Below are positions 1-64,000 of a DNA stretch of 64,000 bases, piece after piece; positions within the stretch are counted from its first letter, which is position 1; each line of letters begins with the position of its first letter. The DNA comes from an uncultured virus (IMG/VR IMGVR_UViG_3300002038_000007). Taxonomy: Duplodnaviria; Heunggongvirae; Uroviricota; Caudoviricetes. The DNA lies in the IMG/VR virus record IMGVR_UViG_3300002038_000007; one strand, written 5' to 3'. Made by a program: the position numbers and the translations under genes. The notes beneath the pieces are model-generated. The model was not told the origin of the DNA. It did not search any database and saw nothing but the letters and a program-made list of their open reading frames with translations.

Positions 1-220
1 CTTTAGATGCCAAGGCCAGCCGATGACATCAAGGGCAAATATGTTGAGCAAGGCTAGCGCGTCTTTGCTCAGAAAAGCAGTTTTTACTTTTGGCCACACC
101 GTTCGGTAACGAATGGCGCAGACCAAAAGGCCAATAATGACGTAAAGGAAGATGATCTTGGTCATAAGGTGCTCCGTTTAAGATAAAGCGCCGATTTTGG
201 CGCAATGAACATAGTCAGAG

Positions 221-400
221 CTAAGAACTAGTGCTTTTCGCATTCAATGTCTCCGATAAGATCTGTTCGACCTTCTCCAGAACTGCTTCGCGCATAAAAC
301 TTGTTCGAGAGTTAGCGCCAGCCGCCTTCCATGCCTTATCGACTTTTGCAAGAGTGTCAGGAGAGAGAGGAACGGTGATAGGGATTACAGCATTTGGCAT
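221..400 (-). CDS. Ribbon-helix-helix (CopG-like) DNA-binding protein, 59 aa (below ORF-track cutoff)
   Basis: Hand translation MPNAVIPITVPLSPDTLAKVDKAWKAAGANSRTSFMREAVLEKVEQ...: strand-helix-SRTSFMREAV pattern typical of RHH. Confidence 0.65.
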   Translation of the reverse strand: MPNAVIPITVPLSPDTLAKVDKAWKAAGANSRTSFMREAVLEKVEQILSETLNAKSTSS

Positions 401-544
401 GACTTGCCTCAGTTTTGCAAAAGCAGCATCATATAATATACTATATTAAATCCCCGAGCTGATCAATAGATATTGATCTTGAAGCGAATACGGTGCTAAA
501 GCTTTGAGGAGCAAAGCACCCGCACCCGTCCAAGGGTGTGCTGC

Positions 545-1855
545 GTGGCGCTTGTTCTTAAGGATCTCCATCTAGCGGTTACAGCACCGGTCCAAATCTG
601 GGTCTATGAGACCACAGATTCGGCGGCGGTTGTCACTGCTCCCGGCTACTTTGATGGCGCGGGGTTCCGGAAGTTCAGGGAGCGGGCCTGGGTTTTGGTC
701 CTGATCGACGGCGGTGGCGGCGCGCAAACCCATCTCATCATGACCGTGGCTTCTGTCACCGCTTCTTCTGTCACCATGACAACGGTACCAATCGGGGCTG
801 GCGGCAGTGTGATTGGTGGCATTACTCCCGGTACGGTGCCAATCTTCACGGCCAACGGCAATATCCAAATCCCCGATACCGGCACCAATAACCAATTTTG
901 GTTCATCGGTGAGGACGGCGCTCAGCGCTTCGTGATGTATTACGGCGGCAATGAGACGGCTGCTATTGCGGCCGGGCCGATCTATAGTTTTGCACCAAAC
1001 GGCATTCTTGATCTTGTGGTTGGCGGCGACGTTCGCATTGGCGGCGTATCGGTTGGCTCAGGTGGTGGCGTTTCATCAGGTCCTTTGCTAGGCCCAACAT
1101 TTGCAGCAACGACGCAGACCTACGATCCTATTTCCCATGCTGGCGAGCATGTGCGTCTCGACCCCTCTACCAACGATGTTGAACTGGCTTTGCCGGATGT
1201 TGCAACCGTCCCGGCAGGCACGCATTTTTATGCGCTCAATCTCAGTGACTCGTTCCTTTCGTCTTTGCGTGTGATCGTGCCTGGTCAGCTGCGTTCCAAC
1301 AATGGCTTTGACAGTCACAGTATTTCTTCGGACACGGTCTATTTTGGGCTGTCACAGGCCACGTCAGTGCGTGCCGGGATCTATGTGTGGAGTGACGGGG
1401 CTCGTTGGAATCTTGATGGGCTTTTCCGTGATGGCTCGGCCGTTGATCAATCGCTTCCTGACAATGAATTGCCGCCGTCACTGCCGGTCATCACGCCGGC
1501 CAGTATTGATCAGTCTGCCGATCTCCTTTTGGTCTGGGATAACAGCGACGGCCAGCTAAAACGGCTAGCCTGGCAAAACCTCTTTGATCTCCAGGTTTCT
1601 CGACCTGTCGCCAATTTCCAGATCGATGCCAATAGCCCGCCTGCTACGTTGTTTGCGCCAACCGGTGGGGCACTTTGCACAATCGCGGCAATGCGAGAGG
1701 GGCAAATCGTGCCCTTTCGGAACAAAACAGCAGCTACCTATAGCTTTGCTGCTAGCGGCGTGACGCTGACGCCGACAGCGCCAACGGTAGGACCTGGCGA
1801 GCTCGTCAACATAGAGGCCGTGTCATCTACCGATATTCATGTGGACCCGACCTGA
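545..1855 (+). CDS. Phage virion fibre/structural protein
   Basis: Long Gly/Thr/Val-rich ORF; N-terminal YETTDSAAVVTAPGYF motif shared with 4432..6771; TGATG coupling to next gene; start chosen at GTG 545. Confidence 0.6.
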   Translation: MALVLKDLHLAVTAPVQIWVYETTDSAAVVTAPGYFDGAGFRKFRERAWVLVLIDGGGGAQTHLIMTVASVTASSVTMTTVPIGAGGSVIGGITPGTVPIFTANGNIQIPDTGTNNQFWFIGEDGAQRFVMYYGGNETAAIAAGPIYSFAPNGILDLVVGGDVRIGGVSVGSGGGVSSGPLLGPTFAATTQTYDPISHAGEHVRLDPSTNDVELALPDVATVPAGTHFYALNLSDSFLSSLRVIVPGQLRSNNGFDSHSISSDTVYFGLSQATSVRAGIYVWSDGARWNLDGLFRDGSAVDQSLPDNELPPSLPVITPASIDQSADLLLVWDNSDGQLKRLAWQNLFDLQVSRPVANFQIDANSPPATLFAPTGGALCTIAAMREGQIVPFRNKTAATYSFAASGVTLTPTAPTVGPGELVNIEAVSSTDIHVDPT

Positions 1856-2616
1856 TGACGGTGGGCACCCTCATTCGACGTCGCGCGGTTGGCACAGCAC
1901 CAGCAGGCGGTGGTGGGCCTGTCACTTCACCAGTGGTGGGGGCAACAACGCCTTTTTCCAATAGCGACATCATCTCTGGCGCTCGGCAATTCACCTTCCC
2001 ACACACCACGGCGATTTCCGGCTCAGATCATGGGCTGTTGTTGTGTGTCTGGATGAAAGGCTCAACCAATGTTAATGGCGGTCATCCTTTCACGATCGAT
2101 AAGGTTGCCTTTAACAATTCGTTGATGGCGGAAATTGGCCGGAGTGGCGGCCTTCTTGCTGGCACCGCGCCAACATTGCTCGCTTTCTATCTTGCGTCGC
2201 CGCCCGCAGGCCTGTTTGATGTTGAATTCGACATCACCCCGGCTGGCGGTGAAGTTCAGGTTGTGGCGATGCAGGCGGTCAATCTGACCAACTGTGGTGG
2301 GCCTGGAACTGGGGTCGATCAGGATTCTGCAAATACCCCTGCAACCGGACTTTCGCTGATAGTGCCAGTTGGCGCGAATGATGGTCGCGTTTTTGGTATG
2401 GCCGCTGTTCAAGGCGGCCCGGTTGGTGGTGATTTTACTATACCCGCTGGCTATGCCGAACACATCAATACCGGCACCGGGTCATCAAACAGTACTGACC
2501 TTGGTTTCGCTTCTCATTCCATCGCCGTCGCCGCTGCTGGCAATCAGACTTACAGTACGTCATGGGGCTCTCTTGATAGCTATGGCGGTCTCGCTTTTCA
2601 ATTGTTGGGGGCCTAG
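1855..2616 (+). CDS. Putative tail-associated beta-sandwich protein
   Basis: 253-aa ORF in a coupled structural operon, beta-rich composition. Confidence 0.5.
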   Translation: MTVGTLIRRRAVGTAPAGGGGPVTSPVVGATTPFSNSDIISGARQFTFPHTTAISGSDHGLLLCVWMKGSTNVNGGHPFTIDKVAFNNSLMAEIGRSGGLLAGTAPTLLAFYLASPPAGLFDVEFDITPAGGEVQVVAMQAVNLTNCGGPGTGVDQDSANTPATGLSLIVPVGANDGRVFGMAAVQGGPVGGDFTIPAGYAEHINTGTGSSNSTDLGFASHSIAVAAAGNQTYSTSWGSLDSYGGLAFQLLGA

Positions 2617-2618
2617 CC

Positions 2619-2783
2619 ATGCCACAGCTTTTAATTGCTCCTGGCGTTCGTTTAAACACCAGCACGACAGCTCAAAAGGCTTTGCTGACAAGAGTGCCAT
2701 CGACAGGCGATGTTATTCTATACCCAGACGGCGACACCATTCTTTGGCCGGATGGCGACAAGATCAAATGGGATGAGTCCTGA
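2619..2783 (+). CDS. Small hypothetical protein, 54 aa
   Basis: ATG 2619 to TGA overlapping the next ATG; MPQLLIAPG...YPDGDTILWPDGDKIKWDES. Confidence 0.5.
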   Translation: MPQLLIAPGVRLNTSTTAQKALLTRVPSTGDVILYPDGDTILWPDGDKIKWDES

Positions 2784-4384
2784 TGGTTGCCCAGTCCGTT
2801 TTTGGGCCTGACGTCACTCAGATTGCTGATCCAACCGGCAACAAGAGAATTCCTATTGGCAGCTCCGCAACGGGGCCAAAAGAATTTGTTACGCCGGATC
2901 AAATTGCAGCGTTGGCGCTTGGCGGCACAACAGCCCTTGAGGGTTGGTTTAGCGTCAAAGAAACGCCAGGCAATGCCGCTGGCAATGGTGTGGCGGATGA
3001 CACGTCGGCCATTCAGGCAGTGATCGATGCGGCGCCTGAAGGTGCTGTTATTTACTTCCCTGTTGGCATTTACTCAGTCAACAGATTGAACGTGCCTTTT
3101 CAGAAGTCGCTTTCGTTCGTGGGCGCCAGTGTTCAAGGTTCTGTCCTTCGTTCGCGCTCGGTTGGCATCGACATTTTCCATTCCGATCGGGGCACAGGCA
3201 ATGCCCAGGACCGGTTCACCACCCAGCATTTCTATAAGAATTTACGGCTAGAACTGAACCTGCCTGAGAACGGCCCAGACACCGCGCCAAACTTCAACCG
3301 CTGCACCATTGAGGGCTTGGCGGTTGGCTGTGCGGCCATCGCTTACGAGACGTCAGCTCTTCCTTCCTCAGCAACGCCGGGCCAAATCGCCGTTTCCTGG
3401 CCTAATACGTTCGGCCGCGCTGAAGACATCATCGTTCAAGCCATCGACACCAATGATGGTGGCCGGATGAACTCTTGCGCGGTATTTATCTCCGGCTCGG
3501 CCTATGGCTGGGATTTCATGAACTTCGAGCTTCATGACATCTCTCATGGCTATGTTGAGACAGCGCCATTCATTCGCCGCTGCACGGTCAACACAAGTTC
3601 CAATACCTTGTCGCACTCGGGCGGGACCTATCCTAGCAATGCTCAGCTGACCGTTGCTCAGCACAGCGCAGAAGGTTCCCTGGCCTCTGGGGTAACGCGG
3701 TTCAGTGATTACTTTGCGCGGAATTCAAGCAGTGGCTCTTTGCAGCTAAGCACGTCGGCTGGCGGCGGAGCGGTCAATATCAGCAGCGCCGGCACCGCTG
3801 ACTTCTACATTTATGCTCGCGATCAGACTGCTGTGGTGGTGGCGCCTGACGGTTCCTCGATTATCAACTGGACCCAATATGGCGGTCGATCGGTGTTTAA
3901 CCTGTCGTCCCCGGAAAACAAGCTCATCCTGCGCTCGGACAGCTACCAGATTTCGGTTTCTCTTCTGGCCTGTCGGGCGTTCCCGAATAGCTCACGTCCG
4001 TTTGGCCTGACAAACAACTTCATCTGCATCTACTCGGAGAGCCCGCAAGGTCAGGCAACGCCTCCAAATCAGGCGCGCGATCCGTTTGTGATCATGGAAG
4101 GCCGTGTGGTGAATGTGAACGGCCTGCAAATCCGCGGCGCTGAACAGGGAACAGGGCGGCCAAGGATCGAGGTTGGCCAAACTGGCAGCCAAGTCTTCGG
4201 TATTCATATGATCAGCAACCTAAGCAACCAAGCCAACAGGCAGCCCGAGCTGGTGGTATCCGGCAATGGCAATCAGGTAGCGGCCACCATGCATCCTGCT
4301 TGTGTTGTCTCCAATACCGGGTCCAACAATAAAATCTTCGCTGTACGCGATGACAACGGCGCGACGGTTCTTGACACCTACTAA
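2783..4384 (+). CDS. Tailspike/depolymerase, pectate-lyase-like right-handed beta-helix
   Basis: AAGNGVADDTSAIQAVIDAA...VIYFPVGIY is the classical N-terminal pectate_lyase_3 motif. Confidence 0.8.
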   Translation: MVAQSVFGPDVTQIADPTGNKRIPIGSSATGPKEFVTPDQIAALALGGTTALEGWFSVKETPGNAAGNGVADDTSAIQAVIDAAPEGAVIYFPVGIYSVNRLNVPFQKSLSFVGASVQGSVLRSRSVGIDIFHSDRGTGNAQDRFTTQHFYKNLRLELNLPENGPDTAPNFNRCTIEGLAVGCAAIAYETSALPSSATPGQIAVSWPNTFGRAEDIIVQAIDTNDGGRMNSCAVFISGSAYGWDFMNFELHDISHGYVETAPFIRRCTVNTSSNTLSHSGGTYPSNAQLTVAQHSAEGSLASGVTRFSDYFARNSSSGSLQLSTSAGGGAVNISSAGTADFYIYARDQTAVVVAPDGSSIINWTQYGGRSVFNLSSPENKLILRSDSYQISVSLLACRAFPNSSRPFGLTNNFICIYSESPQGQATPPNQARDPFVIMEGRVVNVNGLQIRGAEQGTGRPRIEVGQTGSQVFGIHMISNLSNQANRQPELVVSGNGNQVAATMHPACVVSNTGSNNKIFAVRDDNGATVLDTY

Positions 4385-4431
4385 AACGATGCCGAAAGGC
4401 CAATAACAAAGAAACGAGAGGCAACAAGAAT

Positions 4432-6771
4432 ATGGCCTTCACTCACGAAACGCTGGTCAATGTCGCGCCTTCGGTGCCGAGTATTTACCTTTACATGACC
4501 AATGATACAGCTACAGACATGGCTGTTCCTGGTTATTTTAACCGTCGCGAAATACCACTCAACGTCAACGACACCATTATGGCGATCACGCGGGCCAGTG
4601 GAACGCCTCAGGTCGTGACCTTTGTGGTCGACATGGCAACGGCGTCATTTCAGTCAGTGGTTTTAAGTGTTGGCGGTGGCGGGGTTACCGGCCTTACCAA
4701 TCCGCTACTCGGCAATTTGATTGCCGCTGGCTTCAATGTTGATGATCTCGGGCAGGTTACGTTCAGAGACGCTGGCGGTGGCGTTTTGACGCTTGCGAAT
4801 AGTCCGACTGGCGGACTCCTGGTCAATGGCGCCCCGATTGCCTCGGATCTGGTTGGCGACACGACACCGCAGCTTGGTGGCAATCTTGATGGTCAGAACT
4901 TCAATGTGACCAATCTTGGCACCATCAATGGTCGTAATGTGGCCTTGGATGGCACAAACCAGGATGCGCTGCAAACGTTGATGGGGCTCGCCGCCGGCAC
5001 AACGATCCTTCCGGCGACCACTGACACCGTTCTTGCGCCAGCCAACCTTGTCACGCGCTTTCAGGATATTGCTACCGCTCTGTTGAGTACTGGCTCTATC
5101 AATTCGGTCGCTGCTGTCTCGCCTGTTGCTGGCGATATCCCGCTTGCGGCGCTAATCACGGCACTTGGCCAGGACCACATCCAAAACCTTTTGGGTGTGG
5201 CTGCAGGCACTAACCAACTGCCGGCGGTCCCGGCTGGCACGGGCGTTATCCTTAATGCTGGCACGGCGGCGGCTCAGATTGCGGAGCTAAAGAGCCGGAT
5301 CGATGCTGGCGGCGGCTCTGTCGGTGGCGATCTGACCGCCCTTGAAGCTCTGACAACCATCGGCATTGCTGAACGCACGGCAGTTGACACCTGGGTCACG
5401 CGCGCGGTTGGTCTTCTTGTCAACAACCTTGTTGCTCGTTCTCTGCGCGGTGGCATCGAATTCGCCGATACCGCTGGTAACGGTCAAAAATGGTGGGTTG
5501 ACGAAGAGACCGATAATAGCCTGGTCTTCCGATATGGCGCTACAGACGGCACGGCTACGGCTCGCTTTACGATCCCGCCCGGCGGTCTGACGCTTGGGGG
5601 TTCGCTAGATCTTTCTTCTAATGGCGGCGCCAACGTCAACACGGCTGCCGTCACCAAGATCGACATTGATGGAACACGCGCTACCCTGACCGAGTCCGCC
5701 ACCGCTGGCGAGATGAACCTTGCGTTCGCCGAAAGCTTGGTGATGCGAGGTGACTACAACGCCACGACCAATAACCCTGATCTAACGACGGCGACGCTAC
5801 AGGTTCAAGGCGATGCTTACCGGGTTTCGGTAGATGGCAATCAAGACATCGGCAACGGCGCTGAAGACTTCTCTGTTGACGACATCGTCTATCGCCACAC
5901 CGATGGCACCTGGCGTCAGATGCGTTTCCGCACAGCTCCGGGAGCCGCACAAACTGGCACGACGCCAGCCCAAACTGTTAGTCTTGGCGCTAGTTTCTCA
6001 AGTGATCCAATCCCATTCCCAGACGCTATATCAACTGATCATTTCGCGGCATCTGCTGGGATCGATATTGGCTTTTTGCCGACCGGTACGGTTGCCACGC
6101 CACACATTATTCAAGCAACAGCCCACTATCAAGCTGATGGGTTTGTTAGGATTATCGTCGATAACTTGTCCGCGGATAATGTTCCGTTGCCGGCGATCAA
6201 TTGGACGATCTACAAGGTCAATGAGAGCCAGGCGGCGGGTGCGGGTGGTGGCGGTGGATCTCAGATCGCTCTCACAACACCGTTCACGACCAGCTCGGAT
6301 CTTGTCGCGGTCAACACCCGCGATGCGGTTGAAGAGGTCAAGGCGCTTGCTGAGACACCGCTAAGCGCAGTCGGTCCTGGTGCTGTCCTGATGGAGCAAA
6401 CCGGTGGCGGCCATGCCGGGGAGTTGGTGACTGAGTCGATCACACCTCGCTTTATAGGTGCTGGGGATGGCTTGGTGCTGCGTATGGGGCCATTCGGATT
6501 TCCTGTCCGCGTGGTTGATTGCGGCGTATCAGTCGATAACGGTGAAAGCGGCGAGTTCTCGTTAGAAACAGACACAGGACCAGGGACAACGTCAGCCGGG
6601 GTTCCTGGAATATCCGACGTTGCCTTCGCAACATTGGCAAGAACGTCCGTTCCCCCAACCACACCGACAACCATCTATCCGGCCGGCGCTGAGTTTGTTC
6701 TTTCCTTTTCGAATACTAGCGCTGCCATCGACGGCACCAGTTTAACCCGTTTCCAGATTGCAGGCGCATAA
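4432..6771 (+). CDS. Tail/head fibre protein
   Basis: 779 aa; DTTPQLGGNLD and RGDYNATTNNPDL...GDAYRVSVDG motifs common in phage fibres; GAGG RBS. Confidence 0.7.
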   Translation: MAFTHETLVNVAPSVPSIYLYMTNDTATDMAVPGYFNRREIPLNVNDTIMAITRASGTPQVVTFVVDMATASFQSVVLSVGGGGVTGLTNPLLGNLIAAGFNVDDLGQVTFRDAGGGVLTLANSPTGGLLVNGAPIASDLVGDTTPQLGGNLDGQNFNVTNLGTINGRNVALDGTNQDALQTLMGLAAGTTILPATTDTVLAPANLVTRFQDIATALLSTGSINSVAAVSPVAGDIPLAALITALGQDHIQNLLGVAAGTNQLPAVPAGTGVILNAGTAAAQIAELKSRIDAGGGSVGGDLTALEALTTIGIAERTAVDTWVTRAVGLLVNNLVARSLRGGIEFADTAGNGQKWWVDEETDNSLVFRYGATDGTATARFTIPPGGLTLGGSLDLSSNGGANVNTAAVTKIDIDGTRATLTESATAGEMNLAFAESLVMRGDYNATTNNPDLTTATLQVQGDAYRVSVDGNQDIGNGAEDFSVDDIVYRHTDGTWRQMRFRTAPGAAQTGTTPAQTVSLGASFSSDPIPFPDAISTDHFAASAGIDIGFLPTGTVATPHIIQATAHYQADGFVRIIVDNLSADNVPLPAINWTIYKVNESQAAGAGGGGGSQIALTTPFTTSSDLVAVNTRDAVEEVKALAETPLSAVGPGAVLMEQTGGGHAGELVTESITPRFIGAGDGLVLRMGPFGFPVRVVDCGVSVDNGESGEFSLETDTGPGTTSAGVPGISDVAFATLARTSVPPTTPTTIYPAGAEFVLSFSNTSAAIDGTSLTRFQIAGA

Positions 6772-6910
6772 TGCAGCAACTCCGTCTTGCCGCTAATGGC
6801 TTTGTGGCGATGACCGCTAATGGCTTCGCCGCGGTCATGGATTTTTTCTTGCCAACACAATGGGCGGATAGCGCGGCGCCGTTCTGGGATGACGGAACGG
6901 GGTTTGATCA

Positions 6911-7855
6911 ATGAGTATGTTAGGACAAGCGAGCTATGTGAACTTTGGGGCGGGCGCTCCGCCACAGCCTACTGTTTTGTTTCGCGTGGTTGTTGAGTCT
7001 GATACCAATTTTGACCCTGTTCTTACAGGCTTCGGTGCGACTGACATCGATTGGGATTTTGGCGGTGGAGCTGCTAATATAACGGGCGGGTCTGGCACAC
7101 AATCGATCGCGATTACAGGCGCTCCGGTTATTGTTCAGGCCAGTACGTTCGCTACTCCAGCACCGTGGAGTCTTAATTTAAGAGCCGATAACGTGTCTCA
7201 AGTTCTTGAGATAAATGATCAAGTAACAGGCATTGATATTGCTAACAATAACGTTGGCGCGACTTCTGACTCAGTTCTTACAAACCTTCCGAATTTAATA
7301 GCGCTCGATATTAGGAACAACGGCTTTGCATCGAAAGATCTTACAGGGCTTCCTCTGTTAGATCAGCTGTTCATCCAAGGCAATAACATAACATCCTTGC
7401 CAAATTTCAATACAAGCCCTCTTTTGAGAATTTTAAACTTTGGATCAAACGGGTCGACTGGCGTTCTTGATATAAGCTCTCTTGATAAATTGCAGGTACT
7501 TCAGGGGGCATTTAATGACATAACAAACGTTGTGTTCCCAGCGACTTCAGTCATTTCTAACTTTCAAATGAATAATAATAAGTTGACTCCCATGGCAAGC
7601 ATTGCGGCATTTGCTGGTAGTTTGACGATATTTATTGTTTCAAATAATGATTTGCTCGCTTCTGAAATCGACGAAATTCTGATTGAATTGGACGCTGGTG
7701 GATTCACCGGCAATTTGCGCTATGACGCGCAGACCCCAACGGGGCCAAATGACGGGAACTCGTCGGCTTTTGACAGTAATAGGTCAGCCGCCGGCGCAAC
7801 TGCCCTATCTAATTTGCTTGGCGCGGGCGTTACCCGAACCGGGACGTATGCCTAA
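6911..7855 (+). CDS. Leucine-rich-repeat protein in virion gene cluster
   Basis: Repeated LxxLxLxxN units (LPNLIALDIRNN, LPLLDQLFIQGNN, LDKLQVLQGAFN). Confidence 0.75.
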   Translation: MSMLGQASYVNFGAGAPPQPTVLFRVVVESDTNFDPVLTGFGATDIDWDFGGGAANITGGSGTQSIAITGAPVIVQASTFATPAPWSLNLRADNVSQVLEINDQVTGIDIANNNVGATSDSVLTNLPNLIALDIRNNGFASKDLTGLPLLDQLFIQGNNITSLPNFNTSPLLRILNFGSNGSTGVLDISSLDKLQVLQGAFNDITNVVFPATSVISNFQMNNNKLTPMASIAAFAGSLTIFIVSNNDLLASEIDEILIELDAGGFTGNLRYDAQTPTGPNDGNSSAFDSNRSAAGATALSNLLGAGVTRTGTYA

Positions 7856-9747
7856 TGGTCTCTTCTATCGATCCCACACTTCCGATTGACGGCGTGCCGG
7901 CTGTCAAGAATGATCTGCGCAATAACCTGCAGGCCGCAAAGACCGAGATTGAAGCGCTGCAAAATGCTTTGATAGTTGACGCTGTTCGTGACTTTGGCTT
8001 ATCGCCTGCAAACTCTGACGTGCAAAATTCCACCGCTCTATTGGCGATGAGGGCAGACCTCCTTGCTCGTCAGACAGCTGAACCTGGTCGCCATTTTTAC
8101 ATCAAGATAGCGCCTGGCTTTTATCAGTATGAAACCAATTTCTGGCTGTATGGCCTAAAGCGTTTCACGCTAGAGGGATACGGGGCAACGCTGCAAAACA
8201 TCCATAATGGCGAAGGCCACGCCATGAGGTCGTTCAAGAGTGGCAATCCTTTCTCCAATGCCGCTCCGAGTCAGACGAACAACGGCGTCCTGAATGGCCA
8301 TCTGATCGACCCTGTCGTCGAGGGTCAGGCGGTCATTGTCTTGAAGACGCCAGCAGAGGCGGCAAATTATCAAATTGGATATGACGTCCTGCTGTTCGGA
8401 CTGAGTCAGCAAGCTCTTGGATTCCCGCCAAACACGTATTTTTTCGAATATCAAAAAGTTTTGTCGGTCAATGCCGGCACTGGCCAAGTGACCCTAGAGA
8501 AGGGGGCTCGATACACCTATAGAGATGATTGGGTCGAGTCTGGCGGAAGTAATGTAAAATGGGGACCTGCGCGTATGATCCCTATGACGTCAGCTTTCTA
8601 TGATTGGCCTGACTACATCAAATTCCAAGGCATCACCGTACTTAGAAATCCAAATAAAACCAATGACGGCTTGGAGATGGCAGGCAAATATGTGTCTTTC
8701 AAAGACTGCGACCTGCAAGAATGCACACAAACCTTTTCTAAGCTGTACCACTTCGAGAACTGCAAAGTCGAAGCGGTCCTTTGTGATAAATATAATGAAG
8801 ACGTTTTGTTTGATAACTGCGAACTCCATGATTTAGGCGATGGTCAGGGGACAAGGCGGGTACGCGTCAAAGGGGGCAGCATCTCCGAACCGGATGGCGA
8901 CAAGCCGTCTCTCGCATCAGAGACGGTCACGCTTGACGACGTCGAGCTGATATGCGGCACTGGCCATAATTTTGCAGTGATCAAGACGAGTGAAGGGACG
9001 CGACGGCAAGCCACGGTCGCTTTGCGCAACGTATCTATTGTTAATAGGTCGCCTACAGCTAAAGCCCTGATCGATCAGGGGGCGTTCGTTCAATTTGTTA
9101 TCCCACCTTTGGATGGTAGCGGTCGTCTGCTATTCCCGAAAGATACCGCCAGCTTCAACATTCTGCACCGCATAGGCGGGTATCGATCGCTGATCTTCAA
9201 AGAAGACGGGACAAAGGCGGGCCGTCTGGTGACGGTAACAGAGGACGCGACAAATTACATAGCTGAATACGAGTTCACGTCACCTCCTGTAGCTGGCGAA
9301 AATTTCGCAGTATTCGGCGGTCCTGACAATCTTGTAATGGATGGGACGCACGCCAAAGGCTTTCGCGTGCCGACATTTTTGAACCCGTTCGCGGTTCATA
9401 ATATTGACGAACAAATCGTTATCAATTTGGGCGACTACGACACGTCATTCGACACGTCAAACAGTGATGCATACTTCAGAATTCGATCAATAGAGGTTGA
9501 TATCGAGCCCAGCGCGCCTACAGGCGGCACGCTCAGCTTAAGGTTTGCTGGGTCTGGCATTGCCAATCAAGACTTTTCTCTGGACACCCCCGGATATCGA
9601 AAGATAGACCACGCGGCGGTTTTGGTCCTGGCTGGCGATGTCATCACACAAGCCCCTATTGGCCAATGGGTCCAACAGGCTCGATTAACGACTGATGCGC
9701 CTGCCAGCGGGCAGGTAAAGATCAATATTAGCAGGTTTAAAGTGTAA
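7855..9747 (+). CDS. Tailspike-like beta-helix protein
   Basis: DAVRDFGL...NSTAL...IKIAPGFY...LEGYGATL pattern; short N-terminal coiled-coil adaptor. Confidence 0.65.
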   Translation: MVSSIDPTLPIDGVPAVKNDLRNNLQAAKTEIEALQNALIVDAVRDFGLSPANSDVQNSTALLAMRADLLARQTAEPGRHFYIKIAPGFYQYETNFWLYGLKRFTLEGYGATLQNIHNGEGHAMRSFKSGNPFSNAAPSQTNNGVLNGHLIDPVVEGQAVIVLKTPAEAANYQIGYDVLLFGLSQQALGFPPNTYFFEYQKVLSVNAGTGQVTLEKGARYTYRDDWVESGGSNVKWGPARMIPMTSAFYDWPDYIKFQGITVLRNPNKTNDGLEMAGKYVSFKDCDLQECTQTFSKLYHFENCKVEAVLCDKYNEDVLFDNCELHDLGDGQGTRRVRVKGGSISEPDGDKPSLASETVTLDDVELICGTGHNFAVIKTSEGTRRQATVALRNVSIVNRSPTAKALIDQGAFVQFVIPPLDGSGRLLFPKDTASFNILHRIGGYRSLIFKEDGTKAGRLVTVTEDATNYIAEYEFTSPPVAGENFAVFGGPDNLVMDGTHAKGFRVPTFLNPFAVHNIDEQIVINLGDYDTSFDTSNSDAYFRIRSIEVDIEPSAPTGGTLSLRFAGSGIANQDFSLDTPGYRKIDHAAVLVLAGDVITQAPIGQWVQQARLTTDAPASGQVKINISRFKV

Positions 9748-12700
9748 TGGGCCTCGCGCGCGCCACATCTAGCGGCCTCGTTGCCGGGCTGTCCGGCGCC
9801 GTAGCCGATGGTGATCCTGATCTGACTGTCGGATTGGTGACGTTCACCAATACCGCGGCTTCGGCTTCGGCTTCGGCTTCGACTGGGTTTGTGCGCTTCG
9901 GGCTCGCGTTCGAAGTCGGCAAGGTGCCAGCCGGCAATGTGCTCAAGGGCTTTGTTGGCAGCACCGAAGTTCGTCTCGCTGTCATGGGCACCAACACCTG
10001 GGCCAATGGCTCGCTGCGCAAGGCGACGGTGGTTGCTGATGTCGGTGCGGTGCCGGCCAACGGTAGTGTGACGCTCGACGTGCAGCGCCGCGGCGCGCCG
10101 GCCCAAGGATCGAGTGGTTTAGACCCGTTCGCCTATCTGACGTCGAACACAGATTTCAGGGTCGAGGTGACCAATCACAGCGGTTCGGCAAGTGGCACGC
10201 TGCCTGATCGCACCTACAGCCTGAATACGGCGCTCGCCACCACCACGCGGCGTGAGATCCTAGATGACACCCCGCTTTGTGTGCGGGCCTTCGCCTGGGG
10301 TCATCCTGCAGGCGAGAAGCACTTGATGTGCCTGCACTATGTCGACCTATGGCTCGATGCCGGAACTGTTGGTGTCGAATGGACGCCGGTTCTTAGCCAG
10401 CACTGGTGGATTGATGATCCGTTCGGTGATGGGGCGCAAACGAAAGAGCGGCGGGAATTCGACGTCGAAGCGCTGGATGCCACAGCCAGCCTATCTGCAC
10501 GAACCGACACCGGACTGACCTACAATACCCGTTTGGCAATGCTGCGTCTTGAGAACGACGCGCAACATGCTAAGCCGCTGTGGATCGATAAGGGCTCGGC
10601 CATGCCAACTCTGGCCCTGTCCTACAGCCTCGATACGCTAAAGCAAATGATGCGTGCCAAGTATCTGCCGCCATCTGCTCAGGGCATCACTTACGACACG
10701 TCGGGTCTGGCCAACACCTATATCCCCGGTGGCGAGCAAACAGGAACAGTCCGGCACAACCATCGCCGCGGGATTAACGGCCAAGGCGGCTATAACGCCC
10801 GTGGTGAAGTCGGATCGATGGACATCATGGCGTTGTCGACGCAGACGCCTGAACTATGGCGCATTGCGCGTGTATCAGCGCAAGCGGGCGGATTGGCTCC
10901 ATTCTTTTTTGCCGATCACCGTAACCTGGCAACGGGCAAGCTTACTGCTATGCCGTTCCCGGTTGAGCAGATCGGCGCGCAATCCTATCCAGGCCTAGGT
11001 GATGAGGTTGTCGCCGCGGTCCTAACCGGCAACTTTGGATATGACGCGCCGAATAACTCTAACAACACCAAGAACCTTGGACTCACCAGTTGGGATAGCG
11101 CGCATCATCACAATTATAGCTTCATGATGGCTTTCATTGAGGGCGACGCGCATCTTCAAGATTATGTTTTTCATGCTTTCGACGCGGGCATTCGTCGGAA
11201 CTCATACAGCACTTTCGGCATTCGTCCTCAATTAGAATTTGCGACGGTGGCGGCTCGTCGAACGGCCCTCGGCATCCCGACTTCTACAACTTATGGCGTG
11301 ACGCCCTATGACATTGCACAAGAGAGATCGTATGGCCTAGGCATGCTGTCGGTTGCCCGTTGGCTTCAGCTGATGCCGGATGATGATCCGCATGCGCCAT
11401 ATGTGCGAAATCTACTGGATCACGGCGACCGTCACATCAAGGACAGTTACGCCTTCTTTCCGAATGATCATCGAAGACAAGGTGGGTGGCGTCCTCGGTT
11501 CTCTAGATTTGGTACTGCGTTCATGAACTGCTTCAACGTTACCGGCGGGTATCTCTTGGACAGCATAGCCGACGATCTGGGTTTCGACGGCTACCGTCTT
11601 TTTGCAGATCAGTGCGCGCGGCTGTTGGCCCAAAGCGCCAGAAATCCTCATAGGCCTTTTGTCACGCGAGATATGAGGTATTCGGACAATGACCGGCTTG
11701 TCCATCTCCCGGTTGATGTTTTCCCTCAGCATCGGAGGTTTGTCTCTTCCGGAAACCAGATCACACGCACGACGTCGACGACGATACCAATCTTGGATGG
11801 TGATATTATTGTTGCTAGCGATGACAACGATCAAGGCGTAGCTATCGCTCTCCCGTCACCCCTTGTGGCTGGCACAGCCTACTACGTCGTGAATTCGGCA
11901 AACACGCCAGGCGGGCCTTTTCAGCTATCGGCCACGCCTGGCGGAACCCCTTTGACGGTGGCCGATCAAGCATCGTGGTTTGCTGGTATTGATCAAGCAG
12001 CGTTTGGCACTGAGCCGATATCGAGCGCCGGCATCATCAACCCGGATAGCACCCAGCAGATCGTCAACGCAACGATTGAGCGCATGTGGGCTTCTGGTTC
12101 GGTTGAACTTTCCGAAGCGCAGTATCAGGCATGGCAATCGTTTTATGCTGCGAGGGCGGCGAATTGGCCTGGGGAAGCGTTCGCCAGCTGGAACCTCGAC
12201 GGCGATTTAGTCAGATCGAATTTTGCAGCATTATCGCATAGCCCTTATGTCCCGGCTGGCCTCCAACTTGCCTTCAACGATGAATTCCAGACTCTTAGTG
12301 TCGAGGATGGTGACATCCCCACATCTGGCGCCAATTGGAATGATAAGTTTCTCCAGTTTGGCACAAGGCACTTGGCTGGCAACAACGATATCGGAATCAA
12401 GGGTTTTCCTGGATATGCTGGTTCTGGCGGACCAACGCTTGCACAGCATGGGCTTCCAACAATGGAGATCAACGCTGACGGCAATCTTCTGATGCAAGGT
12501 TGGGAGATCCCCACCGCGCTCAGGCCTCAGTTCTTCAACTTCCCTTATGTTGCGCCTCACATAGACAGCCGCAGGACCTGCAATTTTGATTACGGATATA
12601 TCGAATATCGGTTTCGGGCAATTGACCTCGGCGGCGGAAGTCATTGGTCGCTGTGGCTTTGGACCAGCGATGATAATGTCAATCATATGGAAATTGATGC

Positions 12701-13109
12701 TGTCGAAATCATTGGTTCCAACTCGTCATCGCCAGACGGCCCTATCCCCATTCTTTTCTTGAATTCTCATGACAATCGGCCGGGAGCTAATCACTCGGCA
12801 ACTTACCCTCAAGATTTCATCAATGTGACCGTGGCTGAGCTTTTTGACTGGCACACTTACGGCGTCGAAATCACACCGTCCGTTATCAATTGGACGATCG
12901 ATGGCGTCCAGCGTCGTACCATCCCCAATATCTACCCTGCCAATCAGCCATGGCATATCTTCGTTACGTTAGAGATGGGCGCTTCCCCGAATGGGGACTT
13001 TCCTGGCCCCGTTCGTCCAGGCACCCCGTTTCCAAACCGTGCTGAGCTTGATTATATTCGGGTTTATACAGCAGATGGCTCGCTGGTTCCGCCGCCACCA
13101 TTTCCATAG
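9747..13109 (+). CDS. Large virion-associated glycanase with C-terminal GH16 domain
   Basis: LAFNDEF...YGYIEYR...WSLWLW...EIDAVE (ExDxxE catalytic motif)...WHTYGVE...LDYIRVY. Confidence 0.8.
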   Translation: MGLARATSSGLVAGLSGAVADGDPDLTVGLVTFTNTAASASASASTGFVRFGLAFEVGKVPAGNVLKGFVGSTEVRLAVMGTNTWANGSLRKATVVADVGAVPANGSVTLDVQRRGAPAQGSSGLDPFAYLTSNTDFRVEVTNHSGSASGTLPDRTYSLNTALATTTRREILDDTPLCVRAFAWGHPAGEKHLMCLHYVDLWLDAGTVGVEWTPVLSQHWWIDDPFGDGAQTKERREFDVEALDATASLSARTDTGLTYNTRLAMLRLENDAQHAKPLWIDKGSAMPTLALSYSLDTLKQMMRAKYLPPSAQGITYDTSGLANTYIPGGEQTGTVRHNHRRGINGQGGYNARGEVGSMDIMALSTQTPELWRIARVSAQAGGLAPFFFADHRNLATGKLTAMPFPVEQIGAQSYPGLGDEVVAAVLTGNFGYDAPNNSNNTKNLGLTSWDSAHHHNYSFMMAFIEGDAHLQDYVFHAFDAGIRRNSYSTFGIRPQLEFATVAARRTALGIPTSTTYGVTPYDIAQERSYGLGMLSVARWLQLMPDDDPHAPYVRNLLDHGDRHIKDSYAFFPNDHRRQGGWRPRFSRFGTAFMNCFNVTGGYLLDSIADDLGFDGYRLFADQCARLLAQSARNPHRPFVTRDMRYSDNDRLVHLPVDVFPQHRRFVSSGNQITRTTSTTIPILDGDIIVASDDNDQGVAIALPSPLVAGTAYYVVNSANTPGGPFQLSATPGGTPLTVADQASWFAGIDQAAFGTEPISSAGIINPDSTQQIVNATIERMWASGSVELSEAQYQAWQSFYAARAANWPGEAFASWNLDGDLVRSNFAALSHSPYVPAGLQLAFNDEFQTLSVEDGDIPTSGANWNDKFLQFGTRHLAGNNDIGIKGFPGYAGSGGPTLAQHGLPTMEINADGNLLMQGWEIPTALRPQFFNFPYVAPHIDSRRTCNFDYGYIEYRFRAIDLGGGSHWSLWLWTSDDNVNHMEIDAVEIIGSNSSSPDGPIPILFLNSHDNRPGANHSATYPQDFINVTVAELFDWHTYGVEITPSVINWTIDGVQRRTIPNIYPANQPWHIFVTLEMGASPNGDFPGPVRPGTPFPNRAELDYIRVYTADGSLVPPPPFP

Positions 13110-13121
13110 GCTTCCTAAGCG

Positions 13122-13322
13122 TCAGCCTCTCTTCCCCCACCCCGCGGGAGGCACAGCTGATATTCGAGGCGGTTGGGGGTAGATCTGATCCCCCTTTCTG
13201 AGAAGGTCACACAAAAAGGCTATATCGGAGCGCATTTCACTGCGCTTTTTCACGTTGAACCAACGCTCTGCGTCGCGACCGTCTAGGCGGACAAAAACGG
13301 TCTTTTTACTTTCTTCCGACAT
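13122..13322 (-). CDS. Small RHH-like DNA-binding protein
   Basis: MSEESKKTVFVRLDGRDAERW...SDIAFLCDLL; divergent from the next fibre gene. Confidence 0.5.
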   Translation of the reverse strand: MSEESKKTVFVRLDGRDAERWFNVKKRSEMRSDIAFLCDLLRKGDQIYPQPPRISAVPPAGWGKRG

Positions 13323-13432
13323 GCTAGCTAAATTATAGCAAAATGCTATTAAGCTCAATATTTTAGGGCTCAATTCACACCCAAAATCGCGGACACTCGG
13401 GCACAAATCCATCACAGTCGCGGAAATGACCC

Positions 13433-16400
13433 ATGCCCGTCTCATTGCCAGCCGCCTTTGTTGCCCAAACAACCACAGCAACTGACTTCGCCGATCCTGT
13501 TTTCCTGACGCCAGGGAAGTATCGGGTCGACGATTTATCGGCGATGGCGAACGGTGTTGAAAATCCGCCGGCTGGTGGCGGTGATTTGCTTGTTACATGG
13601 GAAAAAGTTGACACGCTGAGTTGGACGCTTGAAGCGGAACAGACGGGCCAGGAGTGGAAGCAGGGCGTCCCTACAGCGCCAGTTTCTTATGGCGGATGGA
13701 CCGAGACCGCTGACCGGGGGTTTTCCCGCGCATTCACCGGGACGTCCATCTTAGGGGCAACAGCGGTTGATGTAGCAGCGATCCATGCTCAGCTTTCGAG
13801 TTACGGCGACGAGGTTGCTGATTTTGCCACGATCACCGATGCAGAGCCTGGGGTCGCCGGCCCAGGCTATGTTCGCTCTTATGAAGTGCCCGCCAATTCG
13901 GGGCGTTATTATCGTGAGATTTTTGAAGCTGCGACCGGTGCATTCTTTAGCAACCATTGGGATGGTGCGGCGTGGGGCGGATGGCAGGGCGGCGCGGCAG
14001 TTGCCATCACCAACGAAAACTGGATTCTATCGCTAGGTGAAGCACTCACCGGACAGAACGTGCATGGACAATCAGACGGGCCGGCTGTCGTCAACTTCAG
14101 CCGAACGATCGTCCCTCCCTTAAGCGGAACTGCAGATTTCGAACTTACCTTTGGCGCCAATAGCATCGTGCCAGGCGCTTTAGATGTCGGCACCATCCTC
14201 ATTGGAACAATGCCCGGTGCTTCGGACGTTTTTGATAGCTCGGCTCTTGGGGTCAATCTCAGCTCTGCCCTGCTTGAGCGAACCGAGCCAATTACCCTTA
14301 ACCCTGGCTTCCCGCATTTCGTTACTATGGGGTCAGGCCCGGATGGATCAATCATCGATCCTTACTTTTCAGTTCGAGAGGCAAGCAATCCAGAATGGGC
14401 AGCCAGCGTCATCCCAGAGGTGACCGAAACGGTGGTTGGTTCCGTCGCCGGAAGCGATGGCCCCCAGACCTTCACCGCGACGTTCACGCCTGATGTCGAC
14501 GGGGTCTATCCATTCTCTATCGGCGCGAAACCAGGTTCGCTCACCACAAATCTTGCCATACGACTGGGCACTGCCACGGCGAACGCGAGCATCCTTGACG
14601 GGTTTACTGACCTCTCTCTTCGTCTGACAAATGCGGACCCCGTTCGAACATTCCCGGTCCAGCTCGTCGGTGGCACCGAATATATTGTCGGGTATCAACC
14701 CGGCAACGCTGGGTCGACGGCAGAGGATGTCTTCTTCTCGCTCCGGCCGATCAGTGTGGTGAGCATCAATGCTTCCGGCTTCCCTACTCCTGGTGACGAA
14801 AATAGCCTTGGCATCAACAGCGCTGACAACCTGCAAACTCTGGTCGAAAAGGCCGAAAACTACGTCGATTGGGCACCTAGCGTAGCCCCTGAGGTGACCG
14901 AAACCCTTGTTCCCGATTTCCTAGGCTCAACTGCTGTTCCATTTACGGCCACGTTTACGGCCGACGAAACCGGATACTATATCGCCGAGCATCGCGCACT
15001 CGCTGTTAACCCAAACGCCTACATTCAGATCGGCACGACACTCGGCGGCACGGATCTTCTGGACACCATCCCTTCTACAGCTGATAGGCTATTTCCTACT
15101 GAACTCACGAAATTTTATCGAATCTTTATGAGAAAAGGCCAGACCGCTTTTGCCCAAACGGCTCCAGGAGGCGCTGGAACCGCCCAAGGGATGGGCTTTT
15201 CGATCCGGCCGATTTCCAGAGGAAATGAATACACCCCAACGCATGCTATTCCGCTGCTGGGCAACTACTCGATCGATCTCCGAGTCGGTAATGAGCACAA
15301 TGAAGGATCGATCGATATTGCTGAGCCGGGCGTCACCATTGAAACGGGGCATGATCTTCTCAGCGCTGACACACTCCACATAGTAGTAACGGATATAAAT
15401 CAGCCTGGTAAACCTTGGGATATCATCGAAATTCCAATCCCTGAATTTCTCGCCAAAGGCGAGTCATTTGGGCATGTTTATGGTACCGGATATATCGAAG
15501 TTTTTGTTGGTAACGCTGCTACTGGTCAAATCCTCTTTGAGGACGAGAATCGCAACCTGACCTATGAGCGCTCATGGGTAACCAAGCGAACGTTGGTTGG
15601 CACCAGCGGCATTAGTCCGCGCGTTGGTGAGATAGTTCCCGTAGCCGCAGTCGGGTTCAAAACCCCAGCGCAAGGCTACCTTCCTTGGAAAGATGGCAGA
15701 GTGGTCAATGGCGCGGTTGACTACCCTGTGTTTGCCTCAATGGTGCCGTGGTGGGTGGATGGCGATGACCTCTTATTTGAGGGCACAGTTGATGGTGCGT
15801 ACATCCGGAATCTTGGCGGCAATGCAGGGCCGGAAGGTACATTCCAAGGTCAGGCTACGGCGGTCAATGGGCTGTCTGCAACCTATCGTCGTCCAAACAA
15901 CCCCACACCTTCCCAAGTTAATGGCGGCGGCGGCAATATGGTGCGGGGGAACACCAATCAGCCGGTCCCGATTACAGGCGACACCGAAACGCGGCCTGAC
16001 AGCTACGCCTTTCAACACTATGTGATTGTTGACACATATCGCGAGACTGCCGGCGCCGGGGCGGCATCTATCACCCCAGCTCATGGTCGAATGGAGCTGA
16101 CTAACAACCAAGCCATTGCGGCATCCATCCAAGCCATCACGATGAACACCGGAGGCGGTAGCGATCGGGGCGTCTACCCGTTTGATACGGTCACGGTCGC
16201 CAAAGGCGGCATGGTCGTTACACCTGGCGGATTCGTCGATAATGACGCAACGACGCAGGTCATGGATGGCACGAACACAACAAGCTCTATGGTGGTGCCG
16301 CGCCCTGGTGATTATGAATTCAAAATCGCTGTTCCATCAGCTCTCGATAGCACGATCGAGAGCGACGATCGGCCCCTTGCGGCGATCTCGGTCAACGGGT

Positions 16401-16924
16401 CGATCGTCAAAGTTTATAACATCCACGATCTTGCAAACAGTTCTAGCAGCGCCGATCAAGACAAGGTGATCAGCGACATCATTACCTTGCCGGCAAACGC
16501 GCTTGTTCAGGCTGGCTACTACATCGAAGGCGGCGACGATGAAGCTTGGGGCTACAGGGACCCGCTTGAAACGATACCGCCTGATAGTGCAACGGTAGTC
16601 TATGGATATTTCGAGCTTCGGCAGCTGCCAGAATCCGTGACGCCTTTGACTACATCCACAGGTCATGAACCGCCTCATATTCAATCTTTCGACACCACAA
16701 CGGACTGGGGCACGGCAGCGGGTGGTTTCTACACAATCACCGTCCCAGCCGCCACGCACGGCAAGACCGCGCCCTCGACCATTCAGTTCTGGCAAGACAT
16801 TGCTGGCGTTCTGGGGCTAACTCAGGTCGACACTGTGCGGCGCCAAGCTAATGGCGATGTCGAGTTCTCTGTACCTGATTCGCCCGATGCCCGGTTTGCC
16901 GGTGAAGTGTCGATTGGAGACTGA
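13433..16924 (+). CDS. Long tail fibre protein with collar-like region
   Basis: 1163 aa; VGEIVP...GYLP..DG...YP.F...GAYIRN...GTFQ...ETRP collar signature; internal repeat WAxSVxPEVTET. Confidence 0.75.
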   Translation: MPVSLPAAFVAQTTTATDFADPVFLTPGKYRVDDLSAMANGVENPPAGGGDLLVTWEKVDTLSWTLEAEQTGQEWKQGVPTAPVSYGGWTETADRGFSRAFTGTSILGATAVDVAAIHAQLSSYGDEVADFATITDAEPGVAGPGYVRSYEVPANSGRYYREIFEAATGAFFSNHWDGAAWGGWQGGAAVAITNENWILSLGEALTGQNVHGQSDGPAVVNFSRTIVPPLSGTADFELTFGANSIVPGALDVGTILIGTMPGASDVFDSSALGVNLSSALLERTEPITLNPGFPHFVTMGSGPDGSIIDPYFSVREASNPEWAASVIPEVTETVVGSVAGSDGPQTFTATFTPDVDGVYPFSIGAKPGSLTTNLAIRLGTATANASILDGFTDLSLRLTNADPVRTFPVQLVGGTEYIVGYQPGNAGSTAEDVFFSLRPISVVSINASGFPTPGDENSLGINSADNLQTLVEKAENYVDWAPSVAPEVTETLVPDFLGSTAVPFTATFTADETGYYIAEHRALAVNPNAYIQIGTTLGGTDLLDTIPSTADRLFPTELTKFYRIFMRKGQTAFAQTAPGGAGTAQGMGFSIRPISRGNEYTPTHAIPLLGNYSIDLRVGNEHNEGSIDIAEPGVTIETGHDLLSADTLHIVVTDINQPGKPWDIIEIPIPEFLAKGESFGHVYGTGYIEVFVGNAATGQILFEDENRNLTYERSWVTKRTLVGTSGISPRVGEIVPVAAVGFKTPAQGYLPWKDGRVVNGAVDYPVFASMVPWWVDGDDLLFEGTVDGAYIRNLGGNAGPEGTFQGQATAVNGLSATYRRPNNPTPSQVNGGGGNMVRGNTNQPVPITGDTETRPDSYAFQHYVIVDTYRETAGAGAASITPAHGRMELTNNQAIAASIQAITMNTGGGSDRGVYPFDTVTVAKGGMVVTPGGFVDNDATTQVMDGTNTTSSMVVPRPGDYEFKIAVPSALDSTIESDDRPLAAISVNGSIVKVYNIHDLANSSSSADQDKVISDIITLPANALVQAGYYIEGGDDEAWGYRDPLETIPPDSATVVYGYFELRQLPESVTPLTTSTGHEPPHIQSFDTTTDWGTAAGGFYTITVPAATHGKTAPSTIQFWQDIAGVLGLTQVDTVRRQANGDVEFSVPDSPDARFAGEVSIGD

Positions 16925-16926
16925 CC

Positions 16927-17148
16927 GTGGAAGTTAAGGGAACCGTCGAGACTGATCGGATTCAACTAAAACCAATGACTCAAGCTCAGCGTAATGCTCT
17001 GCCAAATCAGCGGGAAGGCGATGTGGTTTTTGTTGCCGATGGAGCGGGCAGTAAGCTGAGTACGCATGATGGGGCGGGGTTCACTGAGCCCGGGCCTACG
17101 GGGCAAGACTTCCAGCAAAACCAATCCAATGATCACGGCTTTTTTTAG
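16927..17148 (+). CDS. Small fibre-associated protein
   Basis: MTQAQRNAL...EGDVVF motif typical of fibre shoulder domains. Confidence 0.5.
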   Translation: MEVKGTVETDRIQLKPMTQAQRNALPNQREGDVVFVADGAGSKLSTHDGAGFTEPGPTGQDFQQNQSNDHGFF

Positions 17149-17157
17149 GAGTTGACT

Positions 17158-17907
17158 ATGGCTAACGAACTGCAACTGAAGCGCCGTATTTCTGGATCTG
17201 CTGGAGCTCCCCCCGCTCTTAAATCTGGCGAGCCTTCGGTCAATATGGTCGATGAGATCGTTTACATTGGCTTTGGTGATGATGGGGCAGGCGCGGCGAC
17301 ATCGATTGTCGCGATTGCCGGTCCTGGCGCCTATGTGGATAAGGTCAGTGGCCAAACGATCTCAGGCATCAAAGTTTTCTCAGTCCCGCCGACCGTACCA
17401 TCGCCTGTTGGCCCGAATGACGCCGTTAACAAAGCCTACGCAGATTCATTGGCAGGCACCGGGTTTACTGCAGGCAGCGGCATTGATGCAGCCCAGCTAA
17501 CATCTATGGTCATTCAAGCCGATGCCACCATCGCTCGCTTGGCTGACCCAATCTTTTCTGGAACCCCTACAGCACCTACCGCAACTACCGGCACCAACAC
17601 CACTCAGCTAGCAACAACTGCATTCGTTGCCGCGGCTGTAGCAGATTTGATCGGATCGGCCCCAGGGGCACTCGATACACTGGAAGAATTCGCAACTGCC
17701 TTGCAGAACAACCCGGATCAAATCACCGATATTCTGACTGCACAGGCGGGAAAGCTGACAGCATCCAGCAATTTATCCGATGTCGTAGACGCGGTTGTGG
17801 CGCGGGGCAACCTTGGGCTTGGCAGCATGGCCGTTCAGGATGCTGGGGCGGTAGCTATCACTGGCGGCACGATCGATAATGTGGTGATTGATGGAGGAAC
17901 GTTTTGA
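17158..17907 (+). CDS. Tail fibre protein (Mtd/hyaluronidase-type N-terminus)
   Basis: LQLKRR...PPALKSGEP...YIG; PTAPTATTGTNTTQLATTAFV; APGALDTLEE; NLSDV...ARGNLGLG; AGGAG RBS. Confidence 0.8.
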   Translation: MANELQLKRRISGSAGAPPALKSGEPSVNMVDEIVYIGFGDDGAGAATSIVAIAGPGAYVDKVSGQTISGIKVFSVPPTVPSPVGPNDAVNKAYADSLAGTGFTAGSGIDAAQLTSMVIQADATIARLADPIFSGTPTAPTATTGTNTTQLATTAFVAAAVADLIGSAPGALDTLEEFATALQNNPDQITDILTAQAGKLTASSNLSDVVDAVVARGNLGLGSMAVQDAGAVAITGGTIDNVVIDGGTF

Positions 17908-17910
17908 TCG

Positions 17911-18534
17911 ATGGCTGTCTCGCTGCGTATAAAAAAGTCGACAACAGCTGGCAATGTTCCGGCTTCACTTGATATCGGTGAAATCGCCGTTAACGAAGCT
18001 GATGAGCTGTTGTTCTATCGAGACAGTGCGGGTGAGGTTCAAGCGCATGATCTCGCTCCTCGATTTTACATCCCCATTTCCGGTCGAATTTACCTGCAAA
18101 CCAATGAGTATAACGGGTTTTCAGCTCTAGGGCCTTATGTTCAGAATCACAATAATGATCTTGGCAATGCGAATGCTGCATTCAATCCCAATCGCAATGC
18201 AACTGGGTTTTCTTTCCCACACAACATGACGGTGGAGCGTCTTTATGGGGACTTTCGAAACAACAATGTTGGCGCCCCTGCCTGGTCATTTGTCGTTTGG
18301 AAGCAGCTCAAAACCGAAGATAGCACTGTGGTCACAAATACGGTGCTATGGCAAGATTCAGATGACTTTCGAAACTATGCCGACAATTTACCGCACAAGA
18401 TCGATCAGACTATCGACCAACCATTAGCGGCGGGTGAAATGTTATCGCTCGCAGTGAGAGCTGCGATAAACAACAACACTGAATATGTCTACCCTCTTTC
18501 ACTGAGTTTTGTTTTAAAACGGGACTTTAGCTGA
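17911..18534 (+). CDS. Fibre/receptor-binding protein (Mtd-type N-terminus)
   Basis: IKKSTTAGNVPASLDIGEIAVNEADELLFY. Confidence 0.65.
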   Translation: MAVSLRIKKSTTAGNVPASLDIGEIAVNEADELLFYRDSAGEVQAHDLAPRFYIPISGRIYLQTNEYNGFSALGPYVQNHNNDLGNANAAFNPNRNATGFSFPHNMTVERLYGDFRNNNVGAPAWSFVVWKQLKTEDSTVVTNTVLWQDSDDFRNYADNLPHKIDQTIDQPLAAGEMLSLAVRAAINNNTEYVYPLSLSFVLKRDFS

Positions 18535-19022
18535 TGAACGCTCGCCAACTGAAGGACAAGCTTCGCCGTGACATTCGCGACGAGATTCTTGCGATTGATC
18601 CTGACGCTGAGATTACCGATGTTGCCATTGTGTACTGGCAGGATATTGATTGGCGAAGCCATATCAATGGCATTTATTCGGCGATCGATCGGCGCTATGT
18701 AGACACAATGTCAGCTCGCACGATTAAGGCGATGCATCAGCGCATCGATGCTTTGGTAAGCGCCTATAGAGCTGATAAAGAGAACGTACTGGTTGATGAG
18801 ACAGATTACCGTGGTTTAACCATCTACCTCGACCGGGAGGGCGAAGGAGCGGGCGCCATTCAGCCCCAAGGCGGGAGCCCTATTGCTCTCGATGAGGCTT
18901 TTGACGCGGTCTATGAGCTCCTTGATGTGCAGGCGCGAAAGATAGAATCTATGCAACAAGAGCTGAACCGATTCAAGGTGGCTGCTCAGCAGTTAGCGTT
19001 GTCGCTGTCGGAACCGGGTTGA
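18534..19022 (+). CDS. Hypothetical protein with C-terminal coiled coil
   Basis: Coupled 162-aa ORF ending the structural operon. Confidence 0.55.
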   Translation: MNARQLKDKLRRDIRDEILAIDPDAEITDVAIVYWQDIDWRSHINGIYSAIDRRYVDTMSARTIKAMHQRIDALVSAYRADKENVLVDETDYRGLTIYLDREGEGAGAIQPQGGSPIALDEAFDAVYELLDVQARKIESMQQELNRFKVAAQQLALSLSEPG

Positions 19023-19048
19023 CGCATCGTCTCTGGCTCCATTATGGT
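19019..19048 (+). promoter_or_regulatory. Sigma70-type promoter, tRNA module 1
   Basis: TTGACG (19019-24), 18 nt, TATGGT (19043-48); leader ATG 7 nt downstream, so probably a leaderless transcript. Confidence 0.65.
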
Positions 19049-19054
19049 GAGCCA

Positions 19055-19126
19055 ATGATCACTAGCCGCACGTCTTTGTTACGACTCCTGACCGGACCAA
19101 CTTTCGGATCGGAGACTCGCGACTAG
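19055..19126 (+). CDS. Leu-sensing attenuator leader peptide MITSRTSLLRLLTGPTFGSETRD
   Basis: TTG TTA CGA CTC CTG at 19076-90, followed by antiterminator, terminator and three tRNA-Leu genes. Confidence 0.8.
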   Translation: MITSRTSLLRLLTGPTFGSETRD

Positions 19127-19153
19127 TTTTCTAGAACATCGTTGAGCAGGGCA

Positions 19154-19179
19154 GCCTCCGATCTTTCGGGGGCTTTTTT
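19154..19179 (+). terminator. Intrinsic terminator (attenuator 1)
   Basis: GCCTCCGA-TCTT-TCGGGGGC-TTTTTT. Confidence 0.85.
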
Positions 19180-19185
19180 GTGTTG

Positions 19186-19262
19186 GCTGGAGTAGCCCAA
19201 TTGGCAGAGGCACTGGTTTTAGGCACCAGTCAGTGTCGGTTCGAATCCGACCTCCAGTACCA
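19186..19262 (+). tRNA. tRNA-Leu(TAG), short variable loop
   Basis: Cloverleaf; CTGGT-TTTAGGC-ACCAG; encoded CCA. Confidence 0.9.
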
Positions 19263-19339
19263 GCCCAACTGGCGCAATTGGCAGACGCGGCAAGCTTAAA
19301 CCTTGTCTGTTCTCGGTTCGATCCCGAGGTTGGGCACCA
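19263..19339 (+). tRNA. tRNA-Leu(TAA), short variable loop
   Basis: GCAAG-CTTAAAC-CTTGT; CCA. Confidence 0.9.
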
Positions 19340-19340
19340 T

Positions 19341-19417
19341 GCCGAGGTGACGCAATTGGTAGACGTGCTGGCCTCAAAAACCAGATGGTGAGGGTTCGAC
19401 TCCCTCCCTCGGCACCA
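19341..19417 (+). tRNA. tRNA-Leu(CAA), short variable loop
   Basis: CTGGC-CTCAAAA-ACCAG; CCA. Confidence 0.9.
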
Positions 19418-19423
19418 ATCTTC

Positions 19424-19453
19424 TTGACATGATAAATTCCGTCACTCTATATT
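19424..19453 (+). promoter_or_regulatory. Sigma70-type promoter, tRNA module 2
   Basis: TTGACA (19424-29), 18 nt, TATATT (19448-53). Confidence 0.75.
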
Positions 19454-19458
19454 TCCGA

Positions 19459-19534
19459 CGTGCTGTGGAGCAGTGGCTAGCTCGTCAGGCTCATAACCTG
19501 AAGGTCGTCGGTTCGAGTCCGACCAGCGCAACCA
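19459..19534 (+). tRNA. Initiator tRNA-fMet(CAT)
   Basis: C1:A72 mismatch; TCAGG-CTCATAA-CCTGA; CCA. Confidence 0.9.
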
Positions 19535-19551
19535 ACATGAGGTGTATCGAC

Positions 19552-19617
19552 GTGAACGCAATCTACTATTCGTGCTCATGGTTTAGTTCCGAAAAGGGGC
19601 TGCTGACGCACGTGTAA
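19552..19617 (+). CDS. Tyr/Ser/Cys/Trp/Phe-sensing leader peptide MNAIYYSCSWFSSEKGLLTHV
   Basis: GAGGTG RBS then GTG (in-frame ATG also at 19537); nine consecutive control codons TAC TAT TCG TGC TCA TGG TTT AGT TCC. Confidence 0.85.
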   Translation: MNAIYYSCSWFSSEKGLLTHV

Positions 19618-19647
19618 ACGCTTGATCACCATACACCGGCAGTCAGA

Positions 19648-19681
19648 GGTCCCCTCGGAGAAATCCCTGGGGGCCTTTTTT
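19648..19681 (+). terminator. Intrinsic terminator (attenuator 2)
   Basis: GGTCCCC-TCGGAGAAATCCCT-GGGGGCC-TTTTTT. Confidence 0.85.
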
Positions 19682-19689
19682 GTGTCAAC

Positions 19690-19764
19690 GCCTCTGTAGC
19701 TGAGAAGGATTAGCGCCGGTTTGAAGAACCGGAGAGGGCGGCTCGATACCGTCTGGGGGCACCA
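19690..19764 (+). tRNA. tRNA-Phe(GAA)
   Basis: CCGGT-TTGAAGA-ACCGG; CCA. Confidence 0.88.
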
Positions 19765-19784
19765 AACAAGGAGAGTAAAGCGAA

Positions 19785-19857
19785 GGGTAGGAGCCAGGGC
19801 AGTGGGCACGGTCTGTAAAACCGACGCCAGAGGGTTCGAGACCTTCCCTACCCACCA
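19785..19857 (+). tRNA. tRNA-Tyr(GTA), short variable loop
   Basis: CGGT-CTGTAAA-ACCG; acceptor GGGTAGG/CCTACCC; CCA. Confidence 0.85.
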
Positions 19858-19858
19858 T

Positions 19859-19932
19859 GCGGGATTCGTCTAATGGCAAGACAGCGGTCTCCAAAACCGA
19901 CAATGGAGGTTCGATTTCTCCATCCCGTGCCA
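19859..19932 (+). tRNA. tRNA-Trp(CCA)
   Basis: CGGT-CTCCAAA-ACCG; G73 CCA. Confidence 0.9.
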
Positions 19933-19938
19933 AATTAA

Positions 19939-20024
19939 GGATGGTTGGCAGAGTGGTAATGCAGCGCCCTGCTAAGGCGTACAAGGGCAACCTTGCGTTG
20001 GTTCGATCCCAACACCATCCGCCA
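19939..20024 (+). tRNA. tRNA-Ser(GCT)
   Basis: GCGCC-CTGCTAA-GGCGT; long variable arm; CCA. Confidence 0.92.
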
Positions 20025-20025
20025 T

Positions 20026-20101
20026 GATCCGGTAACGCAGAGGCCGACGTGCCTGGCTGCAAACCAGGAATACGCCGGTTCGACTCCGGCCCGGATCTCC
20101 A
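20026..20101 (+). tRNA. tRNA-Cys(GCA)
   Basis: CCTGG-CTGCAAA-CCAGG; U73 CCA. Confidence 0.9.
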
Positions 20102-20102
20102 A

Positions 20103-20189
20103 GGAGGAGAGGTGTATTGGCGGCATAACCGGTCCTGAAAACCGTCCGACCGCAAGGTCGTGTGGGTTCGATTCCCACCTCCTCCGCCA
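20103..20189 (+). tRNA. tRNA-Ser(TGA)
   Basis: CGGT-CCTGAAA-ACCG (C at position 33); long variable arm; CCA. Confidence 0.85.
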
Positions 20190-20199
20190 ACATTTTTGA

Positions 20200-20229
20200 T
20201 TGACAGTCTTATCAACTTATGCGTAACAG
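20200..20229 (+). promoter_or_regulatory. Probable promoter, tRNA module 3
   Basis: TTGACA at 20200-05 within imperfect palindrome TTGACAGTCTTATCAA; weak -10 (TAACAG). Confidence 0.55.
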
Positions 20230-20243
20230 TCATTATCTCTCTC

Positions 20244-20381
20244 ATGGCGAGACCAGCGATGACTATATTTTGCACACGAACAGTCGTCACAATAATCGGG
20301 CAGACCAGCGTCGTCCGTACCAATAAACGCGCCATGACGATGAAGACCATTCGAAATATCCGGCGACATAGACGCGGCTAA
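20244..20381 (+). CDS. Arg/His/Lys/Met/Thr/Ile/Val/Asn-rich leader peptide, 45 aa
   Basis: MARPAMTIFCTRTVVTIIGQTSVVRTNKRAMTMKTIRNIRRHRRG; 35 of 45 residues match the downstream tRNA set. Confidence 0.75.
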   Translation: MARPAMTIFCTRTVVTIIGQTSVVRTNKRAMTMKTIRNIRRHRRG

Positions 20382-20389
20382 TCAACTAG

Positions 20390-20465
20390 CTCCGCGTCGC
20401 CAACTGGACAGGCAGCCAGTCTTCTAAACTGGTTTGTGTGGGTTCGAATCCCGCCGCGGAGTCCA
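20390..20465 (+). tRNA. tRNA-Arg(TCT)
   Basis: CCAGT-CTTCTAA-ACTGG; CCA. Confidence 0.9.
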
Positions 20466-20466
20466 T

Positions 20467-20543
20467 GGTGGCCGTAGCTTAGTGGTAAAAGCGCTGGATT
20501 GTGACTCCAGAGATCGTCGGTTCAAATCCGATCGGCCACCCCA
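20467..20543 (+). tRNA. tRNA-His(GTG) with G-1:C73
   Basis: CTGGA-TTGTGAC-TCCAG; G-GTGGCCG/CGGCCAC-C-CCA. Confidence 0.92.
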
Positions 20544-20549
20544 ATCACC

Positions 20550-20625
20550 CCGCTCGTAGCTCAACAGGAAGAGTCGATGAGTCCTAATCATCAGGTTGCA
20601 AGTTCGAGTCCTGCCGGGAGCCCCA
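20550..20625 (+). tRNA. tRNA-Arg(CCT), acceptor stem defective (possible pseudogene)
   Basis: GATGA-GTCCTAA-TCATC; 5' strand GCTCG versus 3' CGGGAGC looks like a 2-nt deletion. Confidence 0.65.
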
Positions 20626-20630
20626 ATCAT

Positions 20631-20706
20631 GCCCATGTAGCTCAACTGGATGAGCAGCGGTCTACGAAGCCGCGTGATGGAGGTTCGAGTCCTCTCATGG
20701 GCTCCA
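20631..20706 (+). tRNA. tRNA-Arg(ACG)
   Basis: GCGGT-CTACGAA-GCCGC; CCA. Confidence 0.9.
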
Positions 20707-20747
20707 TCCACGAAACACGTCCACGAAAAGATCAATTCGTGGATATC

Positions 20748-20821
20748 GGGCCACAAGCATAGTGGCGATGCGTCGGCCTCTTAACCCGATGAGCACAGTT
20801 CAATTCTGTGGTGGCCTTCCA
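20748..20821 (+). tRNA. tRNA-Lys(CTT)
   Basis: TCGGC-CTCTTAA-CCCGA; CCA. Confidence 0.85.
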
Positions 20822-20846
20822 GAAAGGAGAATGTGACGTTTAATGA

Positions 20847-20920
20847 TCCTGCGTAGCTCAATGGTAGAGCGGGTCGCTCATAACGATTTGACGGTGGTTC
20901 GATTCCACCCGCAGGTACCA
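20847..20920 (+). tRNA. tRNA-Met or Ile2 (CAT)
   Basis: GGTCG-CTCATAA-CGATT; CCA; Met versus Ile2 not resolvable by eye. Confidence 0.85.
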
Positions 20921-20921
20921 C

Positions 20922-20998
20922 GCCCTCGTAACTCAGTGGTCAGAGTAGCTGTTTTGTAATCAGCCGGTCGCGGGTTCGAATCCTCGCCGAGGGCTCCA
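20922..20998 (+). tRNA. tRNA-Thr(TGT)
   Basis: GCTGT-TTTGTAA-TCAGC; CCA. Confidence 0.9.
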
Positions 20999-21001
20999 TT
21001 T

Positions 21002-21075
21002 GCTGGCGTAGCTCAATAGTAGAGCATTCGGCTGATAACCGGACGACGGTGGGGCAGAACCATCCGCCAGTACCA
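21002..21075 (+). tRNA. tRNA-Ile(GAT)
   Basis: TTCGG-CTGATAA-CCGGA; atypical T-loop GGCAGAA; CCA. Confidence 0.85.
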
Positions 21076-21076
21076 T

Positions 21077-21154
21077 AGAAGGGTAGCTCAGCCTGGCCAG
21101 AGCTGCGGTGTTACATACCGCGAGTCGTCGGTTCGAATCCGGCCCCTTCTACCA
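21077..21154 (+). tRNA. tRNA-Val(TAC)
   Basis: GCGGT-GTTACAT-ACCGC; CCA. Confidence 0.9.
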
Positions 21155-21156
21155 GT

Positions 21157-21234
21157 TCCAGGCTGGGGGAATGGTAGACCCGGCTGGCTGTTAACCAGCG
21201 TCTTTTCTCGGTTCGAGTCCGAGGCCTGGAGCCA
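21157..21234 (+). tRNA. tRNA-Asn(GTT)
   Basis: GCTGG-CTGTTAA-CCAGC; CCA. Confidence 0.9.
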
Positions 21235-21247
21235 ATTTTTCTGATGA

Positions 21248-21323
21248 GGGTGTGGGGCCGCACGGCGACGGCAAGATCCTTTTAAGTTCTAGGCAGCAGG
21301 TTCGACTCCTGTCACACCCTCCA
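21248..21323 (+). tRNA. tRNA-Lys(TTT)
   Basis: AGATC-CTTTTAA-GTTCT; acceptor GGGTGTG/CACACCC; CCA. Confidence 0.85.
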
Positions 21324-21603
21324 ATGCTCGGCACATGAGGATGACACGGCGCGACGGTTTTCTTCTGCCGTTGACGAGACGTTCGATGTAGTCTGGGGAG
21401 TAACCTAGAAGTTCGCCGACAGGCGCATAATCGCTTTTGATGCCGGGATGACCTGTGTCGTAATTATGTTCTAAAAACCATTCTCGAAAATTGAATTGCT
21501 CTGGACCGCCCGGTTCCTCGCCGGGCTCGATATCGTCGTATGCCCCACCGGGTCGCCCGCTCGGCTGTTCGGTAGGGTTGGTCGCGGCTGGTTGCGGTTG
21601 CAT
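21289..21603 (-). CDS. XRE-type HTH protein with Gln/Pro/Ala/Glu/Gly/Asp-rich N-terminus (putative autorepressor of tRNA module 4)
   Basis: AAGGA RBS; VGELLGYSPDYIERLVNGRRKPS HTH; last gene of the minus-strand tRNA operon. Confidence 0.8.
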   Translation of the reverse strand: MQPQPAATNPTEQPSGRPGGAYDDIEPGEEPGGPEQFNFREWFLEHNYDTGHPGIKSDYAPVGELLGYSPDYIERLVNGRRKPSRRVILMCRALEGVTGVEPAA

Positions 21604-21622
21604 GACGGTTTCCTTCGAGGGT

Positions 21623-21699
21623 TGGCAGGTCGGGCGGGATTCGAACCCACGATCCTGAATTCAAAGTCCAGAGCATTAGGCCAACTATGCTACCGACCA
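21623..21699 (-). tRNA. tRNA-Gln(TTG)
   Basis: Reverse complement: CTGGA-CTTTGAA-TTCAG; CCA. Confidence 0.9.
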
Positions 21700-21711
21700 G
21701 CAAGAGGGGAT

Positions 21712-21786
21712 TGGCAGCCGCACTAGGACTTGAACCTAGAACATCCACATTCAGAGTGTGGCGCTCTACCATTGAGCTATACGGCA
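21712..21786 (-). tRNA. tRNA-Gln(CTG)
   Basis: CCACA-CTCTGAA-TGTGG; CCA. Confidence 0.9.
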
Positions 21787-21796
21787 TTACCAAGAA

Positions 21797-21870
21797 TGGA
21801 GCGGGAGACGGGAATCGAACCCGTGTCATCAGTTTGGAAGACTGCGGCTCTACCATTGAGCTACACCCGC
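21797..21870 (-). tRNA. tRNA-Gly(TCC)
   Basis: CAGT-CTTCCAA-ACTG; GCGGG acceptor, U73 CCA. Confidence 0.92.
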
Positions 21871-21923
21871 TTAGCTTCCGCCGCCTCCTGAGTAGCTGCC
21901 CCATATGATAAGGCGGCGGAATT

Positions 21924-22001
21924 TGGAGCTGCTGACCGGATTCGAACCGGCATTTTCCAGAGTGAAAATCTGGAGTCCTAGTCCTGTTAGACGACAGCAG
22001 C
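21924..22001 (-). tRNA. tRNA-Glu(TTC)
   Basis: CCAGA-TTTTCAC-TCTGG; CCA. Confidence 0.9.
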
Positions 22002-22006
22002 AAAAC

Positions 22007-22082
22007 TGGCGAGCGTAAGGGGATTCGAACCCCTGTTGTCGGATAGACAATCCGAAGTCCTAGGCCTCTGGACGATACGCCC
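22007..22082 (-). tRNA. tRNA-Asp(GTC)
   Basis: TCGGA-TTGTCTA-TCCGA; CCA. Confidence 0.9.
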
Positions 22083-22087
22083 GTTGT

Positions 22088-22163
22088 TGGAACCGCCAAC
22101 CGGATTTGAACCGGTGTTTTCAGGTTGAGAACCTGATGTCCTTGACCGCTAGACGATGGCGAT
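22088..22163 (-). tRNA. tRNA-Glu(CTC)
   Basis: TCAGG-TTCTCAA-CCTGA; CCA. Confidence 0.9.
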
Positions 22164-22164
22164 T

Positions 22165-22240
22165 TGGTCAGGGTGGCTGGCACTGCCCCAGCGACCCCCT
22201 GCTTCCAAGGCAGGTACTCTGCTAGCTGAGCTACACCCTG
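22165..22240 (-). tRNA. tRNA-Pro(TGG)
   Basis: CCTGC-CTTGGAA-GCAGG; atypical T-loop GGCAGTG; CCA. Confidence 0.88.
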
Positions 22241-22241
22241 T

Positions 22242-22316
22242 TGGTGGATCTGGCAGGATTCGAACCCGCAACCTTCGCTGTGCAAAAGCGCTGCTCTCCC
22301 GTTGAGCTACAAACCC
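22242..22316 (-). tRNA. tRNA-Ala(TGC)
   Basis: CGCT-TTTGCAC-AGCG; G3:U70; CCA. Confidence 0.92.
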
Positions 22317-22329
22317 GATGATGTGGAGA

Positions 22330-22358
22330 TACTTAACGGACAAAATCCGTTAAGTCAA
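22330..22358 (-). promoter_or_regulatory. Promoter of tRNA module 4 with overlapping palindromic operator
   Basis: Minus strand TTGACT, 17 nt, TAAGTA; perfect inverted repeat ACTTAACGGA-N5-TCCGTTAAGT (22331-55) spans it. Confidence 0.8.
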
Positions 22359-22381
22359 TTATGGAATGATCGGCTGGTGAT

Positions 22382-22630
22382 CTAAGTATCTAGCTCTATC
22401 GTCACCATCATACCTTCAATCGGCAGGATCACAGGCGGGCTCTTAGGCACACGCCACAGCGCGCCCCTGCTATTCAAAATGAACCAGAACCCATCGACGA
22501 ATTTGTAGGTGGTGCCATCGCGGCATGGTGGCTTTGGGAGAGGCGTTGGGGGCGATGCGAGCGACGCGGCGCAGACTGGTATGGATGCGAAACCGATGGG
22601 AGCGGATCGAAGGAAGTCTCGACGGTTCAT
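22382..22630 (-). CDS. Small hypothetical protein with Tat-like N-terminus
   Basis: MNRRDFLR; ATGA overlap with upstream gene. Confidence 0.5.
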   Translation of the reverse strand: MNRRDFLRSAPIGFASIPVCAASLASPPTPLPKPPCRDGTTYKFVDGFWFILNSRGALWRVPKSPPVILPIEGMMVTIELDT

Positions 22631-23346
22631 GGGCTGTTATTAAAACAGTAAATGCATCGGTCTAATCCAATGGCGATCTCTAACACAGCAACGTCTTTGT
22701 TTTTTATTTGCGTAGGAAAGTCGGTTCGCTTTGAAATGGAGCACAGCTCCATCCACTTTTCGCCATTGTTGACTTCGACGTCCATTGTCAAGGTCGAGTA
22801 AGAGGGCAGCCGGTCGGATTCAATAATCCTTGTTGGCAATCCAAGGGCTTGATGAAACATCGCCTCAGCGTGTGGCCAAAATGACCCGTGGTAGTCATTT
22901 CCGCTATCGGCAGAGTAAGCACATTGAAATTCGAGCTGGTAGAATTCCTTCAGTCTCATATGCTTCACGGGCTGGATTTGCTCTCGTCGGAAGGACTTCC
23001 CGTATTGCCAGCAGCAGTATGGCAAACGGACTTTGTCATGTGACTCTAGTCGCTGCATCATATGAGCATAAGACGACGCGGTTGTTTCGGGGCGAAGGAT
23101 TAACCAGTGATCATGCTCGTCGGCGACGCGTTGATCAAAGACATCGGTCTCTGCGTCATAGGCGTCAGACAACAAGTTGACCGGCATAAGCAATGGTGCT
23201 TCGATTTGTTCAAATGACCATGCCTGATTCATGCCTAACAGGCGATCACGAACTGATATCGAAAAGAAGTCGATCAACCAGTTTCTGGTCTTGATGTCCT
23301 TCTCTGACCATGTCACCAGCCCGTTGATATCGAAAGTATTATCCAT
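22627..23346 (-). CDS. Class II aminoacyl-tRNA synthetase catalytic core (GlyRS alpha2-like), no anticodon-binding domain
   Basis: LRPETT, motif 2 QYGKSFRRE...RLKEFYQLEFQ, motif 3 LEIAIGLDR; only 239 aa. Confidence 0.85.
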   Translation of the reverse strand: MDNTFDINGLVTWSEKDIKTRNWLIDFFSISVRDRLLGMNQAWSFEQIEAPLLMPVNLLSDAYDAETDVFDQRVADEHDHWLILRPETTASSYAHMMQRLESHDKVRLPYCCWQYGKSFRREQIQPVKHMRLKEFYQLEFQCAYSADSGNDYHGSFWPHAEAMFHQALGLPTRIIESDRLPSYSTLTMDVEVNNGEKWMELCSISKRTDFPTQIKNKDVAVLEIAIGLDRCIYCFNNSP

Positions 23347-23836
23347 CAGGGAGATCCACCAACGCCTTTAACTTCTGGGCAAGAAACTCACATTCTGCGG
23401 TAACGTAGGCAAGATCACGATAAGGAGGCGGGAGGGGTTGGAAAGACAAGTGTTGCATCATCTCCCTCTCTCGAGAAACCATAGCTGGTAGCAAATCGGA
23501 ACCATGGGCGCAGTCAAACCCAAACCACCAAACATGATCGGATTCGCCTTCGCCTGGAATATGGCAGATAGAGTTCTTTTCATCACCTTCGGAACAAGGG
23601 CCGCTGAAGGTGAGTCCACCGTGAACATCGAAGTCGATATCGGCGTAGTTTTTTTCAAAAAACGGATGCCTTCGCTCGACACCAACGTAGCCGCACAAAC
23701 CGCCGAAACGATTGCGCACGATCAGACAAGGGAGCCCCGTCTCCTTGTCCTTCCATTGTTTTTTGTCAGGCTCGTCCTGCCAAGCGCCGTCCCCCCAGTC
23801 TGACTTATCCATCGTTTGATAGGTTATCGTTTCCAT
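23339..23836 (-). CDS. Conserved phage hypothetical protein
   Basis: LCGYVGV...HP...VHGGLTFS...WWFGFDCAH motif recognised from phage proteins. Confidence 0.7.
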   Translation of the reverse strand: METITYQTMDKSDWGDGAWQDEPDKKQWKDKETGLPCLIVRNRFGGLCGYVGVERRHPFFEKNYADIDFDVHGGLTFSGPCSEGDEKNSICHIPGEGESDHVWWFGFDCAHGSDLLPAMVSREREMMQHLSFQPLPPPYRDLAYVTAECEFLAQKLKALVDLPDG

Positions 23837-23930
23837 TTTACTCCCAATTCTTATTTTTTCGTGGCTCTCTCAAATCATAGACTCACTTCAATTTCAACGC
23901 TAAAAAGAAAGAAAATGGGCAACAACCATC

Positions 23931-24278
23931 ATGAAACTAGCGCTCGTCACCATTATTTCACCACTGCTCGTCGGTCCTTTGAGTCCAGTCGTGGCAAGCG
24001 ACATTGTGATTGAAAGGAATATTCCCGGCCGGCCAACGTCTTTGTTGGGCCACAACCCGCTGCTCGATGGCGTCGATCTCGAGACCCAGGTGAAAATGGC
24101 TCAAGACTTGCATGATCAGATCAATTTGGAAATCCGCCGCCTACAGGGGCTTCTCCAAAAACTACGCGCCCAAAGCGCAGAACACATCGAAGAAATCAAC
24201 GCGATAACCGATGAGATTGACGATGCTCGCACGGTGTTCAGCCTCCCTGGCCTGGAAGGCCAAGCTCTAAGCGATTAA
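23931..24278 (+). CDS. Secreted coiled-coil hypothetical protein
   Basis: Signal-peptide-like N-terminus, heptad pattern. Confidence 0.5.
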   Translation: MKLALVTIISPLLVGPLSPVVASDIVIERNIPGRPTSLLGHNPLLDGVDLETQVKMAQDLHDQINLEIRRLQGLLQKLRAQSAEHIEEINAITDEIDDARTVFSLPGLEGQALSD

Positions 24279-24371
24279 TGCGTTAAGGCTAGATAAGACT
24301 GTAAACTAAAGGCTCAAAAAAACAAGAAACCCTGGCTATCTGTGTGCCGGGCAAAAAAGAGAGCTACTGTG

Positions 24372-25250
24372 ATGTCCGAAGTCATCAATACGCCCGAACT
24401 GGCGCATCGTCTTGATATGCTCACGGTCAGAATTGAAGAGCGCGAAAAGGCCGCGGCTGCTCAAGAACAATTAAGAGAGAAGGCTGGCACCGCCATTGAT
24501 TGGCGGGCCATGATCTCAGCGGCGGGCCTTGCGACGATGGCTGTCAGCACCATTGGGACGATGTTTGTTGGCGGGGCCATCAATGCCGCTTTCGAAAAAG
24601 AACTGGATCCCCTGAAAAACTCCGGCATTCGCTATGCGGGCCGAATTGACTCGCTTGAAAACGAGGTTGCCGTCCAATCCGCGACAATGGTGACTGAAAC
24701 CGAAGGGGCAATCAGAAACGCTGAAAAGCTGGTTGCTCAGATTGAGCAGGATTTGGAACGGGCCTTTAGTGATCAAGACAAATTGAACACCAAGATCGAA
24801 TCCCTTGAAACCGACGTCACTGGCTCGATCAGTGAAGTTCGGTTTGATGAAAAACTCTCAGAAATATCCGCCGAACGAAGCCGCGCGATTGAGCGGGTAA
24901 GGGAAGGGCTTGCTGATGATATTTCGCGCCTTACTCAAGTGGAGGATGAGACGGGGCGAAATATCGACGATCTCAAAGATCGATTGGCGCAAACGCTGGG
25001 CGTTGCGGTCTTCGAAGAGCGGTTCACATTCCTTCGTGAACAAAGGGAAGACGATCTTGCGGTTCTACGTGAACAGCGCAAGAATGACCAGGCCGCCTTG
25101 TTTCGCATCATCGGCGACCGCATTACACCCCGGATTGTCACGATCGAACATCGGCTGGATAGGCTGGATGAGCGCATTCAAGGCATTGCCCTTTCCCTCT
25201 CCAAAATTAATCAAGGCAACAACGTTAGCTATCGTCCTGGCGGGGCGTAG
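24372..25250 (+). CDS. Membrane-anchored coiled-coil protein
   Basis: One hydrophobic helix then long E/R-rich coiled coil; start at second Met. Confidence 0.6.
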   Translation: MSEVINTPELAHRLDMLTVRIEEREKAAAAQEQLREKAGTAIDWRAMISAAGLATMAVSTIGTMFVGGAINAAFEKELDPLKNSGIRYAGRIDSLENEVAVQSATMVTETEGAIRNAEKLVAQIEQDLERAFSDQDKLNTKIESLETDVTGSISEVRFDEKLSEISAERSRAIERVREGLADDISRLTQVEDETGRNIDDLKDRLAQTLGVAVFEERFTFLREQREDDLAVLREQRKNDQAALFRIIGDRITPRIVTIEHRLDRLDERIQGIALSLSKINQGNNVSYRPGGA

Positions 25251-25268
25251 AAACAGCGATGTTCGCAC

Positions 25269-25547
25269 ATGATTATGCTCAACCTGGAACAGGCCATCGT
25301 CGGCGGGTTATTGTTTTTACTCCCCGTCGTGCTTTTTCTGTGGGCAAAGGATCGATATTTTTTCCGCAAAGAAATCGACTTTTTACATGAGCGCGAACGT
25401 AACATGACCGAATATCACCGACGATCAATTGATGTGGCGAACACCAGAGCTGACGTCAACATGGATAAAATTGAGCAGCTAACGATAGCCTTCAACGCTG
25501 TCTATAAGCTAATGAAGGCAACGAAGAAGTCACAAGGCGGACGTTAA
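25269..25547 (+). CDS. Small membrane protein (holin-like candidate)
   Basis: N-terminal TM segment, basic tail, lysis-region context. Confidence 0.4.
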   Translation: MIMLNLEQAIVGGLLFLLPVVLFLWAKDRYFFRKEIDFLHERERNMTEYHRRSIDVANTRADVNMDKIEQLTIAFNAVYKLMKATKKSQGGR

Positions 25548-25568
25548 TCAATAGACAGGAGAACTGTC

Positions 25569-26066
25569 ATGAGTGCTTGGGATGATCTTTACTATTACAG
25601 AGTTCGTGTTCACCGTTGCTATGACGGCGACAGTATTACTGAGGCTGAAGTTCGCCTCGGCTTTAATGTGCTTATGGAAAAGCAAGAACTTCGGTTTTTT
25701 GCGGTGGACACCCCGGAGATGAGAACCAAGGTAAAAATCGAAAAACGCCTTGCAAAAACCGCGCTCGATTTCGTGATGGAGCTTTTGCCGGAAGACGATG
25801 AAGGGCTGCTGCTCAGCATCAAAGACAAATCCGGAAAATTTGGCCGCGCGCTCGGCTATCTCTTCACCAATGCTGATGGTGAGCTTGATCACCTTGATGG
25901 TCTGCCACCCCCGGAGATGAGCATCAACCACATGCTCATAAGAAATCACCTGGCCTATGAGTATTATGGCGGGAAGAAACCCACCTCTTCACCGGGTTTC
26001 TGGCAAAAGCATTACCTCAAGCATCGTAATGTGTTAGATCCTTTGCTAGAACGGTATGGTCATTAA
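25569..26066 (+). CDS. Thermonuclease (SNase family)
   Basis: RCYDGDS, LRFFAVDTPE, GKFGRALG, INHMLIRNHLAYEYYGG. Confidence 0.85.
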   Translation: MSAWDDLYYYRVRVHRCYDGDSITEAEVRLGFNVLMEKQELRFFAVDTPEMRTKVKIEKRLAKTALDFVMELLPEDDEGLLLSIKDKSGKFGRALGYLFTNADGELDHLDGLPPPEMSINHMLIRNHLAYEYYGGKKPTSSPGFWQKHYLKHRNVLDPLLERYGH

Positions 26067-26096
26067 TCAATCAAGAGCCTGAAAAGGGCCAAAACG

Positions 26097-27524
26097 TTGT
26101 CTACGACCCTCATCTCAACCAGCGAAGGACAGATCGCGCTAGCTGTGATTGTGATGGCGGTCGCTGGCTTTTTCATGGGAAAAATTCCCATTGGGGAAGC
26201 GATTGAATATGCCGTGATGGCCCAAGGAATCTTGACAGCATCGCGAACGCTCAAAAAAAGCGTCGACAGGTTCTCCGACTCTTCTGAGGCCCAAGCCGAG
26301 GCTGCAAAGGCCGAAGCCGAGGCTGAGGCGGTCGAGGCCTTTGCGCGCATAAAGGAGAAGTAGAATGGGTGTAGCCATGATTGGCGCCTTTGTAACTGTC
26401 TTGGCATTCTCAACGCCATCTCATGTTGAAGATCAGCATGCCGCCCTTAGACAGCAATTTCAGCTGTTGGCAGAGTCGATTGAAAGGCACCGGCATCAGC
26501 TTACTAGCAATGGCAAATATCTTTCACTTCGGAGGGAATTTATTGAATTGCACAAAGATTATCGGTCAACGGTCTGGCTTTCAAAGAATATCTCAAAAGA
26601 TAAACTGGACCTATGGCATCGCGTCATCCATCACCGACTTTGGCCTCGGGTTTACCATGAACTTGAACGAGCGGGAGGCGGAAAGTGATCATCCTTAGGA
26701 AAATCAAAGCCTGCTACGCTAAGCTGGTGCCGATCACGGTCTCAGCCATTACCGCCGCTCTTTTGAGCCTTGGCTCATGGATCACCTGGCGTGTGCCGCA
26801 AACGCCAAAACCACCGAAGCAAGATAAGGCACCTGCGGATGCATAGGCCGGCATTGTTCGCTGCTGGCCTTGTTGTTGGTCTCGGTCTATGCGGGCTGGT
26901 TGGCGGGTGCGCTTTTCCTCTCGTTCCTGAGACTGCCGAGACAGCGCTTGAAAACCAGTCTCTAGGCGCGCTGGTCGAGGCTTGTGCCGAATTCAACCAA
27001 GTTTCAAGCCAGCTTGGCGACAGACTTGAGGCGCTGCCGGTTGGTGAGCTCACTGTTGATCAGGCGGACCGCTATGACGACGCCGTGACTGCAGCGGCCT
27101 GGCGTTGCAAGGATGATGAGCGCGCCGGCCAACATATCTCAGTGGTGCGGGAGCTGACCGAAGATCTCCGCCAAATGCTACCCGAGACGGGCGGGCTCTA
27201 CTGATGCCTTTGCCGTTACTTCTCGGAATGGCATTAAAGACGGTGGCCGCTTCCCTTGCTCAAGGAGCAGCCCAGAGCTTGGTTGAAAGCATGCGCTCGG
27301 CGCCTGGCTCTCAGCAAGAGGAAGAAATGGACCGCGCGGCCAATGCCTTCATGGGACTAGGTGAGCTACTGCAAACTGGGCAAGACATGATCAGCCCTGA
27401 TACCAAGAAAAAGCTACAAGAAAAACTCGATATCGTGAATGCCAACCTTCAAGATCGTGTGGATACGGTCGGGCGGTTGCGAGAAAAACTTAAAGCTGAG
27501 CGCCGAGGACCAGACGATGAGTAA
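26097..27524 (+). other. Cluster of small membrane/lipoprotein genes (26097-26363 holin-like, 26365-26688, ~26839-27204 lipoprotein, 27204-27524)
   Basis: Coupled ORFs with TM segments; LVGGC lipobox. Confidence 0.5.
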
Positions 27525-29115
27525 AGGCTATCTGGATGAGATCGATCATCATTTGACATCAGCCAAATTGAAGTTAAGCGCTTATCGCAACTCTTTGAAT
27601 GGCGAGGCACTCCCTAAGTCAACGGTGAAGCGTCGGGCCATTCCAAAAAAGCGCGGCGCTATCCACTGCACACCTGATGAGCTGCCCCAACGTCTCAGTC
27701 AGCTAAAGCCTGGCCAAAACCTTGTGGTGTCGCCTGGCGTCTATTATGGCACGCTCAATATTAAAAATGCAGCGGCGGCATCCATCGTTGCTGAGACGCC
27801 GGGCACTGTTCGGATCTCTGGCCTTTGGAAGGGCGCCGACCTTGGCAAAACCAAGTGGGTCAAAGAGCAAGGTGTGTGGTCAGCGCCGCATGCCGACAGT
27901 TTTATGGGCGCTGCTCAGGGGTGCTTTCTGTTTCGTTACAAAACCGTTGCCGATCTAAAGGCTGCGCGTGTGGCGGGCGTTACTAAACCTGCCTATGGCT
28001 ATGCCTATCAAGGCAAAAAGATCTACCTACAGATGCCTGCCAAAGGTGATCCAAATGGCAAATCGGTAAAGCTGGCTGACAAAAAAAGTCAAAATATCGT
28101 TAAGATCACCAACAGTCCCGATCTTCGGATTGACGGGTTTTGCTTCGAGGGCAGCGGTGATGCCGATGCTATCCTGTTCGATGCCAAGTCGATAAACCCG
28201 GTTTTGCGCAATTGCGTGTTTGAATATTGCCGCCGCGCTGCCCGGCTGCCTCATGGATCATTGGTTGAGTGGTGTGAATACACCTATCCAGGCTTCAAGA
28301 AATTCTTTGACCAACTCTTTGACTTAAACAAAGGCAAGGGCGAGGTCATTTTCGACCTTGTTAAAAAATACTGGGCCGCAAAAGGGAACGCGGCTATCGA
28401 AGGCGGCTTTGCTGAGTCGGTTTACCCTGGCGGGTCCGAAGGCTGTGAATTCCGTTTCAACTACTATCATCAGCTGTTCGATTGTTCTCGTCTTGGTGCT
28501 TTCAAGGGCAAGAAGGGCAAGAAGGGCAAAGGCGGCAAGCTTCGTCGCACCGAATCTCACCACAATGTTTTCCAGTACGCCTACGACAACTTTGTGGAAT
28601 TCGAGAATTGGTCAGCCAAGAGACCAACCACCGGGCTGCATCTTCATCACTGCCTGCTTCTCGACTGCATTGCGGGACCGCTGTCGCATCAAGATAGCAC
28701 CAATAACGGCATGAAGGGTGACCACCTGGTTTCTCACAACATCCTTCGATCGACTGCTCCTAAGCGCTATCACCCACCCTATTTGATCAAACTGCTTAAC
28801 CTGCAGAATGTAAAAAAGCCGATCGTCTATGAGTTCAATTACTTGGAGCAAGCGCCTGGCCATAATGATGGGTATGGCGACGCGAATTCTCTAGCAAAAG
28901 GGCTTCGAGGACAAAAGGTTGATTCCAGCAAAATCATTGTCCGGAAAAACATCATTGCCAGGGTAACCACGAAGGCTGATGGCGAGCCCAACTATGCCAA
29001 AGACAATGTTGTCATCAAAACGCCGATCAGAGACTTAGCCAAACTAAGTGAAATTATCGGTGAAACAGTTGATGAGAACTGGCCTCGTCCAAGAAAGAGG
29101 GCCTTTAGCGAGTAG
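27517..29115 (+). CDS. Basic right-handed beta-helix (polysaccharide lyase-like) protein
   Basis: LKPGQNLVVSPGVY, AETPGTVRISG, repeated xxHHNxF turns; start at ATG overlapping the previous gene. Confidence 0.65.
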   Translation: MSKGYLDEIDHHLTSAKLKLSAYRNSLNGEALPKSTVKRRAIPKKRGAIHCTPDELPQRLSQLKPGQNLVVSPGVYYGTLNIKNAAAASIVAETPGTVRISGLWKGADLGKTKWVKEQGVWSAPHADSFMGAAQGCFLFRYKTVADLKAARVAGVTKPAYGYAYQGKKIYLQMPAKGDPNGKSVKLADKKSQNIVKITNSPDLRIDGFCFEGSGDADAILFDAKSINPVLRNCVFEYCRRAARLPHGSLVEWCEYTYPGFKKFFDQLFDLNKGKGEVIFDLVKKYWAAKGNAAIEGGFAESVYPGGSEGCEFRFNYYHQLFDCSRLGAFKGKKGKKGKGGKLRRTESHHNVFQYAYDNFVEFENWSAKRPTTGLHLHHCLLLDCIAGPLSHQDSTNNGMKGDHLVSHNILRSTAPKRYHPPYLIKLLNLQNVKKPIVYEFNYLEQAPGHNDGYGDANSLAKGLRGQKVDSSKIIVRKNIIARVTTKADGEPNYAKDNVVIKTPIRDLAKLSEIIGETVDENWPRPRKRAFSE

Positions 29116-29408
29116 TCGCCATGATTGTGTTTGCTGTCCCTGAAATGACCGAAAAAGCTATCGCGGCCCTTCTGTGCGCGTGGCTGCTGTTGGTCTTTGT
29201 CGTTGTCGTTCCGATCGTGCTGACAATGGCCTTTTTTTACTGGTGTTTACTCCCGGCGCCTTACCGCACGTTTGACGAAATCGGCAAGGCTTGTGATCGG
29301 AAACGCCCGTCATGATCGAATTCTCTTATGGCGTCGCCACGCTGATCGGGATTGCCATCCTGCTTCGGCTTGCGGTCTCGGCCGTGCTTGCTGCACTGGG
29401 TGGATCCA

Positions 29409-29843
29409 ATGATCAGGGTTGATCATTGGAGCGATGCCGTCGCGTCCGGTGAATGGCGCTGGGAGCGCTTCTCAGCGGAGCTGATGGCTTGCCGGTGCTG
29501 CGGCCGCCTTGAGATCGACCAGGGCTTCATGGACCGCCTGAGCGCGCTCAGGGAGGCGTTTGGTGAGCCGATGCGGGAAACGTCGGGCTACCGGTGCCCT
29601 ATTCACAACGCCAATGAGTCACCAACCGGCTTAACCGGGCCGCACACCATGGGTCGCGCAGTCGACATCGCAATCTATGGAAAAAGCTTGTTCAAGCTGC
29701 TGCCGCTGGCCTTCGAGCATGGCTTCACCGGTATCGGCGATAAACAAAAGAGCGGCTCGGATTACAACCAGCGTTTTTTGCATCTCGATGACCTTCAGGA
29801 TCATGAGCACACTGGGCCGCGGCCTTGGAAGTGGACTTACTAA
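29409..29843 (+). CDS. Peptidase M15A (D-Ala-D-Ala carboxypeptidase-like) endolysin
   Basis: FSAELMACRCCG, TSGYRCPIHN, HTMGRAVDI, FLHLD. Confidence 0.88.
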   Translation: MIRVDHWSDAVASGEWRWERFSAELMACRCCGRLEIDQGFMDRLSALREAFGEPMRETSGYRCPIHNANESPTGLTGPHTMGRAVDIAIYGKSLFKLLPLAFEHGFTGIGDKQKSGSDYNQRFLHLDDLQDHEHTGPRPWKWTY

Positions 29844-29973
29844 GTCTTCAGTCCATAAAAAAAGCAGCGCCGAAGCGCTGCCTGAATCGCTTATGACCTT
29901 CCCTGGCTGCCGCGCCTCTGTGGCAACAGGGGAGGGGGAAACGTCGCCATAACAACTTGTGTGCGCTGGCTTG

Positions 29974-30606
29974 TCAAGTTTTTTCGGGTCCGTGCAGGCG
30001 ACAATGGGACTCCCCTGTCAATCGTGGCTGGCCACACGGCTTCCCGTTTTTTTTGGGTCGTCCGCATAAGTGCTCCGCGGACATTCCATTTTTTTTAGCC
30101 CCCTCCTTCTCTGGCTGATCACGTCCTTTTGCTGGTTCCTGATCATCGTGGCGCTTGCAGCAGGTCATGCCAGCGCGCGCATGATCAGCACATTGGCCCT
30201 TGCCCTGTAGTAGTTGCCCAGCACAACGAGGCCGCTTGTTATAATTTGGGCGCCGACTATAGGAGCGTTTTGCTGAAGGGGGCCTTGGCGCTGGCTTCCC
30301 ATACACTGAATGATAGCAGGCTGCACAGAGACCATCTGCGGCAGCATACATCGGACATGGGTTACCTTTAGCTGTAATCCCACAACATTTGACGCGGTCG
30401 TTTGTTTTCTCTGTTGGTTTTGGTGACTGATTTGCGATGAGTTTTGGCGCCGGTTTTTCTTCCTCAATAGCATTCGTAATGTTGATGGTAGGAGTCGCTC
30501 CGCTTGGCGCTTGTTCAGCGGAAACTTGAGCGGCTTGAAGAAGCTGTGAGAAGCCTATCTCTCTTCGCAGATAAGCCAGCTTGGCGAACTCAACTAGATC
30601 ATTCAT
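29974..30606 (-). CDS. Protein with three Cys/His Zn-binding repeats (CxGxxKxGxPC...CxxH)
   Basis: CCGITAKGNPC...CAACYH; CAGQLLQGKGQC...CKRH; CGRPKKNGKPC...CRLHG. Confidence 0.65.
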   Translation of the reverse strand: MNDLVEFAKLAYLRREIGFSQLLQAAQVSAEQAPSGATPTINITNAIEEEKPAPKLIANQSPKPTEKTNDRVKCCGITAKGNPCPMYAAADGLCAACYHSVYGKPAPRPPSAKRSYSRRPNYNKRPRCAGQLLQGKGQCADHARAGMTCCKRHDDQEPAKGRDQPEKEGAKKNGMSAEHLCGRPKKNGKPCGQPRLTGESHCRLHGPEKT

Positions 30607-31283
30607 GCCGCTTGCCTAAGCTTCCATGACTTGAGCTTGCCCTTCAGTTTAGGATCAATGCTCTCCATGACGCCTTTGATCTCATCCATCATATCGTTCG
30701 CAACATCGCCAAGATTTCCATAGAGGTTTTCATTAATGGCGCGGCCCCGATCATGATAGCTCCGATAGGAGCGTCGCTCTGGAATGGCGGTGTCCAGAAA
30801 AGGGACGTTAAAGCCGTTGAAATAGTCCTTGGCTTTGTTCTCTTCAATATCTGAGCCAAAGCCAACCAAGGCTATACGGGCGATCGCTATCTCTCCTTTC
30901 TGTCTCTCCAGCGCTTTGTAGGTAAGCGCTGCCGGTTGGAACTGATCATTTTCGCCAGGACCTACAGGGATGATAATCAGATCGCCTTGCTTGGCGAGCT
31001 CTCCTGTGTTTGCTTTAGCGCGGGGTTTCAGGTCGGCCACAACATGATCATATTTCTGCCCATCGGCGATGCAAGTCTCTACGCTGTTGTAGGGTTCGCA
31101 CCAAATCCTAGGTTCAACATCGGCATCAATGCGCCGTGCTGCCCATTTTAAGGTGGTGCCCTGTTCCCAGTCGAGATCAGCGAGGAGAACGCTGAAGTCG
31201 TTGCCCGAGAGCGCCACGGCCATGGCCCTCGCCAGAGTCGACTTTCCAGCGCCCCCTTTCATGGAAGCAAATAGAATATTCAT
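30603..31283 (-). CDS. parA: ParA-family partition ATPase
   Basis: Deviant Walker A KGGAGKST, DLDWEQG, DLIIIPV. Confidence 0.88.
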   Translation of the reverse strand: MNILFASMKGGAGKSTLARAMAVALSGNDFSVLLADLDWEQGTTLKWAARRIDADVEPRIWCEPYNSVETCIADGQKYDHVVADLKPRAKANTGELAKQGDLIIIPVGPGENDQFQPAALTYKALERQKGEIAIARIALVGFGSDIEENKAKDYFNGFNVPFLDTAIPERRSYRSYHDRGRAINENLYGNLGDVANDMMDEIKGVMESIDPKLKGKLKSWKLRQAA

Positions 31284-31486
31284 GGTTGCTTTCTTTTTTG
31301 ATTGAACTGGACGGCCATTGCATGGCTGTCAACGATGCGCCTAGCCTTTTCCAGGCCGGCGACCTTGAAGAACTTGTTGACCGTTAGCTCTGGAGAATCC
31401 CTCTTCAGGATTTCAACGGCTCGATCGACGAGTTGGGATTCTTGGTTGTTTATCCGAGGGGTCACGGCCCGTGTGGATTCTGCCAT
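31280..31486 (-). CDS. RHH (DUF1778-like) DNA-binding protein
   Basis: TRAVTPRINNQESQLVDRA...TVNKFFKVAGLEKARRIV; coupled to parA. Confidence 0.6.
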   Translation of the reverse strand: MAESTRAVTPRINNQESQLVDRAVEILKRDSPELTVNKFFKVAGLEKARRIVDSHAMAVQFNQKRKQP

Positions 31487-31687
31487 TGGCGCGCTCTTTC
31501 TTGCTTGATTGCAATGAAGTGAGCTTGCATATCACAAAATAACAGCTTGTCAAGTCTTGGTTGAATAAACGTAACAAAAACGCCCACGGGCGCGCGGGCG
31601 TTAAATTGCGTCTGCCAATGCGGGGGGGGGGGCAGACATTCTATGGGCACGTTATTGGCCGCGCCAATCAATAATTCAAGCGCGACT

Positions 31688-32062
31688 CTATTGAGGTAGA
31701 GCGCTGTGAGATTGAGGCAAGAGGCTGCTCGCCAGCCCTATTTGCTCCGCGGGGTCCGGGGCCGGCAACATCAACACCTCCTCGAGCTCAATCTTCTCGA
31801 CATGGATCTCATCAACGATCACCGGGGCGTTGGCATAACCCTCGATCGCTTGCCAGACCAGCTTGTCCCAGATGACGAAGACGATCTTCCCCATAACTCC
31901 CACGCAAGCATAGCTCACCAAGATATCGAGCCAAGACAGCTCGCTCAGTGGGATGTAGTCGCCGAGGCCTGGACAGAACAATGCGCATGCCTTGGTGACT
32001 GGCAGGAACAGGATCGCGGCGGTTAGGCCGTAGGAGATGAGGGATGCGGATTTAGGGGTCAT
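31688..32062 (-). CDS. Membrane hypothetical protein
   Basis: Two hydrophobic segments. Confidence 0.45.
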   Translation of the reverse strand: MTPKSASLISYGLTAAILFLPVTKACALFCPGLGDYIPLSELSWLDILVSYACVGVMGKIVFVIWDKLVWQAIEGYANAPVIVDEIHVEKIELEEVLMLPAPDPAEQIGLASSLLPQSHSALPQ

Positions 32063-32083
32063 TGGTTATCCAATATATTTGAT

Positions 32084-33124
32084 TTATGAGATCTCATCGC
32101 CAGTCTCTTTGTATTTTGGATTGAGGATCTTCACCATCAGGCGCGTGCCGTCTTCAGCTCGTCGATCAACGGAAGGCCGTATAACGATGCCTTCCTTGAT
32201 GTTATCTTCTGTCCCACTGACTTGTTCTCGACCTTTTGCCAGCTCGCGAATCTTGGCTTCGTTGAAGGGGCCTTCGTAGAGGATGGGCACCCATAATTTC
32301 AGTAGCGTTTCGGATACGTCTTCCATTCTAACCGATTCTCCATCGGCTCGAATATCGAAGATCCGTAGCGTTGGCATGCTCTGGCCATATTTGAAGGCCT
32401 GGGCTGGAATAACCTCACCCAAAAGCTGAACCGAGTGCTTAATCATTCCTTGGAGATTATTGATACGCGCCATTTCCCTCAGATAGCCCATCAACCCAAC
32501 ATTCTTCATCGCTGTCCAATAGATGTTTCGATCGCTTTCTAGGATATGGAGTCCCTTGCCTGCCATACCTTTGGAGGTGATGAAAACTCCACCATCAGGA
32601 GTGAACGTGCAGTTGATCTGTGTTCCGTGGATCTTCTCTGTGACGACGACCGCTTCACCATCCTGGAAATCATCTCGATAGATGCCAAATTGCTCAACAT
32701 CGTGCTTAGAAAACACGATACCATCAGGAAACGGCTCGCATAGGCCAGCCATGTCTTGAGAGATAGGAGGTTCGTACTTTGTGATGCCCAAGCGCCCGGC
32801 CAGGCATTCACCATTGTCAGCCTGGGCAACGAAGTCAGGAAGATCAGGCAAGGCGATTGTTACACCTTGAGACAGCTCTCCACGAAGCCGAACAGCCTTC
32901 ACGCGATCTTTGTTTGGGCCAACAAGGTAGTTTTTAAATGGCTCGGCAATATCATCAGGCAAAACCGATTTTTCCGGCGCAAAGACGACAACATCGCCGA
33001 TCACAAATGTGTCTTTCCGGGCAACGACCTGGAACGATCCCAGCTTGATGATATCCAGAGAATCCGCGTTGTAGTGCTTATTGATTCGTGTCACTTCGAG
33101 TTTAGCAACGGACCATTCACTCAT
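32084..33124 (-). CDS. RNA ligase, DRB0094/Rnl5-like family
   Basis: N-terminal OB-like module (HYNADSL, LRGELSQG); motif I TEKIHGT; KEGIVIRP; KILNPKY. Confidence 0.88.
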   Translation of the reverse strand: MSEWSVAKLEVTRINKHYNADSLDIIKLGSFQVVARKDTFVIGDVVVFAPEKSVLPDDIAEPFKNYLVGPNKDRVKAVRLRGELSQGVTIALPDLPDFVAQADNGECLAGRLGITKYEPPISQDMAGLCEPFPDGIVFSKHDVEQFGIYRDDFQDGEAVVVTEKIHGTQINCTFTPDGGVFITSKGMAGKGLHILESDRNIYWTAMKNVGLMGYLREMARINNLQGMIKHSVQLLGEVIPAQAFKYGQSMPTLRIFDIRADGESVRMEDVSETLLKLWVPILYEGPFNEAKIRELAKGREQVSGTEDNIKEGIVIRPSVDRRAEDGTRLMVKILNPKYKETGDEIS

Positions 33125-33207
33125 TCACCCTTCCTTTCCCATTTCTCAATCGCCACAACGGCAAGATCTATGCGGCGCCATAGTTGGGGGATCATCACCT
33201 CGACTCC

Positions 33208-34700
33208 TCAGCTTGAAATAACCTCACTGCTACGCGCACGGCTACCAGAACTATTCGGATCGCGGCCCATTCTCTTTTGGTACGATTGCCCCTTGAGCTC
33301 GGCAGTTGCTTCCACAAAGGGTTTGGCGCATTCAGCGCATGAATCAAGCGGCTCTGTTGAGTTTGGATCGCAGGGGGCGGACACGATTTTGACAGCGTAT
33401 ACACCGCCGTTGTCAATCTTCTTGCCGCATGCATCACAGTGGTAGGTTTCGGTCTTCATTACCTCTCCTCATTCCATATTCTAGCCGTCACGGCATTGGT
33501 CATCCAATCAATTACCGAACATCGGGAGAAAAACCGGGTCAGCATGTTCGCATTGAAGCTCTTTGGCGGCGAAAATCGCGGCTTCGGAACATTCGTCTTC
33601 CGAGTACGCGTTGTTTCCTTCCGTGAAGTCATAAGCGGCTTCGCCCACACTCATGCTGGCCCTCACCTCCATGCCTCGACATCGGTCATAAAGTGCGAGT
33701 TTTTGCCTGCTGAAATCTTTGTAGGTCAGACCCCTCATGCGCCTGTTGACCTTGCCCCAGGCTTCATCGTTCATTTGCTCAACCCAGTGCCAAAACGCGA
33801 ACACATGACGTGTATTGCCATCCATAAATCTTTGTGGATAAGCGATCGCCTCTTGGATTTGATTGGGATGAGTGTCTCTGATCCGCATCATGAAATATTC
33901 GTGCGCTTTAATTAGCCTTGGCGCGATCTCGGTAACAGTGGAGGCCGGCATTGCGCTTGTAATCGTTTGGGTAACGGGGTGCATCGTATCACTCCTTTGA
34001 TGAATTAGAGCTGTCGCTTACTAGATTCCCATCCAGATTCCATAGGCCAGCTAGGCTCTCCAATTTGACCTCCAAAAAGTTAGGTAGTTTGGTTTCGATT
34101 CTTCCAAACTTCGGCTGAACATTTACCATAGGATTCAGATGTGCCGCCCACATCAGGGCCACCATGGTTTTGACAAATCCCATGATGGTCGAGTTGGCAT
34201 TCTCCCTCGGCGTACCAATCCATTACCGGCCCGGCGATTTCCAAATCAGCGATGACTTGAGAAAGAACGTTGGGGTCAATATCGCCTATCGACAACAGAT
34301 CGAATTGTGATTCGGCTGTTGCTCCATCAAGTGCTTTGATGTGGCTCCTGACCGCCCTTTCTATGGTTTTAAGTCGGTCAAGGTTTGTTATCGATTGGCA
34401 TCTATCGCCCATCACTCACTCCAATCCAATCATCGTGACGGCCTTCCATAGACACAAACCAACGCCAATACACAAAAGAATGTTCAGCGCCATCATCTCG
34501 AAATCGATGCCGGAAGTCTCACCCTCCACAACTCTAGCGAAACGATCCGTCTCGGCCCGTCGTTCTGCAAGGTGCGCTTGCCACTTTGCTTCCCGCGCAC
34601 GATCCTTGTCAGCTAGCCGCATCTCTCCTTCTGTGAGGGGCCATAAGTCTTCTAGCTCTGGGTAGTCCTCGCTTTTTCGGTTGGTCACATCACCTCTCCT
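33208..34700 (-). other. Cluster of small phage early hypothetical genes (33208-33459 Zn finger, 33508-33984, 34080-34415, 34416-~34688)
   Basis: Co-oriented ORFs with AGGAG/GAGG RBSs. Confidence 0.55.
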
Positions 34701-34763
34701 CATTCCATATCCTAGCCATCACGGCATAGGCTGTGGGCTCACCTTGCGATTCAATCTTAGCTT

Positions 34764-35032
34764 TAGGTACAATATAGGTACAAACAAAAATAACAAAAAT
34801 GAACCAATGTCGTAGATAAGGATGCTAAGTCGTTGAAAAAATGGTGGCCCCTGTCGGGATCGAACCGACACGTTCACAGGGGAACAACAGATTTTAAGTC
34901 TGTTCAAGGCCACATTCATCGTTATTTGCCGCCATTCATCGTCAAAAAATCCAATGATTTCAACGACGGCTGACGATGGGTGCTTGTGGATGACAATGCT
35001 TGGCGCGAAGTTTGGGTGCAAAATAGGTACAA
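34764..35032. mobile_element. attP: core is the 3' part of a tRNA-Leu(TAA) (34842-34905, minus), flanked by arm-type repeats TAGGTACAA
   Basis: Minus strand AACAGA-CTTAAAA-TCTGTT...GTCGGTTCGATCCCGACAGGGGCCACCA lacking the 5' half; TAGGTACAA at 34764, 34775 and 35024; adjacent to integrase 3' end. Confidence 0.8.
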
Positions 35033-35038
35033 TTTCAT

Positions 35039-36097
35039 TCACCCCTTCCTCCATTTCTGCGCCGCCTCAGCAGCTTCTCGAACATGTGATCTACGACGAT
35101 GGGCATAGCGCCTGGTCGTCGAGAGCGATGAGTGGTGCAACGCATCCTGCACCAATGCCACGTCACCCGTAGCGTCCATCAGGGATTGGGCGAAGGTGTG
35201 GCGAAGATCATGGAAACGGACATCCGGTAGACCTGCATCGCATCGCGATCGTTCCCAAATGCCCTTGATGGATCTGATCTGGGCGCCGTCTCGGGTAAAC
35301 ACCGGCCCGAGATCCTTTGGGCCTATGCGGGTCAGGATTTCCATCGCCCATTCTGTAAGCTCCACCGGATTTGACTTTTTCCCTTTTCCGATCGGAACAA
35401 TCTTTTGTTTTTCGAGATCGACATCCCGCCATTGCAAAGAGAATATAGGTGCTCGCCTAAGCCCGGTGGCGAGGGCGAACTCAACGATATCAGCAAGCCA
35501 GGGAGGGCAGGCGTTGATCAAAAGCCGCTGCTCACTCGTCGATAGATTGCGCTCAACCGTTTCCGCCTCAGGCCTCATCAAGGCTTCCCAGGAGACCGAC
35601 GGAACGTCTTCCCATTGCCAAAGACGCTGGGCTTTTCTCATAGCGCCCCGGAGCACTGCCAGGCGACGGTTTATCGTCGCGTTCGTGGGCAGCTTTGGCT
35701 TGTTCGATCGTCGATCCATCACGACCTGCTGACGAGATCGGTTATAAACCGGAGTCGTTCGCCATTTTGTGACGGCTTCGGAAATGCGAGATGTGGTCAA
35801 ATCGGCAATACGAGAGTGATCTCCGAATTCATCAGTCATGGTCTCCAAGTGCTGACCGATGGTTCGCGCCCATGCCAGACCTTCAGCGTGCTCCGTCCAA
35901 TATTTTTCCATCATGTTAGAGAATGTATGTTGGCCCGCCGCTTCGGCTGCGTCTTCTGCTTTGAGCCTTTGTTCCAAGGCCTGGACGTCCCGCTTGCGCG
36001 GGTAGTCTTTCGCTTTGACCGTTTGCTGACAGCGCGTGCCATCTCCCCGATAGAATCGGATGATCCAATTTCCGTTTTTTCTTTTATAGACCGGCAT
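35039..36097 (-). CDS. int: Tyrosine recombinase (phage integrase)
   Basis: ATGLRR, RFHDLRHT, LHHSSLSTTRRY catalytic motifs. Confidence 0.93.
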   Translation of the reverse strand: MPVYKRKNGNWIIRFYRGDGTRCQQTVKAKDYPRKRDVQALEQRLKAEDAAEAAGQHTFSNMMEKYWTEHAEGLAWARTIGQHLETMTDEFGDHSRIADLTTSRISEAVTKWRTTPVYNRSRQQVVMDRRSNKPKLPTNATINRRLAVLRGAMRKAQRLWQWEDVPSVSWEALMRPEAETVERNLSTSEQRLLINACPPWLADIVEFALATGLRRAPIFSLQWRDVDLEKQKIVPIGKGKKSNPVELTEWAMEILTRIGPKDLGPVFTRDGAQIRSIKGIWERSRCDAGLPDVRFHDLRHTFAQSLMDATGDVALVQDALHHSSLSTTRRYAHRRRSHVREAAEAAQKWRKG

Positions 36098-36312
36098 CGA
36101 TTCGCCTCGATGAAATCCACAAGATCAGAATGGTAAATACGCTTGGATGATCCAATCCTCACAAAGGCGATGAGACCGTCCTCAACGAGGGACCGAAGCG
36201 TATCGCGACTAACACCAAGCTTTTTCGCTGCATCTGACTGTGTCAGCAAAAGCGGGGCATCATCGTCCTGGACCATAGCAGAGGACAAGGTGATCATATC
36301 AGGAACATCCAT
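35911..36312 (-). CDS. xis: Excisionase-family HTH protein overlapping int
   Basis: LLTQSDAAKKLGVSRDTLRSLVEDGLIAFVRIGSSKRI. Confidence 0.8.
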   Translation of the reverse strand: MDVPDMITLSSAMVQDDDAPLLLTQSDAAKKLGVSRDTLRSLVEDGLIAFVRIGSSKRIYHSDLVDFIEANRCRSIKEKTEIGSSDSIGEMARAVSKRSKRKTTRASGTSRPWNKGSKQKTQPKRRANIHSLT

Positions 36313-36551
36313 CCTGTATCTCGCGAAGCATGTCAGTCATGGCCCTATAAGGCAGCTCATTCCGTCCAAGTCCGCCTTTGGGGATATAGTCAATTCTCAC
36401 TAGCAAAGTCATGCTCATCATCCTTCCTGCCTATGCCTATCTTGCTATTGGCGGGCAGCGGCTGACTATATCTGCTGGGACGAACCGAGCTCTCGGTATC
36501 CAGCTTTGATCGATAGCCGCTGCCCTGTGCCCAACGGGCATCTCGTGTTGA

Positions 36552-36920
36552 CGGCCATGCCCTGCCTTGACTAGCCCTCCTGGCCCCAACCCGCCCTGAC
36601 TAGCCATACTCAGACTTGCCATGCCTGCCAAACCACGCCTTGCCTCTACTGACCGTTCCCGGCCACAACTCACCTCGACCCGTCGCGCCCCGCCTGCCGA
36701 CCTTGCCTTGACTCGCCCGGACAAACCGCACCATGCCTCGACCCGTCGCGCCTAGCCTGCCTCGCCTGGACTTGACTCGACAAACCTTGCCTTTTGCTGC
36801 CAAGCCGCGCCTTGCCTGCCATGACAACCCAACCCCGCCGTGACTTGCCAAACCGCGTCTCGCCTCGCCTGCCATGCCATGCCTTGCCAAACCGCACCAT
36901 GCCTCGCCTGCCATGCCATG
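36552..36920 (-). repeat. GGY-NN pentamer array (putative guide ncRNA), six units delimited by GGCAGGC
   Basis: Minus strand GGC-GA-GGC-AT-GGT-GC-GGT-TT-GGC-AA...; GCCTGCC on + strand at 36623, 36692, 36755, 36814, 36867, 36906. Confidence 0.88.
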
Positions 36921-37403
36921 CTATGCGGCGGCTTGATCGTGCTCGACTTGATCAACCTCACTAAAGACGCGAGCAAGTTCTACCAGGCCTTTATATTTAG
37001 CTTCGAGTCTTCTGAGATCATTTAGCGCATGGGTCAGCACCTCCTTTCGCATCGCGGGGTCCTGGAGAGCGTCATCGACTGACACATACCTTCTGGTCTC
37101 CTCGGCAGGCGCAACGCTCACAAAGGCCCTTATCGGCTGCGCCGCATCCGGTTGGTCTTGATACTTGACAACCACAGCGCCGATAAGCTTTCGAGCTTGC
37201 CAAAGACGATATTGATGAGCAGCTGCCTCGTCATTCCATTGAAACAATTGGTGCAGTGGCGAGGACGTCTTCTCTGCGTCTTTCAGCACAGAGGCTGTTT
37301 CAAGTTTTCCGCCATGCTTGTCTTTAAGTTTGTCCAGATGCGCGCCAATGACCTGAGGGTCTGCGTTATAGCGCGTTCCCTCTGCAAATGCGTAGATCGT
37401 CAT
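36921..37403 (-). CDS. Conserved phage protein, partner of the RAMP gene
   Basis: SPLHQLFQWNDEAAAHQYRLWQARKLI...RAFVSV...RYVSV; ATGA-coupled to the RAMP gene. Confidence 0.75.
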   Translation of the reverse strand: MTIYAFAEGTRYNADPQVIGAHLDKLKDKHGGKLETASVLKDAEKTSSPLHQLFQWNDEAAAHQYRLWQARKLIGAVVVKYQDQPDAAQPIRAFVSVAPAEETRRYVSVDDALQDPAMRKEVLTHALNDLRRLEAKYKGLVELARVFSEVDQVEHDQAAA

Positions 37404-38068
37404 GCTGCTTCTTTCCTGCCAACCAAGGCTTTAACTTCATCTTCTTGGGCGCAATGGAAGAGGCCATACTGACCATCCTTTTCCGGTCGCCACTCACCTA
37501 CACCAACGCCAAATCCAGCGTGGTTAAACAGGTTTAAAATTTGTTCGGGCGACAGAGCGCTTGCATTGAAACGAACAGTCAATGTCACCCACCATGGCCA
37601 ATACTCACCCCGATATCGTATGTCAGCTGTGCCCATGCCTACACGAACCATGTCTTCTCGAATTTGAGGCTTGGATCCTTCTATCCTGACAAGATCGTGT
37701 CGCATAAGAACACCATCAAGAGCGCCTTGAACCATGGCCTGCTCACCAACCACATGAAAGGCTTGGCGAGTGGCAACCTTGGTAACGCCAGCGACCGATG
37801 TCACGGCCGTTACGGCAGCCGTTTTGAAAGCTACTGACGGAAATCCATAGCCGCCACCATCGATCTTGTACAAACTATCCTCGAAGTCAGCGTAAGGGTC
37901 CTTTGCTGATTTTGCTGTCTTGGCCTTCTTGGTCTGCTTGTCCAGCATTTCCTTTTTGGCTTTAAGGCTCCACGCATGAGTGATCAAAGGCGTGTCGCCG
38001 ATTAGCGTGATTTCCATTGTTGGTGTTGTAATTTTTGGCAGCTCGATTGCCGTATCCGTCTTGGCCAT
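37400..38068 (-). CDS. Stand-alone RAMP (Cas7/Csm3-like) protein
   Basis: ITLIGDTPLITH first strand, YGFPSVAFKTA, C-terminal Gly-rich loop AGFGVGVGEWRPEKDGQYGLF; GGAG RBS. Confidence 0.8.
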   Translation of the reverse strand: MAKTDTAIELPKITTPTMEITLIGDTPLITHAWSLKAKKEMLDKQTKKAKTAKSAKDPYADFEDSLYKIDGGGYGFPSVAFKTAAVTAVTSVAGVTKVATRQAFHVVGEQAMVQGALDGVLMRHDLVRIEGSKPQIREDMVRVGMGTADIRYRGEYWPWWVTLTVRFNASALSPEQILNLFNHAGFGVGVGEWRPEKDGQYGLFHCAQEDEVKALVGRKEAA

Positions 38069-38137
38069 TTCTTACTCCATTGATTTTTGTTGTTTGCAAT
38101 TCCGCCGCGCTCTTCATCGCCTTTCACTGTTGGTCGC

Positions 38138-38539
38138 TTAAGCCGATGATATGCTAGAAGGCATTATTTCTTGATTTTGATCAGCAGCGACCTCCGGTGG
38201 ATGTGGCGTTGCCTTCTTGGTAAGCACCTCCTCGATCGTCAGTTTTTTCCAGCCAGCAACCAAGGCAGAATATTGTGCCCATTCTGGCGAATAAGCTTTA
38301 ATAATGTCCCAAAAATTGACAATCCTCCCTTCGTCGGAAAGAGAATAGCCGCCAGTCGGACCTTTTTTAGAAACAAGCCAACCTTTTGAAACCATGTCTT
38401 GGAGGATTGGTTCATAATAACGGGCCGCTCTGTTATTTGCTGCCGCGATGACATCCCGCTGTGTAAGCGCCGTGCCGTCTTGGATACCTCGCAAAGTAAC
38501 CAAAACTTCGCATGCACTCAGAACCTTTTTTCCAATCAT
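38138..38539 (-). CDS. Rrf2-family transcriptional regulator
   Basis: YYEPILQDMVSKGWLVSKKGPTGGYSL; no Fe-S Cys triad. Confidence 0.8.
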   Translation of the reverse strand: MIGKKVLSACEVLVTLRGIQDGTALTQRDVIAAANNRAARYYEPILQDMVSKGWLVSKKGPTGGYSLSDEGRIVNFWDIIKAYSPEWAQYSALVAGWKKLTIEEVLTKKATPHPPEVAADQNQEIMPSSISSA

Positions 38540-38542
38540 GAT

Positions 38543-40055
38543 TTAATCCAGAGCTGGAATGTTAGCCAAGCGGTCATTAAGAGCATCCATTCGGCTTTGG
38601 ATGTTACGCAAAGAGGATGTGGTTGGTCCAAACCTCTCCTCGACAAGAGATCCAACTTCGCTGAGGGCGCTTCTAAGCAAGCCTTCGTTTAGGGAACCAG
38701 CGTCTTGGTGCGCCTGAAGGCCGTTGATCGCCGTTTGAATTCCAAGACCGGCATCTTCCAGCGCCGCAATGGAGGATTTCAATTCTTCATAGGTAGCTTG
38801 AGCCCTGGAAGATGCGTTCCGTAGCTCAACCACGTTCTTCGCCAAACCCGCAATCGCCATTGCTTGATCGGCGTTCCGGCTGTAGGTGGACCAAGCCAAG
38901 CCTGCGGCAATGGCGGCGGCGACAAGGGAGCCAATGACCCAAAAGGGTGTGTCCCCGCTTCCTTCTGGCCGGATCCCATGATAGGGGGCTGGCCAATTGT
39001 TGGCTTCTTTTTGTTGGTTTGTCTCAATGTTCATTGCAGTTTATGGCCTTATCGATCGGGTTTGGGATTTTCTTATCTCGACTGGTTAGGGGGAGGTGAT
39101 AGGGTTCCGTTCCTGTTGCCCAAGGCGTGGGTGGTTGTTGTCGTTCCTCGATATGCTCTCTAATGCGAAGAAACAGCGCTGCCAGCGCTCGCTCGATCAA
39201 AGGTGAATGTTGATTTTCAGCAAAAGCGGCTGCTGGCAGCAAAAAGAGGGAGATGGCCAGAAAGACCCTCACCACTAAATTGGGTTTGTCTGAGCGATAA
39301 TCACGAGCGCTACATCAAACTTTGGCGCTTCGCTAATTGACGACAAACCTAATTCATCCATGCGCGCATGATTGGCCCAAATGACGTAGTCATCGTCGAT
39401 CTTTCTGGTCACAGCCAAAAGTTTCTGGTTGCGATAGACCTCCCAGCACTGGCCCCATGGTGTGGTGACCGGACGAGCCTCGAGACCGTATCCGTAACGC
39501 GCGGTACGGATTGGAACCGGTGTATCCCTGGCAGGCTCATTTGGCCTGCGCCAATAGCGCTCATGACGCGACGGAAAGGTTATTGAGGTCGGCAGATGCG
39601 GTCTTGAGGCCGTTGTGTGCCATCACCGCTATGGCCCGCAGGCTTGGCGGTGTGTTGGCATCATCAAGAAGGGCGGCCACCGCCAGTCTCGCTTCAATGG
39701 TTTTGATTTCAACGTCAGAAAATAAGCCAGTGGCTTTGCGGCTGCCATAGGTGTGGCCGCCATAGGTTAGGGCGCACTGGGTTAAGGCGTCCTCGATGGC
39801 TGCATCGAGACTAGGCGCGTAGGTGTAGATATTGTCTGGGTGCGTTTCGCTGATGCTTGGGTGATGGTGGTTGCCAAGATGCCAGTAGTAACGAGGGGTA
39901 CCTCCGTGGCCCAGATTGTCGGTCTTGACAAATCCGAGTTGCCCACGGTCGGTGATGTTTTCATAAGGCCCTGTGATGGACCCGTCGATCTCAACGGTCC
40001 ACGGCCCGCGGCTCACAGGCGAGTCCATAATGCTACAGCCTGGCAAAAATTGCAT
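38543..40055 (-). other. Leftward early operon hypothetical genes (38543-39034 TM plus coiled coil, 39024-39275, 39561-40055)
   Basis: Co-oriented ORFs downstream of an AT-rich promoter region near 40100-40140. Confidence 0.5.
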
Positions 40056-40097
40056 GATGTCGGTCCTTTTGCTCGTCCACCGGAAGGTGATACTCTA

Positions 40098-40141
40098 TTT
40101 ATCTAACAGATTGTTTATCTAACAGACTGTCATATTGTCAA
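40098..40141 (-). promoter_or_regulatory. Leftward promoter/operator region
   Basis: TTGACA on minus strand at 40136-41; direct repeat TTTATCTAACAGA (40098, 40114); TAACAGACTGTCA palindrome. Confidence 0.6.
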
Positions 40142-40299
40142 TGAGAAAAAACAATTACGTTTGTAAAATCGCGCATCGCGTGAGTTATTAAATCGCGTAA
40201 TGCGTTAGTATCATTTTCCAAAAAAAAACTGTTGTGCTTGTGGATAAATTGCGCAAAAACAAGCGCTCTTTTGATTAAATAACCGAAAAGAAAGAACTA

Positions 40300-40599
40300 A
40301 TGGCGACCTCAGTTGAAACCCACTCAAGCCTTTCCGCCGTCATTTCGACACTTACAGCCGAGTATATGAACACATCAGGAATGGATGTTTTTACTGTGGC
40401 GGAAAGAATACAAAAAATGCAATCTGAACTTATTGATAATTACATTTCTTCAAGTGATACATTAACTGTAGGTGTCGACCATGCCGCGGACAAACTTGTT
40501 ATGACGCTCAATATGCTTGACTTGGATGACGAAGATCCGCTTGAGCGGGCGCATAAGCAAAATTTAACGCTCGCTGTGGATACCCTTCGCAGCCTCTAA
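40300..40599 (+). CDS. Hypothetical protein in immunity region (AT-rich)
   Basis: 99-aa ORF convergent with the repressor. Confidence 0.45.
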   Translation: MATSVETHSSLSAVISTLTAEYMNTSGMDVFTVAERIQKMQSELIDNYISSSDTLTVGVDHAADKLVMTLNMLDLDDEDPLERAHKQNLTLAVDTLRSL

Positions 40600-40944
40600 G
40601 GTGGCTGAGATGTCCCGGATTGATTTAGTGAGGAGGGGAGAGGCTTCCTTTGCCTTCATATCACCACACACTATCCAAGCAGCACCAACGCCGAGCGCTT
40701 CGATTAGCGCTGGCAGTTTGTGGATCTCCGGTGTCCTGCGTCCAGCTTCCCAGGCGCTCCAAACGTCCCTGTTATATTTAAAATGGTCAGCCGCGGCGAT
40801 GGCCGTTTCGTAACCAAGCGCCAAACGCGTGATCACCAAGCGCTCACCAAAGCCTGTGCGATAGGCCTGCCTTTCCAACTTGTCCAAATCTGCGCTCGCT
40901 ACCACTGGAATCCTCTGCTTATTTCTTAGCAGCACATTATGCAT
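40564..40944 (-). CDS. CI-like XRE repressor
   Basis: FGERLVITRLALG...WSAWEAGRRTP...LIEALGVGAAWIVCG; divergent from 41019. Confidence 0.8.
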   Translation of the reverse strand: MHNVLLRNKQRIPVVASADLDKLERQAYRTGFGERLVITRLALGYETAIAAADHFKYNRDVWSAWEAGRRTPEIHKLPALIEALGVGAAWIVCGDMKAKEASPLLTKSIRDISATLEAAKGIHSER

Positions 40945-41018
40945 AACAGCTTGTTAAATGCAAATAAGCGCAGATCCCTCTTGATAGTCTGACAGTCTGT
41001 TATGTAGAGTGCCTCCTT

Positions 41019-41327
41019 ATGTCTGAACAACGATCAAAAAAGAACGGCCGCGAGAAGCTGACTGTAGGGCATCTGGTTCGTGCTTTCGGCGGAAACGCAG
41101 CATTTATCGAGGCGCTCAATCGACAGGTTCAAAAGCATGCGGGCAAAAACTCGCCAAAGTTGAAATTTGTCAACCTCGATATCATCATGAACCGGGGCTA
41201 TATCCCGGCTAAATGGGCCTGGTGGGTCCGTAATGCCATGGAAGAGAGCGATATCAAGGCCGTCAAGGCGATCACTCCTGAGGATTTGGAGAGAGCCGAG
41301 CTAATCCCATTACCGTACAACCGATGA
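41019..41327 (+). CDS. Cro-like protein
   Basis: LVRAFGGNAAF...RGYIPAKW; divergent from repressor with shared operator motifs. Confidence 0.55.
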   Translation: MSEQRSKKNGREKLTVGHLVRAFGGNAAFIEALNRQVQKHAGKNSPKLKFVNLDIIMNRGYIPAKWAWWVRNAMEESDIKAVKAITPEDLERAELIPLPYNR

Positions 41328-41535
41328 GGACCGACAATGTCAAACAAGACGCCCAAAACATGCGTCATTTGTGGAAAGCCCGCCCATGATGACGATTTAA
41401 CCGCCATTACCTTTTTGGATGGAAAACCCAGGCACCTCGCTTGCGTTTCCAAGCAACAGGCAGAGCAAGGGAAGGAGTCATCATGAGATTTTCCCTCCCT
41501 GCAACACAGCAGCGCGCGCAATACGAGAGCCGATC

Positions 41536-41886
41536 ATGAGTGGGGTATCAGCCGCCCGCATGATCGGTGGGAACTGCGATCATCGCGTCAAGGATGACTT
41601 CTACCCAACACCCGATGAGGTGACCAAAGCCCTCATCCGAGAGTGGCCCGACATGGGGTCACATATTTGGGAGTGCGCTTGTGGTGATGGCGCCATGAGC
41701 AAGGTGCTCGAGCGGTCTGGCAAGACCGTCGTTTCCACTGATCTTGTTGATCGTGGTTATGGGCAAGGCGGCGTCGATTTTTTAATGGAGACGTCTTCAT
41801 TAGCACCAGCCATTGTCCCTCAAGTGGTCGAGATGATCGGTCATGCCATCCTTGCAAATGAAGCAGCGCAGGAGTCATCAGCATGA
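41536..41886 (+). pseudogene. Truncated or chimeric DNA methyltransferase
   Basis: DDFYPTP, WECACGDG, STDLVDRGYG, VDFL but no NPP(F/Y); ends AIVPQVVEMIGHAI like a C5-MTase tail. Confidence 0.6.
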
Positions 41887-42314
41887 GTATCGCCGCCGAC
41901 AACCGCCTGTCCGCTGCCGATTATCTGAAAGAGGTTGGAAGCAATGGCGCTGGGCCAGCGCCTGTTCCTGGCAAGCCAAAGAAGAACAAATGGAGAAATA
42001 AACCTACTTGGTATGAAAGCCCAACCGTAGGGCTTATGCGCTTTGACAGCAAACGTGAGGCGACGAGGGCGCGGTATCTCGACACCCTTGCGCTTACTGG
42101 AAAAATCACCGCCTGGTGGTCTCAATATCCGATTTACTGTGGCTTCGATAATGATAATGGCAGCCCATGCCGCATGATGGTGGATTTTAAAATTTTATGG
42201 ACCGATGGCAGCGTTACCTATGAAGACGCCAAAGGACCAAAGCCCACCCAAGATTGGATTCTTAAGCGCAAAGCAGTTCGCGATCTTCATAGCATCGACG
42301 TCACGACGGTGTAG
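41883..42314 (+). CDS. DUF1064-like PD-(D/E)xK nuclease
   Basis: NKWRNKP, FDSKREA, VDF...YEDAKG...LKRK. Confidence 0.8.
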   Translation: MSIAADNRLSAADYLKEVGSNGAGPAPVPGKPKKNKWRNKPTWYESPTVGLMRFDSKREATRARYLDTLALTGKITAWWSQYPIYCGFDNDNGSPCRMMVDFKILWTDGSVTYEDAKGPKPTQDWILKRKAVRDLHSIDVTTV

Positions 42315-42319
42315 ATGAC

Positions 42320-42607
42320 ATGGCTTACGTATCCCGCGTTGACACCATAGACAAGCCTGATCCGGCAAAGGCCCCGCTTGACGACTTCGAAGCGCTCGTC
42401 GAGGTCACGGCGGTCGCCCTGACAGCAGGGATGAACCCGGACGACCCGGAGCACTCCACTCACCCAGACGATCGCCTCATCGACGTTGAGGCTTGGGTCA
42501 AACGGAATTTCAAAGAACAACGGATCACCGCACGACAAATGAAAGCGATCCGAGAAACTTTTGGTTTGGAACACGTTGACGAGGATACCAAGGAGTCAAT
42601 TCCATGA
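42320..42607 (+). CDS. Hypothetical protein
   Basis: Coupled 95-aa ORF. Confidence 0.5.
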   Translation: MAYVSRVDTIDKPDPAKAPLDDFEALVEVTAVALTAGMNPDDPEHSTHPDDRLIDVEAWVKRNFKEQRITARQMKAIRETFGLEHVDEDTKESIP

Positions 42608-42957
42608 CACCTATTTTTGTTTTTGGCTCAAACCTTGCTGGCCGTCACGGCAAGGGTGCTGCGCTGTTTGCGAAGAATAATCGAGGCGCAGTCTACGGGC
42701 AGGGCATCGGGCTCCAAGGTTCGTCATACGCAATACCAACCAAAGACAAAAACCTGAGGACGCTACCGCTTGATGAGATTAGCGGTTACGTCGATGAGTT
42801 TTTACAATTCGCAGAGTCTCACCCCGAAATGTCGTTTGAAGTGACGGCTATAGGGACCGGGCTTGCTGGGTACGACCATGGCCAAATAGGTCCAATGTTC
42901 GCTAGCGCGCCCCAAAATTGCATTCTACCAAAAGAATGGCGCCTCTACGCCGAGTAA
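42604..42957 (+). CDS. A1S_2505-like phage protein (macro-domain related)
   Basis: IFVFGSNLAGRHGKGAA...SYAIPTK...VTAIGTGLAG. Confidence 0.8.
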   Translation: MTPIFVFGSNLAGRHGKGAALFAKNNRGAVYGQGIGLQGSSYAIPTKDKNLRTLPLDEISGYVDEFLQFAESHPEMSFEVTAIGTGLAGYDHGQIGPMFASAPQNCILPKEWRLYAE

Positions 42958-43122
42958 GAAAAGAAACGACAGAATGGAATCGTCATTGACAAATAATAGG
43001 CGTTGGACGTATGCTGCTGATTGTGCAGAGATTGACAGCTCTGGAAAGCAAGATCAGCGGCGCAGCGTCCAACGCGCCAGAGGTTCATCTGAGCGTGTTT
43101 TTTTGTGCTTGGATGCACGATA

Positions 43123-43208
43123 TGGTCGGACGCAACGGGACCCTCGGGGTGCCGGAAATTCGCAGCCGCTGAGCGAGCTACCGGTCTGTCACCCGGAACG
43201 TCCGGCCA
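43123..43208 (+). ncRNA. C4-like antisense RNA
   Basis: Closing stem TGGTCGGACG/CGTCCGGCCA, internal CCCTCGGG and ACCGGTCTGTCACCC; complementary TCAGCGG sites upstream and downstream; TTGACA promoter at 42986. Confidence 0.6.
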
Positions 43209-43257
43209 CCAGACTTATAACAGAGTCTGCTGACCGGCTAATCAGCGGACCCGCTTG

Positions 43258-44469
43258 ATGACTTCGCTTCCCTTCATGCCTTTGGCTGTAGAAGCTTATA
43301 TCACCGACACAAGTCATCTCGATGATGGCGAGCAAGGTCGATACATAAGCCTTCTTTTACGCATGTGGGTTTCTCCAAATCAGCGCATACCAAATGACGA
43401 TAATTGGATCGCAAAGAGATTTCATCGCACTGATGATGACGTCAAAAACCTATGGCGCCCGATCATCAAAGAGTTTCTCAAATGCGATGGAAATTGGATT
43501 TACAGCAAAAGACTCCAAGAAGAATACCAAAAAGCCGTAAAACGGTCGCAAAAACAAAGCGATCGGGCTAAGTCACGGTGGAATAAGGAAAAATCCAAAA
43601 CCCATGGCATTGCAACGCCTGCATTGCAGGATGTAACGCCGCGGCATGTGCAAGGACACATGTGTGACGAGGAAGATGGAATCGCCGATTCGGACAACCC
43701 TTTGAATGAAAAGAGTTTAGGCGACAGCCGCGGGAATGCACCTACACTTACACCTACACTTACACCTATAGATTCAGAGTCTCATACAGACTCAGAGTCT
43801 CCTAAAAAAGACTCAGAGAATGATAATACCATTTGTCCAGCTGCGCCGGACGAACCGGAAAAACCATTCGAAGATTTCGACGACTTTTGGAAGTGCTGGA
43901 GACTGGCCGGCGCCAAGCGGGGCAGTAAGCCCAGGTCAAAACAGCTGTACGAAAAAATCACCCGCTCAAGAAAACGATCCCACCAAGAACTTTGTGCAGA
44001 TGTGGAACGCCTTCAGCGATTTTACGAAACAAACGGAACCGAGGTTTCGAAAATGCTGCATCCAGCAACCTGGCTTTACCAGGAGCGTTGGAACGACGAA
44101 CTTGTAGGCGACACACTTAACGGAGATTCCCATGGCCGACAGGGATCAAAATCATCTCGCGCTGGTATCACCCACCGGCTCGATCAGTACCGAGCAGCTC
44201 CGCTTGACGACGGTGGAGGAGGCCGCACAATTTCTGGAGATTATGTGGTCCACGATGAGGGTGAGCCAGCACCAGGAGATCCACGAACAACAGATCGTGG
44301 ATTATTTCATGGCGATGATGACCAAAACGCCGTTCCCGCAAACAGAACGGGCCGTCAAGCATCTGCTAGCAACGGAGGATTGGTTTCCGACGCCGGCTGG
44401 TTTCCAGAGGGCGAGGTTTCACCGGGAGATCAACCCCATGTTTCGGGTCGAATAGGACGCCGGAGATGA
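43258..44469 (+). CDS. Replication initiator (YdaU/DUF1376 N-terminus) with internal iterons
   Basis: LPFMPL...YITDTSHL...EQGRY..LL..MW; FDDFW; HPATWLYQERWNDE. Confidence 0.85.
   Translation: MTSLPFMPLAVEAYITDTSHLDDGEQGRYISLLLRMWVSPNQRIPNDDNWIAKRFHRTDDDVKNLWRPIIKEFLKCDGNWIYSKRLQEEYQKAVKRSQKQSDRAKSRWNKEKSKTHGIATPALQDVTPRHVQGHMCDEEDGIADSDNPLNEKSLGDSRGNAPTLTPTLTPIDSESHTDSESPKKDSENDNTICPAAPDEPEKPFEDFDDFWKCWRLAGAKRGSKPRSKQLYEKITRSRKRSHQELCADVERLQRFYETNGTEVSKMLHPATWLYQERWNDELVGDTLNGDSHGRQGSKSSRAGITHRLDQYRAAPLDDGGGGRTISGDYVVHDEGEPAPGDPRTTDRGLFHGDDDQNAVPANRTGRQASASNGGLVSDAGWFPEGEVSPGDQPHVSGRIGRRR
43739..43819 (+). repeat. Putative origin iterons
   Basis: CACCTACACTTA about 2.5 copies, then GA(T/C)TCAGAG three times. 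Confidence 0.6.
44132..44455 (+). CDS. Helicase loader/inhibitor-like protein nested in the initiator ORF
   Basis: GGAG RBS; AVKHLLATEDWFPTPA resembles G39P-like loaders. Confidence 0.55.
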   Translation: MADRDQNHLALVSPTGSISTEQLRLTTVEEAAQFLEIMWSTMRVSQHQEIHEQQIVDYFMAMMTKTPFPQTERAVKHLLATEDWFPTPAGFQRARFHREINPMFRVE

Positions 44470-44472
44470 TCA

Positions 44473-44814
44473 ATGGCAACCATCATTCAGCGCCTGCAGG
44501 CCATGGGCATTGCTGTGGTCAAACAGGGAATTTTCCGTTTGATCTGTCCTTGGTGCGCCCACAAGCGCAAGCCGCAGAACCGCAAAAAACGCACGCTCAA
44601 AGTTTGGGTCGAACCGACCAGAGCAGGTTGGTATTGCCATCACTGCAGCGAAAAGAACGGGATTTTTAGTGATGACCAATCAGGCCAACGTAACACCGGG
44701 CAAGGCGCTTACCGAAAGCGCAATGCAGGGGCTCCAAAATCGTTCTATCGATCTGGAACTGGCCAGTCAGTTTGGGGTGGTCAGCGCCAAACCAAGCTGG
44801 CGTATCGCGCCTGA
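44473..44814 (+). CDS. Primase Zn-binding domain protein
   Basis: CPWCAHKRK...WYCHHC. Confidence 0.7.
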   Translation: MATIIQRLQAMGIAVVKQGIFRLICPWCAHKRKPQNRKKRTLKVWVEPTRAGWYCHHCSEKNGIFSDDQSGQRNTGQGAYRKRNAGAPKSFYRSGTGQSVWGGQRQTKLAYRA

Positions 44815-46213
44815 TGAAAACTGGATCGGTTTTCCGCATCTGCAAACCAAAAACGGCAAGCGCGATGTTGTTCACTGGTCGTTTCGAACGGTCAGTGGCG
44901 AGAAGAAATTCTTTATGCAACGAGGCGCCAAGGGAATTTTTTGGAACGTCGACGTTATCAGCGACCCAACATTACGCGATGAGCCTCTGGTGATTACCGA
45001 GGGCTGCATGGATGCTATCCCGGCGATCGACGTCGGCTACGTCAGAACGGTGTCTGTCCCCAACGGCGCTTCTGACAAGCGCTTGGATCCTGACGAGTAT
45101 GACGGTGATTTCTACGATTTTTTGGATCTTCCCGAGCTCATGAATCCGGAGCATCCAAATTACGTCCAAGAGATCGTTCTTGCCGTCGACAATGATGGAC
45201 CAGGCACCAATTTGTTGTTCGATCTAGCGCTTCGTCTTGGCCATGAGCGCTGCAAGTGGGTGCGTTTTCCTCGAGGCTGCAAAGATCCGAGGGACGTTTT
45301 TGAAAAGCACGGTCCAGAGGCACTCCGTGAAGCGCTCGACAATCGCCGCTGGGTCGCTGTGGAAGGTCTCTACGAGTATGATGACCTACCGCCCACGCCG
45401 CCGATGACCGTGCTTGATGTTGGTATGCCTGGGCTTGAGGAAATTTGGAAACCAGCCCTTCGGCACCTGACGATCCTTACGGGAGTGCCAGGGCACGGAA
45501 AATCGACGATGATGGTCGAAATCATGGCGCGCTTGGCCGACAAAGGCCGTGTTGTGGTGGTTGCCGTGTTTGAAAACGACGTTAAGCACAGCCTTTGTCA
45601 AAAGCTGATGCGCTGGAAGTTCATGGGCGATCCCAAGAATGCCAGCGCCGAGCAGTACGATAAGCTGGAGGATTGGATTAGGGCTCACTTTAAATTCATC
45701 GTTTACCACCCGGCCAGCAAAGAAACGCCAACGGTTCAGTGGTATCTCGATCGGGTTAAGATCGCGGTCGTTCGCTACAACGCAAAATTCGCAGTGGTCG
45801 ATCCCTGGAACCGCCTGGACCACACGGTAAGGCCCAGCAACATGACTGCTGAGCAATACGACATGACGCAAATCAATAAATTTGACATGCACTGCAAGGA
45901 GTTCAACTACGCATCCGTGATCATCGCTCACCCGAAAAAGCCCATGGCCGATACGAACCGAGAGCCTTTGCCGCCGACCGGCTACAGCATTTCTGGCGCG
46001 GCCCATTGGTTCAACATGCCATCGTCAGGCATCACGGTGCATTGGCATCGAAGCGATTATGCCAGAACCGAAATGATGTGCTGGAAGGCTAGGGAGAATG
46101 GCGAGATTGGCACGGCTGGCGCATCGATGTCGTTCAATTTCGTACCAGAGGAGAACCGCTACTACGCCGACCCTCAACTTCATGCCATGGCGAAAGCTTC
46201 GAAAAACGCTTGA
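44669..46213 (+). CDS. T7 gp4/Twinkle-like TOPRIM primase-helicase
   Basis: ITEGCMDA, SVPNGA, AVDNDGPG, CKD; Walker A TGVPGHGKST, VVDPWN, IIAHPKK, YSISGAAHW. Confidence 0.9.
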   Translation: MMTNQANVTPGKALTESAMQGLQNRSIDLELASQFGVVSAKPSWRIAPDENWIGFPHLQTKNGKRDVVHWSFRTVSGEKKFFMQRGAKGIFWNVDVISDPTLRDEPLVITEGCMDAIPAIDVGYVRTVSVPNGASDKRLDPDEYDGDFYDFLDLPELMNPEHPNYVQEIVLAVDNDGPGTNLLFDLALRLGHERCKWVRFPRGCKDPRDVFEKHGPEALREALDNRRWVAVEGLYEYDDLPPTPPMTVLDVGMPGLEEIWKPALRHLTILTGVPGHGKSTMMVEIMARLADKGRVVVVAVFENDVKHSLCQKLMRWKFMGDPKNASAEQYDKLEDWIRAHFKFIVYHPASKETPTVQWYLDRVKIAVVRYNAKFAVVDPWNRLDHTVRPSNMTAEQYDMTQINKFDMHCKEFNYASVIIAHPKKPMADTNREPLPPTGYSISGAAHWFNMPSSGITVHWHRSDYARTEMMCWKARENGEIGTAGASMSFNFVPEENRYYADPQLHAMAKASKNA

Positions 46214-46307
46214 GCCCTTAAACAACTGTGGCTCGGGGAGGACCGACCCAACCCAAGCCACAGCGTTCCGCATCACCTGCTAACGTCACCGAGCAAAGGA
46301 GACATCA

Positions 46308-46654
46308 GTGAGTAATCCTATACAGCTTGAAATCGGAGAAGGCAAGGTTTTGGCTAAAAAGCCATATAACTTCGAAGACATCACCACGGCCGTTGGTCAC
46401 AAATTCGGGCACACGCTTTGTCAGGTTAAGAGATGCCGGAATGCTCAGAACCGAGGCACCGCGAGAACGCGGTGTGCGATGATCTATGCGGTGAAGCGCA
46501 TCACGGGCGCTCGATCACATGAGCTAGCGGATAGCGCAAAGTTTGACCGCGGGTCTTCTGCGATCCGTATGGCCTTGAAAAAGGCCAAGGGACTGATGGA
46601 GACCGATGCCAAATTCGCTGAGGAGATCAACAGCGTAATCNNNNNNNNGCATGA
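46308..46654 (+). CDS. DnaA C-terminal-like HTH hypothetical protein (3' end in N gap)
   Basis: AAGGAG RBS; helical pattern; interrupted by Ns at 46641-48. Confidence 0.4.
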
Positions 46655-47160
46655 GTGGTTTTAGCCCAGTTGACCGCGAGCTGACCTATTTTGAGCATCT
46701 CCTGAAAAAGCTCGGCGATGACTTTGACACCACGGATATGGAGGCGGTTGACGCTCTTCTTGAAGGTGAAACTGACCTTTTGGAGATGGCGCAAAGCAGC
46801 CTGGACGAGATCGACTTTATTGAAGCGTTGCAAATCGGCGTTGAGACCAAGGCCAAAGCTCTGATGGAACGCTCGGCGAAGTATAAAGCCCAGATCGGAA
46901 CGATCAAAGCGGTCTTGGAAAAAATTACTGTCAAGATGCCTGATCAAAAACTCAGGCTGGACAGCGCTACTTGCTACATGCGCAAGGGATCTCAGTCGGT
47001 GGTTATCGTCGATCAGGACAAGATACCCTTCGACCTGATGCGCACCAAAGATCCAGAGCCGGACAAGACTGCCATCGCCGAACTTCTTAAAGCGGAAAAG
47101 GCAGTAGACGGCTGTACGCTCAGCAATGGCGCACCATCATTTCAAATAAAAAGGAAATAA
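46651..47160 (+). CDS. Siphovirus Gp157-like protein
   Basis: LEGETDL...SVVIVDQDKIP...PDKTAIAELLK...VDGCTLSNG. Confidence 0.8.
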   Translation: MSGFSPVDRELTYFEHLLKKLGDDFDTTDMEAVDALLEGETDLLEMAQSSLDEIDFIEALQIGVETKAKALMERSAKYKAQIGTIKAVLEKITVKMPDQKLRLDSATCYMRKGSQSVVIVDQDKIPFDLMRTKDPEPDKTAIAELLKAEKAVDGCTLSNGAPSFQIKRK

Positions 47161-47164
47161 TAAC

Positions 47165-48472
47165 ATGACTGCTAAAAAGTCAGACAACAAAGCAATTTGG
47201 GACCATGTCAAGAAGACTGACCCCAAGTTTACCAAACCATTCGATACCGGCACCTTTAAAGGCACGGCGGTTGACTTCAATTACAATGCCATGCGGGCTA
47301 CGGATCTATTTGGTCCATATGGCATAGGATGGTGGGTGGTGATCACCAAAGATGAGATGGTGACCATGGGCGATCCAGAAGAGCCGGAAATTGTTCACAC
47401 GATGCACATTGAACTTCACTACAATCACGACGGGAACGAAGGGGTTGCTATCGGGATTGGCCACACGCCGGTAAGCTACAAGACCAGGGCTTACAAAGAC
47501 AAGCCGGCGAGATGGAGGACCGATCGAGAATACGGCAAAAAGAGCATGACCGACGCTATGGCAAAGGCCATGTCACTCATGGGCTTCTCAGTCGACATCC
47601 ACCTTGGGTTCTACGACAACAAATATTATGTCCAGGCCCTCGAAGAGGAGGCGGCAAGAAAGAAGGCTGGCAACGGCAAGAAAAACAACGATGGCGGCGA
47701 TCCAAAGGATGACGCTCCAAAGAGCAATAACCCGAAGGGTGGGAGCTCTAATGAAAAGCCAGAATCCAACGCCAAGTCGGCAACGTCCAATGAAGACCCG
47801 CCACCACCGCCGCCAAACCAAAAGCAATCTCATGACCAGGCTCGACAGATGGGGTCTATCACGGTTCATCTTAGCGATGGAAACAACGAAGAGTCGCCAA
47901 GAGAGTGCAAAGACGGCCATGAGGCCGTGAAACTTCTTGCTGATCGGATCACGGCGACCGACTCTTGGTTCAACGCCAATAAGCTTCTGGGAAGCAACCT
48001 CGATTGGGTGGCCCAACTGCCTGATGGCTGGCGCGAGCGCCTGGAGTCTCTGGTAAAACAGAAGAGACCGGCAGGCGACATCAACGGTGTCTCTTCGGGC
48101 AAGACGTCAAACGAGTCCATGTCAAAAATTGAGATCCTGGCATCAACCCAACTTTTGGCCGAGGTTGATGCTATCGAGGACGAGTATAATCAGCAAAAAC
48201 CGAAAATGAGGCCTGCCCAGCGCAAGGTTATTGAGGGTTCAATCCGGGCGGCTAGAGAACGCCTCGAGAGCACCCAGCGCCAGCCCATTGACCGAGGTGC
48301 GGAAAAGTCCAAAGAGGTTGCTGAGGCCTACGCCAAGAGGATTGATAGCAACGAAGACATTCCCAGGCTGGTTGGCCAAATTGACGGCGACCAGTTTTTG
48401 ACACCTGACGATCGTCAGAACCTCTATACCAAGATCGAAGCCTTGGGTGCCCAAGAGCACGCTAACGCATAG
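47165..48472 (+). CDS. Rad52/Sak-like single-strand annealing protein
   Basis: TDPKFTK, ATDLFGPYGIGW, KKSMTDAMAKAMSLMGFSVDIHLG. Confidence 0.75.
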   Translation: MTAKKSDNKAIWDHVKKTDPKFTKPFDTGTFKGTAVDFNYNAMRATDLFGPYGIGWWVVITKDEMVTMGDPEEPEIVHTMHIELHYNHDGNEGVAIGIGHTPVSYKTRAYKDKPARWRTDREYGKKSMTDAMAKAMSLMGFSVDIHLGFYDNKYYVQALEEEAARKKAGNGKKNNDGGDPKDDAPKSNNPKGGSSNEKPESNAKSATSNEDPPPPPPNQKQSHDQARQMGSITVHLSDGNNEESPRECKDGHEAVKLLADRITATDSWFNANKLLGSNLDWVAQLPDGWRERLESLVKQKRPAGDINGVSSGKTSNESMSKIEILASTQLLAEVDAIEDEYNQQKPKMRPAQRKVIEGSIRAARERLESTQRQPIDRGAEKSKEVAEAYAKRIDSNEDIPRLVGQIDGDQFLTPDDRQNLYTKIEALGAQEHANA

Positions 48473-48482
48473 GAGACAACAG

Positions 48483-48914
48483 ATGCTTAATCGATGTGAA
48501 TTTATCGGTCGGCTTGGCGCCGACCCCGAACAGCGCCAGCTCCAAAATGGAGGGTCAGTCGTCAACATGAGGCTAGCCGTCACAGACAGCTGGCGCGACA
48601 AGCAAACCGGCGAGCGCAAGGAGCGCACTGAATGGGTTCCTGTCGTTATCTGGAACGAGAAGATCGCCGAGCTCGTGATGAAATATCTCAAAAAGGGCTC
48701 CCGGTGTTTCATTGCTGGTGAGATGCAAACCCGAAAATGGATCGACCAGAGCGGACAGGATAAATTTACCACTGAGATCGTTTTGCAGCGCTTTCGTGGC
48801 GAGTTTCTGCTGCTCGACGACCGGAAGGACGGGCAGCGCGGCGGCGGCGCTTCAACACCGCCTCAAGAGTCGCCAGGTGGCTATAATGACTTGGATGATG
48901 AGATTCCGTTCTAG
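48483..48914 (+). CDS. ssb: Single-stranded DNA-binding protein
   Basis: LNRCEFIGRLGADPE...KERTEW...TRKW...DLDDEIPF; AGGAG RBS. Confidence 0.95.
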   Translation: MLNRCEFIGRLGADPEQRQLQNGGSVVNMRLAVTDSWRDKQTGERKERTEWVPVVIWNEKIAELVMKYLKKGSRCFIAGEMQTRKWIDQSGQDKFTTEIVLQRFRGEFLLLDDRKDGQRGGGASTPPQESPGGYNDLDDEIPF

Positions 48915-49195
48915 GGAGAGTGTGATGGCTGTTGCTGATAAATTTTTGAGGAACACTAAGGGCTGGGTGCGCGATGGCCGCTATATCAAGGACGAATGCG
49001 ACCATGTTATGGCGACATGTCCAGATGAGATCACCGCGGCCACTCTGCTGTCATGCGTTAATATCGCTAATATCGCTCGTGATGAAATCGAGAAGAGCAA
49101 TAAATCGAATGCAGAATCCCCACTGCCGTCCGTGATCGGTCAAAGGCGGGCATGAGGATTTCGAGGATGAGATTCCGTTCTAGGAAGATGATGAG

Positions 49196-49639
49196 ATGCG
49201 CGAGCAATTCTATGATGACGATGATTCCGTGGAATCAAAAACAATGGAGGAAATCCAGACAATCGCCTTGGAGAATGCTGCTAGAGGCTTCCAATATATC
49301 CAAGACATTGTCCACAAAACAGCCAACGACGCCGGCTGGCACAAGGACCCCGCGACCGGCCAACTGATCGAGCGCAACTTCGGCGAAGCTGTTGCGTTAA
49401 TGCACAGCGAATTGAGCAAAGCCCTGGAAGCCAATCGCAAAAATTTAATGGATGACAAGCTTCCTCACCTGCCAGGTGAAGTGGTTGAATTTGCTGACGC
49501 AGTCATTCGCATCATGGACACTTGCGCTGCGTATGGCTACGACCTTGCCGGCGCGATCATCGAGAAAAATGAATACAACCGACAGCGAGCGGACCACAAG
49601 CTTGAGAACCGCGCCAAGGCTGGCGGGAAGAGGTATTGA
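49196..49639 (+). CDS. MazG-like all-alpha NTP pyrophosphatase
   Basis: ALMHSELSKALEANRK...EFADAVIRIMD...IIEKNEYN. Confidence 0.85.
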   Translation: MREQFYDDDDSVESKTMEEIQTIALENAARGFQYIQDIVHKTANDAGWHKDPATGQLIERNFGEAVALMHSELSKALEANRKNLMDDKLPHLPGEVVEFADAVIRIMDTCAAYGYDLAGAIIEKNEYNRQRADHKLENRAKAGGKRY

Positions 49640-49650
49640 GAGATGGAACA

Positions 49651-50349
49651 ATGACCCAAGCAACCCCGATGCCTTGGTATAGCACGCCTGCTGGTATTTT
49701 CGCAGAAGGTGGGGAGGCCATCGCAATCCCGATTAAGCAACCCAACGCCGACCTAATCGTCCGCGCCGTCAATGCTCATGATGAGCTGGTGGCGGCTTTG
49801 GAGGAGGCCATTACCTGGAACAGCCATGACGACGAAGACGTTCCCGCTGTGTGGCTCGACCAAGCCAAAGCAGCGTTGGCTAAGGCGATGTATGCCGTGA
49901 TGTCTGGAGAAGTGAATAGTACCCCTGCGTCTTCTGAGGACTGGGCTAAGAAGAGGTCGCTCGACCTAGAGCCGATTAAGGCGCGGGCGGAAGCAGCAAC
50001 GCCAGAACCTTGGGTGGCATCGAACGAGGGTGGAACGGCATTTCTTATGGAAGGCGACCAAGATGGCGATTTGTTAGTTAACGATTCTGATGGACAGTTT
50101 TTTGAGCGCTGGGATGTTCTCTTTTGCGCCCACGCTCGCCAGGACATCCCAGCGCTCATCGCCGAAATCGAACGCCTGCGAGACGAGAAATCCACGATCG
50201 CTGCAGATCTTGTTTTGGAGAAGTTACTAAAAAACCGGCTAAGTCACAAGATTGATACGGCACAAAGCATCTTGTCCCAGACTCAGGGCGGAATGAACGG
50301 TGCCGAGCCAAAAGACATGGTCGCCGATCTGGCTAAGCTGCTTCTATGA
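49651..50349 (+). CDS. Ead/Ea22-like phage protein
   Basis: NADLIVRAVNAHDELV; IKARAEAATPEPW...AHARQDIPALIAEIERLR. Confidence 0.65.
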   Translation: MTQATPMPWYSTPAGIFAEGGEAIAIPIKQPNADLIVRAVNAHDELVAALEEAITWNSHDDEDVPAVWLDQAKAALAKAMYAVMSGEVNSTPASSEDWAKKRSLDLEPIKARAEAATPEPWVASNEGGTAFLMEGDQDGDLLVNDSDGQFFERWDVLFCAHARQDIPALIAEIERLRDEKSTIAADLVLEKLLKNRLSHKIDTAQSILSQTQGGMNGAEPKDMVADLAKLLL

Positions 50350-51158
50350 CCGCTCTGCCCCAATCCACCGTCGATCAAGTTCTTGCGCTCCATGTGCAAG
50401 GAAGCCCGTCTCTTGCAACCATCGCCAAGGCGACCGGGATTACTCACCGATCGACGGTGAGACGAATCCTGCTCAGAGCTGGGCTTTCGACATCATCAGG
50501 TCGAGTCAATCCGGGCAAGCGCAAATATGATTGGGAGGCGATGAGGCATGACTGGCATAACGGTATGTCTCACGCGGATATCGCCAAGAAGCATGGATGC
50601 TCGGACGCCACAGCAAGGAGGGTCGTCGGCAGGGTTCGGTGTTTCGATTTAGAACTGATAGCTCTAGATCGGATGTGCGGAATGCCACGCCACAAAATTT
50701 TGAAGAAGCGTCGGTGTAGTCTCGGGACATACTACGCCGCGATGGAGGCGGGCGGTGTCCACCCTCATGCGATCCAGTGCGCTGAGAATATCAACCCCTC
50801 TCTCAAGCGGCTGGTATTTGCGCTCAATGATCGAGGGTTCACGTTGAAAGGTGTTGTGGCTCGAATTGGCCACCCTCTGTCCGTGGTGCATAAGTGGTTC
50901 ATGGGAAAAACTTCGCCAAGTTTGGAGGCGTTCGAAAATCTGGCTGAACTCGCGAAAAAGCAGATCCGTCTTGACGATGTCTCGGAATGGCAAGGCGAAC
51001 AGGCTATGACGGATTTCGAGAAGGAGCTAATGTCTTTGCATTACGATGGCGCTTTGCCGGTTAGAACAATGCAAAGGCACCTGCAGATAAGCGACTCACG
51101 GTATCGTCGCTTCCTTAAGCGGCATGGCATTCCTAGCCGTGGGGAGGATGGCTTTTGA
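50346..51158 (+). CDS. Multi-HTH DNA-binding protein
   Basis: IAKATGITHRSTVRRIL; MSHADIAKKHGCSDATARR; VVARIGHPLSVVHKW. Confidence 0.7.
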   Translation: MTALPQSTVDQVLALHVQGSPSLATIAKATGITHRSTVRRILLRAGLSTSSGRVNPGKRKYDWEAMRHDWHNGMSHADIAKKHGCSDATARRVVGRVRCFDLELIALDRMCGMPRHKILKKRRCSLGTYYAAMEAGGVHPHAIQCAENINPSLKRLVFALNDRGFTLKGVVARIGHPLSVVHKWFMGKTSPSLEAFENLAELAKKQIRLDDVSEWQGEQAMTDFEKELMSLHYDGALPVRTMQRHLQISDSRYRRFLKRHGIPSRGEDGF

Positions 51159-51651
51159 AACCTCGTCCTAATAATCTCGTTACCGAACGGCAATTCACCA
51201 AGGCTATAGCGTCGTTTTCTTTTCTTCGGGCAAGAAGAGCTGAGATCCTGGCCTGGCTCGCGGTAGGCTTATGGATTGATCATGTGTTCGGTCATTTAAT
51301 GGGCGGATGGTGAGGCACAAGAAACGAAATATCTTGACATGCATGATCGTCAGTGGCAGCCATCAGCTTGAAAAAGTGAATTTTCCACCCATTTTGTTGT
51401 TGGTAAGACCGGGGAGGAAAATCGAGGAGCCGCCATGTCTGACCCCATTGATGCGCTTAAGCGCACGCTCGACATCCATGCTGATCCTATTCGCCAGCGG
51501 TTACAAGGTGATGATCTTGCTCATTATGACGCCGCCATTCGGGGCGGACGGGGTGTTATTTTGCTAGGTCGCGGTTCCATGCTTTTGGGCGCTGCGCTGC
51601 GCAATGTCACAGTTATCTTAAGCGACGGGGTCACGCCACACATGCCGGCAG

Positions 51652-53226
51652 CTATTCAACAGCGCCCCGCGGTCGATCGTTGCTGGCCGCCTGCCGATCT
51701 GGCAACCTATCCCCAAATGGCCGATTAAATATTCCGGTGTCCGTTGGTAGCGGTTCTAGTTGCCAGAGAACATTTTGGGATAGGGTCGACTCGCAAACCG
51801 GGCACGGTAATGCGGCTACCTCCTCGACGAAGGTGAGCCCCTCAATGTCTCGGGATTCAGGATCCACAAGCCGCACGCTTTTGCAGCCTGAGCAATAAAG
51901 TCGTATGTGATTCCCTCTAGGGATGTTCGAAATGAACATGTCGGTCCTCCATTAAGGAGCAACGTTAGGTGGAAAAATTAATGAAGTCGTGTAGAAAAAG
52001 ATGTTGATGTTTCGACCACCGGTTGGGACTGGCGAGGTTTGCGCTTCCGCCTTATCTTGCCCTTAGCCTTGATCGGCTTGTCAGGAGCAGCCACCGCCTC
52101 TGTCTGAGGCATCCAAAAGCGCTCAAGGCCGATTATCGTTGTCCGGTTTGATGCGGGGTCGTACCAATGATCGAGGCAATAAGCGAGCCTGGCCAACGTC
52201 GGATCCCAAGCTTCGTTTGTCATCGGGTTGGCCAGGCGATCCAATAAGTCGGACATCGCGCCCGCGGTGGCGCCAGGAAAAAAACTGATAGACCAGAGCA
52301 AAGGGCGTAAGATCAAGATCTCTGCTGTCCTGATCAAGAGAACGTCGCCCTTTTTGGCCAGCAGCGCCGTGATGACGCCGACTAGCCCGATGTTTGCTTC
52401 AGTATCAGAAAACGGCAGCCTTGGGGGTTCCATGCCAAGATATGCCGCGCAATAGCAGATGATGTGAGCGGCTAAGGTTAGAAATCCGAGCGCCGCAAAA
52501 AAACGGATCATGGTATTCTGCCCATCCGCAGGCGTGCCCGCCGCTCATACCCCCGCACCCAGCGCGTGAAGATTTCATCGCTGTGCCAGACGATGAAACC
52601 GAGCAGCCCGGCAAGCATGCCGTTGATCAAGATGAGTGGCAGGTAATCGCCTTTTTGGTAAAGCTCGACATAGCACCAATCGATCCAAAGGCAGACGCCA
52701 AACGCCCAGATCATTATCGCGGCCGCCATGGCGTACCGATGCTGACGCCTCACTGAAAGCTTTCCAGCGTTTCGTTGGCCTTGGCGATGATCTTTTCTTC
52801 GACGCCGTCCACCCAAGCTCTGAGAGGCTCGAAGCGATCTCCCCGCAAGACGTTGTCAAATGTGGCAAAAATACAGAGGGTGATAACGGCGGTCAGCCAT
52901 GCGCGTTTGAAAGTCAGCCAAGCGGCTTTGCCGTAATGACCAACATCCCACCACCCCCAGAAAGTTGTTGGGTAAATGGCAATGGCGCGCCGTGGGTTAT
53001 TGAGATCGGCGTCATCGGTGACTGGCTCGATTGAAAAACGAGCGCCGTTGTAGGTAACCTTCTTGCCATCAAAGTCGACGCTGTCTTTGGCGGCGTCGAT
53101 GCCGATCATTTCTGGGCTATCGCAATACCAAATATCGGTGATTTCAAGGACGCCGTGATTATCACCATAATTCTCATCGAGAATCGCGGGCGCGTATTTT
53201 GTGATTTGATACCAATTAGCTCGCAT
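51652..53226 (-). other. Minus-strand accessory genes (51652-51939 Zn finger; 51978-52511, 52508-52816 and 52750-53226 membrane proteins)
   Basis: CxxC pairs, TM segments, RBSs. Confidence 0.5.
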
Positions 53227-53331
53227 AAGGGGTTCTCCGTTTCAGGCGTGTGTAAACTATGTTGCTTTTCTCGATAAAATTAACTATTATTCGGGTTGAC
53301 TGTCAACCTTTAAATGGGTTATTTCTTTTTC

Positions 53332-53532
53332 ATGATGAATGGTTCAAAGATAAAAGATCGCCGGAAAAAGCTAGGAATGTCGCGAGACACGCTCGCGCGG
53401 CTTTCAGGCGTAGCGAGATCGGGCCTCCAAAGGATTGAGGGCGGTAGCAACGCGACAGTGGCAACGATGATAAAGATCGAAAAAGCGCTTGATGTCGCTG
53501 AGCGCGAGAAGGAGGAAGAAGCCAATGATTGA
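53332..53532 (+). CDS. XRE HTH protein
   Basis: IKDRRKKLGMSRDTLARLSGVARSGLQRIEGG. Confidence 0.85.
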   Translation: MMNGSKIKDRRKKLGMSRDTLARLSGVARSGLQRIEGGSNATVATMIKIEKALDVAEREKEEEAND

Positions 53533-54877
53533 GACAGATCAGACTTTCGAGACTACCACGCTGACATGTGATGAGTGCGGCGAGGAGCACGAGGCCGATA
53601 CCACTGATTGGTCAACTGCCGTTGCCAGCGCTCGTGAATATGGCTGGACCGTCAAATACCAGAGTGGGGACTATTCCCACTACTGCGGCGATTGCAGCGA
53701 AGGAAACTGAGTAAACCCCGTCGCCCGGAGCCACGAACTCCGGACGACGGCACACCGGCCAACCTGCTGAAAGGGATCAAGGCCAATGCTTGTTCGTTTT
53801 AACGCAGCGCTTCTCGTCGCGCTATCCCTGCTGAGCGTTTCGCCAGCATATGGTGATGAAGACGACTACAACCGTGGCAAGGCCTGGGTTGAGGATCTGT
53901 TCGGAACCTCCTCGATCCCGGACCCATTTGAGCAAATTGACCAAGGCAAACAGGTCGCCGATCAAGCCTGTGCATCCATCGGTGTTGATCAACTTGGCGA
54001 GCTCGCGACGTTCGATGATGCCTGCTTAGTCGTTCTTGACGCGCAGTTTTCTTCTTACCGGAAGACCGCGGAGACTGTCCACCAAGCCATTCAGACTGAG
54101 ATTGATCTCCGTATCGCAGCAGGGGTGTTCAACAATGGAAGTTAACCCCATTGAAATTGCAGTGCTGGCGTTCATCGCCCTTGTCTTGTTTTCGCTGATC
54201 TTCGCTGTGCTGACGGCGGCTGTGGTGTATTCGCAATATCGCCAGCCGCTTCCCTCGACGCGCATGATAGAGAAACCCAAACAGAGAGGAGCCTGATATG
54301 GCATTTTTCCCGTTTTTGGGAGGAGGTGTTAGTTGGTTTCCAGGGGCAGGCTTGGGGTTTGGTCTCGGCCTTGGTGGAATCTTCGGTCCATCAAGGTGCA
54401 GAATCAATGATGAGGATGCTTCCGCCACCGATTACGAGGAAGAGGATGACGAAACCGAAGAGGATTTTGATGATGATTTTGACGGAGAGTAGATGTGGGC
54501 AGAATTACAGGGCGAGGTTTTTTGCGCTGTTGCTGGTCGCTCTTACCTTCAACCCCTCTGTGGTGAGCTATGTCGGCCTGCTTACTCATGTTGATGGCGC
54601 AGGGCCTACCAAGGCGGTTCTCGGTATTATTTTAGCAATCGTCTACGTCATCTATTTCCGCGCAACGTTTAACTCTATCGGCTTGATTGGGATCGGAATC
54701 ATGATCCTTCTTTTTGGATCGATTGGGTGGTTCATCGTTGATCTCATCCCGGCTGATTGGATCAATAGCTGGATGGTCTGGATTTTCATTGCCCTTACAA
54801 TCGGCACAACGATGGCTGTCGGAATGTCGTGGTCGTTCGTTCGACGTTTTCTCTCTGGTCAGTTTGACGGCGCTTAA
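53525..54877 (+). other. Small accessory genes (Zn finger 53525-53710, secreted 53786-54145, acidic 54298-54492, membrane ~54493-54877)
   Basis: Coupled ORFs; CxxC pairs, signal and TM segments. Confidence 0.5.
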
Positions 54878-54913
54878 GGAGTTACAGATGAACAGAACAA
54901 TAGTGAGGCGATC

Positions 54914-55771
54914 ATGAGCTGGGCTGTAATTGTCATATGCATCGCCGCCGCCGTGTTTCTCATTTTGGCAGGCCTACTGATCTTCGTGTCAATCGTGGTG
55001 ATCGACGAGAAAGACCGCGGGGTAGTTCTGACATTTGGTCGCTATGCCGGCACGCGAAAGCCCGGCCTCCGATTTGTCCTTCCGGTGATACAACAAATGG
55101 AGCTTGTCGACATTCGAGAAAGGGTTATCGATACGTTGCCGCAGGCGCTATATACGCAAGACAATGTTCAGATCACAACCAATGCGGTGATTTATTACAA
55201 GATCGTTGACCCAGGAAAAGCCATTCTTAGAGTGATGGATATCGAAACATCGATCCGTGAAATGGGACAGTCTCTTCTTTTGGCGCGGGTCCAGCAAACG
55301 CCGTTGGATGGCCTTTCAAGTACGACAGCTATTGCCGCTGACATGCTGACTGTGCTCGCGAAAGAGGTCAAAGAGTGGGGCGGACAAGTTAGCAATGTTG
55401 TGGTCAAAGAGCTTGAGGTTGATCCCTCAATGGTCAGAGCCCTGGCTCGGGAAGCAGAGGCCGCGCGTGAAGCAAAGGCCAAGATCGTGGAATCCGAAGC
55501 GGAGAAGCAGGTTGCGAGGAACCTTGTTGACGCCGCTGAGATCCTTCAATCCAGCCCTGCTGCTATGCAGCTTCGTCATTATGAGGCGTTGACTGCGATT
55601 AGTGGCAATCAAGCGGCTACCGTCATACTCCCTGACATAGCTAAGGCGCTGGGGTTTGGTGGCGGCAGAGAGATGGAAACTGGAGAAGAGATCGTAAAAA
55701 TGATCAGCCAGGATCCCAAGGCAATGAAGCTGTTGGAGCATTTCGCGAAAAAGGCTGCCAATCCGGCTTGA
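54914..55771 (+). CDS. SPFH/Band 7 (stomatin-like) protein
   Basis: RGVVLTFGR...PGLRFVLPVI...VDIR...TQDNV...EAEAAREAKAKIVESEAE...AMQLR. Confidence 0.9.
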   Translation: MSWAVIVICIAAAVFLILAGLLIFVSIVVIDEKDRGVVLTFGRYAGTRKPGLRFVLPVIQQMELVDIRERVIDTLPQALYTQDNVQITTNAVIYYKIVDPGKAILRVMDIETSIREMGQSLLLARVQQTPLDGLSSTTAIAADMLTVLAKEVKEWGGQVSNVVVKELEVDPSMVRALAREAEAAREAKAKIVESEAEKQVARNLVDAAEILQSSPAAMQLRHYEALTAISGNQAATVILPDIAKALGFGGGREMETGEEIVKMISQDPKAMKLLEHFAKKAANPA

Positions 55772-55795
55772 ATCTCAGCCAAGATTGGACAAAAG

Positions 55796-55829
55796 AAAAC
55801 CCCGCGAACATAACATCCGCGGGGTTTTT
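55796..55829. terminator. Bidirectional intrinsic terminator
   Basis: AAAACCCCGCG...CGCGGGGTTTTT. Confidence 0.75.
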
Positions 55830-56260
55830 CGTGGGCTCGAGTGGAGAAGTCAGACGGCAGCGATATAAGCAAGTGCGAGCGCTGCTACCGTTAGGGCGAT
55901 GCCGCCGAACACTCGGGTGGCAGGGCAGTTCGTAATCTGTGCTAAAAACATCGGTCCTCCATAAGGTTGAATTATATAGGCCCCAACCACACTAGTTGCG
56001 ATTATTTTTCAAGTCAACCCACTTGACCCACTGGCCCCACTATGGTTATGTGCAATCCATGAAAAAGCGCAATCTACGAATCAGAACCACGGTCAATCGC
56101 GCCGAACATGAAAGCGTCTCAGACTGGGCAAAAGCTCACTGCCCAGCACGATACCCTTTGTCTGCTGTTTTGAGACTTAACCACCAGATGGTGGTTGATG
56201 CCGGACTCAAACCAACGAAACAGCAGATCAAAGACGCTGATGCTGGGAAAGGAAAGTCGG

Positions 56261-58760
56261 ATGACTCTACTTGAACTTATCCAGGGACTCATGGTTCGAA
56301 TTTTGATCATGGGCATTCTCGTTGCTTGTTTCTTTGCCATGGCCATCAATGACGTCGATATCGTTCTTCTTGAGCTGTCGGGAGCAACCATCGAATTGCC
56401 GTGGTTTTCAATGCTGGGCGCGATCGCGCTCTGGTATGTCACAAGCCATAAGCTGCTGCTCGATTATCCACCGTTTCAATGGCTCATCCTGATCGTAGGC
56501 ATCGTCATTGCGCTGACCCAGTGGGACCGAATTTCCGTGCCCATGTTTTCAGCGGACCTCGAGATTCGCGTGATGTCCCTTCTTGGTATCGTTGCGCTGC
56601 AAAACCCGATCGCAATCTGGATCTTGAAAATATACCAAAGGAAAGCCGGAAAGACCGACCGCACGCTTAAAATCAGAATGGCAGGAAGGGAGCAGATTAG
56701 CTCATGAATACACCAGCCCAACCGCAACAGCCAGGACAGCAACCAAAAATTCTTCCTGGTGTTGGCTTTAGCGTCGCCGTGCTTGCTGTGATTACGATGC
56801 TCATAGGCCTAGCGATCTCAACCCCCGCACTGACCCTCGTAGGCGCTCTCTTGTTGATTGGTTACAACAGGGTCAAGCATGGGACCGAAGGCATCGTCTA
56901 CACCCTTCTTGGCTTGGCGGTTGTTGCTTGGTTTTATGGTGACACGCTTTGATGCCGGATAGACCGCAATTTTGTATGTCGTCGCGCAGTAAGGTGACTG
57001 TCCGACCTTATCATGACGATGACGGCAGTCACTTATCAAACGACGAACGCGAAAGGGACACCTGGTTTCAGGATGTGATGACCCACGCCGACAAATGGAT
57101 TGGGGGGGTCTCAATGCTGTGCGGCATAACGATGGGCAGTACCATTTTTATCAGCTGGCTTGTTCTTGGCTTCCCATCGAGTGTGCAGGATTTAATTGCT
57201 AGCGCTGCTTCCAACTTTGCCATGACCATCGGCGACCCAAGGGCTAATGAAGTTGGTCTTTATGTCGGTCGCATGGTCAGTGCTGTATTGTTTGGGGTTG
57301 GCCTGATTGGTGCTCTTTGTTTGGTCTGGTATGGCATGTTGTTTGGTCAGGTTTATGCGACCAATAAAGGCAGGGGATTTCGCAGTATTTTAGATCCTAT
57401 ATCCGACGTGGTTTTGAAGAATAAAGCGTTGCCATCGGGGGAGACTCCTTTTGGAGCCGAGCTTGGCGAGCGAAGCATTGGCGTGATGTTCTTTTGGTAT
57501 GCCAGCTTTTTTGTTGCCGAGATGATCTTGATTGTCCTTGGTGTCTATATTGCCATTCTTTGGGTGCAGATAATATTAGGTGCGATTGCCACGATCCTTT
57601 CGATTTTTGCTCTTCTTCGAAACATCAACAAGTCGGCCCTTAGGCAAGTAGAGCTCGCCGAATTGACCGCGGCGGCTGCCAATAAGATTGATCGGGACGA
57701 CAAAAAAGCGAAGATTCTCCGTGACCCTCTTGCTGCCGCAAAGCAGAAGAAGAAGCTTGCCGAGCTCGCCGACAAACATCAGGCGATGATGATCATGACC
57801 ATCGTTGATTTTTTCCTGGCGATTTCCCATGGGGTTGCTTGCGTCTTATTGTTGGGGGATGGCCACGGCCTTTGGGTTGACGTGCTCGCCAGCTTCACGT
57901 TTTTAGCGACCGGGTTTTGGATGACCATCCTCGGCCACACCACGGGCTATGGTAATCCAGGACACCATCCCGACGAGCCCAATGACCACGCTGTTCGTGC
58001 AGAGCCAAGGTCCTCTGTGACACAGCTCTTGCTAGAGGCGCGCAAACGGCGCGAGGAAGGCTTGTGAAGCCTTAGCCAATTGACCCAGTCACCGAGCGGA
58101 GTAAAATACTGTTATGGAAGAAAATAATGATCTCACTCTTCAGGGCCTGTTCCTGGCTGTTGGCGGCATAAAAAAAGAGGTCGTTGCCTCCTTGGCTAAA
58201 ATAGAGGGAACGTTGGCTGCCCATACCCTAAGCCTGGCCGGTATGAACAAGCGACTTGTCCGCATCGAAGAGCAGTTGTCGAGCGCTCACGATGAACGGC
58301 AGGCCATGCGCGATGCTATCGATGCCCTCCCTTGCTTTAGCCAGGTCAAGGGGGTGGAGGATGGACAAGGCAAGTTGGCTGCCGAGATCCGGAAGACCAG
58401 CAACAAAGTCGCCGATCTAAAAAGAAGAGTTGGCGAATTGGAAAAGGCTTGATGGCTGGTGGCAAGCGGCGAAACGAAGCTTTGCGTGGTAAATCGTGCC
58501 CGACATGCAAGGCTGTTCTTGACGCGGCTGCCGCGGGCGACGGATCGGATAAGGAGCCTCAGCCAGGCGATGTAACGGTTTGTTTTAGGTGCGGCGCGGT
58601 GCTCCAATTTATGATTGGTCTTGCCCTAATACCGGCGCCTGATAATGTCTTGGTTGAGTTGGCTGGCGACGAGAGTTTCAAAAGAGCGCTATCCATTCAA
58701 CAGGAGATATCAGAAGCAATTAGAAAAAAAGAAAAGGGGCCGAAGCCCCTCCTCTTCTGA
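56261..58760 (+). other. Membrane-protein operon (56261-56707, 56704-56952, 56952-58067) plus 58114-58452 coiled coil and 58452-58760 Zn finger
   Basis: Multi-TM coupled ORFs; no family recognised. Confidence 0.55.
58724..58750 (-). terminator. Intrinsic terminator of the parM operon
   Basis: Minus strand AGGGGC-TTCG-GCCCCT-TTTCTTTTTTT. Confidence 0.75.
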
Positions 58761-58776
58761 CATTCATTAGACGTTC

Positions 58777-59016
58777 CTAATCTAAGGCCCCTGCCAGATC
58801 GATCTTCGCCGCCTCGACCTCTTCAGTGGCGGCGATCGGCGGCTTCCCTGCTATGAACTGCTCAACACACACAAACTGATGGGCACCAAGCGTTTGGAAG
58901 TGCTTCAGGAGCTTTGCCCAATCACGCTCGTCGATTTGGTCAAGCAACCGGCAGACAGTTCGATCGCCGACCTCATCAAGCGTGACGGTAACTCGACGTT
59001 TCTTAGCCATGGGCAC
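58777..59016 (-). CDS. ParR-like adaptor/DNA-binding protein
   Basis: KKRRVTVTLD N-terminal strand; overlaps parM 3' end. Confidence 0.55.
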   Translation of the reverse strand: MPMAKKRRVTVTLDEVGDRTVCRLLDQIDERDWAKLLKHFQTLGAHQFVCVEQFIAGKPPIAATEEVEAAKIDLAGALD

Positions 59017-60001
59017 CAGCCAGCATCAAGAAGCCTCGGAGATTGGCGCTGACCGGGTTCTCCATAACCACGATGGTGGGGCCGCTGATGTGGTTTTTCA
59101 GCTCAGCACCAGGGTAGATAGCGCCTCCGCCGCTTACCAATATAGTGTCGATGTTTTTCAATGACCCCAAGCACCCGGTTGCGTCGGTGACGATGTCTTT
59201 GGCGATGGTGTCAGCATGCCTTTTGGCAATGTCGCTAAGATCGACCGTCGCGCCCCACTTTTCGAAGGATGTTTCGCCGTTTCGGAACGCCTCGTCGATT
59301 TGAGAAGGAGACACCTCAAAGTCGTAAGAGGTAGCTACCTCCTTGGCAACTGCCTCACAAACGGCTCGCATCGCGGCCTCGGTTGACGTGGAGTGATCAA
59401 GGTTGACTTTCCCACGAACGATCAGCGCAATGTCCGTGGTGCCGTAGCCAATGTCGATGACAAGCAGACGTTGGCGCTTAAGATCATCGGCGTGATCTTG
59501 AAAATAGAGCGCGCCGCTGCCGAGCGGCTGATTAGCGACCAGGACGTCATCGACGGTGAATTCCTGCCCTCGGATTTCGAATGTTCCAGCGAATGCCGCC
59601 TTCAGGTATTCCTTGGCCGGTGAGTTGAACTCTCTTGTTGGCAGCCCAAGCACCATCTTGCTGATTCTCGGCTCACCAAGACGGAAGAGCGTTTCGAGGT
59701 AGAGAGCGTGATAGTCAGGGGACACCGCAAACATCGCGCCTTGGTGACGCACATGCTCAGTTCCGTCAGGCTCAAAGCCGGCGTAATACGGCACACCCTC
59801 AACGCTCAGCGGTTCGTCTTTCTCGCCAGAGAACCCAGCATTGACCCGTTTGGCAGGGGCCGCGCCGCTAGGCATCCACAAGAGGTCACCCGCCTTCCCA
59901 TCAGCCATCACCATGGCCTTGGTGCTACCATAGCCAATGTCCGCGGCGGCGGTCACGACGCTAGGGGCTGCATTCGATCTGATCTTAGTAACTGCTGCCA
60001 T
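59003..60001 (-). CDS. ParM/StbA actin-like ATPase
   Basis: ADIGYGSTK, VLGLP, NQPLG, VIDIGYGTTD, LVSGGGA, PVSANLRG. Confidence 0.9.
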   Translation of the reverse strand: MAAVTKIRSNAAPSVVTAAADIGYGSTKAMVMADGKAGDLLWMPSGAAPAKRVNAGFSGEKDEPLSVEGVPYYAGFEPDGTEHVRHQGAMFAVSPDYHALYLETLFRLGEPRISKMVLGLPTREFNSPAKEYLKAAFAGTFEIRGQEFTVDDVLVANQPLGSGALYFQDHADDLKRQRLLVIDIGYGTTDIALIVRGKVNLDHSTSTEAAMRAVCEAVAKEVATSYDFEVSPSQIDEAFRNGETSFEKWGATVDLSDIAKRHADTIAKDIVTDATGCLGSLKNIDTILVSGGGAIYPGAELKNHISGPTIVVMENPVSANLRGFLMLAGAHG

Positions 60002-60246
60002 CGTATATTCCTTTTTGTTGACGGATGATCACTTTTTGATCATTCAATGAACCGAACATGAGCTGTATGAGAGGTCATTCAAGCGTGTGCGGCTCATTTG
60101 TTGATAATTGGTCACCTTTTTAGCTTTCGCAAGGAAATAATCGGTCCAACCTCAAATAAATTGAGGTAAACAGCTTTTATTGAAGGTATATGGGGTTAAA
60201 ATGCATATTCCTTGCCAAAATTGCGTTTATCTGGAATAAAGAGAGG

Positions 60247-60543
60247 ATGATTGTTACCAGAGAGATGATTGCCGCCGTCCAGCACGGCTTGGGCCACACC
60301 AACCGTAGCCTCTCCGCCCTGACGAGAGAGCGCTGTGCGGCAGGGCTGGGGCCGTTTGTTTCGGCCGAAGCAATATCTGGTTTCCTTAAAGCAGGTTATC
60401 CCGGCACTGATATAAAAGGATCGCTCCGGGATACGTTGATTGAGGCGCTGGTGGCTGAAGGGGGGCGGTTTGTTGCGCAAGACACAGTATTCGTTCCGAA
60501 AGGGGCTTTGGCCGCGGGAAGGGGCAGGAAAACCTCTAAATAA
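60247..60543 (+). CDS. Small HTH-like protein
   Basis: GAGAGG RBS; VTREMIAAVQHGLG...AEAISGF. Confidence 0.45.
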   Translation: MIVTREMIAAVQHGLGHTNRSLSALTRERCAAGLGPFVSAEAISGFLKAGYPGTDIKGSLRDTLIEALVAEGGRFVAQDTVFVPKGALAAGRGRKTSK

Positions 60544-60896
60544 TTAAGGCAAGGAGGAATTTTAAAGAGGATCGCGTAAATAAATAGAGAAAAATGTATA
60601 TAGAGGCAGCTTGCAACCAATGTTATCTCGTTGAAATAAAAGAAAACACGGCCAATTCACTACTAGCAGTAAAATAATACGTTTTCCGACAGGTTTTTAC
60701 AGTTGAAAAACGACGATGTTATGAGTTACACATGAATCATCAGACAACAAGCTGTTGTCACTATGAAAAAAGAAGCGACGTAGGAGAGAAGCGTCAGATG
60801 CGAGGATGAGGAGCCAGGGTTTGTAACCGCCCTGGCTCCCCACCACTAAAAGGCGGCCGGGACGCCGCCTTAACACCACACGCGGAGCTATCGCGC

Positions 60897-61895
60897 ATGG
60901 CCTTGGAAGGTTTCGCCGAAAAACACATCGGCGGCAAGAGTAAACGGGTTTTTGGACGACCGTTTGAAGGCGACGCCCACGCAAATGGGTTGTTGGCGCT
61001 TCATCGCCTTGGGCCGTCGTTGCCTCGGCATTTTGCCGATCACGCGGGCCTGAAGGTCAGCTCGGTCGAACGACGCATTCTCCCAGCCTATGCCAAACGA
61101 GACATCCCTCTTGTCAAGTCAGTGCCTTTGACTGGCACTGGCGTTGGCACTGGCGGTCGGCCGGTCCTTCTCTACGCTCTCACCAAATACGGCTATAATG
61201 AGTTGCTGGAATGCGCCAACGCCAATTGGCCAGAGGAAGAGCCGGAAGCCGCACTTGGCCATTTCATCAAGCCTCCTGACCATGTCCGGTGGAAGCTAAC
61301 CACTGATCATGATCTTGTCACACGGGATATTTTACTAGCTGCGGATCGAGATGCTCGGCATCTAGTTGGCACCCGCTTGATCGATCAAGTGCCAGAGTTT
61401 CGCCACTGGGGAGGCAAGCCATCGCCAACGGCGATTATGACCCCCCTTGATCGTCGCATGAAGCCAGACGCCGCCAATGTGTTGCAGCGCGGAAATATTT
61501 CCTTTGCCGATGAGATAGAAATCGATCTAGGCACCGAAGCGCTGGTGACCAACAATCCTGATCGGGTTTTTGAGACGATTGAAGGCAAGATAAGGTCCTA
61601 TTGGAGCGTGCTCGCTGCTGGTCTGGTCAAGGCCAAGTACCAGGTTGAAAGCCCGATCTTTCGGGTTCTATTTGTGACGACCAGCTTAGCTCGAGCTAAG
61701 CACATCGCGGAACTTGTTGCTGATCTTGCTAGTGAGGGAGCTCTGGAAAGTCTTGTTGCTGGCAACATGGAAGTCACCCCCCACGACATCTTTTTGGCAA
61801 CCACCATCGAGCAGGCCAAGGCGGCGTTTTTTGATAACCACTGGATCAAGCCTGATCTTTCAACAACAGCTCTTGCCGAAAGGGCGGTGTCATGA
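60897..61895 (+). CDS. Replication-relaxation (Replic_Relax) family protein
   Basis: wHTH-like N-terminus (LLYALTKYG), HDL, MKPDA, EIDLGTE, KIRSY, FRVLFVT. Confidence 0.75.
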   Translation: MALEGFAEKHIGGKSKRVFGRPFEGDAHANGLLALHRLGPSLPRHFADHAGLKVSSVERRILPAYAKRDIPLVKSVPLTGTGVGTGGRPVLLYALTKYGYNELLECANANWPEEEPEAALGHFIKPPDHVRWKLTTDHDLVTRDILLAADRDARHLVGTRLIDQVPEFRHWGGKPSPTAIMTPLDRRMKPDAANVLQRGNISFADEIEIDLGTEALVTNNPDRVFETIEGKIRSYWSVLAAGLVKAKYQVESPIFRVLFVTTSLARAKHIAELVADLASEGALESLVAGNMEVTPHDIFLATTIEQAKAAFFDNHWIKPDLSTTALAERAVS

Positions 61896-62266
61896 CCGTC
61901 GCACGGATTACTTTCAGAAGCAGGCCTAGAACACGGTTTGTCATCAAGTGGCCCTTTCTCTACGGCTTTTGGGCGACGACAACGCTCAAGCTTGATGTCC
62001 CTGATCGCTACGCCGATGAGATGTTTGTCCAAGGTCACAACAAGACCACGCTGTGCGTTGTGAAAGCTGGATTCGGCGGCAGAATGATTCGGGTCACGCT
62101 CAAAAAACTTATGCGGAAACGAGGCCTTAAACTTTGGGCATGGAGAGAAGCCACGCTGTGGCTCGCCATTCGAGCGATCGATACTGCGCTCGATAAAAAA
62201 AAGCAGGAGCTTGACGGGCAGCGCTTCAGTGAGACGGCAACTGACATTGGCCGAGAGATCACGTGA
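61892..62266 (+). CDS. Hypothetical protein
   Basis: ATGA-coupled 124-aa ORF. Confidence 0.5.
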   Translation: MTVARITFRSRPRTRFVIKWPFLYGFWATTTLKLDVPDRYADEMFVQGHNKTTLCVVKAGFGGRMIRVTLKKLMRKRGLKLWAWREATLWLAIRAIDTALDKKKQELDGQRFSETATDIGREIT

Positions 62267-64000
62267 TGGCGATCAACTGGCTAAAAAAACAGTTTTTAGG
62301 AAAAGCACGGACGGTCGTTGTAGCACCAGACGTGACGTCGTCAGTCTCATTGAACGATGGTGAGTGGCCGTACAAAAAGGCCGACCTCGAAGAGATCAAG
62401 ACGCGCCTTGCTTTTGTTGCCTATAAGGCCGCTTGGAAAAGACCGCCAAAGGCGGAAACGCACCAAGCACTTTTGCCGTTCGCTGATTTTCTTATTGATC
62501 GATCAGGCATGTTCGTGAAAAGCCCAAAGGGCCAGGCGGCGCTAACTGCTAGGCAATATCGATATGAGGATGGGCGTTGGATGAAAGCATCCATCCAGTT
62601 GCTTAAGTTGATCTTCTGCGAATTGCCGAAAGAGCTTGGCGTCGACCACATGGGCATCGAAGTTCATGCTTGGGCGCTCTCAAAGAGTCCAACCAAGCTT
62701 GTTAAAAAGGTCGCTGGTTTTATGGCCGAAGAGGGCGGCCCGGCAACTGGCGTTATGCAGACGTGGCAAGATTCGACGATTCTTCGAATGCGCGAAGTCA
62801 AGGGCGTTGAACTCCGTCACCTTCCTGACCTCAGTACAGCCTTCCCAGCTTGGCGTGATCGGCACGCAACGGATTTGATGGACGAGTCTTTTAGAGGTTC
62901 GCCATTCAAGGAACTGCTAGAGCTCTGGGTACCGATCACAATCCCTGATGAGGCAACCCGAACTCACATCCACGGTATGGGACCAACCGGGTGCGGCAAG
63001 ACCACTTTCAATGAAGCAACCATCCTTAAGCATATCGGCAAAAAAGGCATGGTCCTATTTGACACCAAAGGCGGTATGGCCGCACGACTTATTCGCCATT
63101 CAGGATCCGCAGAACACATCCTTGAAGTCAACTTTGACCATGAAGATCAACGGCCCTTGTTTAACCTCTTGCAGCCAGCGATCGGCGGCAAGCCGAATAA
63201 GGTTGCAAAGACGCTGAAGTTTATCTTGGCCGGCTTTGGCGTCGAGCTAACTTCCCTGCAAGAGATTGTCTTGGAGCTAGCCGTTAAAATTGCCGTGACG
63301 GTTCCTAACGCGACCATCTCGACTTTGGTCAAGGTGCTGACCAATGAAGGGTATGCCCAGCGTTACGTGGTGAATTGCTCGGAAGATGACCAGGAGTGGT
63401 TCGCGTCTCAGTATGACAGCACCAGATGCCAGGCCAGGCGCGATGAGCTTTTAACCAAGCTTGGCGCGATTAAAAATGCTGAAGAAATGAACGGACTGTT
63501 CAACGGCGATCGCAACACCCTCGATATCAAAACGCTCTTGGATAGCAGAAAGCTGGTGATCTTCACCATCAACAAAGAACATTTCCAGGAATACACCCAG
63601 ATCATCAGTCGCGCCGTGATCAACAGCATCAATGCAGCGATGTGGAAGCGCGACATGCCGATCGGCGATCAACCGCTCTGGATCATCTTTGTTGATGAGT
63701 TGCGTGATGTCATCGGCAGCCTTGATGATAGCTTGATTGAGCAGATTGCTGACCAGGGCCGCGAGCGTGGCGTTTGTTTGCACTTCACCCATCAGCGGCT
63801 CAAGCAAATGAGCACAGCTATCCAAGACGCTATTTTGAACAACGCTTCGGTGAACTTTTACGCCAATATCGATCCAAAGGAAGCCAAATGGCTTGCCGAT
63901 CGTATGGGCTGCAAGTCAACCGACATGCTCAACATCCGCAAGGATGACACTTACCTTTATTTTTGCCTCTCGATCAAAGGCTATGCCCACGCTAGCAAGT
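62266..64000 (+). CDS. VirD4/TrwB-like coupling ATPase (runs off window; absent from ORF track)
   Basis: Hand translation: THIHGMGPTGCGKTT (Walker A), LFDTKG, IIFVDE (Walker B), QGRERGVCLHFTHQRLKQ. Confidence 0.82.
   Translation, partial: MAINWLKKQFLGKARTVVVAPDVTSSVSLNDGEWPYKKADLEEIKTRLAFVAYKAAWKRPPKAETHQALLPFADFLIDRSGMFVKSPKGQAALTARQYRYEDGRWMKASIQLLKLIFCELPKELGVDHMGIEVHAWALSKSPTKLVKKVAGFMAEEGGPATGVMQTWQDSTILRMREVKGVELRHLPDLSTAFPAWRDRHATDLMDESFRGSPFKELLELWVPITIPDEATRTHIHGMGPTGCGKTTFNEATILKHIGKKGMVLFDTKGGMAARLIRHSGSAEHILEVNFDHEDQRPLFNLLQPAIGGKPNKVAKTLKFILAGFGVELTSLQEIVLELAVKIAVTVPNATISTLVKVLTNEGYAQRYVVNCSEDDQEWFASQYDSTRCQARRDELLTKLGAIKNAEEMNGLFNGDRNTLDIKTLLDSRKLVIFTINKEHFQEYTQIISRAVINSINAAMWKRDMPIGDQPLWIIFVDELRDVIGSLDDSLIEQIADQGRERGVCLHFTHQRLKQMSTAIQDAILNNASVNFYANIDPKEAKWLADRMGCKSTDMLNIRKDDTYLYFCLSIKGYAHASK

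Follow-up and report, generated by a model that had tools for sequence, protein, structure and literature searches.

Organization of the tRNA array and of module 3

The window analyzed here is a 64,000-nt stretch of DNA from an uncultured virus of the class Caudoviricetes (IMG/VR record IMGVR_UViG_3300002038_000007). It contains a phage array of 29 tRNA genes with three leader ORFs on the same strand, and the module 3 leader is the third of these (Table 1). It is followed on its own strand by 11 tRNA genes, in agreement with the sequence-only reading made earlier from the DNA letters, which had counted 11 tRNAs with eight specificities. Ten of them were detected by ARAGORN, and tRNA-Ile(GAT), undetected by this program, was supplied by Rfam.

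Table 1. Positions of the features of modules 1, 2, and 3 in the window.
Feature	Position	Strand	Remarks
Module 1, context	19019–19185	+	Promoter-like sequence, leader, terminator, then three tRNA-Leu
Module 1 leader	19055–19126	+	MITSRTSLLRLLTGPTFGSETRD; carries Leu codons
Module 1 terminator	19153–19174		Followed by T run
Module 2, context	19424–19689	+	Promoter, tRNA-Met, leader, terminator, then six tRNAs
Initiator-like tRNA-Met (module 2)	19459–19534	+	
Module 2 leader	19537–19617	+	MRCIDVNAIYYSCSWFSSEKGLLTHV; contains YYSCSWFSS
Module 2 terminator	19652–19673		Followed by T run
TTGACA, −35-like hexamer at the head of module 3	20200–20205	+	Read from sequence
Antisense ORF	20220–20369	−	50 aa, codon-aligned, Cys/His/Asp-rich
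CATTAT, alternative −10-like hexamer	20231–20236	+	7 nt ahead of ATG 20244
Module 3 leader ORF	20244–20381	+	MARPAMTIFCTRTVVTIIGQTSVVRTNKRAMTMKTIRNIRRHRRG + TAA; 45 codons; ATG 20244, TAA 20379–20381
CGG CGA CAT AGA CGC (R R H R R)	20361–20375	+	Five codons ahead of the final Gly codon
GACGCGG, leader arm of alternative hairpin	20371–20377	+	Hairpin −13.3 kcal/mol; duplex −15.1 kcal/mol
tRNA-Arg(TCT)	20390–20465	+	ARAGORN; Rfam 45.3 bits
CCGCGTC, in tRNA-Arg(TCT)	20392–20398	+	Acceptor positions 3–7 and nt 8–9; partner of 20371–20377
tRNA-His(GTG)	20468–20543	+	ARAGORN, Rfam
tRNA-Arg(CCT)	20550–20625	+	ARAGORN, Rfam
tRNA-Arg(ACG)	20631–20706	+	ARAGORN, Rfam
tRNA-Lys(CTT)	20748–20821	+	ARAGORN, Rfam
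tRNA, anticodon CAT	20847–20920	+	Elongator Met or Ile2; ARAGORN, Rfam
tRNA-Thr(TGT)	20922–20998	+	ARAGORN, Rfam
tRNA-Ile(GAT)	21002–21076	+	Unusual T loop; Rfam 52.3 bits (21002–21072); cloverleaf and anticodon by eye
tRNA-Val(TAC)	21077–21154	+	ARAGORN, Rfam
tRNA-Asn(GTT)	21157–21234	+	ARAGORN
tRNA-Lys(TTT), final tRNA of module 3	21248–21323	+	ARAGORN, Rfam

The two sister leaders upstream were found to be attenuator-like. Module 1 starts with a promoter-like TTGACG-18-TATGGT, and its predicted antiterminator duplex (−18.8 kcal/mol) competes with a terminator of −18.5 kcal/mol; 13 of 1000 shuffled sequences were as good. Module 2 has a promoter, TTGACA-18-TATATT, with 11/12 matches, and its terminator is followed by tRNAs for Phe, Tyr-like (GTA), Trp, Ser, Cys, and Ser. 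Among 127,948 nine-codon windows, YYSCSWFSS of the module 2 leader is the only one composed wholly of F/Y/W/S/C. Its antiterminator duplex was estimated at −19.3 vs. −22.0 kcal/mol for the terminator (30/1000 shuffles as good). Both antiterminators were invisible in plain MFE folds and were revealed by duplex tests. A hairpin with a T run separates the leader from the first tRNA in modules 1 and 2 but is absent in module 3.

The promoter of module 3 is weak or uncertain, and we infer both it and the translation of the ORF. TTGACA at 20200 is followed after an 18-nt spacer, the same spacing as in the promoters of modules 1 and 2, by TAACAG (20224–20229). The promoter scan did not report this site (below 9 of 12 matches), and the two strands of the window together contain 45 copies of TTGACA, so the hexamer is weak evidence. 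If CATTAT served as the −10 element, the mRNA would be leaderless or near-leaderless, like that of module 1, where TATGGT is followed by 6 nt and the ATG. No Shine-Dalgarno sequence precedes either ATG of the ORF (20244, 20259), in line with the earlier remark from the letters that no clear one is visible. Since even a lenient motif lies ahead of only 20 of the 39 long ORFs of this phage, its absence says little, and we rejected it as an argument against translation.

Amino acid composition of the leader ORF

In the module 3 ORF, 35 of the 45 residues belong to the set R/H/K/M/T/I/V/N (R9 H1 K2 M4 T8 I5 V4 N2), a recount that agrees with the earlier one. These are exactly the specificities of the 11 tRNAs downstream. 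This value is the maximum over all 127,732 45-codon windows in six frames of the whole window (mean 16.3) and was attained by two of them, both overlapping the ORF. By its in-set fraction (0.778), the ORF ranks first among 294 ATG-initiated ORFs of 30–70 aa, with 0.667 for the runner-up. Leu codons are missing altogether, and the Leu tRNAs sit in module 1. The match is not merely an effect of an A-rich first codon position because 12 of the 21 codons starting with another base are also in the set. In position as well as in regulatory codons, the ORF resembles the leader of a leader-peptide attenuator: it is short and lies upstream of its tRNAs on the same strand.

The R R H R R codons near the end of the ORF mirror the order of the first four tRNAs (Arg, His, Arg, Arg). 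At the codon level, the match is imperfect. AGG, the codon of tRNA-Arg(CCT), does not occur in the leader, and under standard wobble, as we assume it, four Val GTC, three Thr ACC, and one Arg CGG codons would be poorly read by anticodons TAC, TGT, and ACG. By the same rules, presumably about 24–27 of the 35 in-set codons are directly readable by the module 3 anticodons.

The most extreme composition in the window, the sister leaders upstream, and the recurrence of such leaders in unrelated large phages (see below) all favor the sensor peptide proposed in the sequence-only reading. We consider the ORF likely to be a genuine codon-matched leader, probably of the same kind as its two counterparts in modules 1 and 2 but without the intrinsic terminator.

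Two other views of the ORF appear improbable. It could encode a small basic trans-acting protein, for example an arginine-rich RNA-binding peptide, with a coincidental resemblance to the tRNA set. The arginine-rich C-terminus KTIRNIRRHRRG presumably resembles known RNA-binding motifs of this type, and small ORFs are frequent in phage tRNA regions, as in phage Phosso. Such a protein would, however, leave the T/I/V/M-rich first two thirds unexplained, as well as a window-maximal match to the exact set of tRNAs downstream and the same logic in two sister leaders and in other phages; the ordinary CDS adjoining tRNAs in Phosso have no such bias. The 45-aa peptide gave no Pfam match and no homologue in the protein search.

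Equally hard to credit is that the + strand is non-coding here, the gap being a promoter, spacer, or processing leader with a chance ORF, or that the gene lies on the opposite strand. Taken alone, an ORF this long is not rare in a gap of 200 nt (about 0.1 by rough estimate), but its extreme composition matching the downstream tRNAs would then be left to chance. A weak promoter-like site (9 of 12 matches) is present on the − strand. The frame of the antisense ORF is open simply because the + strand ORF has no TTA, CTA, or TCA codons; the antisense ORF runs opposite to the array, and it yielded neither a Pfam family nor a protein homologue.

Codon-matched leaders in other phages

Codon-matched leaders also precede tRNAs in two huge phages, seven in LR745206 and six in LR756504, and in their units the leader is followed by a hairpin and a T run. 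For each of 10 hand-picked leaders, its own tRNA set ranked first of the ten sets, including that of module 3 (z 3.0), and the summed match score was reached by none of 200,000 leader-vs.-tRNA-set permutations. With 11 automatically picked leader units, 0 of 500,000 permutations reached the observed match. The 16 ordinary CDS adjoining tRNAs in phage Phosso, taken as a negative control, showed no cognate enrichment.

A further case was found in Caulobacter Bertelyvirus phage C2, where 33 of the 38 residues of gp136 fall within the eight specificities of the next 12 tRNAs. This ORF is identical at 118 of 120 nt in CcrSC and CcrBL9, vs. approximately 87% for the entire matched region, and the sole amino acid change (T>P) is still within the set. 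In the Caulobacter phage units, a terminator-like hairpin with a T run is present but weak. A possible "grab" of tRNA-Pro by the leader in C2 was rejected (227/1000 shuffles as good).

The closest analogue of module 3 is the 38-codon leader of LR745206 with the set N, R, L, V, I, T, and M. Like module 3, the units of LR745206, LR756504, and the Caulobacter phages have a short same-strand ORF in front of a tRNA module, and this ORF shows enrichment for exactly the amino acids of the module. They end in a hairpin and a T run, whereas the module 3 ORF reaches to within 8 nt of its first tRNA without one.

Leader–tRNA junction

The sequence-only reading had described module 3 as having no U-tailed hairpin and only 8 nt between the stop codon and tRNA-Arg(TCT). 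Our scan of 20190–20389 revealed no terminator-like site, the same interval had no match to Rfam families at E up to 1, and the spacer is indeed 8 nt (20382–20389). Unlike a leader-peptide attenuator, module 3 therefore has no intrinsic terminator, and there is nothing for an antiterminator to compete with; the sole alternative pairing found is that with the 5' acceptor strand of the tRNA.

This pairing, also pointed out earlier, is an exact 7-bp complement between GACGCGG and CCGCGTC. It is the longest among 19 tRNAs, each compared with its own upstream sequence (≤6 for the others). Nevertheless, a Watson-Crick complement of 7 nt or longer appeared in 122–195 of 2000 dinucleotide shuffles of the upstream 30–60 nt, and the duplex energy of −15.1 kcal/mol was equalled or beaten in 46 of 1000 shuffles. 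The pairing is thus marginally above chance (p about 0.05–0.10).

With the leader attached, the model favors the alternative fold of tRNA-Arg(TCT) over the native acceptor stem by 3.1 kcal/mol; in modules 1 and 2, the gap between the two folds of the first tRNA is 0.1 and 1.4 kcal/mol, respectively. The predicted cloverleaf is restored when the leader is masked up to 20384. The same misfold was predicted with 35% of shuffled upstream sequences, and in natural sequence context, misfolds were predicted for 10 of 19 tRNAs of the array, including one that misfolds even by itself. Since shuffles and other array tRNAs behave alike, the predicted misfold was dropped as evidence. The evidence for a different coupling mechanism is weak: the missing terminator is confirmed, but the pairing and the misfold add little.

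We also rejected an upstream partner by which GACGCGG would be freed or trapped (398/1000 shuffles equally good). As no outstanding upstream partner exists, early stalling of a ribosome in the ORF would favor the inhibitory pairing, which would be the wrong sign for sensing of T/I/V/M/N/K. In addition, the alternative hairpin can directly gate only the first tRNA of the module.

Conservation in related contigs

Contigs of relatives in runs X2, X4, and X5 span parts of the leaders, in 19479–19679 and 20228–20545. Those in two runs, X2 (20322–20530) and X4 (20355–20545), retain the junction between the 3' part of the ORF and tRNA-Arg. The X2 contig also retains 20228–20252, a segment that includes CATTAT and ATG 20244, with flanks that do not align. 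The stretch skipped in this relative is 69 nt (20253–20321), i.e., 23 whole codons. The acceptor stem of tRNA-Thr(TGT) is preserved in relatives by paired changes at 20925/20991 and 20926/20990. A related tRNA array was sought by flanking proteins and DNA patterns in viral, metagenome, and genome contig collections, and none was found. Two metagenome matches (L016 and L017) were discarded; they share only about 50 nt with tRNA-Thr, and ARAGORN detects no tRNA there. Blastn against phage records returned only tRNA-level similarity. Ranked by the aaRS-like protein, the closest phages show 37–50% identity and are non-syntenic at this array.

These data bear on whether module 3 is a relic, that is, a former attenuator that has lost its terminator, with the tRNAs expressed constitutively or by read-through from module 2. 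The ORF may then still be translated without controlling anything. Every other leader examined (in the window, LR745206, LR756504, and the Caulobacter phages) carries at least a terminator-like hairpin; therefore, module 3 could be a degenerate copy, and both the non-aligning middle of the ORF in the X2 relative and the borderline statistics of the leader–tRNA pairing would fit with this. On the other hand, the terminator-less junction is common to diverged relatives in two runs, and the parts retained in relatives are the start region and the 3' third. The frame is open over 45 codons with the in-set bias extending up to the last codons, and decay would have eroded both. We regard a relic as quite unlikely.

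Comparison with known systems and possible mode of action

Multivalent leader-peptide attenuators are known from enterobacteria, such as thrL and ilvL (also trpL, hisL, leuL, and pheL) and pheM-pheST. As in module 3, a short 5' ORF carries codons that match what the downstream genes support, one leader may cover several amino acids, and ribosome speed is the signal. Module 3 differs in that the controlled genes are tRNAs and not enzymes, in lacking the terminator and antiterminator that modules 1 and 2 possess, and in its length of 45 codons, with cognate codons along the whole ORF instead of in one run. The T-box riboswitch, by comparison, works without an ORF, by direct binding of uncharged tRNA. 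The putative gauge of module 3 would likewise report tRNA status to control translation-related genes but is ORF-based, consistent with the Rfam result above.

Leader ORFs without an intrinsic terminator occur in Rho-dependent systems, tnaC of the Escherichia coli tnaCAB operon and mgtL/corL of Salmonella, in which the position of the ribosome near the end of the ORF sets access to downstream RNA. By analogy, a naked module 3 leader could be a Rho entry site: slow, stalled, or queued ribosomes would occlude it and permit read-through, and fast translation would leave it bare, with termination within the array. This would explain a leader that is clearly codon-matched yet has no intrinsic terminator. 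The 54 nt upstream of ATG 20244 are rich in pyrimidines (C/G 2.0), with a terminal CUCUCUC at the start codon, and this stretch is retained in a relative. The ORF itself is neither C-rich nor G-poor (C/G 1.12, G 24%), with no strong rut-like stretch, and unlike in tnaC and mgtL/corL, no evident C-rich tract of this type lies in or after it. The structured tRNA follows the stop codon immediately, which also suits Rho control in that no RNA would be free beyond a terminating ribosome. In this same phage, modules 1 and 2 rely on ordinary terminators. We consider Rho-dependent attenuation unlikely, and any role of Rho here is hypothetical.

Our preferred explanation, which we hold tentatively, is that module 3 has a translated, codon-matched gauge of decoding that is read out through the ribosome position on the last codons. 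The output step we infer in its entirety. The read-out would most likely be the ribosome location on R-R-H-R-R-G-stop, next to tRNA-Arg(UCU). If the 3' stretch of the leader were free of ribosomes, GACGCGG could base-pair with the newly made tRNA at its 5' acceptor strand and delay its native folding and RNase P cleavage; the same state would leave a naked leader on the transcript, possibly open to Rho. A ribosome held on the slowly read terminal Arg/His codons would instead cover the GACGCGG arm, so that the tRNA could fold and the array be made. It seems doubtful that the gating acts on how the first tRNA folds or is processed. The more specific form, a switch of tRNA maturation in which the position of the leader ribosome decides between the native acceptor stem and the alternative hairpin, is rather unlikely. 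Instead of an intrinsic terminator, its output would consist in the folding of the tRNA and its processing by RNase P, and thereby in insulation from Rho.

Phage tRNA genes are usually viewed as passive supplements to codon usage or as spares against host tRNA-cutting enzymes. A leader spelled in the amino acids of its own tRNAs implies that the phage would gauge decoding capacity and produce tRNAs as needed, so that the tRNA pool itself would be under feedback control. In the literature as far as covered by a full-text search, we found no published account of codon-matched leaders for tRNA genes. Module 3 is the terminator-less version; if it works, translation would have a way of controlling tRNA output that is distinct from classical attenuation, and a maturation switch, if true, would be a previously undescribed coupling of translation to tRNA biogenesis. 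For the whole class of leaders, the Caulobacter phage analogue (gp136 in C2) offers a culturable system.

Codon content of the module 3 leader

The ORF of 45 residues at the head of the third tRNA module is probably a genuine codon-matched leader of this module. According to the sequence-only reading, 35 of its residues were R, H, K, M, T, I, V or N, and the codon count of the ORF gave the same number. As also claimed, these residues are exactly the eight specificities of the 11 downstream tRNAs (ARAGORN, Rfam, and anticodons read from the fold). Among 127,732 windows of 45 codons (six frames, 64 kb; mean count 16.3), a count of 35 occurred twice, both times overlapping the ORF. With a fraction of 0.778, the ORF ranked first among 294 ATG-ORFs of 30–70 aa, followed by one with 0.667. 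The peptide has no Leu; the Leu tRNAs are those of module 1. The U-tailed hairpin reported as missing was indeed absent, since a scan of 20190–20389 revealed no terminator-like site, and no Rfam family matched this stretch at E up to 1. The gap between the stop codon and tRNA-Arg(TCT) was 8 nt, as described. Module 3 is a terminator-less variant of the codon-matched leaders found before phage tRNA modules. A literature search at the level of titles and abstract openings found no description of leader-peptide control of tRNA genes.

Features of the window and leaders of other phages
Feature	Coordinates	Strand	Details
Module 1 unit	19019–19185	+	heads three tRNA-Leu
Module 1 promoter-like site	19019–19048		TTGACG-18-TATGGT
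Module 1 hairpin and T run	19153–19174
Module 2 unit	19424–19689	+	heads Phe, Tyr-like, Trp, Ser, Cys, Ser tRNAs
CAT-anticodon tRNA	19459–19534
Module 2 hairpin and T run	19652–19673
Rfam-added tRNA	19785–19854		28.3 bits; anticodon GTA (Tyr), read from fold
Module 3 leader ORF	20244–20381	+	ATG 20244, TAA 20379–81
Module 3 tRNAs	20390–21323	+	Arg TCT, His, Arg CCT, Arg ACG, Lys CTT, Met/CAT, Thr, Ile, Val, Asn, Lys TTT
Rfam-added tRNA	21002–21072		52.3 bits; anticodon GAT (Ile), read from fold
Minus-strand tRNA block	21623–22316	-	Ala, Pro, Glu, Asp, Glu, Gly, Gln, Gln
Rfam-added tRNA	22168–22240	-	48.7 bits; anticodon TGG (Pro), read from fold
82-aa ORF	22382–22630
aaRS-like protein	22627–23346	-
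Integrase	35039–36097
LR745206/LR756504 leader MTTTQQIQQQQINQTD			then three tRNA-Gln
LR745206/LR756504 leader MKTKLKYKR			then four tRNA-Lys
LR745206/LR756504 leader MTTMNLNMTMNLTLNVVNITLCNIRPTEGSDLFREIVM			then Asn, Arg, Leu, Val, Ile, Thr, Met array
LR745206/LR756504 leader MKTIAMIIRMRIIRPKMLG			then Arg, Ile, Met
LR745206/LR756504 leader MKTVNTNIAIVEIAVIGGAEEGVMGVYCLNSKTS			then Glu, Ala, Ile, Val, Gly
C2 gp136 counterparts			RB23 gp135, CcrSC gp144, CcrBL9 gp149

The phage and its tRNA array

The window is large-phage DNA with genes for tail-fibre proteins, an RNA ligase, an integrase, a primase/helicase, and an exonuclease. Its aaRS-like protein showed 37–50% identity to proteins of jumbo/huge phages (Sinorhizobium phage Phosso, uncultured LR745206 and LR756504, Xanthomonas XbC2, and Brevundimonas and Caulobacter phages). 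An eight-N run (46641–46648) lies just 5' of ORF 46651–47160.

The tRNA array spans 19186–22316. ARAGORN detected 26 tRNAs and Rfam added three, one of them (19785–19854) slightly below the Rfam cut-off of 29 bits; all 20 amino acids are represented among the 29 tRNAs when fold-read anticodons are included. The tRNAs are grouped roughly by first codon base. Most codons read by modules 1 and 2 are TNN and most read by module 3 are ANN, the latter also taking CAY, CGN, and GTN; the minus-strand block serves GNN along with CCN and CAR. No codon-matched leader was found before the minus-strand block, which comes after the 82-aa ORF with a twin-arginine-like N-terminus. Within module 3, a perfect 8-bp inverted repeat (TCCACGAA ... 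TTCGTGGA; 20720–20743) without a T run on the plus strand lies in the 41 nt that separate tRNA-Arg(ACG) from tRNA-Lys(CTT); in one relative this spacer and the next tRNA are replaced. The 25-nt spacer preceding the second CAT tRNA contains AAAGGAG followed by an ATG TGA start-stop pair (20823–20836), at a Shine-Dalgarno-to-ATG distance of only 1 nt.

Attenuator-like units of modules 1 and 2

The promoter-like site of module 1 ends 6 nt from ATG 19055. The leader, MITSRTSLLRLLTGPTFGSETRD, contains four different Leu codons, and the hairpin with its T run stands between it and the tRNAs. The promoter-like site of module 2 (TTGACA-18-TATATT) is the best of the region (11/12). Directly behind it lies the CAT-anticodon tRNA, in which C1 and A72 are unpaired in the fold and A11:U24 was identified by reading, features that we take to be hallmarks of an initiator tRNA. 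A gap of 2 nt lies between its CCA end and the leader 2 start codon, and 3'-end processing would give a nearly leaderless mRNA. The module 2 leader, MRCIDVNAIYYSCSWFSSEKGLLTHV, is again followed by a hairpin and T run; its segment YYSCSWFSS is the single one among 127,948 nine-codon windows (whole window, six frames) composed wholly of F, Y, W, S, or C.

In both modules, part of the leader is able to form a duplex with the terminator's 5' arm. The predicted antiterminator duplex had -18.8 vs. -18.5 kcal/mol for the terminator in module 1 (13 of 1000 shuffles equally good) and -19.3 vs. -22.0 kcal/mol in module 2 (30 of 1000). Because the competing duplexes beat most shuffles, modules 1 and 2 look, in these models, like classical leader-peptide attenuators ahead of tRNA genes.

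The same design in other phages

Short ORFs rich in the cognate amino acids also head tRNA modules in LR745206 (loci L002–L005) and LR756504 (L007, L011, L012), each with a GC hairpin and T run behind it. A set of ten leaders was chosen by eye, three of them in the window and the other seven in LR745206. The tRNA set behind each leader ranked first of ten in every case, and none of 200,000 permutations matched the observed sum. With the LR745206 leaders alone, the sum was reached by the identity permutation only (1/5040). Automated picking of the longest ATG-ORF preceding a hairpin and T run at the head of a tRNA module yielded 11 units, one probably false; the observed sum was matched in 0 of 500,000 permutations. 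As a control, 16 annotated CDS beside tRNAs in Phosso showed no enrichment.

The hypothetical protein gp136 of Caulobacter phage C2 (MTRIHTTLTTAKPASTGALTLASWPASSKPLLRHSAVLA; 39 aa, locus L014, 2693–2812) is, judged by its codons, a leader matched to the next 12 tRNAs. Within the eight specificities of these tRNAs fall 33 of 38 residues, a count reached in 47 of 49,518 windows of this GC-rich DNA. The ORF is identical to those of CcrSC and CcrBL9 at 118 of 120 nt, compared with ~87% for the whole matched region; of the two differences, one is synonymous and the other, T>P, stays within the set. A weak terminator-like site lies 3' of the ORF. Phage C2 offers a culturable system for testing codon-matched leaders. 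In Brevundimonas phage Domovoi (L015, reverse strand, ~7790–7900), a PPPP-bearing ORF, MRRNCRRSPPPPVASPWKVSCNNRHQAGEAP, precedes a GC hairpin with T5 and two tRNA-Pro; the choice of frame is uncertain in this GC-rich DNA.

Translation start and promoter of module 3

Neither candidate ATG of the module 3 ORF is preceded by a Shine-Dalgarno sequence, consistent with the earlier claim that no clear one exists; even a lenient motif was present ahead of only 20 of 39 long ORFs of this phage. CATTAT (20231–36) lies 7 nt 5' of ATG 20244, resembling TATGGT with 6 nt in module 1 and TATATA with 6–7 nt in the LR745206 leaders. The spacing between the -10-like hexamer and ATG suggests leaderless mRNAs for these leaders. 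Another promoter candidate is TTGACA (20200–05) with 18 nt and TAACAG. Both candidates scored below the threshold of the promoter scan. Several LR745206 leaders begin alike (M-K/T-T) and have in common an upstream motif that ends in TTTTTAATATATAAGAA, 6–7 nt 5' of ATG, and looks like a phage promoter yielding leaderless leader mRNAs.

Possible output of the module 3 leader

Module 3 has the sole leader among those compared without a terminator-like hairpin, and it does not act through an intrinsic terminator. Our best-supported guess, still a weak one, is that a ribosome gates the folding and processing of the first tRNA, perhaps in combination with Rho access. The sequence-only reading had proposed pairing of the leader end into tRNA-Arg(TCT). 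The complementarity itself is exact: GACGCGG (20371–77) matches CCGCGTC (20392–98), i.e., acceptor-stem positions 3–7 and nt 8–9. The hairpin is predicted to be stable (-13.3 kcal/mol), and the complement is the longest among 19 tRNAs with their natural upstream sequence (6 nt or less in the rest). With the leader attached, the model favoured the alternative fold over the native one by 3.1 kcal/mol; the corresponding values were 0.1 kcal/mol for the first tRNA of module 1 and 1.4 kcal/mol for that of module 2. The cloverleaf was restored when the RNA was masked up to 20384, as it would be by a ribosome held on the last codons.

The pairing is, however, only slightly above shuffle level. The duplex (-15.1 kcal/mol) was equalled or bettered in 46 of 1000 shuffles, and a complement of at least 7 nt arose in 122–195 of 2000 upstream shuffles. 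Misfolding was also non-specific: the acceptor stem was broken with 35% of shuffled upstream sequences and in 10 of 19 array tRNAs in natural context; one of these 10 misfolds on its own as well. Fold prediction alone is therefore no proof. Loss of output by the module 3 leader is a serious rival. No compensating structure was found for stalls earlier in the ORF (upstream partner, shuffles).

R R H R R are the five codons preceding the final Gly codon, and the module opens with tRNAs for Arg, His, Arg, and Arg. Under ribosome-gated folding, a ribosome slowed on these codons would mask GACGCGG and promote the native fold of tRNA-Arg, which would have the right sign for homeostasis. Rho-dependent attenuation alone, a route also raised by the sequence-only reading, is another serious rival: the 54 nt 5' of the ORF are pyrimidine-rich and end in CUCUCUC, whereas the ORF is neither C-rich nor G-poor (C/G 1.12). 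The two routes could be combined if RNase P cut the correctly folded first tRNA, which would remove the leader and insulate the array from leader-loaded Rho.

Relatives of the array

No related array was found in viral, metagenome, or genome contig collections or by protein search. Contigs of sequencing run X1, the likely source, differ in leader 2 by TGT>TGC, which is synonymous. Runs X2, X4, and X5 contain more distant relatives that have the array, but not the flanking genes, in common with the window. By alignment extents, the junction between the 3' third of the ORF and tRNA-Arg is kept in X2 (20322–20530) and X4 (20355–20545), and 25 nt around the start codon (20228–20252) are kept in X2, where the intervening 69 nt, exactly 23 codons, are skipped or replaced. 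The pattern is compatible with selection acting at the start of the ORF and at its tRNA-proximal end.

Two metagenome contigs, in which ARAGORN detected no tRNA, have 42–54 nt in common with the 3' half of tRNA-Thr(TGT) (L016, ~925–975 on the minus strand, 3001–3051 on the reverse complement; L017, 2994–3035). These matches could be attachment-site remnants.

Follow-up and report, generated by a model that had tools for sequence, protein, structure and literature searches.

How might a phage regulate a row of tRNA genes that it carries? In the window that we analysed, that is, the whole 64-kb stretch (64,000 nucleotides) of DNA from an uncultured virus of the Caudoviricetes, a temperate phage, probably of an alphaproteobacterium, eight tRNA genes stand in a row on the minus strand, in the order Ala, Pro, Glu, Asp, Glu, Gly, Gln and Gln, and are followed by a gene for a small helix-turn-helix (HTH) protein. 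We considered that this protein might act back on the operon that encodes it. An ordinary autorepressor loop of the Aca or C-protein kind, closed by the last cistron and using a palindrome ahead of the row as its candidate operator, is the reading that we prefer, at a probability of roughly 0.4. An earlier note on this DNA had gone further, proposing that the repressor is unstable and that its synthesis depends on the tRNAs of the row.

The row begins with tRNA-Ala(TGC) (22242..22316; 61.9 bits with Rfam) and continues with tRNA-Pro(TGG) (22168..22240), whose T-loop is non-canonical (GGCAGTG) and which was detected by Rfam (48.7 bits) and missed by ARAGORN; ARAGORN called the other seven of the eight. 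Both programs found tRNA-Ala and the genes that come next, namely tRNA-Glu(CTC) (22088..22163), tRNA-Asp(GTC) (22007..22082), tRNA-Glu(TTC) (21924..22001), tRNA-Gly(TCC) (21797..21870), tRNA-Gln(CTG) (21712..21786) and, as the last tRNA of the row, tRNA-Gln(TTG) (21623..21699), in which the CCA end is encoded. Between tRNA-Glu(TTC) and tRNA-Gly, a 53-nt spacer contains a GC-rich hairpin on the minus strand (21876..21921; a perfect inverted repeat with a stem of 11-12 bp, a loop of about 24 nt and a fold of -24.3 kcal/mol) that lacks a U-tract and probably serves the processing or the structure of the RNA. Outside the row, the opposite (plus) strand encodes the Arg and Lys tRNAs; tRNA-Lys(TTT) (21248..21323; ARAGORN and Rfam) is the end gene of the converging plus-strand array.

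Because only 19 nt separate the CCA end of tRNA-Gln(TTG) from the start codon of the HTH gene, the two share a strand and a terminator scan predicted no minus-strand terminator-like site between 22316 and 21289, co-transcription of the row and the HTH gene is plausible. Upstream of the row, three overlapping minus-strand genes encode a phrog_2164 protein (23339-23836), a protein related to the class II aaRS core (22627-23346) and an 82-aa protein with a twin-arginine-like start, RRDFLR (22382-22630), and transcription of these genes (22382..23836) may read through into the tRNAs. The aaRS-related protein had 1,778 matches in a homologue search and no loci among viral contigs, and the 162-aa left-neighbour protein had no homologue besides itself.

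The HTH gene (21289-21603, minus strand) encodes 104 amino acids and is preceded by a Shine-Dalgarno-like sequence, GAAGGAAA (21609..21616, read by eye), which ends 5 nt before the ATG, with its core AAGGA at 7 nt. Since the protein has six relatives with a conserved core and its ATG follows this Shine-Dalgarno-like site, we regard it as the product of a real gene. An AF2 model (mean pLDDT 65) divides it into an acidic, Pro/Gly/Glu/Gln-rich N-terminal tail of 36 residues (21496..21603), with a pLDDT of about 50 and no secondary structure, and a predicted four-helix Cro/XRE-like domain (codons 37-97; 21313..21495), in which the helices span residues 39-46, 56-66, 70-77 and 85-97 and the pLDDT reaches 85-86 over residues 61-90. 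The earlier note had described an XRE HTH gene closing the tRNA row; the position holds, and the XRE identity falls short of Pfam's own threshold, as the match to HTH_31 (residues 62-91, E 2.5e-5) scored 24.9 bits against a cutoff of 27. The match to HTH_3 was likewise sub-threshold (15.6 bits against 23), and none of the NCBIfam profiles matched. At E<=0.01, HTH_31 recognises six of the seven proteins in the family, the best of them at 7.7e-7. The Foldseek neighbours were all XRE-type, with Aca11 at the top, followed by DdrO, SinR, C.BclI and P22 c2, and with C.AhdI and 434 also present, all of them weak (E>=0.27, TM 0.32-0.43); in the atlas, the look-alikes were small YdaS/Cro-like phage proteins (0.92). 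A homodimer prediction for residues 34-104, run without controls, scored 0.01, which speaks neither for nor against a dimer.

The six relatives were found among 1.84 billion representatives; their HTH core is conserved, with 14 invariant columns, and the recognition helix hardly varies across P0001-P0005 (S/A-x-D-Y-I-E-R-L-V-N-G-R-R). The family is rare. No match to the protein was found by tblastn among 72,556 plasmids and 50,697 phage records, a comparison of its family profile with PDB sequences gave nothing meaningful, and a megablast of positions 19000-23400 against phages returned a single 55-nt tRNA-like match. A search of viral, metagenome and genome contigs for a related locus, with the protein and its alignments, yielded only two spurious candidates, both devoid of tRNAs: we rejected one as a weak 30-residue match on a eukaryote-like contig and the other as a Cro/CI switch of the generic kind, from a phage of low GC content.

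Does the N-terminal tail report the supply of the tRNAs in the row? The composition that had prompted this proposal was confirmed: 28 of the first 36 residues are A, P, E, D, G or Q, and the tract uses both synonymous codons for each of Gln, Glu and Asp and all four for Pro. The six amino acids of the row are the six commonest in the tract (D is tied with T for sixth), so that 28/36 is the largest coverage possible there for any six-residue set. Among 15,367 windows of 36 residues in 89 ORFs of the phage, only two reach 28, both in the HTH ORF, and the next best has 24. Such residues are also the usual makeup of disordered tails. At the level of codons no bias towards the anticodons of the row appeared, with 13 Watson-Crick-cognate codons against 13.4 expected from phage-wide usage (P 0.69) and 20 wobble-readable codons against 18.5 (P 0.31), and the use of all synonymous codons is as phage-wide usage predicts. 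None of the six Gly codons in the tract is GGA, the cognate of tRNA-Gly(UCC); four of them (GGC/GGT), together with GCC, CCC and CCT, lie outside the reach of the row's U34 tRNAs, as follows from the standard wobble rule. On the minus strand, neither the tract nor the sequence that follows it showed a terminator-like structure that could couple ribosome stalling to transcription.

The tails of the relatives, with that of the window's protein, measure 36, 46, 38, 53, 29, 13 and 9 residues, so two of the seven members, P0004 (13) and P0007 (9), have no long tract. In five of the seven, A/P/E/D/G/Q make up 62-86% of the tail, and the tail of P0005 carries 10 Arg/Lys. The exact peptide DIEPGEEPGG is common to four of the seven members, which points to a peptide motif. 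The claimed dependence on tRNAs through the tract was therefore not upheld, and nothing in the sequence supports sensing of tRNA supply by this protein.

The earlier note also drew on the C-terminus, which it took for a ClpXP degron. The protein does end in VEPAA, and its last 11 codons and stop (...EGVTGVEPAA; 21289..21323) are antisense, over 35 nt, to the T-arm/acceptor end of tRNA-Lys(TTT). The relatives lack this extension, and the AA end is here the product of read-through of the frame into the antisense of that T-arm and acceptor. Two of the seven family members, the window's protein and P0005, end in AA; the others end in SE, DK, TD, IA and NS. According to the excerpted text of a study of ssrA-like degrons in E. 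coli, such degrons disfavour an acidic context as well as Pro, Gly or His as the third-last residue, and the favourable upstream residues are Leu-rich and neutral or positive (PMC10862746). VEPAA, in which a Glu precedes the third-last residue, Pro, offers an unfavourable context for ClpXP by these E. coli rules, as far as that excerpt gives them. A terminal AA is thus present, yet its context and its occurrence in only two of the seven argue against instability by this route.

What, then, might the protein act upon? The perfect inverted repeat that had been reported ahead of the row is there, ACTTAACGGA-N5-TCCGTTAAGT (22331..22355), with 10-bp arms and a 5-bp spacer, and could serve as an operator or as an RNA hairpin. 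It sits in a 65-bp gap, the one non-coding stretch of appreciable length ahead of the row, where 26 nt separate it from the preceding stop codon of the 82-aa ORF and 14 nt from the 5′ end of tRNA-Ala, which follows. At up to three mismatches it is the sole match in the 64-kb window, and the pattern had no match among viral contigs. Inverted repeats with perfect 10-bp arms and spacers of 3-8 nt turned up three times, at two loci, against about 1.7 expected under a rough Markov null, and the palindrome is notable for its position only, not for its occurrence. Its inner core, 6-N5-6, spans 17 bp and places the half-site centres 11 bp apart, or one helical turn, as in operators of the Cro/CI type, a geometry that suits a dimeric HTH protein. 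The one further full half-site in the window (44115-44124) lies inside a replication gene, which fits a dedicated single-operator regulator. The palindrome had also been said to overlie the promoter, whose existence is an assumption. The weak candidate that encloses it, TTGACT-N18-AAGTAT (22329..22358, minus strand), matches the sigma-70 consensus at 8/12, a score equalled by 938 of 3,044 random 84-nt stretches of the window (31%) and hence at chance level; the promoter scan called none at this site, and the best S. meliloti-type match, 9/12, which is reached at 5%, lies in a different register.

This anatomy, with an HTH gene as the last cistron, a unique palindrome upstream and dimer-compatible geometry, plausibly fits a regulator looping back on its own operon. 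In such a loop, the eight tRNAs and the 104-aa gene would form one transcription unit, of which the last cistron would give a small Cro/YdaS-like XRE protein with a disordered, acidic, Pro/Gly-rich tail. Normal tRNA 3′ processing would free the HTH mRNA from the tRNA precursor and leave it a 19-nt leader with the Shine-Dalgarno site. A dimer of the protein, bound to the single palindrome before tRNA-Ala, would then dampen transcription into the row; the output of the operon would set the level of the repressor, and the repressor would cap the output. This would be plain negative autoregulation, in which codon-specific tRNA sensing is superfluous.

The palindrome might instead work as RNA, on transcripts that read through from the three upstream genes, and the HTH protein would then regulate a target, in the phage or the host, outside the view of the window. 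RNase P cleavage at the 5′ end of tRNA-Ala would leave the hairpin at the 3′ terminus of the upstream mRNA, where it would stabilise that mRNA or signal its processing. We consider this somewhat unlikely. In its favour, the intergenic RNA over the palindrome folds at -16.7 kcal/mol (z -4.4), placed between a stop codon and a tRNA 5′ end; the three genes ahead of the row share its strand and are tightly coupled; the promoter match is no better than random stretches give; a hairpin on the plus-strand side (19153-19174) likewise precedes the first tRNA, by 12 nt; and besides the hairpin within the array, another palindrome (29405-29430) may act as RNA, because it overlaps a stop codon and, in addition, the ribosome-binding site of the peptidase gene. 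For this last reason we dropped the idea that the AT-rich perfect palindromes of the phage are DNA operators. Against an RNA role stand the perfect Watson-Crick stem, with G-C pairs at merely four of its ten positions, the TTGAC motif that adjoins it, and the lack of any other HTH target seen in the window, where the lone extra half-site is intragenic. Nor does a U-tract follow the palindrome on either strand, and for that reason we rejected the palindrome as an intrinsic terminator. It is rather improbable that the palindrome is the operator of another regulator, be it the immunity repressor, an Rrf2 protein or a host factor, which would silence the row in lysogens and leave the HTH protein a different role. 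The phage does encode an integrase, and its further DNA-binding proteins are a DicA/RstR-like immunity repressor of the HTH_31 type (40564-40944), which faces a divergent gene, an Rrf2 protein (38138-38539) and a multi-HTH protein (50346-51158). However, no motif resembling the palindrome was found in the immunity region (40880-41080), and the absence of a second copy in 64 kb would be unusual for an immunity repressor; moreover, regulators as small as the HTH protein usually act beside their own gene. For the preferred loop it counts that the immunity repressor is a separate protein and that its intergenic region contains no similar motif; the 104-aa protein would therefore be an accessory, local regulator.

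The original proposal, in which the tract ties synthesis of an unstable, AA-tagged autorepressor to the tRNAs of the row so that their scarcity brings derepression, seems to us very improbable. The matching six amino acids, the uniqueness of the tract within the phage and the similar composition of most family tails speak for it, as does a precedent from Anabaena, where, in the excerpted report, the level of the repressor TrcR falls under translation stress and a tRNA array is derepressed (PMC10272220). The absence of a codon-level signal, the tract codons that the row cannot read, the short or Arg/Lys-rich tails of some relatives, the shared peptide, the origin and context of the AA end and the lack of a coupling device such as a terminator/antiterminator all speak against it, and so does the host's own supply of these tRNAs, which would have to be depleted first. 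We give a slim chance to a broader variant, a homeostatic tRNA supply in which the abundance of the last-cistron repressor reports translational capacity and retunes the row, as an independent, cis-encoded phage counterpart of the TrcR-trn system of cyanobacteria, with the conserved acidic Pro/Gly tail setting the rate of synthesis or the stability of the protein. The repressor gene is itself overlapped antisense by the converging tRNA array.

How does the preferred autorepressor loop compare with known systems? The C proteins of restriction-modification systems and the Cro/CI repressors share the four- or five-helix XRE fold, bind as dimers to palindromes overlapping the -35/-10 region and are autoregulated; as a rule two or three operators lie side by side in those systems and the proteins lack a long, disordered N-terminal tail, whereas the phage locus offers a single palindrome and a protein with an acidic tail of 36 residues. 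In E. coli, the thrU-tyrU-glyT-thrT-tufB operon shows that a protein cistron can follow a row of tRNAs in one transcript and be freed by tRNA processing, but its downstream gene encodes a translation factor and not a regulator, and we know of no feedback on its promoter by the downstream protein. In leader-peptide attenuation of trp and his, and in bldA/TTA rare-codon control, the availability of particular charged tRNAs is sensed by translating a short tract of biased codon content. Attenuators rely on runs of one codon and on alternative terminator and antiterminator hairpins, in contrast to the phage tract, which is mixed, codon-unbiased, located in the last gene and not coupled to an RNA switch.

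The Aca HTH autorepressors are described in the excerpted reports as encoded by the last gene of a short acr-aca operon and as repressing it through inverted repeats in the promoter (PMC6765145, PMC9410906, PMC8633003). To the extent that these excerpts describe them, the likeness extends to a small phage HTH protein, an operon-terminal gene and an upstream inverted repeat, here a candidate operator. The upstream genes in our phage are tRNAs, not anti-CRISPR genes, and the kinship goes no further than a generic fold (Aca11, E 0.27).

In function, the nearest precedent is TrcR of Anabaena sp. PCC 7120, an autoregulated repressor of the trn tRNA operon whose site, TGTAGTAT, lies over the -10 box and so overlaps the promoter of the array (PMC10272220). 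As portrayed in the excerpts of that report, the system places a long tRNA array under a dedicated autoregulated repressor and derepresses it when translation stress lowers the amount of that protein, which is the logic that the earlier note had envisaged. TrcR is a ribbon-helix-helix (RHH) protein encoded elsewhere on the chromosome that controls a regulon; it is cellular, its binding was shown and two cyanophage homologues are mentioned in the excerpted text (PMC10272220). The phage protein differs from TrcR, so described, in being predicted as an all-helical HTH protein and not as an RHH protein, in that its gene lies inside the tRNA operon, and in having a 25-bp palindrome as its candidate site.

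Phage tRNA arrays are common, and knowledge of how they are switched is almost nil; in a search of the full-text literature for dedicated repressors of tRNA arrays, only TrcR of Anabaena surfaced. If the palindrome is an RNA hairpin only, what remains is an ordinary result, an HTH family that is rare and whose disordered tail is conserved. If the autorepressor loop is true, a phage tRNA operon with a built-in regulator and a single candidate operator would constitute a compact feedback system for the supply of viral tRNAs.

We considered that the open reading frame (ORF) behind the tRNA row might encode the regulator of that row. This minus-strand ORF of 104 aa (21289-21603) starts with an ATG 19 nt after the encoded CCA of tRNA-Gln(TTG), with GAAGGAAA 5 nt upstream of the ATG. 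The 104-aa protein is real and is probably a helix-turn-helix (HTH) protein. Three relatives came from a word-indexed search covering 5.8 billion proteins; when their profile was run with HMMER against the full set of 1.84 billion representatives, six proteins scored E≤0.001, five of which are family members (P0003-P0007); P0008 (270 aa, E 4.4e-4) was left out of the alignment because its match was limited to a 33-residue stretch. All relatives come from metagenome assemblies, on one or two contigs each, and the collections of phage and plasmid records contained none. In the alignment of the seven sequences, 14 columns are invariant, and apart from Pro18 these fall in the C-terminal 68 residues. 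Pfam HTH_31 matches six of the seven members at E≤0.01; the window's protein scores 24.9 bits, below the threshold of 27. Using a four-row alignment, AlphaFold2 predicted four helices (residues 39-46, 56-66, 70-77 and 85-97), with a pLDDT of about 85 at residues 61-90 (mean 65) and disorder at residues 1-38 and 98-104. The rows returned by Foldseek against the PDB, at E values of 0.27 or worse, were nearly all XRE-type (Aca11, DdrO, SinR, the GraA/HigA antitoxins, C.BclI, C.AhdI, YdaS and P22 c2), and the ESM Atlas look-alikes of residues 34-104, a lead only, were phage YdaS/Cro-like proteins of 60-65 aa (0.92).

The row itself belongs to a tRNA array (19186-22316) composed of converging sets on both strands. 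ARAGORN called 26 tRNA genes and missed tRNA-Ile(GAT) (21002-21072, plus strand; Rfam, 52.3 bits) and tRNA-Pro(TGG) (22168-22240, minus strand; 48.7 bits). A weak tRNA-Tyr(GTA)-like gene with an odd D-arm (19785-19854, plus strand) scores 28.3 bits against an Rfam threshold of 29 bits; the anticodons of these three genes were read by eye. With the Rfam additions, including the sub-threshold gene, the array covers all 20 amino acids, the plus strand carrying 20 or 21 of the tRNA genes and the minus strand eight. ARAGORN and Rfam confirm the minus-strand order given in the earlier note (Ala, Pro, Glu, Asp, Glu, Gly, Gln, Gln), and the spacers are 1, 1, 5, 5, 53, 10 and 12 nt long; a GC-rich hairpin (21876-21921, -24.3 kcal/mol) occupies the 53-nt Glu-Gly spacer. 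The T-loops of tRNA-Pro(TGG) and tRNA-Ile(GAT) are GGCAGTG and GGCAGAA, respectively, whereas the other array tRNAs have a TTCGA-type loop. GGGGCAG also occurs in the loop of the spacer hairpin (21896-21902), and three of its 11 copies in the window lie inside the 3.1-kb array, its window-wide count being at chance.

Could the HTH protein sense these tRNAs? The earlier note proposed an unstable repressor whose synthesis depends on the row's tRNAs through its N-terminal tract, and its counts are correct: 28 of the first 36 residues are A/P/E/D/G/Q, encoded with CAA/CAG, GAA/GAG, GAT/GAC and all four CCN codons. This composition is exceptional within the phage, in that a score of 28 was reached by only two of 15,367 36-residue windows, both in this ORF, and the next best was 24 (89 non-overlapping ORFs of at least 60 aa, excluding ORFs over the tRNA array; background fraction 0.38). 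The six commonest tract residues are also the row's six amino acids (P8, G6, E5, Q4, A3 and D2, the last tied with T2), and beyond this coincidence the idea has no real support. The codons themselves are at expectation, given the tract's residues and the synonymous codon choice in 42 genes of the phage: Watson-Crick codons for the row's anticodons number 13 against 13.4 expected (P(≥13) 0.69), codons readable by standard wobble number 20 against 18.5 (P 0.31), and GGA, the cognate of tRNA-Gly(UCC), accounts for none of the six Gly codons. Across the family, the tail preceding the conserved F-[ND]-F motif measures 36, 46, 38, 53, 29, 13 and 9 residues, so that two members lack a long tract, and the tail of P0005 contains 10 Arg/Lys residues, for which the phage's tRNAs lie on the strand opposite to the row. 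Four of the seven members share the exact decapeptide DIEPGEEPGG at an overall identity of only 49-73%, which, judged from the alignment, is the signature of a putative short peptide motif rather than of a codon tract defined by composition only. The tail of P0006 has another residue order with the same composition (25/29), a composition that disordered acidic Pro-rich tails generally have. The codon counts, the two short-tailed members and the shared motif all argue against a tRNA-sensing tract.

The second element of that proposal was instability conferred by the C-terminus. The protein does end in VEPAA, and its ORF overlaps tRNA-Lys(TTT) (21248-21323, plus strand) by 35 nt. In the alignment, the relatives stop 7-9 residues before the window's protein does (…DASE, …DADK, …ATD, …LIA), and only P0005 among them has an AA end (…DATAA). 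The additional residues, E-G-V-T-G-V-E-P-A-A, are what the reverse complement of the tRNA-Lys T-arm and acceptor end gives when translated in frame; they are dictated by the tRNA-Lys gene and resemble read-through as far as the first stop. In an E. coli screen of C-terminal tags, terminal Ala-Ala was required but did not suffice, the third-last position was depleted of Pro, His, Gly and short polar residues, and strong tags were neutral or positively charged (PMC10862746). By these E. coli criteria, from which the phage's host may differ, VEPAA fails both preferences, the third-last residue and the charge, and the claim of a ClpXP degron is therefore weak.

The palindrome upstream of tRNA-Ala (22331-22355) is perfect, as reported, and with up to three mismatches allowed nothing else in the window matches it. 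Perfect inverted repeats of at least 10 bp with spacers of up to 30 nt occur at nine loci (14 rows), and those with 3-8-nt spacers at two loci, compared with approximately 1.7 rows in a rough first-order Markov null (60 replicates, heavy tail) and 0.4 in random sequence by our own arithmetic. Because this number is near the null, it is the place of the palindrome that is notable, not its existence. On the minus strand, the 65-nt gap that separates the stop codon of an 82-aa ORF (22382) from tRNA-Ala (22316) has the sequence …CATAATTGACTTAACGGATTTTGTCCGTTAAGTATCTCCACATCATC, directly before the tRNA. The earlier note had the palindrome overlying the promoter; the palindrome indeed falls between or over the hexamers in every candidate register, but no promoter was called in a scan of this gap. 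The best candidates, TTGACT-N18-AAGTAT and CTTAGA-N17-CATAAT, score 8/12 each, which was equalled in 938 of 3,044 random 84-nt stretches of the window, and against the Sinorhizobium meliloti consensus CTTGAC-N17-CTATAT (PMC2873474), the best match is CTTAAC-N16-GTATCT (9/12; 159 of 3,044 stretches as good). The candidate start would fall no more than about 10 nt from the 5′ end of the mature tRNA, like that of the strong, near-consensus TTGACA-N18-TATATT (19424-19459, plus strand), which ends 5 nt before tRNA-Met, so that its transcript would begin nearly at the mature 5′ end. Another perfect repeat (29405-29430; 11 bp, 4-nt spacer, TCCAATGATCA...TGATCATTGGA) covers the stop codon that closes a small hydrophobic ORF as well as a GGAG ribosome-binding site preceding the ATG, at ~29434, of a Peptidase_M15 (endolysin-like) gene, and looks like a putative translational-coupling hairpin.

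Transcription may also enter the row by read-through, alongside or in place of a local promoter, because three minus-strand genes overlapping by 4-8 nt (23339-23836, 22627-23346 and 22382-22630) lie upstream. The 82-aa ORF (22382-22630) has a twin-arginine-like start (MNRRDFLRS...; weak Pfam TAT matches, E 0.07-0.47) and is translationally coupled by a 4-nt overlap to the gene at 22627-23346. The latter, just upstream of the row, encodes a stand-alone 239-aa paralogue of the class II aminoacyl-tRNA-synthetase (aaRS) catalytic core, nearest to GlyRS/HisRS but far below cutoffs. Its homologues of about 250 aa are common in Rhizobiales genomes and also occur in jumbo phages; in Sinorhizobium phage Phosso, one shares an island with genes for a CysRS, an RNA ligase, a peptidyl-tRNA hydrolase and a tRNA. 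The protein is 52-57% identical to Rhizobium, Devosia, Mesorhizobium and Agrobacterium homologues, among the matches listed, and 38-50% identical to those carried by Sinorhizobium, Brevundimonas and Caulobacter jumbo phages; such homologues suggest that the host is probably an alphaproteobacterium. The label "algae metagenome" is that of the single sequencing run containing the stretch. The window comes from an uncultured temperate phage. As far as 19 kb, its plus strand carries tail-fibre and large structural genes according to PHROG and Pfam scans, which also identified a tyrosine integrase (35039-36097), partition genes (ParA and actin-like), an RNA ligase, a primase/helicase and an SSB. 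A DicA/RstR-like repressor gene (40564-40944) faces a divergent gene, and the divergent region (40880-41020), with its tandem TCTGACAGTCTG-type repeat, is probably the immunity operator region; this repeat is unrelated to the palindrome at 22331-22355.

At the other end of the row, no terminator-like site was predicted on the minus strand from 22316 to 20756 or on the plus strand after tRNA-Lys, and transcription from each of the converging arrays probably runs through the HTH gene into the other array. Plus-array read-through would run antisense to the entire HTH gene (21289-21603), and minus-strand read-through antisense to tRNA-Lys, Asn and Val. The plus-strand array is preceded, within 19019-19186, by a promoter-like TTGACG-N18-TATGGT and then, only 12 nt before the first tRNA-Leu, by a strong terminator-like hairpin with a T-run.

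How, then, might the row be controlled? The likeliest mechanism, to which we assign a probability of about 0.4, is a plain autorepressor loop with putative binding, in which the product of the row's last cistron would bind the palindrome and, once bound, would cap transcription of the tRNA row. As DNA, the palindrome has an inner 6-N5-6 core spanning 17 bp with half-site centres 11 bp apart, a geometry that suits a dimeric Cro-type HTH. The 8-mer TTAACGGA has one further copy, inside a replication gene (44117-44124), a copy number matched in 10 of 100 shuffles. Ranked second, and somewhat doubtful, is that the palindrome acts as an RNA hairpin and the HTH protein elsewhere: as RNA, the region folds into a 10-11-bp hairpin (-16.7 kcal/mol; none of 200 shuffles as good). 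No U-run follows the palindrome on either strand. That the palindrome is the operator of another regulator is less likely still. A codon-tract sensor of tRNAs built on an unstable repressor is very improbable, given the codon counts and the VEPAA end; the rest of the probability is given to none of these four readings. Thus, the earlier observation was largely correct, its interpretation in terms of tRNA sensing and a degron is unsupported, and the autorepressor and operator idea is reasonable as a candidate only.

Controller proteins of restriction-modification systems, of the same fold class as the window's HTH protein, repress their own operons via a promoter palindrome. Aca (anti-CRISPR-associated) proteins, also of this fold class, are similar in that the operon's last gene represses its own operon in this way. 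An autoregulated repressor dedicated to a tRNA array is known from Anabaena, where the protein level of TrcR drops under elongation stress; TrcR is an RHH protein encoded in trans and has a regulon (PMC10272220), whereas the candidate here is XRE-type and encoded in cis. In full-text searches of a literature collection that lacks most subscription journals, we found no description of a phage tRNA operon with an XRE-type regulator encoded in cis. If the autorepressor reading is true, this locus would join the logic of TrcR to that of the Aca and controller proteins.
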